From contig SFLA01000003.1 in the NCBI GenBank assembly GCA_004553575.1, positions 1-62,595 on the forward strand: a DNA stretch of 62,595 bases, written 5' to 3'. The notes beneath the pieces are model-generated. The model did no database searches, had not been told where the DNA came from, and worked only from the letters and a program-made list of their open reading frames with translations. The stretch is from Clostridiales bacterium. GTDB taxonomy: Bacteria > Bacillota > Clostridia > Oscillospirales > CAG-382. Below are positions 1 to 62,595 of the stretch, one piece after another (the first letter of the stretch is position 1; every line of letters starts with the position of its first letter). The translations under genes and the position numbers were made by a program.

Positions 1-3
1 AAA

Positions 4-429
4 ATGAAAAAGATTATTTCGCTTCTTGTTTTGCTTCCAATGTTTATTATCTTTTCAGCCTGTTCTGACAATCTCACTGAGAAAAATGACATTATTTCTC
101 TATACCGGCAGAACGAGGAAATCTTTTTGCTTGCAGCAGAAAACGGAGACTACAGTGCTATAGAGAGAATAAACGGCATTCAAAAAGTTCTTGTATGGGA
201 TTCATATGTTGATATTCAATGTGGTGGAGCGGGCTTTGGCCCCAGTACTCACTACTATGGAATTTTTTACTCCTCTGATGATGATTTGTGTGCAATCGAT
301 GTGGCGGGACCAAGAGATAAACTGGTTAAGCAAGGCGATGGCTGGTTATATCAAGAGGAAAATGGTGATAATCGCTATTATGTTGAGCCACTCGGAAACC
401 ACTTCTACTATTATGAAGGACATTTCTAA
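4..429 (+). CDS. small lipoprotein of unknown function (141 aa)
   Basis: Signal peptide with lipobox (LLPMFIIFSAC). Coding region is only about 30-40% GC versus about 58% for the rest of the window. A hairpin terminator follows. Confidence 0.6.
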   Translation: MKKIISLLVLLPMFIIFSACSDNLTEKNDIISLYRQNEEIFLLAAENGDYSAIERINGIQKVLVWDSYVDIQCGGAGFGPSTHYYGIFYSSDDDLCAIDVAGPRDKLVKQGDGWLYQEENGDNRYYVEPLGNHFYYYEGHF

Positions 430-522
430 CCGCTAAATTCCAGTTTGGCGAATAGTACGGTTACGCACCTAATCGCTTTTTACCTCCATTTACGCACCGT
501 TATACTGCTCTTTGGCACTAAA

Positions 523-551
523 CCCGGTTGTTTTTGCAGCCGGGATTTTTT
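523..551 (+). terminator. rho-independent terminator
   Basis: cccggttg/cagccggg stem followed by a T-run (attttttaat). Confidence 0.5.
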
Positions 552-625
552 AATAAGATGCGTTACAGTAGATAAGTAGACTGCGGTCACGGGCTTTCCG
601 CTATAAATAAAGTTTGCGTTTTTCG

Positions 626-654
626 TTGACATTCTGCTTTGTATATTGTAAAAT
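626..654 (+). promoter_or_regulatory. sigma-A type promoter upstream of GH27 gene
   Basis: TTGACA, 17 nt spacer, TAAAAT. About 170 nt of GC-rich leader lies before the ATG at 824. Confidence 0.45.
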
Positions 655-823
655 ACATATGTGTACACAAACTGCGGCGGCGGGAAGGATTTACCGTAAC
701 GGCAGCCGGGCGGACCGTATCTTCCGGAGCTTCGCCTGCCGAACCGTATTTTACTAAGACCGCCGGCAGCCGGAAGTATACCGCAGCCCCTATATACGAC
801 AATCGGACGGAAGGGTAAAAATT

Positions 824-1951
824 ATGGCACAGCTTGCAATCAAACCGCCTATGGGCTGGAACCACTGGAACACCTTCGGATGGAGCGTTACGGAGACCGA
901 TATTTACGAGTGCGTCGATTATCTTGCGGACAACGGATTCCGGGAGGCGGGGTACGAATTTGTCACTATCGACGATTGCTGGATGGCCGGCGAGCGCGGT
1001 CCTAACGGCGAACTGATGGCAGATCCGAAAACCTTCCCGCACGGAATGAAGGCGCTCGGCGATTATATCCATTCAAAGGGCTTCAAATTCGGCATATACG
1101 AGGACGGCGGGGTTCGCACCTGTGCCGGAAGACCCGGATCCTACGGCCACGAGCGCGAGGATGCGGCTCAGTTTGCGTCGTGGGGCGTGGATTTCCTTAA
1201 GTACGATTTCTGTTATGTCCCGGCCGGCGCGGACGGAAAACTGCTGTTCCGCCGTATGGGTCAGGCTCTGCGCGAGACGGGCAGGGACATCGTTTTTTCC
1301 GCCTGCTGGTCCGGCGGTGAGTGTCACGAGTGGGCAAGAACCGCGGGAGCTCATATGTGGAGGCTCTCCGGCGATATTTTCGATAACTGGAAATCCATAA
1401 GCGCTACCGGATATCATGCGCTTGACATGAGCCGGTACTCCGGCCCGATGGGCTGGAACGATCCGGATATGCTGGTTGCCGGACTGTTCGGAGAAGGATA
1501 TGTCGGCAGAATCGGCGGCGGCAGCACGCTTGAGGAATATACTACACATTTCGCGCTGTGGTGCATACTCTCCGCTCCGCTGTTCCTCGGGCACGATCTC
1601 CGCAAAACCACACCGGAGATAAAGGAACTGTTGCTGAACCCCGAAATGATAGCGATAAATCAGGACGACGCCTGCATTCCCGGCTGGGATCTGCCCTGCC
1701 TTGACGAATTCTGCCGCATCGCAGCCAAGCCGCTCGCAAACGGTGATATCGCGATATTGCTTGTAAACGGCGACGACTGTCCGAGATGGGTCGGGTATTC
1801 TTTCGAAAGCTGCGGATGGAGCCCCTCCGATAAAATATTCGCGCGCGACGTAATCAGGCGCGAGGATATCGGAGTTTTGGATTGCGGCGGGAGCTGTTAT
1901 GTTCCGTCTCACGGCTGCAAGCTCCTGCGCTGCACCAGAGTAAAATCATAA
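824..1951 (+). CDS. glycoside hydrolase family 27 alpha-galactosidase / alpha-N-acetylgalactosaminidase-like (375 aa)
   Basis: N-terminal PPMGWNHWNTFG, DDCW, LKYDFC and GDIFDNW motifs typical of GH27. RBS GGAAGGG. No signal peptide. Confidence 0.85.
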   Translation: MAQLAIKPPMGWNHWNTFGWSVTETDIYECVDYLADNGFREAGYEFVTIDDCWMAGERGPNGELMADPKTFPHGMKALGDYIHSKGFKFGIYEDGGVRTCAGRPGSYGHEREDAAQFASWGVDFLKYDFCYVPAGADGKLLFRRMGQALRETGRDIVFSACWSGGECHEWARTAGAHMWRLSGDIFDNWKSISATGYHALDMSRYSGPMGWNDPDMLVAGLFGEGYVGRIGGGSTLEEYTTHFALWCILSAPLFLGHDLRKTTPEIKELLLNPEMIAINQDDACIPGWDLPCLDEFCRIAAKPLANGDIAILLVNGDDCPRWVGYSFESCGWSPSDKIFARDVIRREDIGVLDCGGSCYVPSHGCKLLRCTRVKS

Positions 1952-1963
1952 AGGAGACCGCAA

Positions 1964-3199
1964 ATGAAAAGAGTTTTATGTTTGGCTTTAGCGTCACTGC
2001 TTCTTCTGTGCGCCTGCGCTCCCGGAGCAGACATATCGGGAGCCGATTCCGAAAACACTTATGACACCTCGGATCAGTACTCGGATTCGCCGGCAAGCAA
2101 TCCGGATACGAGCTCCGATGATTCGGATACGGTTTCAGGCGAGCCCGATACCGATGTGTCCGATGAAACGGAAGTAAGTAAAGACGAAGCCGAAACGAGT
2201 AAAAACGAAGACGAAATCAGTAAAGACGAAGACGAGACGAGTAAAGGGGAGAATACCGTGACAGAGCATCCGACCGTAAGCGGAACCTTTGTACAGCTCT
2301 GGGCGTTTACCGGATACAGCCAGGCAAAATGGGAGAGCCACTTTGACAAGCTGCTCGAGGTAGGCATAGATACCGTGATAATCCAGTGGACCGCATCCAC
2401 CCCTTACGGTAAGTTTGACGACTGCTATTATGACACCGCTCTTGCCGCCGGAAATTCGACTTCCGGGTATAAGAACTACTCGAAATGTATGGACCACATG
2501 TTTGCGGCGGCGTCGGCAAAAGGCGTAAAGCTGTTCGTGGGTCTTAATCTTTCCGACGAATGGTGGGACGTCAGCAAGCTCACGGACGATTGGGCGGCTT
2601 CTCAGGCATCCGTAGGTCTTGCCATGGCGCAGGAGCTGTACGACAAGTACTATAATAAGTATACCGATTCGTTTGCCGGATGGTACTGGGCCTGGGAGCT
2701 TTACAACCATATGGGCGGCTTTGCCGAAGCGGCGGGACGGTTCCTCAATCTGTATCTTAACGGGCTGACCGAGATCGATCCTTCGCTTCCGATGATGCTG
2801 TCTCCGTTCCTCAGCTCCAGCGCTTCGACAGCGGACACCGAGCGTGTCTGGAAAGAAGTGTTCGCAATTGCCGATTTCCGCGAAGGCGATATTTTCTGCA
2901 GTCAGGATTCAATAGGCGCCGGATTCATTACCATGGATGAGCTTGACGGTTATTTTGCGGCTATGAAGGCGGCGGTAGACACGGAGCCGGGTCTGGTGTT
3001 CTGGGCTAACAACGAGGACTTTACCACGGATTACGGTACTGCAAGCCTTGACAGATTCGTACGTCAGATGGAGATAACCGATAAATACGTTACCGGTCAC
3101 GTTACATTCGCGTATTCGCACTATTATCACCCGGACATGGGTAAGAAAAGCTATCACGAGCAGTATAAGCATTATTACGAGACCGGAGAGATCGGCTAA
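1964..3199 (+). CDS. lipoprotein with DUF4434-like TIM-barrel (putative glycoside hydrolase) domain (411 aa)
   Basis: Lipobox LLLLCAC and an acidic S/D/E linker. The segment GTFVQLW...W..HFDKLLEVGIDTVIIQW resembles DUF4434. It lies 12 nt after the GH27 stop, with RBS AAAGGAG. Confidence 0.7.
   Translation: MKRVLCLALASLLLLCACAPGADISGADSENTYDTSDQYSDSPASNPDTSSDDSDTVSGEPDTDVSDETEVSKDEAETSKNEDEISKDEDETSKGENTVTEHPTVSGTFVQLWAFTGYSQAKWESHFDKLLEVGIDTVIIQWTASTPYGKFDDCYYDTALAAGNSTSGYKNYSKCMDHMFAAASAKGVKLFVGLNLSDEWWDVSKLTDDWAASQASVGLAMAQELYDKYYNKYTDSFAGWYWAWELYNHMGGFAEAAGRFLNLYLNGLTEIDPSLPMMLSPFLSSSASTADTERVWKEVFAIADFREGDIFCSQDSIGAGFITMDELDGYFAAMKAAVDTEPGLVFWANNEDFTTDYGTASLDRFVRQMEITDKYVTGHVTFAYSHYYHPDMGKKSYHEQYKHYYETGEIG
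2177..2260 (+). repeat. in-frame 21-nt (7-aa) tandem repeat, about 4 copies
   Basis: SKDEAET / SKNEDEI / SKDEDET / SKGENTV encoded by consecutive 21-nt units in the linker of the 1964-3199 CDS. Confidence 0.6.
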
Positions 3200-3213
3200 G
3201 CAGAATATTAAGT

Positions 3214-3251
3214 CCTCCTTTCCGTTACGTTTTACGGAAGGGAGGGCTTTT
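3214..3251 (+). terminator. rho-independent terminator
   Basis: cctcctttccgt / acggaagggagg stem followed by gcttttc. Confidence 0.6.
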
Positions 3252-3329
3252 CATACCGCGACGGAGTGTGTTTTGTTTTCGGATATCTCCGGATAAAACA
3301 CGCAGTCCGGGAACGAGGTTAACATAATT

Positions 3330-4916
3330 ATGAATGACAATCGTATGACAATGCACGGTCGGCGTGAGGCGGGAGATCTGAACCGCAAAAACGCAGGCAG
3401 AAGTTTTGGACCGGTGGTTGCCGTGTTGCTGCTGCTTTTGCTTCCTCTTGCCGCCGCGTGCCGAGATGCCGGCGAAGCATCGTCGGTTTCCGAAGTATCC
3501 GTTGAAAAGGTGCAGTTCGCTACCGCGAGGGAGGCGAAGCGTGCGCTTCTCGATCTTGCGGATGCGGGAATAAGCGAATCGCTCGTAACGGACGAATGGT
3601 ACGAAGCATACCGTTCGCTCCGCCGCGAGATAAACGAGTTTATGGTATCTGCGGGAAACGATGAGGAATGTATTGAAAAGTGCGTTGCATATTACGGCAG
3701 AATGACCGATTTGCTCGAAAATATTGAGTATATCAGACCAGATGTTGCGCGGATATATATCAGCTGTGATTCGGAAATAAACAGCGAGGAATACGTTTCC
3801 GCCGAGATTTACGTTATCGATACCGCTGACGGAGGAAACGGGGACGTGCACGGCACCGTTAAGGTGCGGGTGCGGGGAAATTCCACCGCGGTCGCGGATA
3901 AAAAGCCATATAACATAAAGTTTGACGAAAAGATATCATTGCTCGGTATGTCCGAAGGAAAAAAATGGTGTCTGCTGGCGAACCATTTTGACAAAACGCT
4001 TATTCGCAACAAGCTCGCATACGATTTCGCCGCAGTGTGCGGTACCGAGTATCCTATCGAAAGCGAGTTTGTCGACGTTTACGTAAACGGCGTGCTTCAG
4101 GGCAGTTATCTGCTCACCGAGCCGGTTTCGGACGGTAAAAATCGGGTTGACATAACCACGGAGAACGGAGAATTCATCGTCGAGCGCCTTATGCTTTGGG
4201 AGGGCGGATATGATTTTATCACCTCGCCCGGAGGCTACGGATTTGCAGCCGACACCCCGGCGGCGGACGAGATGACCGATGCTCAGCGCGCCGCAATCAC
4301 CGAAGTGCTTAACGCGGTGGATTCCGCCGTCGCGTCGGGTGACGAGAGCCGTATACGGGACGCAATTGATGTCGATTCGTTCGTATCGATGTATGTCCTG
4401 CATGAGCTTCTTAAGGATTGCGACATTACCTACAATTCGTCGTACTTCTTTTATAAAAACGGCAGACTTTATGCCGGCCCGCTCTGGGACATGGATCTTT
4501 CGATGGGGAACGTATCGCACCTGTATTTCCAGGACAAGTATCACATATACAATAACGATCCGGGGTTCGGCGACGGCAGCGGCGACAGCGCGTCCGGCAT
4601 ATGGGCACAGCAGGATTGGTACAGGTCGCTGATGAAATGCGGTTTTTTCCGCGACGAAGCCATAGCTAAATATATGTCGCTGCTCGACGATATAGAGTAT
4701 CTGTATAAGGACGGCGGATATATAGATACGCTGGCGGAAAAGTACGAAGCGTCGTTTAAGCGGAATTACGGCTCCGCCGGCTGGAGCGTTTCCTTTCCTT
4801 ACAGCGAATACGAGCTTGAGTGTCCGGCAGGAGATTACGCAGGAAACCTGAAATGGCTTAAGGACTGGCTGTACCGGCGCGATATGTATCTGCGCGGATA
4901 CTTCGGAATAGAATGA
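3330..4916 (+). CDS. CotH family (atypical kinase fold) secreted/lipoprotein (528 aa)
   Basis: VRGNSTAVADKKPYNIKFDEKISLLGMSEGKKWCLLANHFDKTLIRNKLAY and PLWDMDLSMGN are typical CotH blocks. The N-terminal hydrophobic segment ends in LAAAC. The exact start is uncertain because there are several in-frame ATGs. Confidence 0.8.
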   Translation: MNDNRMTMHGRREAGDLNRKNAGRSFGPVVAVLLLLLLPLAAACRDAGEASSVSEVSVEKVQFATAREAKRALLDLADAGISESLVTDEWYEAYRSLRREINEFMVSAGNDEECIEKCVAYYGRMTDLLENIEYIRPDVARIYISCDSEINSEEYVSAEIYVIDTADGGNGDVHGTVKVRVRGNSTAVADKKPYNIKFDEKISLLGMSEGKKWCLLANHFDKTLIRNKLAYDFAAVCGTEYPIESEFVDVYVNGVLQGSYLLTEPVSDGKNRVDITTENGEFIVERLMLWEGGYDFITSPGGYGFAADTPAADEMTDAQRAAITEVLNAVDSAVASGDESRIRDAIDVDSFVSMYVLHELLKDCDITYNSSYFFYKNGRLYAGPLWDMDLSMGNVSHLYFQDKYHIYNNDPGFGDGSGDSASGIWAQQDWYRSLMKCGFFRDEAIAKYMSLLDDIEYLYKDGGYIDTLAEKYEASFKRNYGSAGWSVSFPYSEYELECPAGDYAGNLKWLKDWLYRRDMYLRGYFGIE

Positions 4917-4960
4917 CTGACAGTGCCGGCACATATTAGTATTCACGAACGGTATAAAAA

Positions 4961-5004
4961 AGCGTACCGCAACGGATTGTATCCGTGTACGGAACGCTTT
5001 TTTT
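4961..5004. terminator. bidirectional hairpin terminator between convergent genes
   Basis: A-run, nested stem (agcgtaccg...acggat/atccgt...cggaacgct), then a T-run. Confidence 0.5.
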
Positions 5005-5024
5005 GTTTACCTGTGCGGAGCTGT

Positions 5025-5291
5025 TTACCGGTCCCGGCTCTTAATAATCTTTCGTATACTGTCAACCGACAGATAGAACCTTCCGGCAATCACCTCGTGC
5101 GGAGTACCGCTTTCAGCCAGCGAACGTATCTGCGCGTTCCGCTCGGCGTATTTTGCGGCGCTCCCGTTTTTTTCGCCCCATCCGCATCTTGCGGTCGGCT
5201 TAGGCACATAGAGCATCCCGCCTCCGGCATATTTCTGCACCTCCCGGAGCAGATGCTCCGGAAGCAGCTCTCCGGCGTTTTTGTAGTGCAA
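5025..5291 (-). CDS. CD3324 / Mor-like small HTH protein (88 aa from TTG start)
   Basis: HYKNAGELLPEHLLREVQKYAGGGMLYVPK...WGE...RN.QI....G.....IA..F.LS...IRKI resembles the CD3324 family. A TTG at 5291 is preceded by GGAGGA. The longer 122-aa ORF in the track is probably an over-extension. Confidence 0.65.
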   Translation of the reverse strand: MHYKNAGELLPEHLLREVQKYAGGGMLYVPKPTARCGWGEKNGSAAKYAERNAQIRSLAESGTPHEVIAGRFYLSVDSIRKIIKSRDR

Positions 5292-5629
5292 TTCGTTCCT
5301 CCGGCATTTTCTCGGCACGCCCGGAAAGCCGGCAGGGCTGTGTGTCCCCGACGGCATGTCCGTGCTTTCTTTTCGGCCGCGCGTGAGCTGCACGCAGCGG
5401 CGGCAAGAAAAGGATTAATCCGGCGAAGCCGTCTCCGTTGAAGAGCGAATGGCTGGCTTTATGAGAAAGGTATCAAAAGCGTTGTCGCGTCAAAGGAGAC
5501 GGGCTATGCCGGTATCACCCTTTTGTAAGACATTTATCATCTCTCCTTTCACCCGGTAGTCGGCGGCTTTTTCGTCCGCTGCATCTGTATCATAGCGTAC
5601 GTTTTCGTTGATTTCAAGGGAAACGTCCG

Positions 5630-6562
5630 TTATAAACCGAAATCTCCGGATTCGATCATGTTTCTTGCGCGCTCGGCGTCGCTTTGTATCTGCGCGCGGA
5701 GCAGCTCAACGGATTCGAACCGAACCTCGGGGCGCATGAATTCAAGGAATTCCACCCTGACCTTTTCCCCGTACAGGTCACCTTCAAACCCGAAAATATG
5801 GGTTTCGGCGGCGCGGTATATCCCGCCGACCGTCGGCTTACAGCCTATGTCGGTCATTCCGAAGTACCTTTTGCCTCTCGCTATTACACGCGTAAGATAT
5901 ACGCCGTCCCTCGGTATAAGCATACCGGGACGGAACACCTGGTTAAGGGTGGGAAATCCTATTGTTCTTCCGATTTTTTTGCCGCTTATCACCACGGTGT
6001 ATATGGAAAACGGTCTCCCGAGCAGAGGCATCGCTCCGCGTACGTTTCCGTCGGTTATCATTTCGCGAAGCCGCGTCGAGCTGACCGGAAGCCCGTCGGC
6101 GCAAACCTGCGGTATCACGCTTACGGATATTCCCCTCTCGCGGCAAAGACTCCGCAGCAGCTTCGGGTCGCCCTTTCCGCCGTCGCCGAAGGAGTAGTTA
6201 TAGCCGCAGAATACGCGCTTCGCCTTCATACAGCCGCAAATCACGTCGTTCACGAACCGTTCGGGGGTAAGCGCCCTCACCTGCTCGGTGAACGGGGCGT
6301 TTATCAGTACGTCAACTCCGAGCTCACGCATAATCCGCTTTTTTTCGTCTGTATCGGTTATCACCGGGATCGAATGCTGCGAAAACGCGTTTCTCGGCGA
6401 TTCGCTGAATGTCCACACCGCAGCGACGAGCCCGTCTTTTCCGGCGGCGTCCACGGCGGAGCCGATAACCTTTTCGTGACCGATATGCAGTCCGTCGAAA
6501 AAGCCCAGTGCAACTGCGCTTTGCCGGCCGATATGTGTAAACGGATCGGTGTAGGTCCTCAT
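5630..6562 (-). CDS. ribF: bifunctional riboflavin kinase / FMN adenylyltransferase
   Basis: GFFDGLHIGH nucleotidyltransferase motif, with GFPTLN and a C-terminal riboflavin kinase domain; 310 aa. Confidence 0.9.
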   Translation of the reverse strand: MRTYTDPFTHIGRQSAVALGFFDGLHIGHEKVIGSAVDAAGKDGLVAAVWTFSESPRNAFSQHSIPVITDTDEKKRIMRELGVDVLINAPFTEQVRALTPERFVNDVICGCMKAKRVFCGYNYSFGDGGKGDPKLLRSLCRERGISVSVIPQVCADGLPVSSTRLREMITDGNVRGAMPLLGRPFSIYTVVISGKKIGRTIGFPTLNQVFRPGMLIPRDGVYLTRVIARGKRYFGMTDIGCKPTVGGIYRAAETHIFGFEGDLYGEKVRVEFLEFMRPEVRFESVELLRAQIQSDAERARNMIESGDFGL

Positions 6563-6666
6563 GCCGTCCTCCTGTAGGTATTCTTTTAACAGTATAGCAT
6601 TCCGGGAGCAAATGTCAACAAACTGAATAAAAATTGTAAAACAACCCGTGCCTTTGTCTCAATCGG

Positions 6667-6695
6667 TTGACAATTACACCGTTAGATGGTAATAT
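6667..6695 (+). promoter_or_regulatory. sigma-A type promoter of the FkbH-ACP-MBOAT-DHHW operon
   Basis: TTGACA, 17 nt spacer, TAATAT, located 43 nt upstream of the ATG at 6738 (RBS GGGGGTG). Confidence 0.5.
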
Positions 6696-6737
6696 TAGAA
6701 ATGTATTAAGCAGCATGCTACAGGGGGTGTTTAAAGC

Positions 6738-8468
6738 ATGGAACTGCCCGGCTTTGTCGAGCTTAAGCGCAATCTCAAAAAGGATATGTCGTCTTTTCCG
6801 GCAGTCACCGCGGCGGTCATAGGAGATTGTGCCACCCAGCATTTTTCCGCGGCACTTGCGGGATGGGGGTACACTGTCGGTATAAGGTACGATATCTTCG
6901 ATTCCGACTATGACCAGATCGACGCACAGACCATGGATCCGTCTTCGGAGCTGTATTCACACGCGCCGCAGAATGTTATTATCGTCAACTGCACACAGCG
7001 CCTGTATGAGGACTTCTGCGCTTTTCCGCCCGAGCGCCGCGCCGAATTTGCCGATACCAAGGCGGCGGCAATCGAATCCGTGTGGAAACGCATCTGCGAT
7101 TCGGTGCGAACCCGCATAATTCAGCTCGATTTCCCTGAGTGGGACGACCGGGTCTTCGGAGATTACGCCTCGCGCACACCGGAATCCTTTATATATCAGC
7201 TTCGCCGTCTTAACGGTTTGATTTCGGACCGCGCCAAGGAATATAAGAATCTTTTTATTTCCGATATCTGCGGTATCCAGAGCCGTATCGGCGAGCAGGC
7301 GCTGCGCGACGACAAGATGTACTGCGTCGGCAAGCTCCCGTTCCGTACGGACGCTCTTCCGCTTATCGCAAAGCATATCACCGATATAATACTTGCCGCG
7401 TCCGGCAGGTTCAAGAAGTGCGCAGTGCTCGATCTTGATAACACGCTTTGGGGCGGCGTTATCGGCGACGACGGAATGGACGGCATACAGATCGGAGAGC
7501 TCGGTACGGGACATGCCTTTACCGAATTCCAGCGCTGGCTGAAGGAGCTTAAAAACCGCGGCATCATTCTCTGCGTATGCTCCAAAAACAACGATTCCAC
7601 CGCGCGCGAGCCGTTTTTGAATCATCCCGATATGGTTCTGCGGCTGGAGGATATATCCGTATTTGTTGCGAACTGGCAGGACAAGGCGACAAATATACTT
7701 TCGATACGCGATACCCTTAATATCGGGCTTGACAGCATGGTATTTATCGACGATAATCCCTTTGAGCGGGAGGCGGTTCGGAGTCTTGTTCCGGGCATAA
7801 CCGTCCCGGACCTTCCCGAAAGCCCCGAGGACTATGTTTCCTTCCTGCGCGGAGAAGACCTGTTCGGTACGGCGTCCTTCTCTTCGGAGGACAGAGCGCG
7901 GACCGATCAGTACCGGGCAGAGGCGGAGCGAGTCGGGCTTAGGAGCCGCTGTGCCGATTACGGCGAATATCTGCGTTCGCTTGAGATGGTCGCCGAGGCA
8001 AAGCCTTTCGACAGCTTCAGCTTTCCGCGTATATCGCAGCTCACCCAGCGTTCCAACCAGTTTAATCTGCGGACGGTTCGCTATTCCGAGCAGGATATAG
8101 CCGACCTTGCCGCAGACCCGGGCTGTATAACCTTGTATTTCAAACTGCGCGACAGGTTCGGGGACCACGGGCTTATAAGCGTCGTCGTAATGAAGAAGCG
8201 CGGAAAAGAGCTTTTTGTAGATACCTGGCTTATGTCCTGCCGCGTGCTGAAACGCGGAATGGAGGAGTTCATAGTTAACAAAATGATTTCCGTCGCACGC
8301 GAGGCGGGATTCGGGCGCGTTATCGGCGAGTATGTGCCGACCGCCAAGAATTCCATGGTTGCGGATATATATCCGCGCCTCGGATTCACACCTGCGGGCG
8401 ATAATCTGTATTCCGCCGATACGGCGTCTTTTACACCTAACCAGACTTATATTACGGAGGAAAAATAA
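6738..8468 (+). CDS. HAD-IIIC / FkbH-like protein with C-terminal GNAT-like domain (576 aa)
   Basis: HAD motif I LDLDNTLWGG. CSKNN and FIDDNP motifs are present. The C-terminal domain carries the conserved WLMSCRVLKRGME block (Cys501). Confidence 0.8.
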   Translation: MELPGFVELKRNLKKDMSSFPAVTAAVIGDCATQHFSAALAGWGYTVGIRYDIFDSDYDQIDAQTMDPSSELYSHAPQNVIIVNCTQRLYEDFCAFPPERRAEFADTKAAAIESVWKRICDSVRTRIIQLDFPEWDDRVFGDYASRTPESFIYQLRRLNGLISDRAKEYKNLFISDICGIQSRIGEQALRDDKMYCVGKLPFRTDALPLIAKHITDIILAASGRFKKCAVLDLDNTLWGGVIGDDGMDGIQIGELGTGHAFTEFQRWLKELKNRGIILCVCSKNNDSTAREPFLNHPDMVLRLEDISVFVANWQDKATNILSIRDTLNIGLDSMVFIDDNPFEREAVRSLVPGITVPDLPESPEDYVSFLRGEDLFGTASFSSEDRARTDQYRAEAERVGLRSRCADYGEYLRSLEMVAEAKPFDSFSFPRISQLTQRSNQFNLRTVRYSEQDIADLAADPGCITLYFKLRDRFGDHGLISVVVMKKRGKELFVDTWLMSCRVLKRGMEEFIVNKMISVAREAGFGRVIGEYVPTAKNSMVADIYPRLGFTPAGDNLYSADTASFTPNQTYITEEK

Positions 8469-8471
8469 CCG

Positions 8472-8714
8472 ATGAACAGCGAGATAATGGAACGACTGAA
8501 CCGTGTTTTCAGAGACGTTTTCGATGACCGACGTCTTACCGTAACCGCCGCTACGACCGCAAACGATATAGAGGATTGGGATTCGCTTACCCATATCACT
8601 CTCATATCTGCCGTCGAAGACGAGTTCGGTATGAAATTCACCATGCGCGAAGTCGTGGGAATGAAGAATGTCGGTGAAATGGCTTCGATAGTCGAGTCCC
8701 GCCGCAGGAGGTAA
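8472..8714 (+). CDS. acyl carrier protein (80 aa)
   Basis: Phosphopantetheine-attachment motif DWDSLTHI (Ser38). Size and helical pattern fit an ACP/DltC-like carrier. It starts 3 nt after the upstream stop. Confidence 0.8.
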   Translation: MNSEIMERLNRVFRDVFDDRRLTVTAATTANDIEDWDSLTHITLISAVEDEFGMKFTMREVVGMKNVGEMASIVESRRRR

Positions 8715-8723
8715 ATCCGGGTC

Positions 8724-10217
8724 ATGGTTTTTTCAAGCCTGTTCTTCGTATATGTATTCATGCCGGTACTGCTGCTGCTTTATTATGCAATAAAGCGCAA
8801 CAGCTGGCGCAGAGGCGTTCTGCTTCTGTTTTCACTGCTGTTTTATGCGTGGGGCGAGCCGGTTTATATCCTGCTCATGCTGTTCTCCGCGCAGATGAAT
8901 TATCTGTTCGGCCTTGCCGTCGGCTTCTCCGAAAAGCCTGCGGCGCGCAAGACTGCGGTAGCGTTAGGGGTGATTGTAAATATCGCCCTGCTCGGGGTGT
9001 TCAAATATGCCGGTTTCGCGGTCGAGACTTTCAACTCGGTCACCGGTCTGGCAATACCGGTACCCGCAATATCGCTGCCGCTCGGAATCAGCTTTTATAC
9101 CTTCCAGGCCATGACGTATGTCATTGACGTGTACCGCGGCAACTGTGCTCCGCAGAAGTCGTTTTCCCGTCTTCTGCTGTATATTTCGCTGTTCCCGCAG
9201 CTCGTCGCAGGGCCTATCGTCCGCTACACCGATATAGAGGACAGCCTCGAGAGCCGCCGCGTCAGCGCCGCTCAGTTCAACAACGGGCTTTACCGCTTTG
9301 CGATAGGACTCGGCAAGAAGGTGATTTTTGCAAACACCTGCGGGCTTGCGGCGGAAAACCTCTTTGCCTTCAATGCGACACACGGCGCGACAGTGCTCGG
9401 GAACTGGGGCGGTATACTGTTCTATGCGTTCCAGATATATTTCGATTTCTCCGGGTATTCCGATATGGCTATAGGACTCGGCCATATGTTCGGCTTCACG
9501 TTCCCCGAGAACTTCGATTACCCGTATATCTCGCGCTCCGTGTCCGAGTATTGGCGGAGATGGCATATAACCCTGAGCAGTTGGTTCCGCGATTACCTGT
9601 TTTATCCCGTGCTTCGCTCCAAGCTATGTACTTCGATAACCCGTTCGCTCCGGAAATCCGGTCATAAGGCGGCGTCGCGCAACGTGCCCACCATTATCGC
9701 TCTGCTTATAGTCTGGTTCTCTACGGGTCTTTGGCACGGCGCGAGCTGGAACTACGTAATATGGGGACTGTACTACGGTATTCTGCTCATTCTCGAAGAA
9801 TTCGTGTTCGGGAAAATCCAGAAGCGTATACCGTCGGCAGTGTCGGCAACCGCAGGCAGGGTATTGTTCGTATTTATCACGCTGTTCGGATTTGCCATCT
9901 TTTATAACGAGACCGATTTACTCAGGAATCTTGGTTATCTCTTGGGAGTCGGAACCGTCGGCTTCTCCGATGTGTACACCGTGTCGATGCTTTACGAGAA
10001 CGGACTGCTGCTCATTGCCGCACTCGTCTGCGTGACGCCGCTCGGACACACGCTGGCATCCGGCTTCGGCAGTATGCTTGAATCGCGCTGCGGCTCTTCC
10101 GCGGCTTACAATATCAGCCGTGTGGCAAAAACGGTCGCGATACTTGCGCTTTTTGCGATTTGCACCGTCCGTATGGTCGGCGATTCGTATAATCCGTTTA
10201 TATACTTCAGATTCTGA
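8724..10217 (+). CDS. MBOAT family membrane-bound O-acyltransferase (AlgI/DltB-like, 497 aa)
   Basis: Multi-pass membrane protein. Contains WRRWHITLSSWFRDYLFYP and GLWHGASW (conserved catalytic His region). Confidence 0.9.
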   Translation: MVFSSLFFVYVFMPVLLLLYYAIKRNSWRRGVLLLFSLLFYAWGEPVYILLMLFSAQMNYLFGLAVGFSEKPAARKTAVALGVIVNIALLGVFKYAGFAVETFNSVTGLAIPVPAISLPLGISFYTFQAMTYVIDVYRGNCAPQKSFSRLLLYISLFPQLVAGPIVRYTDIEDSLESRRVSAAQFNNGLYRFAIGLGKKVIFANTCGLAAENLFAFNATHGATVLGNWGGILFYAFQIYFDFSGYSDMAIGLGHMFGFTFPENFDYPYISRSVSEYWRRWHITLSSWFRDYLFYPVLRSKLCTSITRSLRKSGHKAASRNVPTIIALLIVWFSTGLWHGASWNYVIWGLYYGILLILEEFVFGKIQKRIPSAVSATAGRVLFVFITLFGFAIFYNETDLLRNLGYLLGVGTVGFSDVYTVSMLYENGLLLIAALVCVTPLGHTLASGFGSMLESRCGSSAAYNISRVAKTVAILALFAICTVRMVGDSYNPFIYFRF

Positions 10218-10234
10218 CGGAGGGGGAGTGTCTT

Positions 10235-11854
10235 ATGAAAACGCCCAAGGGTAACAAATTCATTGACGAGCTTATGCTGCTTATCGTGGCAATAGCTGTC
10301 GGCGCAGTGGCGGTGCTCAACCTTTGCCAGACAGACCGCCCGACGTATTCCGAAATCGAGAACCGCGATCTCGCGACAATGCCCGAGCTTACCGGTGAAA
10401 GCCTGCTCGACGGAAGCTTTTTTTCCGGCACCTCGGCTTTCGTGTCCGATACATTTTTCGCACGGGATCAGCTTTCGTCTTTTTCAAAGGTGCTGGACAC
10501 TTATAAGAGCCTTTCGCTCATTTATAAACGAAGCGGGATTACCGTCATTATCGATCCCAATCCAAGCAAGCCCGATGAGGACGAAAGCGACATTACGAGC
10601 CTTCCTCCGCTCCCGAGCGAACCGGAGGAATCCGATGTTTCAGATGTTTCCGGCGAGAGTTCGGAACCCGTAATCAACACCGTACCGGTAAAGCTTTCGG
10701 CGAAGAACGCCTCGGTGTCCGTCGGAGCCACCTATCTTATTACCGCTACCGTAGGAGATAATTTCCGCGGTCTTACCTGGACCTGCAGCAGTACGGCCTA
10801 TTTCAAGCTGACCGATAACGGCGACGGCACGGCCACCGTGCGAGGAACCGCCGCCGGCAGCGCCGATGTCACCGCAACCGTCACCGATGCCGACGGAAAC
10901 GAACACACGGCGTCCTGCCGCGTCACCGTAACCAAACCCTTCTCGGAAGAAAGCGGCGGTGGCAAGGAGGTTGCGGACTTCCTGCCCAACGGACTGTTCA
11001 TTTATGACGGCGCGGCTTATTCGCAGTCGTATTTCTCGTCGACATACGCGCCGAAGTTCGCGGAGCTGTACAGCTATTACGCAAAGCTGTTCCCGTCGGC
11101 TACCGTCAGTGTGGTAACGGCGCCGCTTTCGACAATCATAATTCTCGATCCCGAAGTGAGCTCAAAGATTTCGGATCAGGGTAAGATTCTCGATAAGCTC
11201 GAGAATGCGTCGTCCCTGTACGATGACGTGAACTTCGTAAACCTGAAGAATATTTATCTCGACCATGCGTCCGAGTACCTGTTCTTCAAGAGCGATCATC
11301 ACTGGACGGACCGCGGTGCGTATTATGCGTATTACGCCTTTGCCGATTCGGTCGGGCTTAACCCGGTAAAGATAGAGGACTTCGATGTAAAGGTGCTGAA
11401 CACCTCGTATATCGGCTCGATGTATAAGTACACCGGCGACGAGAGGGTTAAGTATTTCTACGACACCGTCGAGGCATATCTTCCCGGTAAGACATGCACC
11501 ATGACCATCTACGATGCAAACGGATCGGTTTACAATTACGACAGCTGCATACGCACATCATCCTCCGGATACACCGCATTTCTTGCCGGAGACCATGCGT
11601 ACACCGTTATCAATGTACCGGAGAATCCTCAGAACAAGAACGTACTCGTTATCAAAGATTCCTTCGGAAACGCCTTCGTGCCTTTCCTTACCGAGCATTA
11701 CGGGAATATTATCGTAATCGATCCGCGATATGTTACCTTCAACGTGTATGAGCAGTTCAAGGATTACGGCTTTACCGATATCGTATTCATGATGAATACA
11801 ACCTCGGCAAACAGCAAGGCATGGTACAATTATATGGCTGATATGGTCAAATGA
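10235..11854 (+). CDS. DHHW family protein (AlgJ/AlgX/SGNH-like extracytoplasmic acyltransferase) with Big_2 domain (539 aa)
   Basis: N-terminal TM anchor, acidic linker and a Big_2-like segment (VSVGATYLITATV...ASCRVTV). The eponymous motif FFKSDHHWTDRGAYYAY has DHHW at 11294-11305. Confidence 0.85.
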   Translation: MKTPKGNKFIDELMLLIVAIAVGAVAVLNLCQTDRPTYSEIENRDLATMPELTGESLLDGSFFSGTSAFVSDTFFARDQLSSFSKVLDTYKSLSLIYKRSGITVIIDPNPSKPDEDESDITSLPPLPSEPEESDVSDVSGESSEPVINTVPVKLSAKNASVSVGATYLITATVGDNFRGLTWTCSSTAYFKLTDNGDGTATVRGTAAGSADVTATVTDADGNEHTASCRVTVTKPFSEESGGGKEVADFLPNGLFIYDGAAYSQSYFSSTYAPKFAELYSYYAKLFPSATVSVVTAPLSTIIILDPEVSSKISDQGKILDKLENASSLYDDVNFVNLKNIYLDHASEYLFFKSDHHWTDRGAYYAYYAFADSVGLNPVKIEDFDVKVLNTSYIGSMYKYTGDERVKYFYDTVEAYLPGKTCTMTIYDANGSVYNYDSCIRTSSSGYTAFLAGDHAYTVINVPENPQNKNVLVIKDSFGNAFVPFLTEHYGNIIVIDPRYVTFNVYEQFKDYGFTDIVFMMNTTSANSKAWYNYMADMVK

Positions 11855-11872
11855 CCTGCCGGTAAAACACGA

Positions 11873-11913
11873 CCCGGGAGACGCCGTTTCAGGCGTACTC
11901 CCGGGCCTTTCTT
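11873..11913 (+). terminator. rho-independent terminator of the 6738-11854 operon
   Basis: cccgggagacgcc / ggcgtactcccggg stem followed by cctttctt. Confidence 0.6.
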
Positions 11914-11985
11914 ATACAATCAATGAGGCGGGCTTACAGATACTTTCTCCGTATACAGAAGAGGTAGGTTTCATGGGTACAGGCG

Positions 11986-12020
11986 AAGAAAAACCGCCCG
12001 GCGAAGCTTCTGCCGGGCGG
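11986..12020 (-). terminator. rho-independent terminator of the uppP-ftsK-lipoprotein unit
   Basis: ccgcccggc / gccgggcgg stem. A T-run follows on the minus strand. Confidence 0.6.
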
Positions 12021-12031
12021 AAACCGTTTGC

Positions 12032-12562
12032 TTATTGGAATACGAAGAACAGCGACATCGGGTGGAGATAGAACACTCCGTTTACACGGTAAACGTACAG
12101 GGTGCAATCGCGGGTTTCGGTGCTGCCGGAGATGCCCTCTATCGTGTAGGACACTCCCAGCTCATATATCTCGCTCACCTCGCCGCCCGGCTCGAATTCA
12201 CCGATATAACTGCCCTCCGGCATCGCGTCAAGAGGAGTCGAATAATTCAGCTCGAGCTTTATCGACATCATCGAACCGCAGATTTCTTTGTCGTATTCGT
12301 AGGTCTGTTCAAGCGTTTCGGCTATAAGCGAGTCCAGATCGTCCTCGGAAAAGGTATCGTAATAATCGCGCAGGCCGTTTATATACTTACCCTCGAACGC
12401 AGACAGGTATATGGTGGGCGATTGCTTCATAAGCCCCTCTGCAATCAGGTTTACCGGCTCTCCGCAGGGCTCGTTTATGGTCGGCGAGCAGGATGTCACG
12501 CACAGCGCCGCCGCGCACAGAATCAGCAGGGCTGCTGTAAGAAATATCGTTGTTTTTTTCAT
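12032..12562 (-). CDS. lipoprotein of unknown function (176 aa)
   Basis: Signal peptide with lipobox (LCVTSC). ATGA overlap with the ftsK stop. Confidence 0.6.
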   Translation of the reverse strand: MKKTTIFLTAALLILCAAALCVTSCSPTINEPCGEPVNLIAEGLMKQSPTIYLSAFEGKYINGLRDYYDTFSEDDLDSLIAETLEQTYEYDKEICGSMMSIKLELNYSTPLDAMPEGSYIGEFEPGGEVSEIYELGVSYTIEGISGSTETRDCTLYVYRVNGVFYLHPMSLFFVFQ

Positions 12563-14961
12563 TCTTCCGTATCTCCTTCCGGCTGGGAGTTCAGCTTCTT
12601 TTCCGCCAGCTCCTCCGCAGTCATCAGTACGGCCCTCTTTTTGGTGGCGGGGTCGAATTCGCCTATCCAGCCGTCGCGTTCCAGCTTATCGATAATTCTT
12701 GCGGCCTTTGCGTAGCCGAGACTCAGCCTGCGCTGGAGAAGCGAGGTTGATATGGTCCCGTATTCCAGCGCGACCTCCATGGCCTTCAGCTTTATCGGAT
12801 CGTCCTTGTCGTCCTCTCCGGCGCCTCCGGACGCTTCGTCGTCTGCCGCAGGTCCGTTTCTGCGGCGCTTGACTCCGCACATTTTGGCCTCCTGCTCGAT
12901 CTTCTCGATAACGCTTTCGTCGTAAGATACGCTTGCCGCGCCCTTAATAAACCGGGTAACCGCCGCAACCTCGTTCTTGCCGTCAACGAACGCTCCCTGA
13001 ACTCTAAGCGGCTTTATCGACCCGACCGGCGAATACAGCATGTCGCCCTTGCCGAGCAGCTTTTCCGCTCCGTTCTGTCCGAGTATAGTATCCGAATCGA
13101 ACCGCGATGCTACGGTAAACGCAATTCGCGAGGGGACGTTTGCCTTAATCAGTCCCGTAATTACGTCCACGGAAGGACGCTGCGTGCCTATAACCAGATG
13201 CATTCCCGCCGCTCTTGCCTTCTGTGCGAGCCGGCATATCGATGTCTCAACATCGTCCGGAGCGGTCATCATAAGATCGGCAAGCTCGTCTATGAAAATA
13301 ACGACGTCCGGCATATATTCCTTCTCCGGGTCGCCCTCTATTGTCTCGTTGTATTCTCGCGAATCCCTTGCGCCGACATTCTGAATCTTCTCGAACCTGC
13401 GCTCCATTTCCATGACTGCCCAGTTAAGAGTACCCGCCGCCTTTTTGGGCTCGGTAACGACCGGCACCAGCAGGTGGGGCAGCCCGTTGTAGTCGGCAAG
13501 CTCCAGCTTCTTCGGGTCTATCAGTATCAGCTTCACTTCGTCGGGACGCGCACGATACAGCAGCGATACGATTATCGAATTAAGGCACACCGATTTACCC
13601 ATTCCGGTGGCTCCTGCAATAAGCAGGTGAGGCATTTTCTTTATATCGAGATATACCGGGTTGCCCGCTACGTCTCTTCCGAGACAGGTCAGAAGCTTTT
13701 CGCTGCTGTCGCGGAATCTCGGGTCGGCGATCATATCGTGCAGCCGGACCGTCTGCGTTTTGCGGTTGGGTATCTCAACGCCGACGGCACCCTTTCCGGG
13801 TATAGCCTCGACTCTGACGCTCTGCGCCGAAAGATGAAGCGCAATGTCGTCGGTGAGGTTGACAATCTGCTTAACCTTAACGCCGACCTCCGGCTGGAGT
13901 TCAAACCTCGTGACGGTAGGTCCGCAGCTTGTGCTTACTATTTTTGCCTTCGCACCGAAGCTCTCAAGCGTCTCTATAAGCTTGTTGCCGGTTGCGCGTA
14001 TGTCGCTCTGGGTGAATCCTCCGTCCGAAGCGTCGCCCTCGGCGAGCAGCGAAAGGGGAGGGAAAACATACGGGGTTTCGGGAGCGGAAACCGTCTCGGT
14101 TTCAAAGTCCGGAGCGTCGTCCGGCGGATTGTCTTCTGCCGTTTCAGCCTCATTTACGGCTTCCTCGGGTTCACCGCTGTCCGGTTCAGCAAGCTTTTCC
14201 TCCGGCTCCGGTTCTTTCACCGGCTCGGGGAACACCTCCGGCAACGCCGCCTCCGCCCAGGGTGCGTCGCGGTTGATCTCCGGTTTTCTTTCGGGCTCGG
14301 GTTTGCCGTCGTCCGGGTCAAGCTCCGGCAGATCGAACACCCTCTGACGTACGCCGTCGGCTGCCGTCTCGGAAACGGATTCGTGGGTGCGGCGTGCCTT
14401 TTTTACGGGCGAGGAAGAAGGCTCCGGTTTGTCCGGAGCATATTCCATATCGCGGAAAAACCGAACTATCGCTTTTACAACCGCACCCGGAGTGCTTCCG
14501 CACAGCAGTACCAGCGATATGAAGAACAGCAGCAGCGAAAGCAGCCAGGTGGCTATCGTACCTATCGCCTTGTCGGTCATCATATCGGTGAACCGATCCA
14601 TACAGTAGCCCGCCGTTCCTCCGAACAGCCTGATTATCATAAGCAGGGTCAGTATATTTGCCGAATACAGCAGTGTCTTCAGAGGAACCGCATTACGCTC
14701 GCGGTCGCTTTTCCACATCGCCGCGATAACGAACATGTATATCGGTAAAAAGTATTTTCCGTATCCGACCAGCCAGTCAAGCGCGGCCTTTACCCAGCCT
14801 CCGACCGTCTTTGTGTCAAAGAAGAAGGTCAGCAGAATAAAAACCGCTATACATCCGAGCACGTACGGCGCAATATAGACTTTATTCTTCTTTGTATAGG
14901 TCTTTTTCGCCGATCCTTTAACCGGCTTCTTCGCCGCCGGCTTCTTTTTGTCCGTTGCCAT
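12559..14961 (-). CDS. ftsK: DNA translocase FtsK/SpoIIIE (800 aa)
   Basis: N-terminal TM helices and a Pro/Glu-rich linker. Motor domain has Walker A GATGMGKS. C-terminal gamma winged-helix is LLQRRLSLGYAKAARIIDKLE. Confidence 0.92.
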   Translation of the reverse strand: MATDKKKPAAKKPVKGSAKKTYTKKNKVYIAPYVLGCIAVFILLTFFFDTKTVGGWVKAALDWLVGYGKYFLPIYMFVIAAMWKSDRERNAVPLKTLLYSANILTLLMIIRLFGGTAGYCMDRFTDMMTDKAIGTIATWLLSLLLFFISLVLLCGSTPGAVVKAIVRFFRDMEYAPDKPEPSSSPVKKARRTHESVSETAADGVRQRVFDLPELDPDDGKPEPERKPEINRDAPWAEAALPEVFPEPVKEPEPEEKLAEPDSGEPEEAVNEAETAEDNPPDDAPDFETETVSAPETPYVFPPLSLLAEGDASDGGFTQSDIRATGNKLIETLESFGAKAKIVSTSCGPTVTRFELQPEVGVKVKQIVNLTDDIALHLSAQSVRVEAIPGKGAVGVEIPNRKTQTVRLHDMIADPRFRDSSEKLLTCLGRDVAGNPVYLDIKKMPHLLIAGATGMGKSVCLNSIIVSLLYRARPDEVKLILIDPKKLELADYNGLPHLLVPVVTEPKKAAGTLNWAVMEMERRFEKIQNVGARDSREYNETIEGDPEKEYMPDVVIFIDELADLMMTAPDDVETSICRLAQKARAAGMHLVIGTQRPSVDVITGLIKANVPSRIAFTVASRFDSDTILGQNGAEKLLGKGDMLYSPVGSIKPLRVQGAFVDGKNEVAAVTRFIKGAASVSYDESVIEKIEQEAKMCGVKRRRNGPAADDEASGGAGEDDKDDPIKLKAMEVALEYGTISTSLLQRRLSLGYAKAARIIDKLERDGWIGEFDPATKKRAVLMTAEELAEKKLNSQPEGDTEE

Positions 14962-14975
14962 ATTTCACTTATCCT

Positions 14976-15818
14976 TCAGATTATAGCGTCTGCGATTATC
15001 GCCGCGGCGCCTATCGTTATGCAGTATACCGAAAACACCGCAAATCCGCGGTTTTTCGCCAGGTATTGAAGCAGTTTTATTGCAAAGAAGCCGGATACGG
15101 CTGCGACCGCCGCTCCGGTCAGAAATGCCGGAGCCGTTCCTGCGGGCAGTCCCGACGCGAAAAATTCCGGCAGTTCGAGCACGCAGGACCCGAGAATCGC
15201 GGGGATGGACATAAGAAATGACAGCCTTACCGCGTCTTCTCTTTTGAACCCCGCAAGCAGTCCGCCGGTTATGGTTATTCCGGATCTCGATATTCCGGGC
15301 AGCAGACCTATCACCTGCGTCAGACCGGGTATAAGCGCCTTCGGTATGCGCGATCCTTCAAGAATTAACGCGCCGCGTGACAGCCGGTCGGAAATCCAGA
15401 GCACCGCCCCGTTGATTATTAGAAGCACGCCGATAACCCAGCTTACGGACGAAATGAATCCTACGCTTTCGTCCGCTCCCAAAAGCGCGGCAGGCACCAG
15501 CGGAAGCGTTGCGACAACAAGCATAACGAACAGTTTTTCGCCGAAGTCCAGCCCCTGTTTTATCCGACCGGTGAAAAGCTTTGCCGCAAGGGTAAAAAAA
15601 CCTTTTATCAGCTTAAGGATATCACTGCGGTATACGATGCAGACGGCCAGCAAAGTCGCGAGATGGAGCAGTACGTTGAAGGCAAGATAGGTATCGGAAT
15701 CTATATTCTCCGCCCCGAATAAATTCTGAGCGAGCGCCAGATGACCGCTCGATGAGATCGGCAGAAACTCCGCTATCCCTTGAATAAGCCCGTAAACCGC
15801 TGCTTCGATTATGCCCAT
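14976..15818 (-). CDS. uppP: undecaprenyl-diphosphate phosphatase
   Basis: BacA family motifs (EFLPISSSGHL, PGISRSG). I chose the start at MGIIEAAV, which is preceded by GGGGGA. The track ORF begins 27 nt further upstream. Confidence 0.9.
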   Translation of the reverse strand: MGIIEAAVYGLIQGIAEFLPISSSGHLALAQNLFGAENIDSDTYLAFNVLLHLATLLAVCIVYRSDILKLIKGFFTLAAKLFTGRIKQGLDFGEKLFVMLVVATLPLVPAALLGADESVGFISSVSWVIGVLLIINGAVLWISDRLSRGALILEGSRIPKALIPGLTQVIGLLPGISRSGITITGGLLAGFKREDAVRLSFLMSIPAILGSCVLELPEFFASGLPAGTAPAFLTGAAVAAVSGFFAIKLLQYLAKNRGFAVFSVYCITIGAAAIIADAII

Positions 15819-15952
15819 GTTCAAAATCCCCCTGCGAATATACATATTGTATTATAGAATAATATAATGCAAAAGTCAACAATCATATACCGCACTAACA
15901 AAACAATTGACAAACCGCCCGCCCCTGTATTATAATAAACAGACAAGAGGAG

Positions 15953-16894
15953 ATGAGACTTGTGTCCACCGCTTTCAGGAACTTTTTAATAGTATTTATT
16001 ATCGGTCTGTTGGGCTTCGGACTGCTTGCATGGAAGGTAGTCGTCCCGTATATAGATACCGAGCTTCTCGGAGATATCAGCGACGGCGGTCCCGTTCACG
16101 AGAGCGCCGACCCGTCCGAGAGCGATGTATCCGGCGATGTGTCGCAGGATGTCCGCAGGCGTACCGTTAATATCGCGCTTATCGGCAAAGCCAGCGAGGA
16201 TTATATCGCCGGTATTTTCTTCATACATATAGACGAAGAGAAGGGCGTGTATCTTACCGTCAATGTCCCTCATGACACAGTAGTGAACAACGCCGGGCAC
16301 AGTGTGGTGCTGTATTCGTATCTGTTCGGCGTGGGAGCGGCGGAGATGATGCAGACCGTGCCGTATCTGGTCGGTTATCCGGTCGATTATTATGCGGTGT
16401 TCGATTACAACGGTATAGAAGCGATACTCAAGCGCATGGGAAACGTTAAAATGACCCTTAGCACAATGGTAAGAGTTCTTAATACCGCCGAATTTGCCGA
16501 CGAGATACAGGATTATCTCGACAGGGGCGAGGAGGTTCCCGACGCATATTACGAGGTTTTCGAGCCGGGGACGGTAACCCTTAACAAAGATAATTTATAT
16601 AAGTTCTGGAATTACGAGCCGGGCGGCAACGCAGGTGACTTTACGGTAAAGGACGAGGTTTGCGCCGCCGTGTTCAGATCACTAACATCCTGCTCCTCGC
16701 TCGGAGCCGACGGAAACGGTTTTCTCGAGCTTATGGCATACGCCGCCGAGGCGACATTGGGCAGCGAGGCGTTTACCGAATACGGAGATATAATGTTTGC
16801 CAACGGGTATCTTCTGAAATCCGTTCCGGTCGCCTATGATCAGGGTTATACCTCAATGGTAAAGAAAATCCGCGAGGCTGTATCCGACTACTGA
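15953..16894 (+). CDS. membrane-anchored LytR-CpsA-Psr (LCP)-like protein, divergent (313 aa)
   Basis: N-terminal TM helix. The block NIALIGK...FFIHIDEEKGVYLTVNVPHDTVV resembles the LCP core, but the usual RSD/PRD residues are changed. A GTG at 15962 with AGGAG upstream is an alternative start. Confidence 0.45.
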   Translation: MRLVSTAFRNFLIVFIIGLLGFGLLAWKVVVPYIDTELLGDISDGGPVHESADPSESDVSGDVSQDVRRRTVNIALIGKASEDYIAGIFFIHIDEEKGVYLTVNVPHDTVVNNAGHSVVLYSYLFGVGAAEMMQTVPYLVGYPVDYYAVFDYNGIEAILKRMGNVKMTLSTMVRVLNTAEFADEIQDYLDRGEEVPDAYYEVFEPGTVTLNKDNLYKFWNYEPGGNAGDFTVKDEVCAAVFRSLTSCSSLGADGNGFLELMAYAAEATLGSEAFTEYGDIMFANGYLLKSVPVAYDQGYTSMVKKIREAVSDY

Positions 16895-16913
16895 AAAAAT
16901 GTCGCGCAAGCCC

Positions 16914-16942
16914 TTGAAATAGCGTGTGCGATGTGATATTAT
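16914..16942 (+). promoter_or_regulatory. sigma-A type promoter of the ferredoxin gene
   Basis: TTGAAA, 17 nt spacer, TATTAT, with TGn extended -10. Confidence 0.5.
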
Positions 16943-16971
16943 TTACGTAAATAATACGGAGGTGTACTGTA

Positions 16972-17151
16972 ATGGCATATAAGATCAACAATGACGAATG
17001 TCTTGGCTGCGGTGCCTGCGTGGATCAGTGCCCGGTAGGCGCGATTTCCATCGGCGATGACGGCAAGGCAGTAATCGATCCCGACATCTGCATTGAGTGC
17101 GGCGCCTGCGCGGGCGTATGCCCGGTCGAGGCTCCCAAGGCCGACGCCTGA
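16972..17151 (+). CDS. 2x[4Fe-4S] ferredoxin (59 aa), absent from the ORF track
   Basis: My translation is MAYKINNDECLGCGACVDQCPVGAISIGDDGKAVIDPDICIECGACAGVCPVEAPKADA. It has two CxxCxxCxxxCP clusters and an RBS GGAGGTG. A hairpin at 17173-17198 follows. Confidence 0.85.
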   Translation: MAYKINNDECLGCGACVDQCPVGAISIGDDGKAVIDPDICIECGACAGVCPVEAPKADA

Positions 17152-17231
17152 GATACGTATGCAGACAGATAGTGCGCCCCCAACAAGGGCGCATTTATCG
17201 TCTGACAGGCAGGATTTCCGGGGAGGGTTGA

Positions 17232-17954
17232 ATGGAGCTGATAAAAACGCGGGTAAACCGCCGTCTCGTTCTGTCCGAGTATTCCGGCGGGATACGTTTC
17301 GGAACCGACGCCCTTCTGCTTGCTCATTTTGCCCTGTCTGCGCCGGGTAGGGGAATGGATCTCGGCGCGGGAAGCGGAATTATCGGCTTTTTACTGCTCA
17401 CCTCCGGCAGGGCGTCGCATATCGACGGGATCGAGCTGCAGCCCGATTACGTTGATCTGTGCCGGAAGAACGCTTCGGAAAACGGTCTCGAAGCGCGATA
17501 TACCGCCGTCTGCCGCGATATACGGGATCTGCATTCATTTCCGGAGGAGGAATACGATTTCTGCGTGTCAAATCCCCCGTATCTTCCGCTCGGCTGCGGA
17601 AAGGAGAATGCTTCCGAGCCGCTGAATATCGCCCGCCGCGAGGTCAAATGCGACATATTATCGGTCTGCGCCGCAGCTTCGCGAAGTGTGCGAAGCGGAG
17701 GGTCCGTATTCGTCGTCTTCCGTCCCGACCGTCTTGCGGCGCTGTTGTCGGCGTTAAGAGCGAGTGCGCTCGAGCCCAAGCGTATCCGTACCGTATGCCC
17801 GTCGTCCGGCAGAAAGCCCTCGCTTGTTCTGGTCGAGGCAATCAAAAACGCTCCGAGGGGCAATGTATCGGAGGAGCAATTCTGTATTTACGGAGATTCG
17901 TCCCATCGCGATTATTCCGAAGGGATGAAAAACATTTACAATGAACTTAGCTGA
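17232..17954 (+). CDS. SAM-dependent N6-adenine methyltransferase, tRNA1(Val) m6A37 (YfiC/TrmN6)-like (240 aa)
   Basis: GxGxG SAM motif (DLGAGSGIIG) and NPPY motif (VSNPPYLP). Confidence 0.7.
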   Translation: MELIKTRVNRRLVLSEYSGGIRFGTDALLLAHFALSAPGRGMDLGAGSGIIGFLLLTSGRASHIDGIELQPDYVDLCRKNASENGLEARYTAVCRDIRDLHSFPEEEYDFCVSNPPYLPLGCGKENASEPLNIARREVKCDILSVCAAASRSVRSGGSVFVVFRPDRLAALLSALRASALEPKRIRTVCPSSGRKPSLVLVEAIKNAPRGNVSEEQFCIYGDSSHRDYSEGMKNIYNELS

Positions 17955-18492
17955 AGCCGCGCTTATCGGCGTCGCGCTGTCAATGGACGCCGCCGCCGTT
18001 TCGGTCGCAAACGGCCTTGTCTGCAAAGGAACGAAAAAAAACGTTCTTATACTTGACCCTCTGTTGTTCGGGCTTTTTCAGGGAATAATGCCTCTTATCG
18101 GTTTTTATGCCGTTTCGCTGCTTCCCGTAAGTCTCGATAAATATTCCGGCATTATAATGTTTACGGTGTTTATGGCGCTGGGCGTCAAGATGCTGCTCGA
18201 TTTTTTCTTCGGCAACGGTACCGAGAAGGGGGACAAACCGCTCAGCGTAGGATTATTGTTGGTGCAGGCTGTTTCCACCTCGCTGGACGCGTTGTTTGTC
18301 GGAGCCGCTCTCGCGGCGGATGCCGGCACGGATATATGGCTTGCCGCGGCGATTATCGCCGCAGTCACCGCAGCGGTTTCGGCTTTGTGCCTGCTGGCGG
18401 GTAAGAAGTCCGGCGCACTGCTGAAAGATCGCGCCGGGTTGGTGGGGGGAGTGCTGATGCTGTTTATAGCCGTCGGCTCTCTGTTTGACTGA
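17941..18492 (+). CDS. mntP: manganese efflux pump MntP family (183 aa)
   Basis: Six-TM protein with duplicated SMDA/SLDA motifs (LSMDAAAVS, STSLDALFVG). Overlaps the upstream gene by 14 nt. Confidence 0.85.
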   Translation: MNLAEAALIGVALSMDAAAVSVANGLVCKGTKKNVLILDPLLFGLFQGIMPLIGFYAVSLLPVSLDKYSGIIMFTVFMALGVKMLLDFFFGNGTEKGDKPLSVGLLLVQAVSTSLDALFVGAALAADAGTDIWLAAAIIAAVTAAVSALCLLAGKKSGALLKDRAGLVGGVLMLFIAVGSLFD

Positions 18493-18508
18493 TATATACG
18501 GAATAAAA

Positions 18509-21500
18509 ATGTTAAAGCGTCTTTTATCTGTTGCGTTAATAACCGTCATGCTGTTCTCCGCATTAGCGGAGGGGGGCGGGACGGGTGCGGAGTTTTTTTC
18601 CGCTCTCGCACGGGATAGCGGCGCTTTTTCCCGTTATATTGCCGCGTTTTCCGACGGAACAGATCCGGAATCTCTGCTTTCGGGGGTAAAGCACCGCCTT
18701 ATATCTCCCGAAAGCGAGCGGGTGTATCTCGTCGAAACGGACGATATTTCCGCCTTATCCGCATACTGCTCGGGAATTGAGCCGGAGCTTGTTCGCGGCA
18801 CTCTGGCATCGGACCCGCTCGAGAAGGACCGGTGGGAAACCGCATACGCCGGGCTCGATACCGCCCGCGAGCTGTATTCCGGCAGCGCTTCGGTTGTAGT
18901 TGCGGTGCTCGATACGGGCGTCGAGCGCAATCACGAGGATCTTGCCGGCGCAAATATTCTGGAAGGCTTTGACGCTACCGCGGGGGTTGCCGGCGTGTAC
19001 GGGGATTCTACAGGTCACGGCACCGCCGTTATCGGCATTATCGCCGCGTCGGTAGGGAACGGAGTGGGAGTAGCCGGAATATGCGCCGATGTATCCGTAT
19101 ATCCGGTAAAGGTCGCGTCGGGGAGCGGAAGCATTTATTCGTCCGATCTGATAGCGGGAATATATGCCGCCGCCGATTACGGTGCGGATATAATAAACAT
19201 CTCTCTCGGCGGATATTCGTATTCCGTAGCCGAGCAAAACGCAATAGATTACGCGGTATCAAAGGGCTGCATCATTATTGCCGCCGCCGGAAACGACGGA
19301 GCGGATTCGGTTCTTGCGGGACGGTATTTTTATCCGGCTTCATACGAAGGTGTTATTTCGGTTGCGTCGGTAGGCCCCGACGGAAGCCCCTGCAGGTTTT
19401 CGCAGTACAACGATTCGGTCGATCTCGCCGCACCCGGATGCGATATAACCGTATGCGAATACAAAAACGGGGTTTCGTCGTACGGGACGGATTCCGGAAC
19501 CAGCTATTCCGCCGCCATTGTAAGCGGAATAGCCGCGCTCGCCTGCGGAATTTCAGGAGGACTCACATGTGACGAGTTCTTATGGCTCTGCATTTCGGAG
19601 CTCGGCGCCGAACACAACCGTTATACCGGTTACGGATCCGTAAGCGCTCCGGAAATACTGGTCGCCGCCTCCTCGCCCGTGGTATGCGGTGCAGCCGACG
19701 GCGGGACATATCCCGCTCCGCTTACCGTTGCCTTTTCACGCGGATCCGGATATCTCGACGGGTCTCCGTTCGCTTCGGGCGGTACGGTGACCGCAGTCGG
19801 TAAGCATACCCTTACCGTTATTGACGGCGACGATACGGTTTCGGTTTCCTTTACCGTTACCGGCGATATCCCGACATATACCGTCGGAACCGACAGTATC
19901 GTATTCACCTCCGGGACAGCCTTTCTGGACGGTATGCCGTATACGTCGGGCGATTATATTTATCCCGGAGTCCACTTTATAACGCTGACCTCCGAAAGCG
20001 GGCTTTCCGTATCGGATACCGTTTCGGTCGGAGGCAATCCGGTTTCGATTGTGGGAATAACCGACGGAGGGGTATATGACGGGGCGGTCACCCTTACCGT
20101 ATACGGCGACGGGTACTGCGTGCTTGACGGAACTTCGTTTACCGGGAGCACGGTAGTCTGGAAAAACGGATCGCATACTGCCGTGCTGTGCGACCCCTCC
20201 GGCGCCGAGATAAAGACGGTTACCTTTACCGTTAATTCCTCGGCGGAGCTGCTTTCCGGCTTCGGAGGCGTATCCGCCGTTTACCACGATACCGAAAACG
20301 GTTATATCGCGGTCACTGCTGCAGGAGTAAACGGAGTCGGTATATATTCCGATTCGGATCCGTCCTTCCGCATACGTTTTATAACCACACCGTCCGCCGT
20401 CACGGGATTCGGGTCGGACGGCACATACCTGTATTTCCTGATGTCCGGTTCTGCCTGCGCCGTACGGCGTTCCGACGCCTCTGGCTCCGCAGCTCCCGAG
20501 CTTATAACGGAGGTGTCCTACACCCCGGAGTATACCTTTTCCGGCGGAGCCGTGTATTCGGGCGGCGAAAAGCTTATCGATACCGGGCTCGGTGAATGTA
20601 TATGTGTTTCCGACGGTATGCTGTATACGACCCGGGCAGTAATAGACATGTCCGACGGGAGGGTAGCCGCCCTTTTCGGAACCGGCGTCGTTTCCGTTTC
20701 AGGCTGCTTCGCCGCGGTTTCCGGCGGAGGTCTGGTGCGGTTCTCGTCTCTGTACGATTTCGCGTCCGCTCCCTCGGACGGTATATTTGAGTCTGCGGCT
20801 GCGGAAAACGAGTATCGCTTTTCCGCACGGCTTACCGCCGCGGTGTCCGATTCTGCGTATGATCCCGTTACCGGCAGGGTGTTTCTGCTGTCCGATTCCG
20901 GCACGCTGTACGCGACCGATAAAAGCTTTATCTCCGAAACCGCGGTGCCGCTGCTGTATGTGCCGATAGCGGTAGCCTGCGGAGAGGGTAAAGCGGCGGT
21001 GTTCTTTGAATCCGGTTATTGCATTATCGACTGTATCACCCTTGCGGTCACATATCATACAGGTACCGCCGCTCCCGAAAAGGCGGTGGTCACCTCCTCG
21101 GGCGCGGCGTATATATCGGGCGGAAGCGTGTATTTTGCCGTCCCGGGCTCCGTTGTGTCGTATCCGGTGTCCGCACGGGGGATATGCACCGACGGCGAAA
21201 GGGTTTTCGTGTGCAATCAGTCGGGAACGGGGATATACGGCTCCGACGGAAGCTATATCGGAAGCATCGCCACCGTTGATTCCGCCGATATATTTACTGA
21301 CGGCACCTATCTGTGTGCGGGCGACTGTGTGTATCTTATCTCCGACGGAAGCGTGACCTGCCGTATCCCGTATACCGTTTACGGAATGACCTGCGGTCTT
21401 GTTTTCACCGACGGCGGTGTGTTCGCGTGCTCCGACGGCAGTACTGTGTCCGGATATGTTTCCGACGGAGTTTTCGCGGGAGGATATTGCCTTTCGGCAG

Positions 21501-23542
21501 ACGGCGGATACGTATCCGTAACCGGCTCGTCACATGCCGGCACCGTTCCGACAGTCGTCGGAGCAGACGGAGTTTACGATGTATCAACCTTCGTTTCATC
21601 GGATAAAGGCGTGCTTTTTATCGACGGTATGCGGTTTCCCGGCGGAGAATATTCCGGCGGAGGCAGCCATACTCTGCTTGCAGTAATGCCGTTCGGTGCC
21701 GTTTATTCCTATTCGTTTTCGGTTATTCCCGTGCTCACGGGTATAACCGTTTCCGGCGGCGACCGTAAGCTGCATGTCGGCGACGAGATATATATAAAGC
21801 TCGAGTATCTGCCTTTCGGGGCGTCAGCCGTTCCCGCGTCGTATTCCGCTTCGGGCTCCGCCGTTACCGTGTCGCCGTCGGGGCTTGTGTGCGCTGTGGC
21901 GGAGGGCGTTTCTACGGTTACCGTCTCCTCAGGCGGTTTTACCGCTTCGGTCACATATACGGTAACCACTGCCGAGCTGGCGTTTTCCGATGCTTCTTTT
22001 GCCGCAGATAAGCTTACAGGCACAGTAACCGTTCCGTCCGGAACCGCGGTATCCGCACTCGAAGCGGCGGCGCTTACCGGCGGCGCAAGGTTTGGAGCAG
22101 TCGATTCTGACGGAGGACGCCTCGCCCCGCATGCTTATGTCTCGACCGGCGACCGCGCCGTGCTTTACTCCACTGCAGATTCCGAAATAGCATCGCTTAC
22201 CGTTATCGTTAAGGGCGACCTTGACTGTGACGGCTTTGTCACCGCTTCCGATTACCGTCTGCTTTCCGATGTCCTTAAGGGTAATATCACCGACCGCAGT
22301 ATACTGCTTGCAGCCGACTGCGACGGCAACGGCAGGACGGACGATTCCGATTATCCCGCGCTCGAATCGCTTATACTCGGTTTCGGTGTAATCCCTCCGA
22401 TGAACGATGAATACTGCATAAGCGTATCGACGTCGGCGAATGTATATGTCGGAGATACGCTTGCGGTGGTATTATACAGCGAGAATTCGTACGATATGGA
22501 TTCAGCTTCGGTCGCGCTTTCCTACGACCCGGAGCAGCTTGAACTGATATCGGTATCCGGCATATCTTATTCGGTGCTCTGGACGGATGCGGACGGAGAA
22601 CTCGTAATATCCGCCTTCGACCCGGACGGAAATGCCGCGGGCAGAAAGATCAGATCTTTCGCCAAGGTTGTTTTCCGCGTAAGAGAAACGGTTGAACAGG
22701 GCGATACGGTGGAAATAACACCATTTGCCGGGTATATAACCGGGAGCAGCGGAATTTACGGCGCACGCGTTTGCGGCTCGTCCTCGTATGCGTCGGTCAG
22801 AAGCGCGGAATCCTTTGTAATCTGCATAAATAACGCAGAGTATTTTATCTTTAATCCGGCAATACACAGTTATAACGTAACCGTGCCGTATACCGCCGTA
22901 GCGCTCGATATCGAATTCGATTACCCTTACGGGGGAAGCGTTACCTGCAGCGATACCGATATCCCCGATACCGATTCGCTTACCGTTACGGTTACCTATG
23001 TTTCGCCCGAGGGTGTTACCGATGTATACCGTATACACGTAATCCGTGCAGCCGAGCCGGCGGGCGACAGTGAATCGCGCATCGGGTCGCTTACGGCGAG
23101 CGTCGGATGTCTTAATCCGGACTTCACCCCCGAGAGGTTAACCTACACCCTCAGCCTCGCATGGGACGACCCCGACCCCGAATTCTTCGCATCTGCGGTG
23201 AGCGGATATGCCGAAATCACTGCGGATATTCCGATCTCCTTCCCGGTCGGCACCGGTATCGTTACATTCACCTGTACCGCTCAGGACGGCACGGTCACCG
23301 TTTATACCGTTAAGGTAATACGTGCTCCCGCCCCGGATCCGTCTGCGGAAGATTCCGGCTCCGAAAGCAGCGAGGACCTGTCCGTCCGGAACGGGTGGAT
23401 AATACCGGCAGCGGTTTTGTCAGCATTTATTGCCGTCGCGGCGGCAGTTGTTATAATTATTCTCAAACGCCGAAAGGAAAAACAAGATGTCAAAGAAAAT
23501 CACTACGAAAAACGAGATAATGAACGCCCGGCGCAAGGCTGA
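18509..23542 (+). CDS. cell-surface S8 (subtilisin-like) serine protease with beta-propeller-like region, Big_2, dockerin, cohesin, two cadherin-like domains and C-terminal TM anchor (about 1677 aa)
   Basis: Catalytic triad blocks VAVLDTGV, HGTAVIG and GTSYSAAIVSG. Dockerin loops are DLDCDGFVTASD and DCDGNGRTDDSD (about 22211-22385). A cohesin-like segment spans about 22400-22790. The C-terminal TM is followed by KRRKEK. I chose the start at MLKRLL (18509), after the mntP stop. Confidence 0.85.
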   Translation: MLKRLLSVALITVMLFSALAEGGGTGAEFFSALARDSGAFSRYIAAFSDGTDPESLLSGVKHRLISPESERVYLVETDDISALSAYCSGIEPELVRGTLASDPLEKDRWETAYAGLDTARELYSGSASVVVAVLDTGVERNHEDLAGANILEGFDATAGVAGVYGDSTGHGTAVIGIIAASVGNGVGVAGICADVSVYPVKVASGSGSIYSSDLIAGIYAAADYGADIINISLGGYSYSVAEQNAIDYAVSKGCIIIAAAGNDGADSVLAGRYFYPASYEGVISVASVGPDGSPCRFSQYNDSVDLAAPGCDITVCEYKNGVSSYGTDSGTSYSAAIVSGIAALACGISGGLTCDEFLWLCISELGAEHNRYTGYGSVSAPEILVAASSPVVCGAADGGTYPAPLTVAFSRGSGYLDGSPFASGGTVTAVGKHTLTVIDGDDTVSVSFTVTGDIPTYTVGTDSIVFTSGTAFLDGMPYTSGDYIYPGVHFITLTSESGLSVSDTVSVGGNPVSIVGITDGGVYDGAVTLTVYGDGYCVLDGTSFTGSTVVWKNGSHTAVLCDPSGAEIKTVTFTVNSSAELLSGFGGVSAVYHDTENGYIAVTAAGVNGVGIYSDSDPSFRIRFITTPSAVTGFGSDGTYLYFLMSGSACAVRRSDASGSAAPELITEVSYTPEYTFSGGAVYSGGEKLIDTGLGECICVSDGMLYTTRAVIDMSDGRVAALFGTGVVSVSGCFAAVSGGGLVRFSSLYDFASAPSDGIFESAAAENEYRFSARLTAAVSDSAYDPVTGRVFLLSDSGTLYATDKSFISETAVPLLYVPIAVACGEGKAAVFFESGYCIIDCITLAVTYHTGTAAPEKAVVTSSGAAYISGGSVYFAVPGSVVSYPVSARGICTDGERVFVCNQSGTGIYGSDGSYIGSIATVDSADIFTDGTYLCAGDCVYLISDGSVTCRIPYTVYGMTCGLVFTDGGVFACSDGSTVSGYVSDGVFAGGYCLSADGGYVSVTGSSHAGTVPTVVGADGVYDVSTFVSSDKGVLFIDGMRFPGGEYSGGGSHTLLAVMPFGAVYSYSFSVIPVLTGITVSGGDRKLHVGDEIYIKLEYLPFGASAVPASYSASGSAVTVSPSGLVCAVAEGVSTVTVSSGGFTASVTYTVTTAELAFSDASFAADKLTGTVTVPSGTAVSALEAAALTGGARFGAVDSDGGRLAPHAYVSTGDRAVLYSTADSEIASLTVIVKGDLDCDGFVTASDYRLLSDVLKGNITDRSILLAADCDGNGRTDDSDYPALESLILGFGVIPPMNDEYCISVSTSANVYVGDTLAVVLYSENSYDMDSASVALSYDPEQLELISVSGISYSVLWTDADGELVISAFDPDGNAAGRKIRSFAKVVFRVRETVEQGDTVEITPFAGYITGSSGIYGARVCGSSSYASVRSAESFVICINNAEYFIFNPAIHSYNVTVPYTAVALDIEFDYPYGGSVTCSDTDIPDTDSLTVTVTYVSPEGVTDVYRIHVIRAAEPAGDSESRIGSLTASVGCLNPDFTPERLTYTLSLAWDDPDPEFFASAVSGYAEITADIPISFPVGTGIVTFTCTAQDGTVTVYTVKVIRAPAPDPSAEDSGSESSEDLSVRNGWIIPAAVLSAFIAVAAAVVIIILKRRKEKQDVKENHYEKRDNERPAQG

Positions 23543-24956
23543 GCGCCGGGAAAAGCAGAGAAGGGACCGTCGGCTCGCCGCACTCAAAAAGGCGGCAATA
23601 ATCCTGGGTATTATCGTTGCCGCCGTTCTTGCGGTGCTGCTTGTTGCCAATCTCGTTATCGATTCCGGGATATTGCTCCGTTCTTATGTCCTTAAGAGCG
23701 AAAACTTCACCTTCACCCGCGCAATGATGAGCTATTGTATATACTATCAGTACGAATCCTTCCTCTCTTATTACGGCGATTACGTACAGCAGTATACCGG
23801 GCTTGACCCAACCGGATCACTTAAGACCCAGTACAAGGATTCGAAGGAAGGTATAACCTGGTTCAGATACTTTGCCGATACCGCGCTCGACAGCGCTTCG
23901 GATTCCATGTATCTGTGCGAAGCGGCGCATTCCGCCGGTTACGATCTCAGCGATTCCCGTAAGCAGTCGCTCCGCAGGCTCGCCGAGAAAGCCGACACTT
24001 CGCTTTACGGCAGGGGAGTAACTGCCGACGATATTTACGATGCGCTTTATATTCAGTGCCTGGCTACCGAATATGACGCATACCTGTACGATACACTCGG
24101 CCCCGACGGCGATCAGATACGTGATTATTACAAAAAATATCCCACCGCCTGCCAGTCCGTCGATTATTATTCGTATTCGATAAAGTATACCGACGATACC
24201 GCAGACGAATGCAAAAAGGCTGCCGACCTTATTGCGGACGCTGCCGACCCCGAATCGTTCAAGTGCGCGATTATGGAATACTATACCGACAAAGAGTATA
24301 CCGAGATTGACGAGGACGACGAGGTCGCCTCCGAGGTACTCGGAAGTATCGAGAAGACCTGTGTTTCATATGACGACGCCGATCTTCAGAGTTGGATGTT
24401 CACCAAAGCGGATCTGTACGATACCTATGTGTACGACAACACCTCCGAACGCCGGTATACCGTTTATATGCTTACCGCCGAGCCGTATCTCGACGAACAG
24501 AAGACGGTTGACGTGCGCCATATACTCATTCTTTCCTCCGATTACGACACCGACGAAGCGTGCAGGGCAGAGGCCGAGCGTATACTCCGGCTTTTCCTGG
24601 ACGGCGACGCTTCCGAGGAGGCTTTTGCCTGCCTTGCGGCTGAATATTCACGCGATCCCGGTTCCGCTTTCCTCGGCGGCTTGTACAGGCGAGTCGCCCG
24701 GGGCGACATGACCGAGGCCTTCGATGATTGGTGTTTCGATTCCGCCCGTACCTCAGGCGAAACCGATATTATAAAAACCGACTACGGATATCACGTTATG
24801 TATTATGTCGGAGATAACATCGAAAACTGGGAAATGGATTATTTCACCGATGTCGCCGGGGAGGCAATGAACGATCTGTATATTGCTTATTCCTCAAAGT
24901 ACGATATATCCGAGAACTCATCCCGCGTGTATTCTATCCCCGAGCGCAAGCGCTGA
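23487..24956 (+). CDS. membrane-anchored PpiC/parvulin-type peptidyl-prolyl isomerase (PrsA-like foldase, 489 aa)
   Basis: N-terminal TM anchor. Parvulin block is VDVRHILI...AAEYSRDPGSAFLGGLY...DDWCF...IIKTDYGYHVMYY. Overlaps the protease gene by 56 nt. Confidence 0.8.
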   Translation: MSKKITTKNEIMNARRKAERREKQRRDRRLAALKKAAIILGIIVAAVLAVLLVANLVIDSGILLRSYVLKSENFTFTRAMMSYCIYYQYESFLSYYGDYVQQYTGLDPTGSLKTQYKDSKEGITWFRYFADTALDSASDSMYLCEAAHSAGYDLSDSRKQSLRRLAEKADTSLYGRGVTADDIYDALYIQCLATEYDAYLYDTLGPDGDQIRDYYKKYPTACQSVDYYSYSIKYTDDTADECKKAADLIADAADPESFKCAIMEYYTDKEYTEIDEDDEVASEVLGSIEKTCVSYDDADLQSWMFTKADLYDTYVYDNTSERRYTVYMLTAEPYLDEQKTVDVRHILILSSDYDTDEACRAEAERILRLFLDGDASEEAFACLAAEYSRDPGSAFLGGLYRRVARGDMTEAFDDWCFDSARTSGETDIIKTDYGYHVMYYVGDNIENWEMDYFTDVAGEAMNDLYIAYSSKYDISENSSRVYSIPERKR

Positions 24957-25026
24957 CGGATTGTCCGGACGGTTCGGTGATACCTGCCGCCGCAAACACA
25001 CTGTCCGCACTTCATCGGTACTTACA

Positions 25027-25060
25027 AAAGCCGCCGCATTTCCGGCGGCTTTTGCTTCTT
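25027..25060 (+). terminator. rho-independent terminator
   Basis: gccgccg / cggcggc stem followed by ttttgcttctttt. Confidence 0.6.
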
Positions 25061-25204
25061 TTCAGTGCGTTCATTTGCCGGTATCCGCAAAAAAAAGCGG
25101 CGCTTTACGGTTCCGGGCAGGTCCGTGCAAATATGCGTTATATATGCAATGAATACCCGCGTTCCTTGTATTGCGCAACTTCAGAACCGTTATGCCTGTA
25201 ATAC

Positions 25205-25250
25205 AAATCGCTCCCCGCGGTGTCCTTTGATACAGCGGGGAGCGGATTTT
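25205..25250 (-). terminator. hairpin terminator of the 27715-25266 operon (bidirectional shape)
   Basis: cgctccccgc / gcggggagcg stem flanked by T/A-rich runs. Confidence 0.55.
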
Positions 25251-25265
25251 GTTTGTAAATTCGGA

Positions 25266-25799
25266 TTACTTAATTATCTTATCGACAATATCGCCGATAT
25301 ACTCGCCGATAAACGGGAGCGGCTTTTTCTTGCCGGTAGCGGCGTTAACTATACCGATAACGGCAAAAACGAATATGGCCACACCAATGATAGACAGCAG
25401 AGCGGTTATCGGCCACGGAGTAACCCTTTCGGTAAAATTGATACCGAAAAACGGGTCGGTATAGATTTTATTAACCTTTATGAGGTTAAGCAGAAAGCTG
25501 AGTATGCTGTAAGCCACGTCGATGGCGAACAGACCTAAACCCTGCTTTGCGTGGAACTGAGCAAACGGTGAATCCTTCTTTGCCAGCAGCGGTATAAAGC
25601 AGAGCGGACCGATATATCCGAGTACAGCCATTCCCTTGTTGGATGCTATATCGGCGTCTTCGGTGGGTGCAGCCTGGGGCCGGGGTTCGGAATCGGGAGC
25701 GGGCTGTGCCTGAACGGGAGCGTTTACCGCAGCGCCGCAGCCGGGACAGAATTTTGCACCGTCGCTGATTTCGGTGCCGCATTTTGAACAGAATGCCAT
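25266..25799 (-). CDS. zinc-ribbon membrane protein with DUF4870-like TM domain (177 aa)
   Basis: N-terminal MAFCSKCGTEISDGAKFCPGCG zinc ribbon and a proline-rich linker. YIGPLCFIPLL...FHAKQGL resembles DUF4870. Confidence 0.6.
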   Translation of the reverse strand: MAFCSKCGTEISDGAKFCPGCGAAVNAPVQAQPAPDSEPRPQAAPTEDADIASNKGMAVLGYIGPLCFIPLLAKKDSPFAQFHAKQGLGLFAIDVAYSILSFLLNLIKVNKIYTDPFFGINFTERVTPWPITALLSIIGVAIFVFAVIGIVNAATGKKKPLPFIGEYIGDIVDKIIK

Positions 25800-25830
25800 A
25801 AATATTTCCTCCGTTTATGTTGTGTGTAAA

Positions 25831-26406
25831 TCAGATATGAGGCACAAAATGCCTTATGATTTCCTGAAAGAAACTGTCGAAGTTATTGCCGGTTGCAAGA
25901 ATTATTGCGCCGACGACAATAACGAACAGAAGCGTTATACCTAATATAATCAGCGAGGTTATCAGCAGACTGCGGCAGTAATAGGTCTTCTGCAGCTTTT
26001 TGCATCCGCCGCACGCCCATACAATAAGCAGTATGAAGCCGACCACCGGTATTGCGAGCAGGCAGTTTATTCCTACGAATCCGAGGCTCGAAATAAGCGC
26101 TTTTTTGGGGTCCTCAGCCGGTTGAGCGGCATCGGCGGGACCGGGCGCAGGCTCAGGCTGCGGCTTTGGCTGCGGCGCCGTTACGGGTGCAGACTCGGGT
26201 TCGGGAGCGGGCTCGGGCTTGAATTCAGGCTCGGGCTCGGGGATGGGATCAGACTGGGATATAAACTCCGGTACAGCCTCCGGCTTCGGCTCTGCTGCGG
26301 GCTCGGGCGCAGCTGCGGGCTCTGTTTCGGGTATCGCAAAGCCGCATTCGGTGCAGAACTTTGTTCCGTCCGAAAGCTGCTTTCCGCATTGGGTACAGAA
26401 TGCCAT
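25831..26406 (-). CDS. zinc-ribbon membrane protein with long Pro/Glu-rich linker (191 aa)
   Basis: N-terminal MAFCTQCGKQLSDGTKFCTECG, about 80 aa of PE/PEP repeats, three predicted TM helices and a CGGCKK motif. Confidence 0.6.
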   Translation of the reverse strand: MAFCTQCGKQLSDGTKFCTECGFAIPETEPAAAPEPAAEPKPEAVPEFISQSDPIPEPEPEFKPEPAPEPESAPVTAPQPKPQPEPAPGPADAAQPAEDPKKALISSLGFVGINCLLAIPVVGFILLIVWACGGCKKLQKTYYCRSLLITSLIILGITLLFVIVVGAIILATGNNFDSFFQEIIRHFVPHI

Positions 26407-26431
26407 TTTATTATCCTCCTATTTAATAAAT

Positions 26432-27082
26432 CTACTTGTTTATCGCTACGGTGAGCATCGAAAGCGAATATACTATCGAAATATCGTTTCCGGATTCGTC
26501 GGTGCCCTCAAGTATGTATACGCCGAGTACGGTATCGACACTGCCCGAAACACCGTACACCTCTTTGAAATCGTTGATATATTCCGTAGCTTCCTCCTCC
26601 GTCACCGATGTATACACGGCAGTGAAGGAATCACGGCTCACGCTCCAGGTGGTCAGCGTTCCGAATTCCGGCATTTCGTATTCGTCCGTAAAACCGTTGG
26701 CGGGTATTTCTCCGCCGATTCCGTTCAATCCGGCATCATTACCGTTTACCGTCCAGGTGCCGTTGTGATTCATTATGGTCTGGTTTCCCTCGGAATCGGT
26801 AAACACGGCGGTTCCGTCCTCCGAAACAGATACCTCGTAACCGTTCTCGGCCGCGGACGAGCATATCTGGTTAAGCTGTTCGTCGGTAAGATCGGCAAGA
26901 CCGGTAAGATCTGTCAGCAGGCCTTCAATTCCCGCGGGAATGCCGTTTCCCTCGGATATTTCGCCGATAATCCCGGCAACGTCGTCGGTATCAATCATGT
27001 CGGTAATGCCGTTAATGTCTATACAGGCGCATAAAGCCGCGGCGACCGTCATGGCAATCAGTATTGTGCAGATTCGTTTCAT
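26432..27082 (-). CDS. lipoprotein of unknown function (216 aa)
   Basis: Signal peptide with lipobox (AAALCAC); acidic mature part. Confidence 0.55.
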   Translation of the reverse strand: MKRICTILIAMTVAAALCACIDINGITDMIDTDDVAGIIGEISEGNGIPAGIEGLLTDLTGLADLTDEQLNQICSSAAENGYEVSVSEDGTAVFTDSEGNQTIMNHNGTWTVNGNDAGLNGIGGEIPANGFTDEYEMPEFGTLTTWSVSRDSFTAVYTSVTEEEATEYINDFKEVYGVSGSVDTVLGVYILEGTDESGNDISIVYSLSMLTVAINK

Positions 27083-27136
27083 AAATACGGGTTTCTCCTT
27101 GATTTAAGGGGTAATCGGTTCCGAGCGGAGGTAAAC

Positions 27137-27715
27137 TCACCAGCCGCGGTAATCCACAATGGCGTCATATGCTTCATTCATGGTTGCTCCCGCGTATTCG
27201 AATTCGCGCCAGGAATCGTCGGTCATAACGCGGATAATGCTTTCGTCAAGATCCGATATATCAATACACAGGGTAACCGTCTGCTCGTCGTAATGATCTC
27301 CGTCTTCGGTTTCATACTCCGGATAGGTAATCTCCATGGTAATCGTGCTTCCGGAAGCGGTGTATCCGCCGGTGTATACGGGAGCTTCTCTTCCGGCTCC
27401 GGCGTTCCATATACCGTAGTTGTAAACAAACTCGCCTTCCTCCGATTCGATAAAACACACGAAATCACCGCCGGCGTAATCGTTCCAGTATCCGTTCAGC
27501 GCTCTCCAAAGCGAATCTGCGCCGTCAATGCCGGGATATCCGGATACTTCCGTATCTTCCGATACTTCGGATTCCTGCGGCTCCGCGGATACAACTTCGG
27601 ATACGGAGTCAGATCCGCTCACATTATTTATTGCAGGATCGCACGCTGCAAGCAGCAGGGCGGTTAGCATAAGCAATGAAACAAAAGCCTTTTTCACGTT
27701 AAAACTCCTTAACAA
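27137..27715 (-). CDS. lipoprotein of unknown function (192 aa)
   Basis: Signal peptide with lipobox (LLLAAC); first gene of the four-gene minus-strand unit. Confidence 0.55.
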   Translation of the reverse strand: MLRSFNVKKAFVSLLMLTALLLAACDPAINNVSGSDSVSEVVSAEPQESEVSEDTEVSGYPGIDGADSLWRALNGYWNDYAGGDFVCFIESEEGEFVYNYGIWNAGAGREAPVYTGGYTASGSTITMEITYPEYETEDGDHYDEQTVTLCIDISDLDESIIRVMTDDSWREFEYAGATMNEAYDAIVDYRGW

Positions 27716-27892
27716 CGGTTATTTCATAAGTCCTACAAGTTTATAATATCACATAAAACAGGATTTGTCCACTACCCGGAATATTTATGTTTCAGCCGGA
27801 AATAAAATATTTTCGGAATTTAACAAAGGTTTAAGCCTTGGGGATTAAAATGCGTTCGTAAAAGAAAAATTCATACAGAAAGGACAACAGAC

Positions 27893-29245
27893 ATGGAAGA
27901 ATATGTAAACGGAATGCAATCCGCGGATAATGAAAGCTCCTTCGGATCCGCTGCGGGCGGGCAGGATTTCACGGCAGAGGAGCGTCGTACGGAACGCCGG
28001 AGCTCCGGCACGCAGTATGACTGTGACGAAAACGATTGCCGCCCCGGCAGAAAAAAGAAGCATACGGGCAGGCGGGTCGCCGCGGCGTTAATGGCGGTTT
28101 TACTGGTCGCGGCTCTCGGCTTCGGCGGCGGATATGCCGGTGCGCTTATCGCATCACGGATAACGGATACGGATTCGGGCTCACGCCCCGGCGGAGCTCA
28201 GGTTGTTATCCAGCAGTCTCAGGGAGGGCATACGGTATCGTCGGTTTCGGGTTCGTCCGCAATGACTTCCGAGGAGGTCGCGGCAGCCACGGTTCCGAGC
28301 GTAGTCGCAATAACCACCGAAAACGTCACAACCAGCAATTCATGGTACGGATCCCGGGTCAGCAGCGGCGCCGGCTCCGGAGTGATACTGAGCTCCGACG
28401 GGTATATTCTTACAAACTACCATGTAGTAACGGGGGCGGATAAGATCACGGTCGAGACCTGCGACGGCACGGAATACCCTGCAGAGCTTGTGGGCACCTA
28501 CCGTGACGGAGACCTCGCGGTAATAAAAATCGACGCCTCCGGACTTTCACCGGTCACCTTTGCCGATACCGATTCCGTTGTTCAGGGCGAAACCGTATAT
28601 GCGGTGGGCAACCCCGAGGGCACCTTCAGCGGATCCATAACCATGGGTATACTGAGCGCGCTTGACCGCACAATATCCGTCACTTTGGAAGAGAGAAACG
28701 GCAGATTCATCACAGGCTACACAGTAAACCTTGACGTGTTCCAGTTTGACGCAGCGGTAAGCCCCGGCAATTCCGGCGGCGGACTGTTCAACGCGTACGG
28801 CGAGCTTATCGGTATAGTATGCGCCAAGAGCAGCGACACCGATTCCGAGGGACTCGCGTTTGCTATTATCGGCAACAACGCTCTTGGGATTGCTTCCGAT
28901 ATTATCGAAAACGGTGCCGGATCCGGCGCGAATACGGACAACGGCGAAAATACCAATCCGGCGGTTATAGGGATAACGGCGGTATATCTCGATTCCGCTA
29001 CCGCCTCCTTCTGCGGCTTTGCCTCGGAGGGTGTGTACGTGCTGTCCGTCACCTCGGATTCCGCCGTCAAAGCGGGGATAACTTCCGGCGACCGCATAGT
29101 AAGCATCGACGGCAACGAGGTTCGCGCAGTCAGCGATATCACCGATTATCTCGCCGGTAAGAACCCGGGCGACGAAGTGTCGCTGACTGTAGAGCGGTCT
29201 GACAAAACATTCACCGTCACCGTCACTCTTTCCGAAAACAAGTAA
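27893..29245 (+). CDS. HtrA/DegP-family trypsin-like serine protease with PDZ domain (450 aa)
   Basis: TM anchor. Catalytic blocks TNYHVV, DLAVIKI and GNSGGGLF. A C-terminal PDZ-like segment is present. Confidence 0.88.
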   Translation: MEEYVNGMQSADNESSFGSAAGGQDFTAEERRTERRSSGTQYDCDENDCRPGRKKKHTGRRVAAALMAVLLVAALGFGGGYAGALIASRITDTDSGSRPGGAQVVIQQSQGGHTVSSVSGSSAMTSEEVAAATVPSVVAITTENVTTSNSWYGSRVSSGAGSGVILSSDGYILTNYHVVTGADKITVETCDGTEYPAELVGTYRDGDLAVIKIDASGLSPVTFADTDSVVQGETVYAVGNPEGTFSGSITMGILSALDRTISVTLEERNGRFITGYTVNLDVFQFDAAVSPGNSGGGLFNAYGELIGIVCAKSSDTDSEGLAFAIIGNNALGIASDIIENGAGSGANTDNGENTNPAVIGITAVYLDSATASFCGFASEGVYVLSVTSDSAVKAGITSGDRIVSIDGNEVRAVSDITDYLAGKNPGDEVSLTVERSDKTFTVTVTLSENK

Positions 29246-29356
29246 AATTCCCGGCGGAATATTCCGCTTCGGACAAAAACAAATCGGCAGTGCTCTCACC
29301 TCAACGTATACAAGGAGGGATGGGTACTGCCGTTATTGTTATGATTTTTACAATTG

Positions 29357-30664
29357 TTACAGCTCGTTAAGACTGCGGTTTAACAAGGCATATATCGTAA
29401 CCGCCGCCATTCCCGCGCTCGAGAACACGAACAGCCATCCGAGCCCCGCTCCGCTTATAATTGCGCCGCCGGCAAAGCTCGCAATCGGTACCAGCGCCTG
29501 CGAAAGCGTGGAGAGCACTGCGCCCGCTTTGCCGATCATATCCTTGTCCACGGTCCGTATCATGGCGGTGTTTATGCGTATGTTTATGTTGGATAGCGTG
29601 ATTCCCGCGGCGGCGCCGATACCGAGCAGCGAGATAAGGAAATATGTGTCCGATTCCAACATCACCCGCAGCACGAACCATGCCGACGTCAGCAGCACGA
29701 ACAGCGCCGCAAGCACCGCAAGCCATGCTTTGGCGGTTTTCCCGCATTTGTCCGTCTGCTTCTGCATTCCGATAACGGCAGATGCGATCAGGGTTCCCGC
29801 CGACATTACCGTCTGCAATACCGCCAGCCAGGTTTCTCCGCTCATGAATTCGGAAAACAGATAGTCGCCGGTCAGGCCGCTGCAGTAATAGGTGAAGCCG
29901 TTTGAATACATCGGGGACAGAAAGAAATTCACACCGAGAGCAATCACGGTTATTGCAAATACCGGTTTCAGGCCGTGTACGTATCTGAATCCCTGTATCA
30001 TATCGCCGACAGCCGTTTTTAACGTAAGCCTTGTTCCGTCGCCCTGTGCCGTCCGGCATTTAATAAAGGTTTCCGATACCGCAGAAAGAATATACGATAC
30101 CCCGTCGGCAACGGTTATCCAGAAGAATCCGAGCGTCGTATACAGCACCGATGCGAGCAGTACGCCGATAATGCTTATAACACTGCTCGACGAAGAAAAC
30201 AGCGACGAGGCCTTCTGGACCTCCGAATCGTCCACCACAAACTTTATTATTGCGGACGACGCCGGCGAAAACATCGCTCCGTTCAGGTTTAATATCACCG
30301 TTACGGTGAACAGCACCGTTATAAGCGCGTAATAACTGTCCTTAAGCAGAAGCACCGCCGCACCGCAGGCGAGTATGGTTCCGCCGCGTATGAAGTCTGT
30401 CACATATAGTATCTTCGCTTTGTCGAATCGGTCGGCAATAACTCCTCCGAGCGGAGAAAACACCAGGTAAACCGCACCGCCAACAGCCAGGAATACTCCC
30501 TGAAGCATCGCGTTGCCGCCCGATATTTTAAGTATATAAAAGCTTATCGCAAAACTGTAGAATACGTTTCCGACTCCGGAAACGAAGTTGCCCCAGAACA
30601 GCAGAGCAAAGTCCTTCTGCCGCAGGAGGCCCTTCTTTTTTACTTCACCGGTCATATTTGGCAC
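29357..30664 (-). CDS. MFS transporter (435 aa)
   Basis: About 12 predicted TM helices and the MFS loop motif GVIADRFDK. Confidence 0.85.
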   Translation of the reverse strand: MPNMTGEVKKKGLLRQKDFALLFWGNFVSGVGNVFYSFAISFYILKISGGNAMLQGVFLAVGGAVYLVFSPLGGVIADRFDKAKILYVTDFIRGGTILACGAAVLLLKDSYYALITVLFTVTVILNLNGAMFSPASSAIIKFVVDDSEVQKASSLFSSSSSVISIIGVLLASVLYTTLGFFWITVADGVSYILSAVSETFIKCRTAQGDGTRLTLKTAVGDMIQGFRYVHGLKPVFAITVIALGVNFFLSPMYSNGFTYYCSGLTGDYLFSEFMSGETWLAVLQTVMSAGTLIASAVIGMQKQTDKCGKTAKAWLAVLAALFVLLTSAWFVLRVMLESDTYFLISLLGIGAAAGITLSNINIRINTAMIRTVDKDMIGKAGAVLSTLSQALVPIASFAGGAIISGAGLGWLFVFSSAGMAAVTIYALLNRSLNEL

Positions 30665-30731
30665 CGTTTGTGCGTTTGCCTTATAGGATTATGCGGAACG
30701 GCGATTCCGTCTTATACAAAGGCTTTGGCAT

Positions 30732-31445
30732 TCATACCTTTCTCTGTTCTTTTATCTCCGCGCCGTCCTTCACGGTTATGGTACCGGTGTATTCAACGGT
30801 GCCTATACGGCAGCCGCTGCCTATCACCGCATTCGTGCAGGCTATCCTGTCCGCGGTCACACCGACAATGTCAACCGTGTCCGCTTCAATACTCCCGACC
30901 TTAAGACTCCCGTGCAAGCGGGACCGGAATCCCTTCGACAGCAAAAAGCCGTGGGCATATTTAACGGTCAGCTTCTCGCAGCCTATCTCCGGTACCGAGG
31001 ATTCCGCTCCGCCCGGAAGTTCGATATCAACCGTCCCCGCGTTCAGCAGTCCGCCCATAGTGAACAAGTGAGCATTAACTGTCTCCGCCTCGCAGTCTCC
31101 TGTTATCCTTGCTGTCCCGGAAAACACCAGCTTTTCGCATTTTACCTTTCCCGCGCAGGTTATCGCTCCGTAAAATCCGATATCGCCTCCGGTGATGTCT
31201 CCGCCCACCGAAGCAGAGCCCGACGCCTTCAGCATTTCTGCATGTACCGCTCCGTTGACCTTTAATGATCCCGAAAAGGAAGCCCTGCCGCCTTTAATGT
31301 CGCCGGCGGCGTTGCAGCTTCCCGAGCATATAAGCTCGTCAAATGTAATGTTTCCGAGGATTTTACACGATCCGGAAATCGCAATCGAACCGTATTCGCC
31401 TTCGCAGATTTCGGCGCTGCCGGCAGTTCTTATGTTGTTAGTCAT
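30732..31445 (-). CDS. bactofilin-like polymer-forming beta-helix protein (YhbE/YhbF-like, 237 aa)
   Basis: Gly/Cys-rich repeats of the type G.I.G...F.G.v.v.G throughout. Lies 14 nt downstream of a YhbD-like gene, as in B. subtilis yhbDEF. Confidence 0.6.
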   Translation of the reverse strand: MTNNIRTAGSAEICEGEYGSIAISGSCKILGNITFDELICSGSCNAAGDIKGGRASFSGSLKVNGAVHAEMLKASGSASVGGDITGGDIGFYGAITCAGKVKCEKLVFSGTARITGDCEAETVNAHLFTMGGLLNAGTVDIELPGGAESSVPEIGCEKLTVKYAHGFLLSKGFRSRLHGSLKVGSIEADTVDIVGVTADRIACTNAVIGSGCRIGTVEYTGTITVKDGAEIKEQRKV

Positions 31446-31459
31446 TTTCAGTCTCCTTA

Positions 31460-32056
31460 TCAGTCGTTAAGCTTGTTTTCGAGTGCCGATATAAGCTCCG
31501 GCAGGTGTATGCTCACGCATTCGGTGTTATCCGGAAGGGTAATGTATCCGGCTGCGTCCGCGGGTATACATACCGCCTGTCTTTCGCCGTTGCTGCCTAT
31601 AATCAACAGCTCCTGAGCCGCTTGGGAATTCCTGACTGCTTTTGCAGCGCACTCGGCGGCGACTGCGCTTCCGCAGCGCGAAAACACGGTAAGAGCCAGC
31701 AGCGAATGATAATCGAGCGGCGGGCTTTTTCCGGTTTCGCGGCAGTATGTCAGCAGTACTCCCGGATCGCATATTCCTCTGTCAATTATCTGCTCACCGG
31801 TCAGTCTTTTGCCGATCGCCGACGGTACGAAGCTCGCCGCTATATCGTCCAGCGACATACTGTCCTTCAGTTGCATTATCGCGTTCACCCGCTCTGTAAT
31901 CTTATCGCGGGGAAGGAAGGTCTCCTGACCGGTAAAAGTCGAACGGTGAATGAACCAGTTGTCCGGAATAAGACCTTTTCGCTTCCAGCGGTAGAGCGCC
32001 CCGTATGATATTCCGTATTTTTCCAGAAGCTCCTTCTTTGTAATCAGATCCTCCAT
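31460..32056 (-). CDS. YhbD / DUF4004 family MerR-like HTH protein (198 aa)
   Basis: N-terminal LITKKELLEKYGISYGALYRWKRKGLIPDNWFIHRSTFTGQETFLPRDKI matches my memory of the YhbD family signature. Confidence 0.7.
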   Translation of the reverse strand: MEDLITKKELLEKYGISYGALYRWKRKGLIPDNWFIHRSTFTGQETFLPRDKITERVNAIMQLKDSMSLDDIAASFVPSAIGKRLTGEQIIDRGICDPGVLLTYCRETGKSPPLDYHSLLALTVFSRCGSAVAAECAAKAVRNSQAAQELLIIGSNGERQAVCIPADAAGYITLPDNTECVSIHLPELISALENKLND

Positions 32057-32068
32057 GCTTCGCCTCGC

Positions 32069-32113
32069 GTAACATTGTTACTTCGCGGACATATTGTAAC
32101 ATAACACTGTTAC
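32069..32113 (-). promoter_or_regulatory. two GTAACA/TGTTAC palindromes overlapping the promoter and 5'UTR of the yhbD-like gene
   Basis: GTAACAtTGTTAC at 32069-32081 and GTAACAtaacacTGTTAC at 32096-32113. The minus strand reads TTGACT, 18 nt spacer, TACAAT, and the second palindrome covers the spacer and -10. Confidence 0.45.
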
Positions 32114-32133
32114 GGCAGTCAATGCCTTTTTCA

Positions 32134-32163
32134 AAAAAAGAACGCTGTTTTCACAGCGCTCCT
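32134..32163 (-). terminator. rho-independent terminator after the 34706-32179 unit
   Basis: The minus strand reads gagcgctgtgaaaacagcgttc followed by ttttttt. Confidence 0.6.
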
Positions 32164-32178
32164 TATCGTATATCCTGA

Positions 32179-32985
32179 TTATACAAGCTTTTCGGGAACA
32201 AGCCCTTTTGACGTCGGACGCAATACCCATCCGAAGCCGCAGTCACGAAGAATACCGTAGCCGTCGGCTATATTCCTGCCGATATCCGCGGCGGTATGCG
32301 CGTCGCTTCCGCAGGTGACATATTCGCCGCCGGATTCGCGGTACAGCCTTAGTATGTCGGCGGTCGGCATTATGTCTCCGCCCTTGCGGAGACCGGATAC
32401 ATTCAGCTCAAGAGCCACACCGTTTGACTTCATAACTTCGAACAGCACCCTGAATCTGTCGTAAAACGGCGTGAAGTCTATTTTAATTCCGTACCCGGCG
32501 GCGTAGCGGCAAGGATAGGTGATATGTGCGATCGCATTTATTCCCGGGAATGCGGCGACTTTGCACATGTCTTCGATCGCCCGTGCGTACAGATCGTTTA
32601 TCTCCGGCATCGGGATCTTCCCGTAATCGAGCATAAAGAAGTCGGGGACTCCTTCCAGATTGTGTACCGACCCGAGTACGAAATCGTATTTGCCTTCGCT
32701 GAGTATCCGTTTTGCCTCGTCGGGACACAGGTGAGGCTGACCGAGCTCGATACCCGAGCACAGCTCCACGGGCGAACCGGCTTTTTTTGCTTCTTCTATC
32801 GCCTTCGCCCGCGCGGCGCGGTCAAGCGGCGGATAAAAGCCCTTCAGCTCGCAGTCAATGTCGCAGTGGTCCGTCACGGCTATCGAAGCGAGTCCCGCCT
32901 TTTCGGCGGCACTAAGCAGCTCCGGTATTCCGTCGTGCCCGTCGAAAGAAAACACCGAATGTGTGTGTGAATCCGAAAACAGCAT
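32179..32985 (-). CDS. PHP-domain histidinol-phosphatase (HisJ) family protein (268 aa)
   Basis: N-terminal DSHTHSVFSFDGH, with later TDH and GSDAH metal-binding motifs. Confidence 0.8.
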   Translation of the reverse strand: MLFSDSHTHSVFSFDGHDGIPELLSAAEKAGLASIAVTDHCDIDCELKGFYPPLDRAARAKAIEEAKKAGSPVELCSGIELGQPHLCPDEAKRILSEGKYDFVLGSVHNLEGVPDFFMLDYGKIPMPEINDLYARAIEDMCKVAAFPGINAIAHITYPCRYAAGYGIKIDFTPFYDRFRVLFEVMKSNGVALELNVSGLRKGGDIMPTADILRLYRESGGEYVTCGSDAHTAADIGRNIADGYGILRDCGFGWVLRPTSKGLVPEKLV

Positions 32986-32990
32986 TTCCG

Positions 32991-34706
32991 TCAGTTCCTT
33001 TCAAAGGATGTTGCCTTGATAATGCTCTGCTCCGAGGGTATATAGGTCACGGTCACGCTGTCGCCGACCGAGGTTATCACCGCCTCCGGGAAGTCGGAAG
33101 CGTATACCGTGAAGTAGGGCTCGTATCCGTTAAGCAGGAAGTAATAAACCGTCTCTCCTCCGCTTACGGCAGATCTTATATCCGTAACATCGGATGTCAC
33201 CGTTACCGCTTCGGGGCGTTCGCCGATATCGTCTTTAATAATACCGCCCGATATCATCAGCTCGTGATATTTTTCGCGGCAGGCTTCTATCGAGCTTCCG
33301 GTCGCCACTATCTGGTATTGCTGTACGTTTACCAGCGCATACATCTTTACCAGTCCCGCCGCGTCTTTAAGCGCCATGAAGTAGGTCGGCTGATCGGATA
33401 CGTTCAGCAGCAGCGGGAAGGTAGCGTCGTAGCTGTACTGCTGTACCGCACCCTCGGCAGAATCCATTGCCGAAAACTCCTCCGCTCCCGCACAGGAGTA
33501 GTATTTCGCCTCTTTTGTGCGCTGATTCACCAGTATAAAACCGATATTTCCTCTGTCATCGCTTACGGAGGTAATTCCTGTGTAAAGCCATACGTCGTCG
33601 TCAAGAGCAATATAGTTGTAGCCGGCGGTTGTCTCGGTACAGTCCGTCTGTACGAACAGCGAATTCCAGAATCCGTTGTGGTAAACTCCGTAGTAGTCGT
33701 ACTGGCTTATAACGAGATCGGACGGGAACACTCTGTCGACCCAGGTCGGCACGGATTCCATATCGTAATATTGACATTCGCCGGTCACCGCGTTTACCAG
33801 AACCGCGCCGGTACAGTCGGTTCCGCCGAATAATCCTATAGTTTTTGTAACAACGGTGGCGATCCAGAACGGAGTTCCGTTCTCGTCCACCTCGAAATTT
33901 ACATCGTCGAATATCAGGGTGGGGTATTTGAACCGCAGATGCCTGTACAGGTCGCGTCCGAAGTATTCGGACGGGGAATACTTAATCCCTTCCTCCATTC
34001 GTACGACCGTGACCTCCTGGGTCACCATATCTACCGTCATATACGCCGGTATTCCCTCGCTGCGGTTGGACAGCCATTTGAAGAAGTTGTCGTAGTTGAG
34101 ATACGAAACCCTTACCGGTGCGCCCTGCAGATTAATCTGCGCAGAGCTGTCGCTTACCGTGAATTGCGAAACCAGGTCGGACAGCTCTCCGAGCTTACGG
34201 TTTGCAAGATTATTAGCGGAGTCTTCGTCGAGCATCGGCACCTGCTCCCAGTTTATCTCGGCAATATCCTCGGCAAAATCGCCGTTCTGTATCGGAAGCA
34301 GCTCGGAATAAGCCTTGGCGCGGAATATAACGGCGCCTGCAAGCGAACCGATAACGAACACCGCGCCGATAGCGCAGGCAATATAAAAGGGTACGGCCAT
34401 ATTCCTGCGGGCGTTGTTTATATATCCCGTTCCCTTATCGGGCGAAAATCCCGAAAGCAAGGTCATTGCAACGCAGAAAACCGCGCACAGCAGAAACAGA
34501 AACCAGTACAGCTCCGTCGCATGAATGTTAATGGCCGGAAGCTCAATATAAAAGTATATTAATCCGAACACGAGTGTTATTGCCAGACTTATGAGTATCC
34601 GCGTTTTCGGGGTGCCGTGCGGCTTGCGTACTTTCTTTGCACGGGGGGCGAACGTACTGCCGTCCTGATCCTTGTTTATCGCCGCAAAAAATGTCCTGAA
34701 ATCCAT
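32991..34706 (-). CDS. membrane protein with large extracytoplasmic domain, unknown function (571 aa)
   Basis: Three to four N-terminal TM helices followed by about 420 aa of soluble domain. I recognised no motif. Its stop lies 5 nt before the start of the PHP gene. Confidence 0.6.
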   Translation of the reverse strand: MDFRTFFAAINKDQDGSTFAPRAKKVRKPHGTPKTRILISLAITLVFGLIYFYIELPAINIHATELYWFLFLLCAVFCVAMTLLSGFSPDKGTGYINNARRNMAVPFYIACAIGAVFVIGSLAGAVIFRAKAYSELLPIQNGDFAEDIAEINWEQVPMLDEDSANNLANRKLGELSDLVSQFTVSDSSAQINLQGAPVRVSYLNYDNFFKWLSNRSEGIPAYMTVDMVTQEVTVVRMEEGIKYSPSEYFGRDLYRHLRFKYPTLIFDDVNFEVDENGTPFWIATVVTKTIGLFGGTDCTGAVLVNAVTGECQYYDMESVPTWVDRVFPSDLVISQYDYYGVYHNGFWNSLFVQTDCTETTAGYNYIALDDDVWLYTGITSVSDDRGNIGFILVNQRTKEAKYYSCAGAEEFSAMDSAEGAVQQYSYDATFPLLLNVSDQPTYFMALKDAAGLVKMYALVNVQQYQIVATGSSIEACREKYHELMISGGIIKDDIGERPEAVTVTSDVTDIRSAVSGGETVYYFLLNGYEPYFTVYASDFPEAVITSVGDSVTVTYIPSEQSIIKATSFERN

Positions 34707-34781
34707 CTGTACGAATTCTCCTTCCGGTTTGTTCCGGGTTTCATTGTAGCATATTACAAATCAGGTTTCAACCTGTTTCGT

Positions 34782-34810
34782 TTGACTTTTTGCCCGCGTC
34801 GGGGTATAAT
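34782..34810 (+). promoter_or_regulatory. sigma-A type promoter
   Basis: TTGACT, 17 nt spacer, TATAAT. Confidence 0.5.
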
Positions 34811-34836
34811 CTTTTCGTGTGAAAGCGAGGTATGGT

Positions 34837-35919
34837 ATGATAAAAACAAAAAAAGTCCTTTTGGCAGCCCTTAAGGTGCTGCTTGCGGCAGCGGCGGCGG
34901 CAGTCGCAGCATTTATCGTGTATTTTATATATCTTCTGTGCGCCTATCACCGGCTTGACGATAATATTGTCCTCGATATATCCGGCTTTGCGGATATTGG
35001 CACGGCGGAGACGGGTACCGAATACACCGTAATGACCTGGAATCTCGGCTTCGGCGCGTACAGCTCGGATTTTTCCTTCTTTATGGACGGCGGAGTTTAT
35101 TCACGCGCCCGTTCCGCGGACGAGGTGAATTCCAATATATCACACTGCGCGTCACTCGCGGCGGAGCTCGCTCCGGATTTTCTTCTGCTGCAGGAAATCG
35201 ATACGGATTCCGACCGCAGCATGCATATCGACGAAACGGAGATACTTGCCCCGTATTTTGACGGGTATAATTCGGTGTTCGCGCAGAATTACGATTCCCC
35301 GTACCTTTTTTATCCGTTTTCCTGTCCGCACGGCGCCAGCCGGTCGGGTATTTTAACCTATTCGAGGTTTTCCGCCACTTCGTCTCTCCGCCGCTCTCTC
35401 CCGGTCGAGACGGGGCTTTCAAGATTTCTCGATCTCGACCGCTGCTATTCGGTCACCCGCATTCCCGTTTCCGACGGAAACGAGCTCTGTCTGTACAATA
35501 TCCACCTTTCGGCATATACCACCGACGGAACGATTGCCGATGAACAGCTCGAAATGCTGGTTTCCGATATGGTCGCCGAGTACAACAGCGGCAATTACAT
35601 CGTCTGCGGAGGCGATTTCAACAAGGATCTCCCCGGAAATTCGGCAGAGATATTCGGCGTTCCGGGCGGTGAGTTCACCTGGGCTCAGCCCATACCGGAC
35701 GGGATTATACCGGAAGCACTGTCCCTCGTCGCATGCGCCAACGCCCCGTCCTGCCGCAACGCGGATTCACCGTATGTTGCCGGCAGCAGCTTCGTGCTCA
35801 CCGTGGACGGCTTTATCGTGTCGGATAACGTCACCGTCGTATCCGCGGCTGTCATCGACGATTCTTTTGCCTGCTCGGATCATAACCCCGTAGCAATGAC
35901 CTTCATACTCGGAGACTGA
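34837..35919 (+). CDS. membrane-anchored endonuclease/exonuclease/phosphatase (EEP) family protein (360 aa)
   Basis: N-terminal TM helix. EEP blocks are VMTWNLGFG, LLLQEID, GGDFN and SDHNPV. I chose the ATG at 34837, which is preceded by GCGAGG. Confidence 0.75.
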   Translation: MIKTKKVLLAALKVLLAAAAAAVAAFIVYFIYLLCAYHRLDDNIVLDISGFADIGTAETGTEYTVMTWNLGFGAYSSDFSFFMDGGVYSRARSADEVNSNISHCASLAAELAPDFLLLQEIDTDSDRSMHIDETEILAPYFDGYNSVFAQNYDSPYLFYPFSCPHGASRSGILTYSRFSATSSLRRSLPVETGLSRFLDLDRCYSVTRIPVSDGNELCLYNIHLSAYTTDGTIADEQLEMLVSDMVAEYNSGNYIVCGGDFNKDLPGNSAEIFGVPGGEFTWAQPIPDGIIPEALSLVACANAPSCRNADSPYVAGSSFVLTVDGFIVSDNVTVVSAAVIDDSFACSDHNPVAMTFILGD

Positions 35920-35941
35920 CCGGGAAGTACTGTGTAAAATC

Positions 35942-35975
35942 GGCGGGAGACCGTATTCGGTCTCCCGCCGTTCTT
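35942..35975. terminator. bidirectional hairpin terminator
   Basis: cggcgggagacc / ggtctcccgccg stem. Confidence 0.6.
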
Positions 35976-35990
35976 TATATGGGTTATACG

Positions 35991-36575
35991 CTATTCCACC
36001 ACGAATATAAGCGATGCCTCACAGCCGCGCTGTTCGTCGTTGACCATGCAGCTCGCCCTTAGGGTGACTCTGTATATGCCCGCCTCAAAGCCTTCCAGCC
36101 CGTGATCCCGGGCTTTCAGGCTTAATCGCATGGCGGAAGCGCCGTAACCGTCATGGTTGCCTACAAAACTGTCTTCGTAGACCACGTAATCCTCGCCGAA
36201 CGGGACGATCTCCCATTCGCCGGAACGGGTTTTCCTTTCCAGCAGGTACAGGTTGGAAAAGCTCACGAAATTTTTACCGTGTATCTCCATCAAATAGGTC
36301 TTAACGGAATCGTCACCGCTTTTCGGCTGCTCCAGAAGAACGATACAGAACATAGGCTCCGTTCCGAGCGCCGCGTCCGAAAACTTGCCTGCTACCGTCT
36401 CGTCAGGCTCCCAATAGGGCGGATAACCGTAGCCCATCCATTTGCCCGAATCATCGCCGCCGGCTTCGCCGTTAACCCCGTTCGCTTCGCTGCCGCCTCC
36501 GCTTACGCTGCCGCCTCCCGTGCAGGATGACAGAAGCAGCACCGCGGCAAGAATAACAAGAATTGCTTTTTTCAT
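35991..36575 (-). CDS. lipoprotein of unknown function (194 aa)
   Basis: Lipobox LLLSSC and RBS AGGAGG. Confidence 0.55.
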   Translation of the reverse strand: MKKAILVILAAVLLLSSCTGGGSVSGGGSEANGVNGEAGGDDSGKWMGYGYPPYWEPDETVAGKFSDAALGTEPMFCIVLLEQPKSGDDSVKTYLMEIHGKNFVSFSNLYLLERKTRSGEWEIVPFGEDYVVYEDSFVGNHDGYGASAMRLSLKARDHGLEGFEAGIYRVTLRASCMVNDEQRGCEASLIFVVE

Positions 36576-36724
36576 TTTATGTTACCTCCTGTGAAGGCCG
36601 GAAACAGAATTACAACGGTGATCTTTTTCATAACAGACGTCCTTTCAATTATTCGGTCGAGTCCGTGCGGGATCCGGCTTTTAACCGTGCGCCTGCTTTT
36701 TTATTCTCTGTTATACGGCGGGTA

Positions 36725-37018
36725 TTACCTTCCGTATGCTGTCTGTGCGTCCTGCGGATCTCCGGTCGTTTCGGTTACGGGGATCAGCGTTTCCGCCGTT
36801 CCGTTATACGGAAGTCCCTCAAACTCGGGTAAATACTGTACATCCTGTCTCTCCCCGCCGGCTGCGGTCACGGGGACAAGCTTTTCTTCTCCCGTTTCGG
36901 GATCGTATTCGATACAGCAGATCACGGTATCCCCGGGTTCATCTCCTGCGTCCGCGGATGTGGTTACCGGAATAAGCAGCACCGATACCGCAATCAGTAT
37001 CGCGGCAATGGATTTCAT
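36725..37018 (-). CDS. small secreted protein (97 aa)
   Basis: An internal ATG preceded by AGGGGGTG gives MKSIAAILIAVSVLLIPVTTSADA as a signal peptide. The 138-aa version in the track lacks an RBS. Confidence 0.45.
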   Translation of the reverse strand: MKSIAAILIAVSVLLIPVTTSADAGDEPGDTVICCIEYDPETGEEKLVPVTAAGGERQDVQYLPEFEGLPYNGTAETLIPVTETTGDPQDAQTAYGR

Positions 37019-37145
37019 ATTCTGCAAATCACCCCCTCGGTATTTGCTCCCGCGCGCATATGCCGCGGGATTGTTCTTCAAAAACTCTTGTACGGTCAAA
37101 CTGCGCTGAATCAACGCAGGTTTTATCCGTTGCCACGGCACGAAC

Positions 37146-39245
37146 TCAACCCATCAAAATTATACACAAAAGCGTGTGTTTTGTCAAGCATATTTGTGCA
37201 AAACGCGCAGTAACCGGCGCGAAAGACGGCAGATAAAAAGCGGCGGCGCCGTATCCGGCACCGTCGCTTTCGCTTATGTGTTGTTCTGCGGATTCGTAAT
37301 CGGGAAAGTCAAATTCGCCTGTGTCTATCTCTCCGAGATACTCTTCCCACGGAAGAGTGTCCGCGTTGCGGGCGCTGTCGAATGCGATACGTATAATGAC
37401 GCACAGGTACCTTGCCTTCATCCGCATGTTATCGCTGTCCAGCGCGTAGTTAAGGCCTCCTTCGTCGTAGGAAATAACAAGATTTTCCATTATTCTTGCA
37501 CGGTCCTCGGTCGGGAAGGACTTGGAATATGCGTCAACGAACCAGAAATTCCCGCCGTCGGAGGAGGTGTACGAATAATCGTTCATCTCGTTGCCGTATT
37601 CGTCGTGGTACGAATAATAGTAATCCCAGCCGGGCGGAACAAGCTCGGTCCAGCCGGACAGGTATCCGGTTCCGTCCTCCGTTTCTTTTTCGCTTATACG
37701 GTCGTCAGCAATATGCATAAGCTCGTGTACCATATTCTGACGAAGCAGATCGAAATTACCGTCAATGTCCGCAACCAGCACCCGTGTGTCTCCGTAGGTG
37801 TAGGTCAGCGCCGCAGCCGAGTTTATGCCTGATTCGGAAATGCTGTACAGCCCTCCCGAAAGATAAATATCTATGGACTTCACACTGCCGGCACACATTT
37901 CTTCGATCATTCCGTCGGGATACAGCGAAAGAGTGTCTTTTATTGTTTGGAGCGCGGGATATATCGAATGAAAGTCCGTGACGGTTTTTGAAAGATATTC
38001 GTCCGAAACAAAATCGTTTCCCTCGGTGCCGTAAAAAACCTCTATCCCGAAGGAATCGAACAGCTCCTGCCGCAGGGCTTCGGTTTTTTGTTCCAGCTCC
38101 CCGGGTGTAAGGAATTCGGCGTTGAGTCCGGTCCCGCCCGATGCGCGGAAATCCCACAGATACATCGATGTCTCTTCGTATCCTGAGCGTATAAGCACAA
38201 ATCCCGTGTCGGAAACGTAAGCATCGTATATCGGCTTATCGTCGAAATAGTCGCAGAGCGAATACCCGATTTCGTTGCAAAGATCGTATACCCTAATGCC
38301 TTCGAAGGTGCTTCCCATAAGCAGCGTACCCGAACGGTAATCGCGGAAATAACCGTCTTTCAGGTCGGTTGCGAACATTATGGCGCGCAAATCGGTGCCG
38401 AGCTTATCGACTGACATCATCGGGTATGTCGATGACGATACGTATACCGATTTTGAATAAGCTATATCGCTGCGCGGTTCGGTTTCGGTTACCTCAGCCG
38501 TCGCAATGTCGACTGTGTAGTCGCATCCGCTTTCCGAGCTTCCTATCAGCATTTTCCCGTCCCACTCGGCGCGCAGATACAGCGAACCGGCCGGTATTTC
38601 CGCTGTCTTCGAGCTTCCGTCCGAAAGCCTTACGGTCTTTATGCTGTTTTCATCAAACCGGAAGTAGGCAACATGTTCGCCGTCGGCGGTGAAAACATAC
38701 ACGAGAGCTTCCCCCGCGAGCGAAGCATCGCGGTAGGAGTACAGCTCGTTAAGCATGCCGTCGATTACGGTAAAGCTTCCGCTGTCCGTATCGTATATGC
38801 CGACAGCATTGTCAAGCTGAGAACCGATAGCATTTTCGCCGAAACTGACGGTCTTTTCCGAAAAAGCTCCTTCGGAAAGAAGGTATGACCGCGCAACGCA
38901 GCCGCCGTCGCCGTATGTCAGGGTAACCGCACATCCGCCGCATACGAACACCGCGCCGCTTGTATACGAACTGTCGGCGGGCAGACGGTAAACACCGTTA
39001 AAGATTTCTTCATACTTGCTCAGCACCGATCTGTCAGGCTCCGGCAGAGCGGTGTCCTCCCATTCCGGAGCTTTTTCCGTATCGCTCTCCTCCGCCGGCT
39101 CCGATATCGTGTCCGACGGTTCGTACGAAACGTCGGACTGCGGTAAGCAGGATGAAAGCGATATGAGCAGAATCAGCATCAGCAGTAACGGAAGATATGC
39201 TTTTATATGTCTTTTCATATCCATATGTGTTATCATGTTCTTCAA
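37146..39245 (-). CDS. lipoprotein with C-terminal HExxH (putative zinc metallopeptidase) region (about 690-699 aa)
   Basis: Signal peptide with lipobox (LLISLSSC). HELMH is encoded at 37713-37727. A TTG start overlaps the upstream stop (TTGA), and in-frame ATGs at codons 4, 8 and 10 are alternatives. Confidence 0.6.
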   Translation of the reverse strand: MKNMITHMDMKRHIKAYLPLLLMLILLISLSSCLPQSDVSYEPSDTISEPAEESDTEKAPEWEDTALPEPDRSVLSKYEEIFNGVYRLPADSSYTSGAVFVCGGCAVTLTYGDGGCVARSYLLSEGAFSEKTVSFGENAIGSQLDNAVGIYDTDSGSFTVIDGMLNELYSYRDASLAGEALVYVFTADGEHVAYFRFDENSIKTVRLSDGSSKTAEIPAGSLYLRAEWDGKMLIGSSESGCDYTVDIATAEVTETEPRSDIAYSKSVYVSSSTYPMMSVDKLGTDLRAIMFATDLKDGYFRDYRSGTLLMGSTFEGIRVYDLCNEIGYSLCDYFDDKPIYDAYVSDTGFVLIRSGYEETSMYLWDFRASGGTGLNAEFLTPGELEQKTEALRQELFDSFGIEVFYGTEGNDFVSDEYLSKTVTDFHSIYPALQTIKDTLSLYPDGMIEEMCAGSVKSIDIYLSGGLYSISESGINSAAALTYTYGDTRVLVADIDGNFDLLRQNMVHELMHIADDRISEKETEDGTGYLSGWTELVPPGWDYYYSYHDEYGNEMNDYSYTSSDGGNFWFVDAYSKSFPTEDRARIMENLVISYDEGGLNYALDSDNMRMKARYLCVIIRIAFDSARNADTLPWEEYLGEIDTGEFDFPDYESAEQHISESDGAGYGAAAFYLPSFAPVTARFAQICLTKHTLLCIILMG

Positions 39246-40228
39246 TCAATGTAATACGGCTGAGTAAACGCCTTTTTGCCGTCGGTCGATATCACTTCCG
39301 CACGCACGTACATGTCGCCGGGATTGGCGGTGAAGGATGCGGACGTGACAGGCTTGTCGCCTGTTATGAGCGCCGCGTGGCGGCATCCGGTTATAAAACG
39401 CACCGCTTTTGACGGCGGACATTCTACGGTCACGGTGTTGCCTTCGGCGTAAAAGGCGGTGATTTCGGCTCCGGTCGAGGCGTAGAAGTTACCCGCCTTC
39501 AGCGCGTTCATTATCTCGCCGTATTCCAGCGCAGGCGCTTTTATCATTACCCAGCCTCCGAAGGAATCGTTATCATGGTTGTGGTTGTCGTCCGTGCAGA
39601 CGCAGTATAACCGGTTTCCGTTTCTCAGCAGATCGTCCATTGCCTGGTCCTCGTACTCCGAGTTCCCGGATACGACGCATCCGTGATTGTATACCTCTAT
39701 GAAGTCAAGCCCCTTCAGCCCGGCGTAATCGTCGTATTTCTGAAGCGACCAGGCGGGGTGGTTGTAGGACACGAGAAATCCGTGCTCGTGCGCTTCTTTA
39801 ATAATTTCGTTAACGCCCTCGACGGAATATCTGCGGTAATATTCGCCGCTGCCCGCGTATTTGAGCGTCGGAATAATCTCCTTCGGCACACCCCAGCAGT
39901 TGCCCGGATGAAAGCATACATGTGTTTCGTTCTCCGGGTCGAGCGCGAACAGGTTTAGATGATAGGTGGGTACATGGTTAAAATCGGGGTGTCCGTATTC
40001 GCTTACCGCTATCTCATAGCCTTTCAGCGGAAGAAAATCGGGGGTGCGAAGCTCAGGGTGGGAGGTCAGATATTCATGGTCCGTAAAAGCGACCGCCGAA
40101 TATCCGTGAGCCGAATACTGCTCCTTTATCTCGGCCGGAGTCAGCCTGCCGTCGCTCATCGTCGAGTGGCAGTGAAGGTTTGCCTTGTAGAAGGTACCGG
40201 ATTCGGGAAGTAAAAAGCGTTTTGACAT
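39242..40228 (-). CDS. PHP-domain metal-dependent phosphoesterase (328 aa)
   Basis: N-terminal ANLHCHSTMSDG and later FTDHE motifs. Confidence 0.75.
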   Translation of the reverse strand: MSKRFLLPESGTFYKANLHCHSTMSDGRLTPAEIKEQYSAHGYSAVAFTDHEYLTSHPELRTPDFLPLKGYEIAVSEYGHPDFNHVPTYHLNLFALDPENETHVCFHPGNCWGVPKEIIPTLKYAGSGEYYRRYSVEGVNEIIKEAHEHGFLVSYNHPAWSLQKYDDYAGLKGLDFIEVYNHGCVVSGNSEYEDQAMDDLLRNGNRLYCVCTDDNHNHDNDSFGGWVMIKAPALEYGEIMNALKAGNFYASTGAEITAFYAEGNTVTVECPPSKAVRFITGCRHAALITGDKPVTSASFTANPGDMYVRAEVISTDGKKAFTQPYYID

Positions 40229-40346
40229 GATTGTTGTCCTTTCCGTATAACATTGTCTGTATGATGAAATTGACGTTTTGATTCATCGTTGTGCCGTAAG
40301 CGCCGCAGTAGCCCGACGCGTTGTCCGTCTTTGCGGGCGGCGGAGC

Positions 40347-43028
40347 TTATTGTTCTGCGAATACCGTCACCCGAACTGCGCGTACCTGATCTGTTTTGCA
40401 TTCAAAGCACAGTTTGTTTTCGCCCTCGGCGAGACTTACCGTCCGGTATTCATACTTCTCGCGCCCGCCGGTTCCTCCGGTCTGAAGGTATGCCGCGCTT
40501 TTTCCGTTAAGGGTCATTCTGATATCCGTTTGCGTAAGCTCTGAAGTATCGGATATTACGGTAATTCGTAACGTCGCTTTAACGGCTCTCTCGGAATTGA
40601 ACACCGCCTTGCCGTTTGTAATCCCCGCTTCGCAGATAAGCTTTCCCCGCCGCACGGCGGCGTTTCCGGCATTGCGTCCGTCCGCATCCGCGAGCAGGCT
40701 CAGACTTTTAAGCGCAGCGCGGCAGATATTCGCCGCACAGCTCTGTATCGCTCCGCGCGGCAGGCTTCCGTCCTTAAGCGATTCGAGCAGGTTGTCCTCG
40801 CGGGTCTCCGCGTCCGGAGTAACCATATAAATATCGTTTCCCGCCAGCACCATGCCGCGCAGATCGGTCACGCTTTCGTTTCCGTCCGCTCCGCTCAGTT
40901 TTGCCCACCAATCGGTCATAACGAATCCGTCAAACCCGAATCCGTCGCGGAGCAGACCGCGGCACAGCTCTCCGTCGGAGGCTGCCCAGCGCCCGTTGAT
41001 ACGGTTATATGAGGTCATTACCGCACATATGTCGCTCTCGGTAACAGTAATCTCAAAGGGGCGGGCATAAATCTCTCGCACGGCACGCTCGGAAATCACC
41101 GAATCGGCTCTGTGGCGTGAAAACTCCTGGTTGTTTCCCAGAAAATGCTTCACAGCGCCGCTCACACCCGCGGCGGAAAGGCCTCTTGCCACCGCCGCCC
41201 CCATCTTTCCGGCAAGCAGCGGATCCTCCGAAAAGTATTCAAAGTTGCGTCCGCACAGCGGGTCGCGGTGGATGTTAACGCCGGGTCCCAGCAGTATATC
41301 CACTCCGTAGGAGGCAAGCTCGTGTCCGCAGCATTCGTACATGCGCTCCGCCAAAGACGTGTTCCAGGACGCGGCAATGGCTGTCGCGCAGGGATACGCA
41401 AAGCATTTCGAATCGCTCACCATTCTTACTCCGGAGGGACCGTCGGTGCAGCACATGGTCGGTATTCCCTTCGCGCACAGGGAAGGGGTAACACCTCCGT
41501 AAGCCGCAGCGGTGCCGGGAGTGACCTTTGGCGAGCTCATTCCCTCGCCGCGTACTATACAGCACAGCTCCGCATCGCTTAGCTGAGCGATAAAATCGCT
41601 CATCTCCGCCTTGCCGCTTCCGACATCAGCCAGCTTGATTCCGCGGTCTCCGGTTTGCCGTATCTCCTCCGGAAACGGGTCAGGCAGTCTTTCGTCTTTA
41701 AGGGGCGCCGGGACGTACACGGGCTCCCCGCCTCTGTTTTCAAGACGCTCGAACGGCGTTACGGGCGCAAGCTCCTGTCTCAGCCGCTTCAGCACGCGGT
41801 TGTGCTCAAGCGTGAAGGAAAAGGCCTTTTCCGTATTGTCGGAGCTTTCGCCTACATACAGGACATATTCTCCCTTTTCGAGCAGCAGACAGCTTTTGCA
41901 GCCGGTATACCCGCCGTCGTCGTACGATGCAAGCGCCTCGTCCGGTACGGTTATCTTTACGGCGCAGATTTCGTCCGGCTTAAGCAAAGGCGTCTTTTCA
42001 AACCCGCACAGAATCCTTGCGGGCTTTCCGAGCGCTCCACGGGGCTGGGACGCATAGCACTGCACGGTTGCTTTTCCGGCGTATCCGCCGGTGTTCCGCA
42101 CCGTTACCGTAAGCTCGGTCGCGCCGTTTTCACGCCTTGCGTCCGATGGCGTTATGTCGAATTTTGTATAGGAGAGACCGAATCCGAAAGGGAACGCCAC
42201 ATCCTGAGGCGCAAACGTCAGATAGTACCTGTATCCGACGTAAATGTCCTCGGCGTATACGTTTCTCTCCGGGTTTCCGAAGTTGTTTTTTGTGGGAGCG
42301 GCGTCATATGATACCGGTATCGTATCGGGCAGATGTCCGCTCGGGCAGAACCGTCCCGTAAGCAGACCCGCAGCGGCAGTGCCGCCTTCTATTCCCGCCT
42401 GCCACAGCAGAAGTACCGCATCGGCGAGGTCAGTCCACGAGGTGTCTATGATACCGCATACATTAAGAAGCACGCACACGCTGCGGAAATGTTTTCTCAG
42501 CATGGTCAGAACATCGGACTCGGCGTCGGAAAGATAATAACTGCCTTTTTCCGGAACGCAGTCGCTGTCCTCGCCCGCCGTACGGGCAATCACCATAACG
42601 GCAACCCCGCACCGTTTTGCCGCCTCCGATATCATCGCTTCGTCCGGAACGGGCTCGCTCTGTGAATGCGGGTGTGTCCAGCCGTTCCCGGAGTCATACG
42701 GATTCATTGCGCAGAAATCGTCGTAATACTTTTCCGTATCCCCGTCGAGCATTACTCCCGCGTGCTTAAGCGAATCAAATATATTGGTAACGTACGGCGG
42801 GTTAACGCGGCCTCCGCTTCCCGTTCCCGAAAACAGATAGTGCTTCTGCATTCTGCCGAACACGCAGACTCTGTCGTGCTTCCCCAGCGGCAGTGTGTTC
42901 TTTTCGTTTTTAAGCAGCACCGCGCCTTCAGCCGCGCATTCAAGCGCATAAGGAGCCGAATCCGAGTAATAATATTTTCTTTTCCCGGTAAGGTATTCGT
43001 ATGCGATTCCGGTATTCATTCGCCTCAC
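40347..43028 (-). CDS. glycoside hydrolase family 3 beta-glucosidase-type enzyme with permuted domain order (893 aa)
   Basis: The alpha/beta sandwich (AVLLKNEKNTLPL) and FGFGLSYTKF come first. The TIM-barrel blocks (DGPSGVR, KHFLGNNQE, and GFVMTDWW with the nucleophile Asp) are in the C-terminal half. Confidence 0.9.
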   Translation of the reverse strand: MRRMNTGIAYEYLTGKRKYYYSDSAPYALECAAEGAVLLKNEKNTLPLGKHDRVCVFGRMQKHYLFSGTGSGGRVNPPYVTNIFDSLKHAGVMLDGDTEKYYDDFCAMNPYDSGNGWTHPHSQSEPVPDEAMISEAAKRCGVAVMVIARTAGEDSDCVPEKGSYYLSDAESDVLTMLRKHFRSVCVLLNVCGIIDTSWTDLADAVLLLWQAGIEGGTAAAGLLTGRFCPSGHLPDTIPVSYDAAPTKNNFGNPERNVYAEDIYVGYRYYLTFAPQDVAFPFGFGLSYTKFDITPSDARRENGATELTVTVRNTGGYAGKATVQCYASQPRGALGKPARILCGFEKTPLLKPDEICAVKITVPDEALASYDDGGYTGCKSCLLLEKGEYVLYVGESSDNTEKAFSFTLEHNRVLKRLRQELAPVTPFERLENRGGEPVYVPAPLKDERLPDPFPEEIRQTGDRGIKLADVGSGKAEMSDFIAQLSDAELCCIVRGEGMSSPKVTPGTAAAYGGVTPSLCAKGIPTMCCTDGPSGVRMVSDSKCFAYPCATAIAASWNTSLAERMYECCGHELASYGVDILLGPGVNIHRDPLCGRNFEYFSEDPLLAGKMGAAVARGLSAAGVSGAVKHFLGNNQEFSRHRADSVISERAVREIYARPFEITVTESDICAVMTSYNRINGRWAASDGELCRGLLRDGFGFDGFVMTDWWAKLSGADGNESVTDLRGMVLAGNDIYMVTPDAETREDNLLESLKDGSLPRGAIQSCAANICRAALKSLSLLADADGRNAGNAAVRRGKLICEAGITNGKAVFNSERAVKATLRITVISDTSELTQTDIRMTLNGKSAAYLQTGGTGGREKYEYRTVSLAEGENKLCFECKTDQVRAVRVTVFAEQ

Positions 43029-43153
43029 CTCTCAATCCCGATTTTAACAGACCGAATCCCGTAAGTCAACAAATTTATTAACATCTTGTATATTGAACCG
43101 GAGTACGGTATTAAGTATAATGGGTTATCGTCGTTAACCGGAGGTGTTCGCCG

Positions 43154-43822
43154 TTGCGCACAAAACTCTCAGAACGTCTTCTTCCGGATTATTCCCGCGG
43201 TGAAGAGATATTCAACATGGTGTCCCACATAGTGGGAGCCGCATTCGGTATCGCCGTGCTCGCCGTCTGTGTGACTGTATCCGCTGTAAGAGGGAATGTA
43301 TGGGGCGTGGTTTCTTCTGCCGTCTACGGGGTGTCCATGATTCTTCTTTACTGTATGTCCAGTATATATCACGGCCTTCGTCCCGGAACCGGCAAGAAGG
43401 TGCTTCAGGTGCTCGATCACTGCACCATATATCTGCTGATTGCCGGAACCTACACACCTATAGCCCTCTGCGCGCTCCGCCCAGAATACCCCGCCGTCGG
43501 TTGGGTGGTATTCGGCGTGGAATGGGGCTGCGCCGCCCTGGCGGTCACCCTTACCGCTATAGATTTAAGGCAGTTCCGGGTGTTTTCAATGGTGTGCTAT
43601 ATCGTTATGGGCTGGGCGATAATCTTCGCAATAGTCCCAACGGTTAAGGTACTCACTGTTGACGGATTTATGTATCTGCTCGGCGGCGGACTTTTGTATA
43701 CAATCGGCGCGGTGCTGTACGGTATCGGTTCAAAGCGCCGCTATATGCATAACGCCTTCCACGTTTTTGTTTTGCTGGGAAGCGCACTTCAGTTTGTCGG
43801 AATACTGCTTTACGTACTTTAA
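43154..43822 (+). CDS. hemolysin III / PAQR family membrane protein (222 aa, TTG start)
   Basis: Seven TM helices. Motifs include EEIFNMVSH, DHCTIYLLIAGTYTP and HNAFHVFVL. Confidence 0.85.
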   Translation: MRTKLSERLLPDYSRGEEIFNMVSHIVGAAFGIAVLAVCVTVSAVRGNVWGVVSSAVYGVSMILLYCMSSIYHGLRPGTGKKVLQVLDHCTIYLLIAGTYTPIALCALRPEYPAVGWVVFGVEWGCAALAVTLTAIDLRQFRVFSMVCYIVMGWAIIFAIVPTVKVLTVDGFMYLLGGGLLYTIGAVLYGIGSKRRYMHNAFHVFVLLGSALQFVGILLYVL

Positions 43823-43840
43823 TTCTGGGAGGAACCGAAT

Positions 43841-44242
43841 ATGGAACTCAAACCGGGAATAACCGGCAGCTCGGAATCCTTTGTTACCCGTTCTCAAACC
43901 GCCCGCAGCATGGACAGCGGAGCGCTCGAGGTTTTTGCAACCCCCGCGATGATCGCCGGGATGGAATCGCTTTGCCTGCACACGGCGGAGCCGTATCTCG
44001 ATCCGGGTACGACCACCGTCGGAACCCGACTTGAGATATCTCACCTGTCACCGACGCCCGAGGGCGCTCCCGTCAGGTACGAGTGCACCCTTACGTCGGT
44101 CGAGGGAAGAAAGCTCGTCTTTTCCGTCGCCGCATACGATCATTGCGGACTTATCGGAGAGGGGATACACGAACGGTATATCGTCACCGTCGGAAGCTTC
44201 ACCGCGAAGGTGTCCGCAAAAGCGGAAAAAATCCCGGTATAA
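43841..44242 (+). CDS. hotdog-fold thioesterase family protein (133 aa)
   Basis: SGALEVFATPAMIAGME...GTRLEISHLSPTP pattern, as in FlK/YiiD-like thioesterases. Confidence 0.65.
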   Translation: MELKPGITGSSESFVTRSQTARSMDSGALEVFATPAMIAGMESLCLHTAEPYLDPGTTTVGTRLEISHLSPTPEGAPVRYECTLTSVEGRKLVFSVAAYDHCGLIGEGIHERYIVTVGSFTAKVSAKAEKIPV

Positions 44243-44275
44243 GCGGGATTTTTTGCTTTTTGTGCGTTTTTACCC

Positions 44276-44304
44276 TTGAAAATCCGCGCGTTTTCCGCTA
44301 TAAT
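44276..44304 (+). promoter_or_regulatory. sigma-A type promoter
   Basis: TTGAAA, 17 nt spacer, TATAAT, upstream of the CarD-like gene. Confidence 0.5.
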
Positions 44305-44338
44305 ATTAACGGAATAAGCGGAAGGGAAAGGCGTAAAA

Positions 44339-44854
44339 ATGGATTATTCAAAGGGCGAGCATGTCGTGTACGGATCGAACGGCGTTTGCCTTATCGAGGA
44401 CATATCGTCCCGCAGCTACCCCGGCGACGGGCCAGAGCGCACGTATTACACACTGAGGCCGCTTAACAGCCCTTCGTCAACCCTGTATGTCCCTGCGGAC
44501 AACGAGCAGCTTTGCGCACGTATCCGCCGCGTCCTGACTCCCGAACAGGTCGAGAGCATTGTGGCCGGAACAAAAGGCGATAAGATGGAATGGAACGACG
44601 ACCGCAAGCAGCGGATCGCCGGCTTCCGCGATCTTATTAACCGCGGCGATATCCGCGGTATAATACTCATGGCCTGCTGCATATACAACAAGCGTATATC
44701 CCTGCGCGGGCTCGGCAAGCATCTTTCCGACGCCGACGAGCATATGCTTCGTTCGGCGGAGCGTATGGTGGACGGGGAGCTTTCCTGGTCGCTGGGAATA
44801 CCCGAGTCACAGGTCGGCAGCTATATAAGGGGTGTACTCGGCATCGCCGATTAA
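44339..44854 (+). CDS. CarD/CdnL family transcriptional regulator (171 aa)
   Basis: N-terminal GEHVVYGSNGVCLIEDI...YYTLRP Tudor-like RNAP-interacting domain. Confidence 0.8.
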   Translation: MDYSKGEHVVYGSNGVCLIEDISSRSYPGDGPERTYYTLRPLNSPSSTLYVPADNEQLCARIRRVLTPEQVESIVAGTKGDKMEWNDDRKQRIAGFRDLINRGDIRGIILMACCIYNKRISLRGLGKHLSDADEHMLRSAERMVDGELSWSLGIPESQVGSYIRGVLGIAD

Positions 44855-44934
44855 CCTCAGGCAAACAGCAACAGCCCGCATGCTTTACAAGGCGGGCTGT
44901 TTCGGTATATTCACAACGGAGGTGTACAGAAATA

Positions 44935-45537
44935 ATGAGTTTTCGCATCATCACCGTAAGCCGCGAGTTCGGCAGCGGAGGACACACGGTTGCGGAGCAT
45001 GTGGCGTCCCGGTTGGGTGTACCTATATACGACAAGGATCTGGTACTCCGTATTGCCAAGGAAACCGGATTCGCCCCGCAGTATGTCGAGGAGGAAAGCG
45101 AATATGCACGCAGTAAGAGCGTGTGGTCGTACGCCTTCGCCGCTCCGGGAGTTCCGGGAATAATGGGCGGCATGACGGCGCCGGATTATCTTTGGGTAAT
45201 GCAGCGAAAGGTCATTCTCGATCTTGCCGAAAAGGAGGAATGCGTTATCGTCGGACGGTGCGCCGATTTCATTCTGCGCGATCGGACCGATTGTCTTAAC
45301 GTGTTCGTGCACGCCTCACCGTCCTTCCGCGCCTCCCGCATAGTCGAACTTTACGGCGAGAGCGAGGATCCGCCCGAAAAGCGCCTTGCCGATAAAGACG
45401 CAAAGCGCCGTGCACATTACCGCCATTTTACCGGCGGCGTGTGGGGAATGTCCGATAATTATCAGCTTTCGCTCGACAGCGGAGTACTCGGAATAGACCG
45501 CTGTACCGATATTATCGTTTCGGTTGCACGCGGCTGA
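44935..45537 (+). CDS. cytidylate kinase-like family protein (200 aa)
   Basis: IITVSREFGSGGHTVAEHVASRLGVPIYDKDLV N-terminus is typical of this family. Confidence 0.75.
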   Translation: MSFRIITVSREFGSGGHTVAEHVASRLGVPIYDKDLVLRIAKETGFAPQYVEEESEYARSKSVWSYAFAAPGVPGIMGGMTAPDYLWVMQRKVILDLAEKEECVIVGRCADFILRDRTDCLNVFVHASPSFRASRIVELYGESEDPPEKRLADKDAKRRAHYRHFTGGVWGMSDNYQLSLDSGVLGIDRCTDIIVSVARG

Positions 45538-45547
45538 TAAGCTCCGT

Positions 45548-46549
45548 TTATGATATCGATATCACGGTAAGCGTGCCGCCGTCAACCGTGAAACGCACTT
45601 CTTTCCCGCAATATTTGAATCCGTATTCCCGTCCCGGATCTTCTATATACTGCGGGCGGGGGTCCTGCTCCAGCGCGTCGGTAAGCGCCCTTTCCTCGTC
45701 CGGTGTCAATACTCCCTTTGCTTTATCCGTAAGGACCGCAGTCAGCCTGCGGTCTTTGTTTTCATCTGCAAATCCGCCCGCCGCGCCGGATATCGAGTCG
45801 GCAAAGGGCAGGTAGGGCTTTATGTCGTATACCGGTGTACCGTCCGTCATGTCCGCGCCGGTGCAGCTTATAATTCCCCGCTCCGGGTCGATTTTATCAA
45901 TCTTCATTGCGGTAAGACCTATGGGGTTGGGTCTGAACGGCGACCTTGTGGCAAATACTCCCATTCTCCTGTTGCCGCCGAGTCTCGGAGGTCTGACCGT
46001 AGGCGACCAGCCCTCGCGCTCCGCAAGCGAAAAGCCCCATATAACCCAGATATGCGAAAACCCTTCAAGCCCGCGCAAAGCCTCCGGCACACTGTATTCC
46101 GGCATAAGAACAATGTCCGCCTTTACCTCGGATATCCCGCTTCCCTGTCTCGGAAGTCCGAACTTGTCCGGGAAAGAATTCTTAACGTGCGCAATCACCT
46201 TTATGTCCGGCGCGACCGTCCGTATGCCGATACCTATCACCCCGTATTCACGCTCGCGTTCGGGAGTGTATATGCCGTACATTGCGTTAACCGCATCGTC
46301 GATTCTCATGCCGCGGCATCCGATTGCGGCACAGCCCACCTCCTCGAAAAGTCCGCGGAAGGTTGCGTTGCGGTGCAGGGAGGTCACAACCGTCCTTATA
46401 CTGCCGTTCCCGCCGGACTCGCGGAATATTATCCGGTCTCCGACCGCAACGGAGAGTCTTTTTTCGTCGTACAGCCTTACTTCAACCGTTTTGCTTCCCG
46501 CCGCAACCGCGGCAAAAGGCTTGGGATCGAGCCGCATCTCGTGTATCAT
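45548..46549 (-). CDS. trmO: ASCH domain fused to tRNA (t6A37-N6)-methyltransferase TrmO/TsaA (333 aa)
   Basis: Residues 1-110 are ASCH-like (HEMRLDPKPFAAVAAGSKTVEVRLYDEKR...GDRIIF). The rest is TsaA (KNSFPDKFGLPRQ, FATRSPFRPNPIG, GTPVYDIKPY). Confidence 0.8.
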   Translation of the reverse strand: MIHEMRLDPKPFAAVAAGSKTVEVRLYDEKRLSVAVGDRIIFRESGGNGSIRTVVTSLHRNATFRGLFEEVGCAAIGCRGMRIDDAVNAMYGIYTPEREREYGVIGIGIRTVAPDIKVIAHVKNSFPDKFGLPRQGSGISEVKADIVLMPEYSVPEALRGLEGFSHIWVIWGFSLAEREGWSPTVRPPRLGGNRRMGVFATRSPFRPNPIGLTAMKIDKIDPERGIISCTGADMTDGTPVYDIKPYLPFADSISGAAGGFADENKDRRLTAVLTDKAKGVLTPDEERALTDALEQDPRPQYIEDPGREYGFKYCGKEVRFTVDGGTLTVISIS

Positions 46550-46596
46550 GACTTCACCTCACCGTATTTTAACACGCCGCTTTATGTATTTCAACC

Positions 46597-46625
46597 TTGA
46601 CTTTAAGTGCAGTAACTGTTACAAT
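46597..46625 (+). promoter_or_regulatory. sigma-A type promoter with extended -10
   Basis: TTGACT, 17 nt spacer including TGt, then TACAAT. The TTG start of the track ORF at 46597 is this -35 box. Confidence 0.55.
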
Positions 46626-46638
46626 CGGACGGAAGGGG

Positions 46639-47733
46639 ATGAGCCTTTTAGTGAAAGTACTGCTTTCGCCCTCGGATGCCGCCCGGCTTATGCGTCTCGA
46701 AAAGACCAGACAGCTTAATTTCCGAGTCCTGCGGCTGTATGCCGATTATCTGAATTACGACCCGCGCTTTGTCACTCCGGAGACTCTGGATATGCTTATA
46801 AAAGACTGCGGTGTAACCCCGGAGCAGGCGTTCTGCGGGGCGCTGTCCGCGCTGTTCGGTCTGGACTGCGACGCCAGTGCCGACGACCGGATAATTTCAC
46901 GCAAATATCTTAACGGTTCAGTAGCCTGTCTCGACCCGGCTCCGTACCGCAGTCAGCCGTATATCCGCACGGTGTCGTTTCCGGAATCGTCCTCCGGAGA
47001 TTGGGAGCTTACCCACGGGAGCATAGCCCCCTGCGAAGGCTTTATTTACAACGATATAACCGTTATGCCGGATTACACCGAGCTGCCGCGTCTGGGCTTC
47101 TTCAGGAGCGAATACACCTTTCCGTCGGTCAGACAGGGCGGAAGGGAATGGATGACCCTTGCTCCGAATGAGACGGCAACCCTCGCCTCCGCCGTGTCGG
47201 GCTGCTTCGGCAGGGTAATCACCTTCGGATTGGGACTGGGCTATTTTGCCTTTATGGCCTCCGGGAAGGACTGCGTTTCGTCCGTCACGGTAATCGAAAA
47301 AGACGAAAATGCAATCAAGCTGTTCCGGGAATGCATACTTCCTCATTTTCCGCACCGCGATAAGATCACAGTGATATGTGCCGACGCCTTTGAATATGCG
47401 CGCAACGATATGCCGGGTGCCGGATATGATTATGCGCTGGCGGATATATGGCACGATCTTTCGGACGGCTTTTCGCCGTATATCCGTTTCCGCCGCCTCG
47501 CTCTGCTTACCCCCGGTACCGTATGGTCGTTCTGGCTGGAGGGAACAATGCTGTCCCACCTTCGATGGCTTATCTTCGACCGTCTGCGCGAAAGCTTCGA
47601 ATCAGGCGAGAGTGTTTTCGACGGCGGCGAAGATATTACTTCATTTGCCCGTATATCCGACATACTGTCTGACGACAGTCTGCGTATTACTGCCAGTAAA
47701 ATAAGAGAAGAAAAAGGGAGAATTATGCTATGA
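46639..47733 (+). CDS. hypothetical protein with Rossmann/methyltransferase-like (spermidine-synthase-like) C-terminal half (364 aa)
   Basis: ATG preceded by GGAAGGGG. VITFGLGLGYFA...VTVIEKDENAI...CADAFEY suggests a class I MTase fold. ATGA overlap with the GH20 gene. Confidence 0.5.
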   Translation: MSLLVKVLLSPSDAARLMRLEKTRQLNFRVLRLYADYLNYDPRFVTPETLDMLIKDCGVTPEQAFCGALSALFGLDCDASADDRIISRKYLNGSVACLDPAPYRSQPYIRTVSFPESSSGDWELTHGSIAPCEGFIYNDITVMPDYTELPRLGFFRSEYTFPSVRQGGREWMTLAPNETATLASAVSGCFGRVITFGLGLGYFAFMASGKDCVSSVTVIEKDENAIKLFRECILPHFPHRDKITVICADAFEYARNDMPGAGYDYALADIWHDLSDGFSPYIRFRRLALLTPGTVWSFWLEGTMLSHLRWLIFDRLRESFESGESVFDGGEDITSFARISDILSDDSLRITASKIREEKGRIML

Positions 47734-50399
47734 AAAAACGTATTGCCGCCGCGATTTTAGCGGCAGCACTGCTTGCGCCGTCCGCTGTCGTATCGGCGGA
47801 GGAGGTCAATCCCGCTCCGACCGTAATACCCGCGGTAAGGGAATGGGAGGGAGCAACCGGAAGATTCGTACCCGGAAACGGCATGAAACTTGTCGTAACC
47901 GAGGGCACCTCCGTTTCGCAGGCAAAGATTGATATTATCGCCGGATATTTCGACGATATGTTCGGTATAGCCCTCGAAGTATCTGACGGAGCACCGTCGG
48001 CGGGCGATCTCGTACTCGTAACCGGCGGCGACGAGAGCGTGCTCGGTAAGGACGGTTATATACTTGAGGTAGGGGATACCGTCACCGTAACGGCTCCCAA
48101 CGATATAGGTCTGCTCTACGGCGTAATAACGGTCGTACAGTCCGTTTCGGCAGACGGATACGTCCCTTGCGGCACCGCGCGCGATTACAGCTATTACAAA
48201 TGCCGCGGCGGTATGCTCGATGTTGCACGCGCTTACCTTTCGCTCGAATATGTAGAGGAAATAACCAAGTATTTCGCTTACTTCAAACTGAACGAAATAC
48301 ATCTGCATATAAACGACAACGGAGAAAACGGATACACCGCCTTCCGTCTCGAGAGTGACGTTCCGGGGCTTACTTCCACCGACGGCTATTACACCAAAGA
48401 AGCCTACCGGGCATACCAGAAGCGTATGGCGGAATACGGCGTGACCGTAATAACCGAAATCGATACGCCCGCCCATTCTTCCTGCTTTGCCTCCTGTGTG
48501 CCGTCCGAATATATGCTTGACGGCTACCATATCGATATATCCAATCCCGATGCCGTGCAGTTTGTGCTGGATCTTTTTGACGAATATATTACCGGCGACG
48601 ATCCCGTGTTCGTTTCGGATACGGTTCATATCGGAACGGACGAATATCCCGCCGGCCATGAGGAGGAGATGCGCGCTTATACCGATACCCTTCTGCGTCA
48701 TATATCCTCCCGCGGGTATACGCCCCGGTTCTGGGGATCGTTCGGAGGAACAGGCTTCAACGGTAATACCCCGGTCACCTCCGATGCCCAGACCAACTTC
48801 TGGGCTGTCGAGCTGTCGGATTACAAAACACTGTTCGATATGGGCTACGATGTAATTAACACCTGCGGACCCGTTCTGTATATAGTACCGGGCGGCAACT
48901 ACGGCTTTGCCGATTATTACGACCTGTCTTCGCTCTACACCGCATGGTACGTAAATTACCTGGGCTGGAATGAAAGCACATCGGTTTCTCCGGATAACCC
49001 TCAGCTCCTCGGCGGCAGTTTTGCGCTGTGGAACGATTTGTATACCGAGTACAGCGGCTTTTCCGTATTCGACATATTCGACCGTGTTCGCGGAGGCGTC
49101 TGCCTTATGGCGGAAAAGACCTGGTGCGGCGAGCAAACCCGCGAAATCGGCGCTGCGGATTTCGTTGCAAGATACGATCTGCTGTCGCAGTATTCCGGCG
49201 ACAGCGACCCCGGCAGACATAAGATCGACGATATTGACGGCGAGGTGCCTTCCGGCGTTACCTCCTTCGGATGGCCGTATACGGCATCCGCAGAGGTCAC
49301 GGTCAATAAACTCGGGGACGGCTTTACCCTGTTCGGAGGCAAGGACGGCGAATTCCGCGTGCTTGCGGACGGTACTCCGGTGCTTTGCCGCGGCGGATAC
49401 GAATTCAGCTTTGACTGCAAAATAGAAGAAGGCAGGACAACAACGGTCGGACTTATTGCGGACAACAGACAGACCCTGCTTGTAATAGACGGAACGTATT
49501 ATTACTTCCCGATAAACAACCTCAATTCTCAGCTTACACGCAGCTCAACCTTCGTCCTCCCGCTCGAAAGAATCGGCGACGGACTTGACGGAAGCGTATC
49601 CGGACTTAAGGTCGTGTCCGGCGCGGCAGATCTGAACAAACTGGTCGTCAACGCCAACCTCGCGCTCGGAGCAAAGGTCACCGTAAGCGGGCTCGAGGTG
49701 AACGACGGCAGATTCACTGCGGATCTCGCTGTGGACGGCGACGAAAGCACCCGCCTCTCCTTCTCCGCCGCCGCGGATTATCAGTGGATGGTGGTGGATC
49801 TCGGCGAAATAAAACCCGTCAACTGTGTCGAGATAATGTTCTTCGAGCACATTTCGGATTATACCGTTTCGGTATCGACCGACGGCGAGAATTACACCGA
49901 GGCAGCGCATATCACTATCGGCGATGACGGAAAAAAGCAGACCGACCGTGTGGATTTCGACATGACCGAGGCGAGATACATAAAATACGAACAGCATAAG
50001 CGGTTCTGCGTTACCGATTGGAACGCCTATTACAGCGGCGGCATTCTCGAATTCCGTGTGTATGGCTTTGACGAGGCGAAGTATCGGTCGCTTATCGACC
50101 GTGCGGAGGAATGCATTTCCGCCGGGGCTCCGGATACTCTGCGCGCCGCCAAAAACGCGCTTAAGAATTACCTGTCCGCGGATACGGTTTTTGCAACCCA
50201 TCTCGAAGGACTGAGCGAAACGCTTTCGGCAGAGATCGATTCGTTCCTCGATTCGCAGTCGGCTGTATCCGAAGCGGAATCCTCTGTTGCGGAGCCGTCG
50301 GCGTTCAATCCGGCATGGTATGCAGCGGCAGCCGCGGTCGCTGTTGCGGCAATAGGCGCTGCGGTTTACATAATACTCAACAAACGCCGTAAAAAATAA
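47730..50399 (+). CDS. secreted glycoside hydrolase family 20 (beta-N-acetylhexosaminidase-like) with F5/8 type C domain and C-terminal TM anchor (889 aa)
   Basis: Signal peptide. GH20 blocks are LNEIHLHINDN and VHIGTDEY. A discoidin-like segment is present (NLALGAKVTVSG...VDGDESTRLS...VVDLG). The C-terminal TM is followed by KRRKK. Confidence 0.85.
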   Translation: MKKRIAAAILAAALLAPSAVVSAEEVNPAPTVIPAVREWEGATGRFVPGNGMKLVVTEGTSVSQAKIDIIAGYFDDMFGIALEVSDGAPSAGDLVLVTGGDESVLGKDGYILEVGDTVTVTAPNDIGLLYGVITVVQSVSADGYVPCGTARDYSYYKCRGGMLDVARAYLSLEYVEEITKYFAYFKLNEIHLHINDNGENGYTAFRLESDVPGLTSTDGYYTKEAYRAYQKRMAEYGVTVITEIDTPAHSSCFASCVPSEYMLDGYHIDISNPDAVQFVLDLFDEYITGDDPVFVSDTVHIGTDEYPAGHEEEMRAYTDTLLRHISSRGYTPRFWGSFGGTGFNGNTPVTSDAQTNFWAVELSDYKTLFDMGYDVINTCGPVLYIVPGGNYGFADYYDLSSLYTAWYVNYLGWNESTSVSPDNPQLLGGSFALWNDLYTEYSGFSVFDIFDRVRGGVCLMAEKTWCGEQTREIGAADFVARYDLLSQYSGDSDPGRHKIDDIDGEVPSGVTSFGWPYTASAEVTVNKLGDGFTLFGGKDGEFRVLADGTPVLCRGGYEFSFDCKIEEGRTTTVGLIADNRQTLLVIDGTYYYFPINNLNSQLTRSSTFVLPLERIGDGLDGSVSGLKVVSGAADLNKLVVNANLALGAKVTVSGLEVNDGRFTADLAVDGDESTRLSFSAAADYQWMVVDLGEIKPVNCVEIMFFEHISDYTVSVSTDGENYTEAAHITIGDDGKKQTDRVDFDMTEARYIKYEQHKRFCVTDWNAYYSGGILEFRVYGFDEAKYRSLIDRAEECISAGAPDTLRAAKNALKNYLSADTVFATHLEGLSETLSAEIDSFLDSQSAVSEAESSVAEPSAFNPAWYAAAAAVAVAAIGAAVYIILNKRRKK

Positions 50400-50448
50400 C
50401 TTTTTCGGTACTTTTCGTACCATTTTTGCTTGAATTTCATTAAAAAAT

Positions 50449-50492
50449 GCTCCGGAAAAACCGTACTTTCGGTCTTTCCGGAGCCTGTTTTT
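50449..50492. terminator. bidirectional hairpin terminator
   Basis: gctccggaaa / tttccggagc stem with A-run upstream and T-run downstream. Confidence 0.6.
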
Positions 50493-50580
50493 GTGTTATG
50501 CAGTGTATGTACCGGCGGTGTCGGTGCGGTAAGCCGACGGTACACGGAAACGGCATGGCAGAAAGCTGACGGCGTAAAGG

Positions 50581-51492
50581 TTATCTGCCCGCAATCCTTT
50601 TCTTGCCCGGAAGCTGGGATACGACCACGGCGGCGAACATAAGGACACAGCCGAATATCTGCACGGCGCCGAGCCTTTCGTTGAGCAGCAGCCAGCCTGA
50701 CAGTGCGGCAAACACCGATTCAAGACTCATGATTATTGATGCGGCGGCAGGCTCGGAATACTTCTGCCCGATAATCTGAAGAGTATAACCCATTCCGCTG
50801 GAACATATTCCGGTATACAGAATCGGCAGCCAGCATGAGGCGACGACCGAAAGCTCCTGATGTTCGAACAAAAGCGACGCGGCGAGCGACAGGACGCCGC
50901 AGACAGCGAACTGTACACAGGAAATAATGATGCCGTCCAGCCGGGCGCAGCGGTCAACGTAGAGTACATATACGCCGAATACCGCGGAACACAGAAGTAC
51001 GAGAAGGTCGCCGGAATATATCCCGCCGGGTCCTCCTGCAAGGCACAGCAGGTACATTCCGACCATACAGCCCGCCGCCGAAAGCAGTACGGTAATCCGT
51101 ATCTGCCGGCATTTTATTATTGTATAAACGGCAACCATAACGACATAGGTCGCGGTAAGAAAGCCGGATCTTCCGGACGCCGCCGCCTCTTCCGGATACG
51201 AAGCAATACCGAACTGCTGGAGATTGGCGGCTGCAAAGAGTATTGACCCGCAGACCGCGCCGGATATTACGCTGCGGCGCAGGTCGGGGGAGCGGTATAC
51301 GGTATTACCGCGTTTGCGAAGCCGATTCCGTATAAATATAACGGCGAGAAGAAACAACGAGGCGATTATACCGCGCGCCGCATTGAACGCAAACGACCCT
51401 AATGTATCCGGTACCGACGCCTGAGCAACGAACGCCGCACCCCATAAAACCGAAGCCGCGAGCAGGCAGACGGTACCCTTTATGCTTTTCAT
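50581..51492 (-). CDS. DMT superfamily (EamA) transporter (303 aa)
   Basis: Ten predicted TM helices in two EamA-like halves. I chose the start at MKSIKGT. Confidence 0.8.
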   Translation of the reverse strand: MKSIKGTVCLLAASVLWGAAFVAQASVPDTLGSFAFNAARGIIASLFLLAVIFIRNRLRKRGNTVYRSPDLRRSVISGAVCGSILFAAANLQQFGIASYPEEAAASGRSGFLTATYVVMVAVYTIIKCRQIRITVLLSAAGCMVGMYLLCLAGGPGGIYSGDLLVLLCSAVFGVYVLYVDRCARLDGIIISCVQFAVCGVLSLAASLLFEHQELSVVASCWLPILYTGICSSGMGYTLQIIGQKYSEPAAASIIMSLESVFAALSGWLLLNERLGAVQIFGCVLMFAAVVVSQLPGKKRIAGR

Positions 51493-51629
51493 ATAAATAC
51501 CTTCGCTTTCAGCATGAATCACATCCGGCGCCGGCCTATTGCGGCGCCGGAGACGATTGTAGCATATGCGGATTAAAAAAACAAGCGCGTAAACAGCATT
51601 TTAGAAATTTGAAAATCAGAAAAAAGGTG

Positions 51630-51658
51630 TTGACAAATCCGAAAGCCGGTGATATAAT
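51630..51658 (+). promoter_or_regulatory. consensus sigma-A promoter of the T-box leader
   Basis: TTGACA, 17 nt spacer, TATAAT (perfect consensus). Confidence 0.65.
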
Positions 51659-51664
51659 CCTACC

Positions 51665-51934
51665 AAACCGTTGAAGAAGTGTAAGTAAATCCGGCGGATA
51701 CCGGTCAGAGAGCTGCGGGCGGTGTGATCGCAGTACGGAGAAACGGATCGAATGGGCTTCTGAGGGCGAGCCGAAATAACAGTAGGTGAGACGGAGTTGG
51801 AGCTTCGTTAAAAATTCCGGTATGTGTTTGCATACGCAGAGCGGGCGCTTTACAGGCGTCAAGTTGGGTGGCACCGCAGGATCGATTCCTGTCCCAGCAG
51901 TATTATTATTTTACTGCGGGATAGGATTTTTTTA
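51665..51934 (+). promoter_or_regulatory. T-box riboswitch leader with tryptophan (UGG) specifier
   Basis: Stem I has AGUA, AGAGAG and GGUGUGA distal elements. The specifier loop reads GAA-UGG-G (UGG at 51753-51755). The T-box sequence AAGUUGGGUGGCACCGC lies at 51861-51877. A terminator hairpin (51887-51927) is followed by a U-run. Confidence 0.85.
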
Positions 51935-51965
51935 TTGTCCCGCGCAAAGAAAGGATGGCATTGCC

Positions 51966-53336
51966 ATGAAAAACGAAATCCCCTACAAAATCTACCTGTC
52001 CGAATCAGAACTTCCGAACGCATGGTATAACGTGCGCGCGGACATGAAGAACAAGCCCGCCCCTCTGCTCAATCCCGGCACCGGCAAGCCCGTTACTTTC
52101 GATGATCTTGCCCATGTATTCTGCGACGAGCTGGTAAAGCAGGAGCTGGACAACGACACCGCTTTTATCGAAATACCCGAGGAGATAAGAAATTTCTACA
52201 AGATGTACCGTCCTTCGCCTCTGGTACGTGCGTATTGCCTTGAAGAAAAGCTGCAGACTCCGGCAAAGATCTATTACAAGTTCGAGGGTAACAATACCTC
52301 CGGAAGCCATAAGCTGAATTCTGCCATAGCGCAGGCATACTACGCAAAAAAGCAGGGCCTTAAGGGCGTTACGACCGAGACCGGAGCCGGTCAGTGGGGC
52401 ACGGCGCTTTCCATGGCGTGTGCATACTTCGGACTCGACTGCAAGGTTTTTATGGTTAAGGTCAGCTACGAGCAGAAGCCGTTCCGCCGCGAGGTTATGC
52501 GTACCTACGGCGCGAGCGTAACTCCGTCTCCGTCGGACAGCACCGAAGTCGGACGTAAAATGCTTGCGGAATTTCCCGGCACCGGCGGTTCGCTCGGCTG
52601 CGCCATATCCGAGGCGGTTGAAGCGGCGGTTACCCACGAGGGATACCGCTACGTACTGGGCAGCGTGCTGAATCAGGTGCTGCTGCATCAGAGCGTTATA
52701 GGCCTTGAAAGCAAGGCGGCGATGGATAAATACGGCATAAAGCCCGATATTATTATCGGATGTGCCGGCGGCGGCTCAAATCTCGGCGGACTTATTTCTC
52801 CGTTTATGGGCGAAAAGCTCCGCGGAGAGGCGGATTACCGCATTATAGCGGTCGAGCCGGCATCATGCCCGAGCTTTACACGCGGCAGGTTCGCATACGA
52901 TTTCTGCGATACCGGCAAGGTCTGTCCGCTTGCAAAAATGTATACACTCGGCAGCGGCTTTATGCCCTCGCCGATACACGCCGGCGGTTTGAGATACCAC
53001 GGAATGAGCGGCATTCTTTCACAGCTCTACGATGACGGATATATGGAGGCACGTTCGGTTACGCAGACTGACGTTTTTGAAGCGGCGGAGCAGTTTGCAC
53101 GCTGCGAGGGTATTCTTCCCGCGCCTGAAAGCAGTCATGCCATCCGCGCTGCGATCGACGAGGCATTGAAGTGCCGCGAGACCGGTGAGGAGAAGACGAT
53201 ATTCTTCGGTCTTACCGGAACAGGATACTTCGATATGAAGGCCTACGAGCAGTACAACAACGGCACGATGACCGATTATATCCCGACCGACGCAGACCTT
53301 GAAAAGGGTTTTGCCGGACTTCCCAAAATCGGCTGA
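51966..53336 (+). CDS. TrpB-like PLP-dependent enzyme, tryptophan synthase beta chain 2 (TrpB2) family (456 aa)
   Basis: I chose the ATG at 51966 (RBS AAAGGA) because it lies after the T-box terminator. Sequence blocks include MKNEIPYKIYLSESELPNAWYN, GNNTSGSHKLN (PLP lysine region) and GCAGGGSN. Confidence 0.88.
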   Translation: MKNEIPYKIYLSESELPNAWYNVRADMKNKPAPLLNPGTGKPVTFDDLAHVFCDELVKQELDNDTAFIEIPEEIRNFYKMYRPSPLVRAYCLEEKLQTPAKIYYKFEGNNTSGSHKLNSAIAQAYYAKKQGLKGVTTETGAGQWGTALSMACAYFGLDCKVFMVKVSYEQKPFRREVMRTYGASVTPSPSDSTEVGRKMLAEFPGTGGSLGCAISEAVEAAVTHEGYRYVLGSVLNQVLLHQSVIGLESKAAMDKYGIKPDIIIGCAGGGSNLGGLISPFMGEKLRGEADYRIIAVEPASCPSFTRGRFAYDFCDTGKVCPLAKMYTLGSGFMPSPIHAGGLRYHGMSGILSQLYDDGYMEARSVTQTDVFEAAEQFARCEGILPAPESSHAIRAAIDEALKCRETGEEKTIFFGLTGTGYFDMKAYEQYNNGTMTDYIPTDADLEKGFAGLPKIG

Positions 53337-53354
53337 TTAGTTTTTTACACGAAA

Positions 53355-53393
53355 AACACCCCGCAGGATCGCAAGATTCCGCGGGGTGTTTGT
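53355..53393. terminator. bidirectional hairpin terminator
   Basis: aacaccccgc / gcggggtgtt stem between convergent trpB2-like and folD genes. Confidence 0.6.
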
Positions 53394-53408
53394 ACTTATA
53401 TATGAGGT

Positions 53409-54266
53409 TCAGACTATGCCTTCGTGTATACGGTAGGCTGTAAGAGTATTTTCGAGCAGCATTGCGCGGGTCATCGGACCGACTCCGCCGGGAACGGGCG
53501 TAATCCATTCGGCGACTCCGGAGCAGGAATCAAAATCGCAGTCACCGCATAGCTTTCCGTCAGCTCCGCGGTTCATTCCGACATCGATAACCGCGGCTCC
53601 GGGCTTTACCATGTCACCGGTTATAATACCTGCCTTGCCGACGGCGCAGACAAGAATATCGGCACTGCGGGTATGTGACGCGAGATCCGGAGTCCGTGAA
53701 TGACATACCGTAACGGTACCGCTGCGCGAGAGCAGCAGCATTGCGGCGGGCTTGCCGACTATATTGCTTCTGCCGACGACACAGCAGCGTTTTCCTTCGA
53801 TCTGAATTCCGTATTCGTCGAGCAGACGTATAATTCCCGCGGGCGTGCATGGGAGCATTAACGGATTCCCCTGAAACAGCCTTCCGGCGGAATACGGGTG
53901 GAAGCAGTCCACGTCTTTGTCCGGCAGAATTGCCTCGAGCACCTCGTTTTCGTCCTCGCGGCGCGGGAGAGGAAGCTGGCAGAGAATACCGTCGGTTTCC
54001 GGGTCGGAGTTGAGAAAGGATACCAGATCAAGCAGTTCTTTTTTTGAAGTATCGGAGGGGAGCACATATACGCTCGAAAAAATTCCGACTTCCTCGCAGT
54101 CCTTCTTCTTATTGCGTACATATACCTGTGACGCCGGGTTTTCCCCTGCAAGAATGACAGCGAGAGAGGGCACTCTGCCTCCGTGAGCAATATAATCGGC
54201 GACCTTTGATGCTACTGAATTCTTAACTTTAACGGCTGTAGCCTTGCCGTCCAATACAGCCGCCAT
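53409..54266 (-). CDS. folD: bifunctional methylenetetrahydrofolate dehydrogenase / methenyltetrahydrofolate cyclohydrolase
   Basis: 285 aa. Contains LDGKA, VYVRNKKK, GRSNIVGKP and PVPGGVGPMT blocks. Confidence 0.92.
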   Translation of the reverse strand: MAAVLDGKATAVKVKNSVASKVADYIAHGGRVPSLAVILAGENPASQVYVRNKKKDCEEVGIFSSVYVLPSDTSKKELLDLVSFLNSDPETDGILCQLPLPRREDENEVLEAILPDKDVDCFHPYSAGRLFQGNPLMLPCTPAGIIRLLDEYGIQIEGKRCCVVGRSNIVGKPAAMLLLSRSGTVTVCHSRTPDLASHTRSADILVCAVGKAGIITGDMVKPGAAVIDVGMNRGADGKLCGDCDFDSCSGVAEWITPVPGGVGPMTRAMLLENTLTAYRIHEGIV

Positions 54267-55243
54267 TACTGCTTATCCTCGGGCCCGTGCTCCGCTTCGG
54301 AGGCAGGCTCGGAAGCGGTATCGGAGACTGTTCCGGAAGCGGTTCCGGACTCGGCTTCGGAGGATGCGGCATAAGCCTGCTCATAGGCTTCGACCTCGGC
54401 GGTTTCGCGGCTGCTGCGGCGGGAAAGCAGCACGAGCAGTACTATTGCGACCGCGCAGGACGCAAAGCCGATGAAGCTGTTAAGCTTTATTCCGGCGACA
54501 TACAGGGAATCGGTGCGAAGCAGTTCGATAAAGCCTCTGCCTAAGCCGTACCAGGCGACATATGTGAGGAAGGACTGACCGCTGAATCGTTTGTTTTTAT
54601 ACAGCAGGTTTATAAGCACGAAGCCGGATACATTCCACAGCGATTCGTAAAGGAAGGTCGGATGTACGAATTCGGCGGGTACAACGGTTTTTATACCGTC
54701 TATAACCGTAGTATAAGTCGCTCCGTCGACAGTCATCCGCCACGGCATGTTCGCGACATGCTCGGACCAGCCGTAAGCCTCGCCGTTGCAGAAGTTGCCC
54801 CAGCGGCCGAGTATCTGGCCGATCATGACAGCCGGCGCCGCGGCGTCGAGCACTTTTGTTACGGTAATCTTTCTGACCTTGCAGTAAACAAGTATGGTAA
54901 TAAAGCCGAAAATAATTGCACCGTATATGGCGAGTCCGCCGTTCCAGACGCTTATCATGGATTTGAAATCCGGGTAGCTGTCAAGATTGGTAACGACATA
55001 GAGGAACCGCGCACCGACTATGGCTATCGGTACGGTGAAAAGGGTTATGTTGTAGCAGTCGTCCTCTGAAATACGCTCGTATTTCCGGGCGCGCCACAGA
55101 AAATAAATGAATGCGAGCACGATACCGACGGCGATGAGTATTCCGTACCAGTAGACATTTATACCGTTGCCGATGGGGATAGTGAAAGCGATGCGATTGA
55201 TTGTGAACTCAAGCCCGAGTCCGGGGAAGGTGACGTGTGTCAT
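54266..55243 (-). CDS. lgt: prolipoprotein diacylglyceryl transferase with acidic C-terminal tail
   Basis: WYGILIAVG, GRWGNFCNGEAYG and HPTFLYESLWN blocks. About 50 aa of Ser/Glu/Ala-rich tail. Confidence 0.9.
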   Translation of the reverse strand: MTHVTFPGLGLEFTINRIAFTIPIGNGINVYWYGILIAVGIVLAFIYFLWRARKYERISEDDCYNITLFTVPIAIVGARFLYVVTNLDSYPDFKSMISVWNGGLAIYGAIIFGFITILVYCKVRKITVTKVLDAAAPAVMIGQILGRWGNFCNGEAYGWSEHVANMPWRMTVDGATYTTVIDGIKTVVPAEFVHPTFLYESLWNVSGFVLINLLYKNKRFSGQSFLTYVAWYGLGRGFIELLRTDSLYVAGIKLNSFIGFASCAVAIVLLVLLSRRSSRETAEVEAYEQAYAASSEAESGTASGTVSDTASEPASEAEHGPEDKQ

Positions 55244-56544
55244 TTTTCTGTGTCCTTTCCGGTGTGGTTTCGTGGAAAAACTATCGATATTGCGGCCGTA
55301 TCCGGGTCGTAGCCGGAATCGAGCCGCTTTCTCACGTCTTCGGGGGTGACCGACGCTATTATGTCCGCGTAATCGAGTATGTCGCAGCCCTCGAGTGCGG
55401 CGGCGGACATGCGGCTTGCCGTATCTGCGGTTCCGGTATATGCGAGCAGCTCGCTCGCATAAACTACCTTCTTCGCTCGGGAAAACTCCTCGTCGGTGAA
55501 GAACACCTCACGGCGCTTTTCTATCTCGGCCAGAACGGCGGGAAGCACCGCATCGGGGTTATCGGCGGCACCTTCTACGGAAATATAAGACCAGTCTCTC
55601 GAATTGACATAGCCGAAGTCGAATCTGTCGGTCAGCAGACCGCTTTCGTATGCGTCGCAGTAGAAGCTGCCGGACTGACCGAACATCATCTGGAGGAGTA
55701 TCGCATGCTCGGCGGAGCGGCGTAGGTCGTTGTCCGAGGGGTCGGGAACCGGTTCCTTTATTCCGACGGCGAACAGCGGCTGTGCGACTTCAAGCTCCGA
55801 GGTCACTCTGCGGCGGTTAATACGCTCCGGTTCGTCCGACGGGAGGAGGATAATATCCGGCGCCGGGTCTGCGGTCAGACAGGCATCGCATACCGCGGCG
55901 ACCTGCTCCGGCGTAACATTTCCGCTTATGCACAGAACCATGTTAGACGGATGATAAAACGCGCCGTGAACCCGGTACAAAAGCTCGGGGGTTATTCCGG
56001 CAATAGTCCCGGCGGTGCCGGCAATATCGATTTTTACCGGGTTGCGGACATACAGCGCGTCGAGCAGATTCTTCTGAAGCTGCCAGTCGGGGTCGTCGTC
56101 GTACATTCCTATTTCCTGACAGATAATGCCCGTCTCTTTCTTAACCGATGAAGATGTGAAATAAGGGTGGGTTACAAGGTCGAGCAGAATGGACAGGTTT
56201 TCGTCGAAATTCTCGGTGCAGGAAAACTGGAAGGCAGTGCGCTCGAACGTGGTATAAGCATTCGCCTCGGCTCCGGTAAGCGCGTAGCGCTCGAACGCGT
56301 TCTCGCCCGATTCGCTGTCAAACAGCTTGTGCTCGAGAAAATGAGCGGTGCCGTCCGGAACGGAGGTGAACCGCTTTTCGGACGACAGGCGGAAGGCGGT
56401 ATCGCAGGAGCCGAATTTTGCCGCAATGACCGCAAAAGCTGTTGCGTGGGGCTTTGGATTTATATAGACGGGAAGTCCGGAGGAATGTGTAAAGCTTATA
56501 ATCGTTTCGCCGATAGCGGGGTTTGTGCGCACGGTCGTTTTCAT
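55240..56544 (-). CDS. M16 family zinc peptidase, active-type (HxxEH), YmfH-like (434 aa)
   Basis: HFLEHKLF inverted zinc motif. ATGA overlaps on both sides. Confidence 0.85.
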   Translation of the reverse strand: MKTTVRTNPAIGETIISFTHSSGLPVYINPKPHATAFAVIAAKFGSCDTAFRLSSEKRFTSVPDGTAHFLEHKLFDSESGENAFERYALTGAEANAYTTFERTAFQFSCTENFDENLSILLDLVTHPYFTSSSVKKETGIICQEIGMYDDDPDWQLQKNLLDALYVRNPVKIDIAGTAGTIAGITPELLYRVHGAFYHPSNMVLCISGNVTPEQVAAVCDACLTADPAPDIILLPSDEPERINRRRVTSELEVAQPLFAVGIKEPVPDPSDNDLRRSAEHAILLQMMFGQSGSFYCDAYESGLLTDRFDFGYVNSRDWSYISVEGAADNPDAVLPAVLAEIEKRREVFFTDEEFSRAKKVVYASELLAYTGTADTASRMSAAALEGCDILDYADIIASVTPEDVRKRLDSGYDPDTAAISIVFPRNHTGKDTEK

Positions 56545-57809
56545 ATGCGTTCTCCTTTAAGAAAATACACCGTATCTTCTAAAACCCTGCGGGCGGCGGC
56601 AACGGTTTCTTCCGCCGTGACCCTGGCAATACGGTCGGCGGCGCGGCAGGGATCGTCCTCTCTGCCTATAACAAAGCCGGTACGATACCAGCGGTTCAGC
56701 GCACGTATGCTGTCGGTTATGCCGATATGAATGCTTCTGAGCGAGCGGACAGCGGCGGAAAGCTCGGTATCGGTAATATTGCCGCGCTTGATATCGTCGA
56801 GCTGGTCGATAATCGCCTGCTCGGCTCGTTCTTTGTCGGCGGCGGCAATTCCGGCGGCGACCACCGAAATTCCCTTGGAAGTCTGTGGGATCGGTGTGCA
56901 GTAGTAACAAAGCGACTGTTTTTCCCGAACCTCGCTGAACAAACGGCTTGTTGGAGACGCCCCGAACAGTTCGTTGAATACGCCGAAGGCGTATGCTTCG
57001 TCGGACGAGGGCAAAACGCCGGTTCGGAAGCCTATCGCCAGCTTGGACTGGTTTATATCCATAACGTCGGTATACCGGCGGAGCCCGCCGACCGAAGTTA
57101 TAATCTCCGTGCGGGGGATATCGGTTCCGCGCGCCGCAAGCGGAAGGTACTTCGAAAACGTTGCAGCCGCTTTGCCGTGATCGTCCGCTCCGGTATAAAC
57201 GGCGACGGCGGGACAGTTTTCGATGATGTTTACATAATGCTTGTAAATATCTTCGCCGGTCAGTCCGGCAACGTCCTGCTCGAGCCCGTCAACCGGGTTT
57301 GCGAACAGCTCGCCCTCGCACATAAGCTCTATACAGCGGCGGACGGCGTAGGAATCCTTGTTGTCGAGACGAGAACGTATATCGGTAATAAGGTTTACCT
57401 TTTCCGTTGCGACATAGCTATCGTCAAATCCGTTTCCGCGAAGCAGGGGATTGAGAACCATATCCGACAGCAGATCCATGCCGCGGTCGAGCAGATCCTC
57501 GCCTCCGATGGTGTATTTTTTATTAATGAAGCAGAGAGAAAAAGTGAATGTAATACACTCTCCGACAGCGCCGGAGGAAGCTGAAACGGAAGCGGAATAC
57601 AGATCCTCCTGGACGGCTGCAAGAGCACGCATTGTCGGATATCTGTTTGTACCGCGGTTGATTACCGCGGCGAGCAGTGAGCAGCGGGCGGTGTTATCGC
57701 GGGTACGCGGAAGAAGGAACGACAAGGTAAGGCAATCGTATTTTGATTTGTCGTTTGACACTGCAATAAAGGTTACTCCGGTGACCGGGGACAGATGTGT
57801 TACATTCAT
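56541..57809 (-). CDS. M16 family peptidase-like protein lacking the HxxEH motif, YmfF-like (422 aa)
   Basis: M16 fold by length and pairing with the downstream active paralogue. I could not see an HxxEH motif. Confidence 0.75.
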   Translation of the reverse strand: MNVTHLSPVTGVTFIAVSNDKSKYDCLTLSFLLPRTRDNTARCSLLAAVINRGTNRYPTMRALAAVQEDLYSASVSASSGAVGECITFTFSLCFINKKYTIGGEDLLDRGMDLLSDMVLNPLLRGNGFDDSYVATEKVNLITDIRSRLDNKDSYAVRRCIELMCEGELFANPVDGLEQDVAGLTGEDIYKHYVNIIENCPAVAVYTGADDHGKAAATFSKYLPLAARGTDIPRTEIITSVGGLRRYTDVMDINQSKLAIGFRTGVLPSSDEAYAFGVFNELFGASPTSRLFSEVREKQSLCYYCTPIPQTSKGISVVAAGIAAADKERAEQAIIDQLDDIKRGNITDTELSAAVRSLRSIHIGITDSIRALNRWYRTGFVIGREDDPCRAADRIARVTAEETVAAARRVLEDTVYFLKGERI

Positions 57810-57817
57810 CCTTCGTT

Positions 57818-58582
57818 TTATCCGAGCAGCGAGGCGCTGTCTTTATCGAGATAAAGCACCGCATTTTTGTGAGTGCGAAGTATTGACGCGGGACAGGATT
57901 CGGAAATCTCTCCGTTGATTGTATTGTATACGGCATTTGCTTTTGTTGCGGCCGGAACTATGCAGAACACCGAATCGGGTGCGATGAGAGTCGGTATCGT
58001 AAGAGTGAGCGCCTGCAGCGGCACCTGATCGATTGATGCGAAACAACCGTCGTTTACCTGCTGCTGACGGCATACGTTATCGAGAGTGACCGGCTTTACT
58101 GCCTTTTTGTCGTGGAAATCGGCGACAGCGGGGTCGTTGAAGGCGATATGTCCGTTCTCTCCGATACCCATGCAGATTATATCGCAGGGGTGCTCTTTCA
58201 GCAGCGCGGCGTAGCGATCGGACTCGGAATAAGGATCGGAGGCGGCACAGTTGATATAGTTTACCGATGCAAAAGGTACTTTGTCGAATATGGCGTTTTT
58301 AAGGAAATTTCCGAATCCCTGAGGCGCCAGCGGGTCGAGGCCTATATACTCGTCCATGTGGAAGGCGTTGATACGGCTCCAATCGATTTCGCTGTGCGAT
58401 ATAAGCGCGGCGAGAAACTCGTTCTGGCTGGGAGCGGCGGCAAAGATCATGTTTATTGTACCCTTGCGTCCGATTTGTGCGGTGATTTCCTTCGCAGCCT
58501 CGGCTGCGGCATACTCTCCCATCTCGGCGCGGGTCTCGAACACTTTATATGTCAGATTGTCTTTCTTTCCGTTTTTAAGCAT
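57818..58582 (-). CDS. nagB: glucosamine-6-phosphate deaminase family protein
   Basis: 254 aa. Contains FAAAPSQNEF, FHMDEYIGL and MGIGENGHIAFNDP blocks. Confidence 0.85.
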   Translation of the reverse strand: MLKNGKKDNLTYKVFETRAEMGEYAAAEAAKEITAQIGRKGTINMIFAAAPSQNEFLAALISHSEIDWSRINAFHMDEYIGLDPLAPQGFGNFLKNAIFDKVPFASVNYINCAASDPYSESDRYAALLKEHPCDIICMGIGENGHIAFNDPAVADFHDKKAVKPVTLDNVCRQQQVNDGCFASIDQVPLQALTLTIPTLIAPDSVFCIVPAATKANAVYNTINGEISESCPASILRTHKNAVLYLDKDSASLLG

Positions 58583-59762
58583 GATATATTTCCTTTCCTC
58601 TTACAAATACGGATTTTACGTTTATATCGCCGTCGAACACGACAATATCCGCGTCGTATCCGGGCAAAAGTCTTCCTTTTCGGGACAGCCCTGCGAGCGA
58701 CGCCGGAGTTGCTGTCATCATTTTAACCGCATCGCACAGAGGGATTCCCGCGCCGCGGTATGCGCACCTCACGAGCCGGTCGGCAGTGGCGATGCTCCCG
58801 GCGAACGCAGTTCGGTCCGGCATCTTGGCGACTCCGTCCTCTATAAATACCGTCTGACCGTTTTTCAGCGAACCGAGCACGGTGGTGCCCTCCGTCTGAC
58901 CGGCTCCCCGCATTGCGTCGGTTATCAGACAGGTGCGATCTGCGCCCTTTATGCGATATACCATACCGAGTATGCTGTAGGGCAGATGACAGCCGTCGGC
59001 AATGACCTCTACATTCATATTTTCTATTATATATCCCGCCTCAATCATGCCCGGATAGCGGAATCCGCCCCGCCGCACCATTGACGACATTCCGGAATAA
59101 AAGTGGGTGAGCAAAGTATAGCCGTTTTTACTGCCCTCAAGAACGCACTCGTATTCGGCATCCGAATGACCCATTGAAGCGAGGATACCTTCGTCTTGCA
59201 GCACTCTGCCGAGCTTCATGGCGCCTTCAAGCTCGGGCGCAACTGTCCAGCGGCGGATAATTCCTTCGCCGGCGCGGAGTATACCGTTGTAATGCTCGGG
59301 GGTGGGGACGCGAAGATAGCGCTCGTCCTGCGCGCCCTTCTGCGAGGCGGAAAAGTATGGACCTTCAAGGTGCAGACCGCAGAGGTCGCTTCCGCAATGG
59401 TCGGCGGATGCCGCCTCCCGGAACAGATCGAACGCCGCGAACAGCTCGTCGTCGGGGCAGGTGAGAGTAGTGGGCAGCATGGCCGTGGTGCCGTGCCTGC
59501 CGTGGAGACGTGCGGCGGTGTGGAATGCCTCGACGGTACCGTCGAGAAAATCCGCTCCGCCTCCTCCGTGAACGTGTATATCTACGAAGCCGGGCGAAAG
59601 ATACAGGTCGCCGAAGGACACGACTTCGACGCTTCCGTCGCGGCGGCGCTCGCCGGCATATTCCACGCTTTCGCCGTTTATGATAATCTCTCCATCGGGA
59701 ATTATTCTGTCCTCGAGTATCAGCTTTCCGGTAAGCTTTTTCATGTTATAAATCGCTTTCAT
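58575..59762 (-). CDS. nagA: N-acetylglucosamine-6-phosphate deacetylase
   Basis: 395 aa. Contains GFVDIHVHGGGG, LHLEGPY and ATLTPA-like blocks. Confidence 0.9.
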   Translation of the reverse strand: MKAIYNMKKLTGKLILEDRIIPDGEIIINGESVEYAGERRRDGSVEVVSFGDLYLSPGFVDIHVHGGGGADFLDGTVEAFHTAARLHGRHGTTAMLPTTLTCPDDELFAAFDLFREAASADHCGSDLCGLHLEGPYFSASQKGAQDERYLRVPTPEHYNGILRAGEGIIRRWTVAPELEGAMKLGRVLQDEGILASMGHSDAEYECVLEGSKNGYTLLTHFYSGMSSMVRRGGFRYPGMIEAGYIIENMNVEVIADGCHLPYSILGMVYRIKGADRTCLITDAMRGAGQTEGTTVLGSLKNGQTVFIEDGVAKMPDRTAFAGSIATADRLVRCAYRGAGIPLCDAVKMMTATPASLAGLSRKGRLLPGYDADIVVFDGDINVKSVFVRGKEIYHA

Positions 59763-60225
59763 TCAAAAGGCATACCGCGTGGGCGCAGATTCCTTCACGG
59801 GAGCCGGTGAATCCCATACCCTCCTCGGTTGTAGCCTTTATGTTGATTCTGTCTTTCCCGATTCTCAGCACCGACGCCACGGTATCCTCCATCTTTTCTA
59901 TATACGGCGACAGTCTCGGGTATTCTGCAATCACGGTGCAGTCGAGATTCGATACGGTATATCCCTTTACCGCCAGCAGATCGGCTACCTTTGCGAGCAG
60001 CTTGACCGAGGCGATATCCTTGTAAACATCGTCTTTGTCCGGGAAATGATAGCCTATGTCGCGGTCGCCGGCTGCCCCGAGAAGCGCATCGCAGATCGCG
60101 TGTATAAGTACGTCTGCGTCCGAATGTCCGTCCAGCCCGTATTCGGAGGGAATCTTTACCCCGCCGAGCATGAGATCTCTGCCGGATACGAACCTGTGAG
60201 CATCGTAGCCGTGTCCTATACGCAT
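59746..60225 (-). CDS. ispF: 2-C-methyl-D-erythritol 2,4-cyclodiphosphate synthase
   Basis: 159 aa. Starts MRIGHGYDAHRF and contains GHSDADVLIHAICDALLGA. Confidence 0.92.
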   Translation of the reverse strand: MRIGHGYDAHRFVSGRDLMLGGVKIPSEYGLDGHSDADVLIHAICDALLGAAGDRDIGYHFPDKDDVYKDIASVKLLAKVADLLAVKGYTVSNLDCTVIAEYPRLSPYIEKMEDTVASVLRIGKDRINIKATTEEGMGFTGSREGICAHAVCLLNESDL

Positions 60226-60228
60226 GTC

Positions 60229-60963
60229 TTATTCTCCCTTTTTGCAGCGTTCTTCGAGAAATACCCGCGCTTTGGCGCGTTTTATATCTGTAACCGTAGT
60301 AAGCTTGTCGTTTCCGTCGCCTATATCTATATACGTGACGGAAAATCCTGCGCTCTCTGCCAGCGAGGTGTCGTCGGTGAAGCCGAGCTTCTTCTTTTTA
60401 CATACCGCAGCCGATACCAGATACAGGTCGCGCCTGAAGACCTGCGGCGTCTGAACGGCAATAAGACGGTCACGCGGAGGAGTATATTCGGCATGTCCGT
60501 TTCCGTCGGTGAATTTAATTGTGTCGCTGACGGCACGGCAGGCGCAGGACGCACCGGTTTTGAAGCATGCGGAAACGACGTCGTCTATCTGCTGTGCGGT
60601 TATGAACGGTCTGGCTCCGTCGTGTATGCAGACAATATCTGCATCAGACGCGGCGTGCACGCCGTTCATCACGGATTCGGCGCGGGTGCTTCCGCCCTGT
60701 ACGAAGGTGATCGGCTTTGCGGTGAATCCGGAAGCGATGGGGCGTAGATTCGTATCGCTCCGGCAGACGACTATAATGTCGCGTACCGTGGCGCACGCGG
60801 AAAAGGATTCGAGTAGCATCGAAAAAACGGTCTTGCCGCCGAGTCGTATAAGCGGCTTTTCGACCCCTCCCATTCGGGTGCCGGTGCCTGCCGCGACTAT
60901 TATTGCCGTAACGACGGGTTCTTTATTTTCCACGGATAATATCACCCTTCTTAAGATTATCAC
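60229..60963 (-). CDS. ispD: 2-C-methyl-D-erythritol 4-phosphate cytidylyltransferase
   Basis: AIIVAAGTGTRMG and VCIHDGARPF blocks. Three in-frame GTG starts (60963, 60945, 60933) all overlap the U32 gene end, so the start is uncertain. Confidence 0.88.
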   Translation of the reverse strand: MIILRRVILSVENKEPVVTAIIVAAGTGTRMGGVEKPLIRLGGKTVFSMLLESFSACATVRDIIVVCRSDTNLRPIASGFTAKPITFVQGGSTRAESVMNGVHAASDADIVCIHDGARPFITAQQIDDVVSACFKTGASCACRAVSDTIKFTDGNGHAEYTPPRDRLIAVQTPQVFRRDLYLVSAAVCKKKKLGFTDDTSLAESAGFSVTYIDIGDGNDKLTTVTDIKRAKARVFLEERCKKGE

Positions 60964-62134
60964 AACGCAGGTAAAACTCCGAGCGCGGGTGAGGTGTAGA
61001 CGCTATGGGCTGCATATCCGTATCGAAAAGTTCGGTAACGGTTATATCGCGTCCGCACTGTCCGGGCGTAAGCACCTGGACAGTATCGCCCACGCGCATT
61101 TTGTTGCGCTGTGAGCACAGCGCCAGACCGGAAACGGGGTCGTAGCCGACTACCGTGCAGAGAAATGAGCGCTCGCTTATATTACCGCCCTCCGACACCG
61201 TGTTGGCGCCCTCGGAGGGTGAGGAAAACCAGAAGCCCGTACCGTATTCGCGGTGGGAAACGCTCTCGGTCTCGGCGGCTATACTGTCGTCCAGCGGTCT
61301 TCCGGCGCGGAAGCAATCGATCGCCATACGGTAGGCGTTTGTTATCGCTGCGGTATAATAGGCGCTCTTCATCCTGCCCTCTATCTTAAAGCTGTTTATC
61401 CCGGAATCGACAAGCTCGGGAATGTGGTGTATCATACACATATCCCTTGACGAAAACAGATAAGAGCCGTTTCCGTCCTGCACGGCGTCGAACGATCTTT
61501 CGCCGCCGGATTCGGTGACGGTATATTCCCAGCGACAGGGCTGGGTGCATTTTCCGGCGTTGGCACTTCGTCCGGTCATATAATCGGACAGCAGACAGCG
61601 CCCGCTGTATGACATACACATCGCACCGTGTACGAAGCATTCGATCTCCATATCCTCGGGTATTCCGGCGCGTATGCGTTTTACCTCGGCGAGCGAAAGC
61701 TCGCGTGCGACGACTATACGTTTCACGCCCTGACGGTACCAGAAATTGCAGGCGGCGGTGTTTACAGTTGACGCCTGGGTGGACAGGTGAATCTCCGCTT
61801 CCGGAATGAACTCCCGCACGAGCGAGAGAACTCCGGGATCGGAGACGATATAGGCATCGGGCGAAATATCGCGCAGGACGGCGATATAATCACTTAGCAC
61901 GGGGAAATCGCTGTCGTGCGGCATTACGTTAAGCGCAACATACAGCTTTTTACCGATGGAATGTGCGTATTTCACGCCTTCGTCCAACTGCTCCGGGGTG
62001 AAATTGTCCGCCTGAGCGCGCAGGCCGAACCGGTCAAGCGCGCAGTATACCGCATCGGCTCCGTAATGAAACGCATAGTACAGCTTTTCGGGATTCCCGG
62101 CGGGCGAAAGAATTTCCGGATCAGTCATCTGCAT
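60923..62134 (-). CDS. peptidase U32 family protein (about 403 aa)
   Basis: PEILSPAGNPEKLYYAFHYGADAVY N-terminus and EIECFVHGAMCMSYSGRCLLS block. I chose the ATG at 62134, which overlaps the mltG stop (ATGACTGA). Confidence 0.85.
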   Translation of the reverse strand: MQMTDPEILSPAGNPEKLYYAFHYGADAVYCALDRFGLRAQADNFTPEQLDEGVKYAHSIGKKLYVALNVMPHDSDFPVLSDYIAVLRDISPDAYIVSDPGVLSLVREFIPEAEIHLSTQASTVNTAACNFWYRQGVKRIVVARELSLAEVKRIRAGIPEDMEIECFVHGAMCMSYSGRCLLSDYMTGRSANAGKCTQPCRWEYTVTESGGERSFDAVQDGNGSYLFSSRDMCMIHHIPELVDSGINSFKIEGRMKSAYYTAAITNAYRMAIDCFRAGRPLDDSIAAETESVSHREYGTGFWFSSPSEGANTVSEGGNISERSFLCTVVGYDPVSGLALCSQRNKMRVGDTVQVLTPGQCGRDITVTELFDTDMQPIASTPHPRSEFYLRCDNLKKGDIIRGK

Positions 62135-62595
62135 CTTTAAGACCGGCATTGATTTTTGCCACTGTCGCCTTGTTTGCCTCGTGGCCCGCAAGGGTAGCCG
62201 AATAATAGGTGTTGCCGGCGTTATCGGATACGAAATAGTAGGCGTCTATAACCTTGCCGTTGTTGTTAAGCGGGGCGGAAGGGTATATTGCCGATTCGAG
62301 AGCGTCCAGTCCGGGGTTGCATATGGCTCCGGGAGGAAGTCCCTCGTAAAGGTAGGTGTTGTACGGGTTGTCGGTATCCAGCGCCTCCTGCGTAAGCTCC
62401 TGCTCGCGTTCGTCAAGGAAATACTGCACCGTTGCGTCGGACTGAAGGTACGGGAAGGTGTTCGGATGGCTGAGACGGTTGTGGAATACATAAGAAACGC
62501 ATTCGTAATCTATGATATATTTCGCCTCCGCCTGTATCATTGAGGCAAGGGTGACAATATCGTCAAATGTCATGCCGAGCGATTCGATATCGCTC
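62121..62595 (-). CDS. mltG: endolytic murein transglycosylase MltG (YceG family), C-terminal part; the 5' end lies beyond the window
   Basis: LASMIQAEA, NPYNTYLYEGLPPGAICNPG and YYFV...G...F blocks. The reading frame stays open to the window edge. Confidence 0.8.
   Translation of the reverse strand, partial: SDIESLGMTFDDIVTLASMIQAEAKYIIDYECVSYVFHNRLSHPNTFPYLQSDATVQYFLDEREQELTQEALDTDNPYNTYLYEGLPPGAICNPGLDALESAIYPSAPLNNNGKVIDAYYFVSDNAGNTYYSATLAGHEANKATVAKINAGLKDADD

Follow-up and report, generated by a model that had tools for sequence, protein, structure and literature searches.

Organization of the four-gene operon

Within the window, the 62,595-nucleotide stretch of DNA analysed here as a whole, four open reading frames lie in succession on the forward strand between positions 6738 and 11854. 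They encode an FkbH-type loader (gene 1, 6738-8468, 576 aa), an acyl carrier protein (ACP; gene 2, 8472-8714, 80 aa), an MBOAT (gene 3, 8724-10217, 497 aa), and a membrane-anchored DHHW/SGNH-like transferase (gene 4, 10235-11854, 539 aa), with intergenic gaps of only 3, 9, and 17 nt, exactly as in the original prediction of a four-gene operon. Genes 2-4 are each preceded by a GGAGG-type Shine-Dalgarno sequence and gene 1 by GGGGGTG. The sigma-70-like promoter proposed at 6667-6695 on the same strand (TTGACA, a 17-nt spacer, and a TG-extended TAATAT) was recovered by a promoter scan with 10 of 12 matches; since the scan returned 11 sites of this kind in the region where 5.8 would be expected, the call owes its weight to its placement within the 175-nt gap that separates gene 1 from the divergent ribF. 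Downstream, the proposed terminator (11873-11913, forward strand) was missed by a consensus terminator scan but is borne out by folding energy: a 13-bp hairpin at 11873-11905 (-28.9 kcal/mol, z = -4.4, with none of 200 shuffled sequences as stable) is followed directly on its 3' side by the T-rich tail CCTTTCTTAT. The promoter, Shine-Dalgarno sites, tight gaps, and hairpin are consistent with a single transcription unit.

The loader and its carrier protein

Gene 1 matches the FkbH model TIGR01686 over practically its full length (290 bits, cutoff 147; model positions 3-320 of 323), in addition to FkbH_N (199 bits) and HAD-IIIC. Three domains can be delineated: FkbH_N (aa 26-218), HAD-IIIC (aa 227-350) with the DxDxT residues Asp232, Asp234, and Thr236 in LDLDNTLWGG, and a C-terminal domain (about aa 405-560) containing Cys501 (codon 8238-8240) within MSCRV. 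The last of these adopts a GNAT fold in an AF2 model (pLDDT 86.6) by Foldseek comparison, and this modelled fold suits binding of a pantetheine arm. All elements of the predicted HAD-IIIC/FkbH-like assignment were thus found, and both LDLDNTLWGG and MSCRV, including Cys501, are each at least 97% conserved among 76 homologues of 40-69% identity. The DxDxT motif and Cys501 also align with those of the FkbH homologue of the zwittermicin cluster, the latter with its LMSCRV cysteine; the two proteins are only 29% identical, so the substrate of gene 1 could differ from that of this bona fide FkbH-type enzyme. PDB 3SLR is a close relative that corresponds to the N-terminal part of gene 1 (phmmer E = 6e-113; 46% identity over 380 aligned columns in Foldseek).

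Gene 2 fits its predicted role as a small carrier protein, matching PP-binding at 24.7 bits and ACP models below threshold. Its phosphopantetheine-site Ser38 (codon 8583-8585) is read directly from the sequence within WDSLTH, and at least 97% of 73 homologues share Asp37, Ser38, and Leu39.

The membrane acyltransferase and the DHHW transferase

The assignment of gene 3 as an MBOAT holds, with a 79-bit match to the Pfam MBOAT family, the WHITLS, WFRDY, and GLWHGA motifs, and conserved His281 (codon 9564-9566) and His338 (codon 9735-9737). Its best solved relative is DltB (6BUG/8JEM, E = 2e-31), and it scores 175.7 bits against the DltB model TIGR04091, under the cutoff of 375. Two further features bear on its function. 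A basic cytoplasmic segment, YLFYPVLRSKLCTSITRSLRKSGHKAASRN (aa 291-320; 9594-9683, forward strand), stands in the place of the PLGGNR loop of acetyl-CoA-type PatA and aligns with DltB helix HC, where the DltB-DltC contact residues form the docking site for DltC (PMC11035591). At the C-terminus, the translated sequence ends in FIYFRF (10197-10214, forward strand), an instance of the FxYxxF acyl-shuttle motif (PMC12148441) that includes Tyr494; F492, Y494, and F497 are each at least 97% conserved in homologues, and the C-terminus of gonococcal PatA reads FIYANF.

Gene 4 begins with a transmembrane helix (aa 8-31) and an ENR motif (aa 42-44), followed by a disordered acidic/proline linker (aa 89-148), an Ig-like domain (aa 152-233), and a catalytic domain (aa 250-539). 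The predicted membrane anchor and DHHW identity (160 bits against Pfam DHHW) stand, and the catalytic motifs are conserved, with D354-H-H-W357, K474-D-S476, and D496-P-R498-Y invariant in homologues. The predicted Big_2 domain scored only 17.3 bits, under the cutoff, although PF02368 is carried by many homologues, and residues 152-233 form an eight-stranded Ig-like domain in the AF2 model, with Ig-like Foldseek hits. Sequence matches in the PDB were 4NZK and BcPatB1; in Foldseek, TM-scores were 0.82 with 4NZK and 0.73-0.78 with 5V8E/5V8D.

Distribution and genomic context

The same gene set occurs in more than 100 genomes from several phyla, with the loader, ACP, and MBOAT genes remaining neighbours in Clostridia, Bacteroidota, Alphaproteobacteria, Acidobacteriota, and others. 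Among the 85 loader loci with at least 6 kb of sequence on both sides, an ACP lies within 6 kb in 84 and an MBOAT in 76. The expected co-occurrence of four genes therefore holds for three of them, whereas DHHW is not a constant fourth member. The gene following the MBOAT could be identified in 80 loci and, as judged by Pfam match or catalytic motifs, is nearly always membrane-anchored and SGNH-like, belonging to the GDSL_2, AlgX, DUF459-like, DUF1574-like, or DHHW families; the exceptions are a few singletons, which are unrelated genes. Among the sampled loci, DHHW was confined to a Clostridia subset, comprising 15 of Oscillospiraceae type in the partner clustering together with P0200 and P0202. 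DHHW is thus a lineage-specific choice; what the system retains is an SGNH-clan partner of variable family. One locus has a single loader and ACP flanked by two MBOAT-partner modules.

Thioester-tailoring genes accompany the loader and ACP in 61 of 160 loci, encoding either methylmalonyl-CoA-epimerase-like VOC proteins or MaoC dehydratases with or without a FabG-like SDR. Such genes would be expected alongside an ACP that bears a 2,3-dihydroxy C3 acyl group and passes it on, and the dehydratase-plus-reductase variants found elsewhere resemble the DH-KR-FkbH loading scheme put forward for lactate starter units. PKS, NRPS, and lipid-synthesis genes were absent near the loader/ACP pair in the window and its relatives. 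Bacteroidota loci that were examined contain genes for glycosyltransferases, Wzx-type flippases, and NusG/UpxY-type proteins, and the Sinorhizobium (S. meliloti) copy lies approximately 4-8 kb upstream of the capsule genes rkpR/kpsF. In the window, no polysaccharide genes directly adjoin the operon; BacA and an LCP ligase are encoded 3-4 kb downstream.

A donor-type marker and carrier-less relatives

The PLGG(N/S)R loop largely distinguishes MBOATs by their neighbourhood. Gonococcal PatA has it, as do a Bacillus cereus MBOAT encoded next to a DHHW protein and four relatives of the window MBOAT that lack a carrier, whereas DltB of Staphylococcus aureus and of Streptococcus thermophilus does not. 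An ACP gene directly adjoins the MBOAT gene in 89 loci, and the loop is lacking in 88 of these MBOATs (Fisher p = 1.5e-7 for the association, a value that ignores the shared ancestry of the sequences). ACP-adjacent MBOATs resemble DltB in having a basic stretch at the place where it binds DltC. Whether a loader and ACP would be found was also called correctly from the motif for all three proteins looked up afterwards. As a donor marker it is imperfect, because the ACP-adjacent MBOAT L097 retains PLGGNR, while the basic segment is also seen in the carrier-less relatives P0194 and P0196, whose flanking 5-6 kb contain no ACP.

The closest MBOAT-DHHW relatives outside the window clade (46-62% identical to the window pair) are stand-alone two-gene units that keep PLGGNR and have neither a loader nor an ACP as neighbour. 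Carrier dependence is therefore not intrinsic to the MBOAT clade. The window MBOAT has lost the loop kept by its stand-alone relatives and PatA, and the loader and ACP look like a donor module added on to an O-acetyltransferase-type pair.

Comparison with known systems

The Dlt system (DltA, DltC, DltB, DltX, and DltD), which D-alanylates teichoic acids, shares with the operon a cytoplasmic loader that charges a small phosphopantetheinyl carrier, an MBOAT that receives the acyl group from it, and an SGNH-clan protein that completes the transfer outside; DltB and gene 3 both lack PLGGNR and share a basic segment at the place used for DltC docking. The operon differs in its loader (an FkbH-type HAD/GNAT enzyme rather than an adenylating ligase), its acyl group (predicted to be a hydroxy acid rather than D-alanine), and its outer enzyme (DHHW rather than DltD), in addition to the sub-cutoff DltB score of gene 3. 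It also has no DltX microprotein, since FxYxxF is fused to the MBOAT itself. The predicted likeness to Dlt consequently applies to the donor half; the motif on the MBOAT places the outer half with PatA/PatB rather than DltB/DltX.

In B. cereus PatA1/PatB1, compared here together with the PatA/PatB, AlgI/AlgJ, and CcsH/CcsI O-acetyltransferase pairs, an MBOAT ending in FxYxxF has a membrane-anchored DHHW protein encoded immediately after it, a two-gene layout that is exactly that of the 46-62% identical relatives; PatB1 and gene 4 share a fold together with the ENR, DHHW, KDSF, and DxRY motifs. Pairs of this type use an acyl-CoA donor and, as already stated for AlgI/AlgJ and PatA/PatB, no carrier protein (PMC12148441), and their MBOATs keep PLGG(N/S)R, whereas the window operon has a replaced loop and adds a loader and ACP. 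The same 2025 mechanistic paper describes carrier proteins as absent from MBOAT/SGNH pathways other than Dlt (PMC12148441).

An FkbH-domain enzyme with DxDxT and MSCRV beside a discrete ACP is also found in the FkbH-FkbJ, ZmaN-ZmaD, and tetronate glyceryl-ACP cassettes (PMC7489565). Unlike these polyketide cassettes, the operon has no PKS, NRPS, or oxidising FkbI/FkbK-type genes, and its loader bears an N-terminal FkbH_N domain that short FkbH and ZmaN lack. With a membrane acyltransferase as consumer of the acyl group, the pathway would yield a decorated polymer of the envelope rather than a secondary metabolite. Two close relatives, BF1531 of Bacteroides fragilis (3SLR; gene 1) and EUBSIR_00411 of Eubacterium siraeum (4NZK; catalytic domain of gene 4), are structural-genomics entries deposited without a function, and no paper tying either to an operon or pathway was found in the literature searched. 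A full-text search likewise returned no paper on an FkbH-loader/ACP/MBOAT operon, in agreement with the claim that no homologous operon has been characterised.

Proposed route and alternatives

The synteny, conserved residues, and MBOAT donor marker support the original interpretation of carrier-dependent, Dlt-like logic with an FkbH-type loader, and the operon probably directs acylation of an extracytoplasmic polymer. It is best read as a route whose donor side works like Dlt and whose outer side has the chemistry of PatA/PatB, and which would export a glyceryl-type ester. Going by family membership, the loader would draw on a phosphorylated three-carbon acyl donor (1,3-bisphosphoglycerate being the likeliest), form a thioester on Cys501, with the phosphate removed by the HAD domain, and hand the glyceryl group to the phosphopantetheine arm at Ser38 of the ACP. 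The loaded ACP may then dock at the basic segment of the MBOAT, comparable to the DltC site on DltB, and the His281/His338 site would transfer the acyl group to Tyr494 of the same protein at the outer face. By homology to B. cereus PatB1, Ser476 of gene 4 would accept it and esterify a hydroxyl group on a glycan of the cell wall or surface. To our knowledge, no wall polymer from this group of bacteria has been reported to bear glyceroyl esters.

The nature of the acyl group and of its acceptor are the points at which other readings enter. The carrier might instead be charged with acetyl from acetyl phosphate, or retain a 3-phosphoglyceryl group; fermenting anaerobes are rich in acyl phosphates, and the low identity to the zwittermicin-cluster homologue and the extra FkbH_N domain leave some room for this. 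It is nevertheless unlikely, given the end-to-end FkbH model match, a HAD DxDxT motif that is kept in at least 97% of homologues and would be pointless with acetyl phosphate, and tailoring genes that suit a beta-hydroxy, C2-chiral acyl group and not acetyl. The acceptor could also be peptidoglycan, a lipoteichoic-acid-like glycolipid, an S-layer or surface-protein glycan, or an exopolysaccharide: MBOAT-SGNH targets include peptidoglycan, alginate, cellulose, teichoic acids, and secondary wall polymers (PMC12148441; PMC7710045), no glycan-synthesis genes adjoin the operon in the window, and the Ig-like domain of gene 4 holds no specificity information. We give this little probability; it mostly refines the main reading without contradicting it, and PatB1, the nearest characterised enzyme, modifies secondary cell wall polysaccharide, while the copies in Bacteroidota and S. 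meliloti are found within or close to loci of capsule or O-antigen type.

Another reading would make genes 3 and 4 an ordinary acetyl-CoA-dependent pair of PatA1/PatB1 type, with genes 1 and 2 co-transcribed for another use, such as a small metabolite or lipid. The stand-alone state of the closest out-of-clade relatives and the proven secondary-cell-wall-polysaccharide O-acetyltransferase activity of B. cereus PatB1 (PMC9487903) speak for such an arrangement. It is improbable in view of the linkage of loader, ACP, and MBOAT across many MBOAT clades and SGNH partners, the lack of PKS, NRPS, or lipid-synthesis genes around the loader/ACP pair in the window and its relatives, and the loss of the loop from the window MBOAT.

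On the best reading, then, this recurrent gene set is an uncharacterised one whose carrier-dependent route combines the known donor logic of Dlt with the known outer half of PatA-type systems. If this is correct, a C3 acid derived from sugar metabolism would most likely be carried across the membrane and onto a cell-surface polymer in this gut Clostridia bacterium.

Organization of the operon and its surroundings

The four open reading frames of the operon lie on the forward strand at 6738-8468 (gene 1, FkbH-type loader), 8472-8714 (gene 2, ACP), 8724-10217 (gene 3, MBOAT) and 10235-11854 (gene 4, DHHW/SGNH-like protein), with gaps of 3, 9 and 17 nt between them, as had been predicted. A GGAGG-type ribosome-binding site precedes every start and, for genes 2 and 3, is located within the 3' end of the preceding gene. 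A promoter scan placed a promoter-like site on the plus strand at 6667-6695 (TTGACA and TAATAT separated by 17 nt, with a TG extension), in the gap between the divergent ribF gene and gene 1, and folding revealed a stable 13-bp hairpin followed by a T-rich tail downstream of gene 4 (11873-11905, plus strand; -28.9 kcal/mol, z = -4.4), at which no terminator was called by a consensus scan. The spacing, ribosome-binding sites, promoter-like site and hairpin together confirm that the operon is built like a single transcription unit. A 545-aa antisense reading frame (6957-8594, minus strand) that covers almost all of gene 1 is most likely an artefact of high GC content, since the family matches of gene 1 are strong and the antisense frame has no support of its own.

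The operon is flanked upstream by melibiase, DUF4434, CotH and ribF genes, and downstream by a small lipoprotein-like gene, FtsK, BacA and an LCP ligase; no AMP-binding gene for a DltA-type adenylating ligase was found in the operon or its flanks. The genes for BacA undecaprenyl-diphosphatase (14976-15845, minus strand) and the LytR-CpsA-Psr ligase (15953-16894, plus strand), situated 3-4 kb downstream beyond FtsK, weakly suggest a context of wall-glycopolymer metabolism and may be there by coincidence. Further downstream, a 1685-aa reading frame (18485-23542, plus strand) corresponds to a Peptidase_S8-family protein in a near-identical MAG contig and is unrelated to the operon.

The loader and its carrier protein

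Gene 1 scores 290 bits against the FkbH model TIGR01686 (cutoff 146.65), and the match covers model positions 3-320 of 323, thus taking in the HAD-IIIC portion as well as the C-terminal half that is specific to the family; scores of 199 and 70.9 bits were obtained with the FkbH_N and HAD-IIIC profiles. Its first 383 residues match the uncharacterized Bacteroides fragilis protein BF1531 (PDB 3SLR; E = 6e-113). In an AlphaFold2 model (pLDDT 86.6), an alpha/beta domain at the N-terminus precedes a HAD domain similar to MDP-1, and the C-terminal part adopts a GNAT fold whose top structural matches are RimI and SpeG, which upholds the earlier description of the C-terminus as GNAT-like. The predicted cysteine, Cys501, is also retained by the family, as each of D232, D234, T236 and C501 is kept by at least 97% of 76 homologues with 40-69% identity. 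Over residues 227-555 the loader is 29% identical to a HAD-IIIC protein encoded in the zwittermicin cluster of Bacillus thuringiensis plasmid pBMB431, in an alignment that takes in DLDxT (DLDCT in the zwittermicin-cluster protein) and LMSCRV.

Gene 2, which starts 3 nt after gene 1, encodes an 80-aa ACP with the motif W-D-S38-L-x-H, and its phosphopantetheine serine, Ser38, is conserved among homologues as anticipated. Judged by sequence, gene 1 and the ACP have the features of FkbH glyceryl-ACP loader cassettes and would form one.

The MBOAT and its cytoplasmic loop

The closest solved structure for the window MBOAT is DltB (E = 2e-31), and the protein scores 175.7 bits against the DltB equivalog model TIGR04091, below the cutoff of 375. 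His281, His338, F492, Y494 and F497 are conserved among its homologues, and the C-terminus, FIYFRF, is an FxYxxF motif fused to the MBOAT itself. FxYxxF has been termed the "acyl shuttle" motif, and PatA becomes auto-acetylated there on tyrosine (PMC12148441).

In Dlt, the carrier DltC docks on cytoplasmic helix HC of DltB through M302, V305, I306, M309, K312 and R317 (PMC11035591). The position of this helix falls between the two conserved MBOAT histidines, and it is here that the enzymes differ. Gonococcal PatA has YIPLGGSKKG and the Bacillus cereus MBOAT adjoining a DHHW gene has YIPLGGNR, and a PLGGNR-type loop is likewise kept in stand-alone relatives, that is, MBOAT-DHHW pairs lacking a loader and ACP in their vicinity. 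The loop is absent from the window MBOAT, which has YPVLRSKLCTSITRSLRKSGHKAASRN at this position; the segment exceeds the PLGGNR-type loop by about 20 residues and has a net charge of about +7. The absence of PLGGNR is shared with DltB; the Staphylococcus aureus protein has CIYMRSLFYMSRKKLLKSQF, with no PLGG. ACP-linked Bacteroidota MBOATs have DYVFMPLNIRFRD, close to DFVFMRLVIVLMRN of DltB. More generally, PLGGNR is a typical feature of AlgI-type enzymes.

When loop type was assigned from alignment columns, PLGG(N/S)R was missing from 88 of the 89 MBOATs encoded next to an ACP, locus L097 being the sole exception. With controls included, the loop occurred in 1 of 93 carrier-linked MBOATs compared with 6 of the 8 that lack a carrier (Fisher p = 1.5e-7, uncorrected for phylogeny). 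Homologues of the window MBOAT were additionally sorted by loop before the gene contexts of three of them were looked up blind, and all agreed with the loop: P0184, a PLGGNR-type homologue with 62% identity, belongs to a bare MBOAT-DHHW pair, and P0200 and P0202, basic-type homologues with 47% identity, belong to full four-gene operons. Two further homologues, P0194 and P0196 (contexts L170 and L176), are MBOAT-DHHW pairs that have the basic loop with no loader or ACP within 5-6 kb; their carrier may be encoded elsewhere or may have been lost recently. Alternatively, these exceptions, L097 included, may show that the loop is an imperfect marker. The loop difference is the most telling evidence that the MBOAT would be fed by the ACP.

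Conservation of the gene set across genomes

Two scans of species-representative genomes, with gene 1 and BF1531 as queries, located gene 1 homologues at 160 loci. The predicted co-occurrence was borne out for the first three genes: in 84 of the 85 loci flanked by 6 kb or more on each side, an ACP lay within 6 kb, and in 76 a full-length MBOAT did. ACP and MBOAT genes are immediate neighbours in 89 loci, mostly 0-50 nt apart or overlapping. The hosts include Oscillospiraceae, Lachnospiraceae, Christensenellaceae, many Bacteroidota, Acidobacteriota, Armatimonadota and a Sphaerochaetaceae MAG, and in several of twelve examined Bacteroidota loci the cassette is situated amid glycosyltransferase, flippase and UpxY-like genes. 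Operon type and bin are mismatched at the level of phylum in seven loci (L139, L125, L129, L138, L143, L023 and L040), examples being a Bacteroidota-type cassette in "Methanomethylophilaceae archaeon" and Firmicutes bins and Clostridia-type operons under Muribaculaceae and Mucispirillum; these could be binning errors or horizontal transfer.

Plasmid-borne examples were also encountered. A pSymB-type plasmid of Sinorhizobium meliloti (CP140944.1; L178:4192-10077) carries a block encoding a VOC protein, an MBOAT, a 409-aa protein, an ACP and an FkbH-like loader. The block lies about 4-8 kb upstream of rkpR/kpsF, genes for capsule export, and is present in about 40 S. meliloti records. The 409-aa protein has no Pfam match, and its annotation as a "TonB-dependent receptor" is unsupported by any family search; it looks SGNH-like because it has GGSTT and DPGH motifs and an N-terminal transmembrane segment. 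Clostridium perfringens 56-kb mobilizable plasmids (L181:1558-5769) encode a nucleotidyltransferase, a VOC protein, an ACP, an HAD-IIIC/FkbH-like protein and a 328-aa hypothetical protein, and an MBOAT is not among the listed features of a plasmid gene table that is incomplete.

A more elaborate arrangement is found in MAG JAGATP010000034.1 (L084:6498-14487), where an MBOAT gene (525 aa) is followed by two genes of about 320 aa, an FkbH-like loader, an ACP, a second MBOAT (517 aa) and finally a gene of 321 aa. Neither MBOAT has the PLGGNR loop, both carrying the basic segment instead, and from the gene order two export modules appear to share one loader-ACP donor module.

The SGNH-clan partners

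In the membrane-anchored product of gene 4, a transmembrane helix (aa 8-31) is followed by a disordered acidic linker, then by an Ig-like domain of eight strands (aa 152-233) and finally by the DHHW catalytic domain. Superposition of the catalytic domain gives TM-scores of 0.82 with 4NZK and 0.73-0.78 with B. cereus PatB1. Its ENR, DHHW, KDSF and DPRY motifs are present, the last three being invariant. The Big_2 domain proposed for this protein falls below threshold in gene 4 itself (17.3 bits) but is carried by many homologues.

The gene that follows the MBOAT, identified in 80 loci, varies widely in family. In the largest group (41 loci) it encodes a protein of about 300 aa bearing GSSR...DLGHLN motifs; elsewhere there are matches to GDSL_2, AlgX or DUF459/PatB-like models, and a few singletons are plainly unrelated neighbours. 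DHHW follows the MBOAT in only 15 loci, all from the Oscillospiraceae relatives of the window, and is the partner in two more distant Clostridia relatives, P0200 and P0202, as well. The original prediction of a conserved four-gene set including DHHW therefore stands for the loader, ACP and MBOAT but not for DHHW itself; since the partner family varies and DHHW is confined to few loci, the core is better described as loader, ACP, MBOAT and an SGNH-clan partner.

Tailoring genes and alternative acyltransferases

Thioester-tailoring genes lie beside the loader and ACP in 61 of the 160 loci (e.g., L093:11956-12387 and L144:11756-12899). They encode a VOC protein whose sole NCBIfam match is methylmalonyl-CoA epimerase (33 loci), a MaoC-type dehydratase with a FabG-like SDR (21 loci) or the dehydratase alone (7 loci). 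Such tailoring enzymes act on carrier-bound acyl groups, and DH-KR-FkbH modules have been proposed to make lactate starters. The genes fit a glyceryl starting unit because a 2,3-dihydroxypropanoyl thioester would become lactoyl once dehydrated and reduced, and the VOC protein does so because epimerization requires a chiral C2; their presence suggests lactoyl or epimerized versions of the exported acyl group.

Where the MBOAT is missing, acyltransferases of other kinds come after the cassette within polysaccharide loci, examples being three AT3-family genes with Wzy and GT1 (L114:13520-18480) and an aminoglycoside-N-acetyltransferase-like gene with GT4, Bac_transf (priming transferase) and Polysacc_synt_2 (L101:12329-17141). 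The loader-ACP donor module may thus feed several transferase types.

Relationship to known systems and evolution

The donor side of the operon (loader to carrier to MBOAT) resembles Dlt, from which it differs in having an FkbH-type loader instead of an adenylating ligase, no separate DltX (FxYxxF being fused to the MBOAT) and a DHHW rather than a DltD partner. The outer side, an MBOAT with FxYxxF followed by a DHHW protein, resembles PatA/PatB and PatA1/PatB1; however, the window pair is co-transcribed with a loader and ACP and is not a carrier-less two-gene unit. An FkbH-type loader with a discrete ACP also recalls FkbH cassettes, but the window pair is attached to no PKS. According to a recent mechanistic study, MBOAT/SGNH pathways other than Dlt operate without a carrier protein (PMC12148441). 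A full-text search of the openly accessible literature found no paper describing the combination of loader, ACP and MBOAT genes, and this combination is widespread and uncharacterized.

Two accounts of how the MBOAT came to be linked to an ACP can be compared. If there had been one ancient ACP-specific MBOAT lineage, ACP-linked MBOATs should group together; in a neighbour-joining tree they do not form one clade, ACP linkage being patchy and the MBOATs grouping by SGNH partner type, and this account was rejected. The window MBOAT-DHHW pair is itself surrounded by stand-alone relatives (P0184, P0191, P0210 and P0226) with no loader or ACP nearby. Two reading frames of 78 and 71 aa upstream of a carrier-less Faecousia MBOAT were considered as a hidden ACP and discarded, neither having a DSL site. 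Most simply, a PatA1/PatB1-like O-acetyltransferase pair would have gained a donor module of loader and ACP along with a new loop on the cytoplasmic side.

Proposed mechanism and biological significance

In the mechanism considered most likely, the loader, judged by its family membership, would take 1,3-bisphosphoglycerate onto Cys501, its HAD domain would remove the phosphate, and the glyceryl unit would pass to the ACP. Comparison with related MBOATs suggests that the acyl-ACP would then dock on the basic MBOAT segment and that the histidine site would move the acyl group to Tyr494 of FIYFRF, from which, by homology to PatB1, Ser476 of the DHHW protein would collect it and esterify a glycan hydroxyl.

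More broadly, we consider it possible, if slightly short of an even chance, that the window operon is a member of a second class, found across phyla, of carrier-dependent MBOAT-SGNH systems that form surface-glycan esters of glycolysis-derived C3 hydroxy acids, with glyceroyl made by the plain four-gene form and lactoyl or epimerized groups where a dehydratase and reductase or an epimerase-like gene is inserted, and in which the choice of an acyl-CoA or acyl-ACP donor is set by a short MBOAT loop (PLGGNR vs basic helix) that has been swapped repeatedly in evolution. Dlt is currently treated as the sole carrier-protein-dependent MBOAT-SGNH case (PMC12148441).

The proposal is testable, as S. 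meliloti is genetically tractable and crystal structures exist for two of the four protein families (3SLR and 4NZK), and the MBOAT loop could allow donor type to be predicted from sequence alone. MBOAT-SGNH envelope acylation shapes resistance to lysozyme and antimicrobial peptides, S-layer anchoring and immune recognition. If the proposal is true, a second carrier-dependent class would be common among gut Clostridia and Bacteroidota and would also occur in S. meliloti, unrecognized glycan modifications such as glyceroyl and lactoyl esters would be predicted in abundant commensals, and envelope decoration would be tied directly to glycolytic flux.
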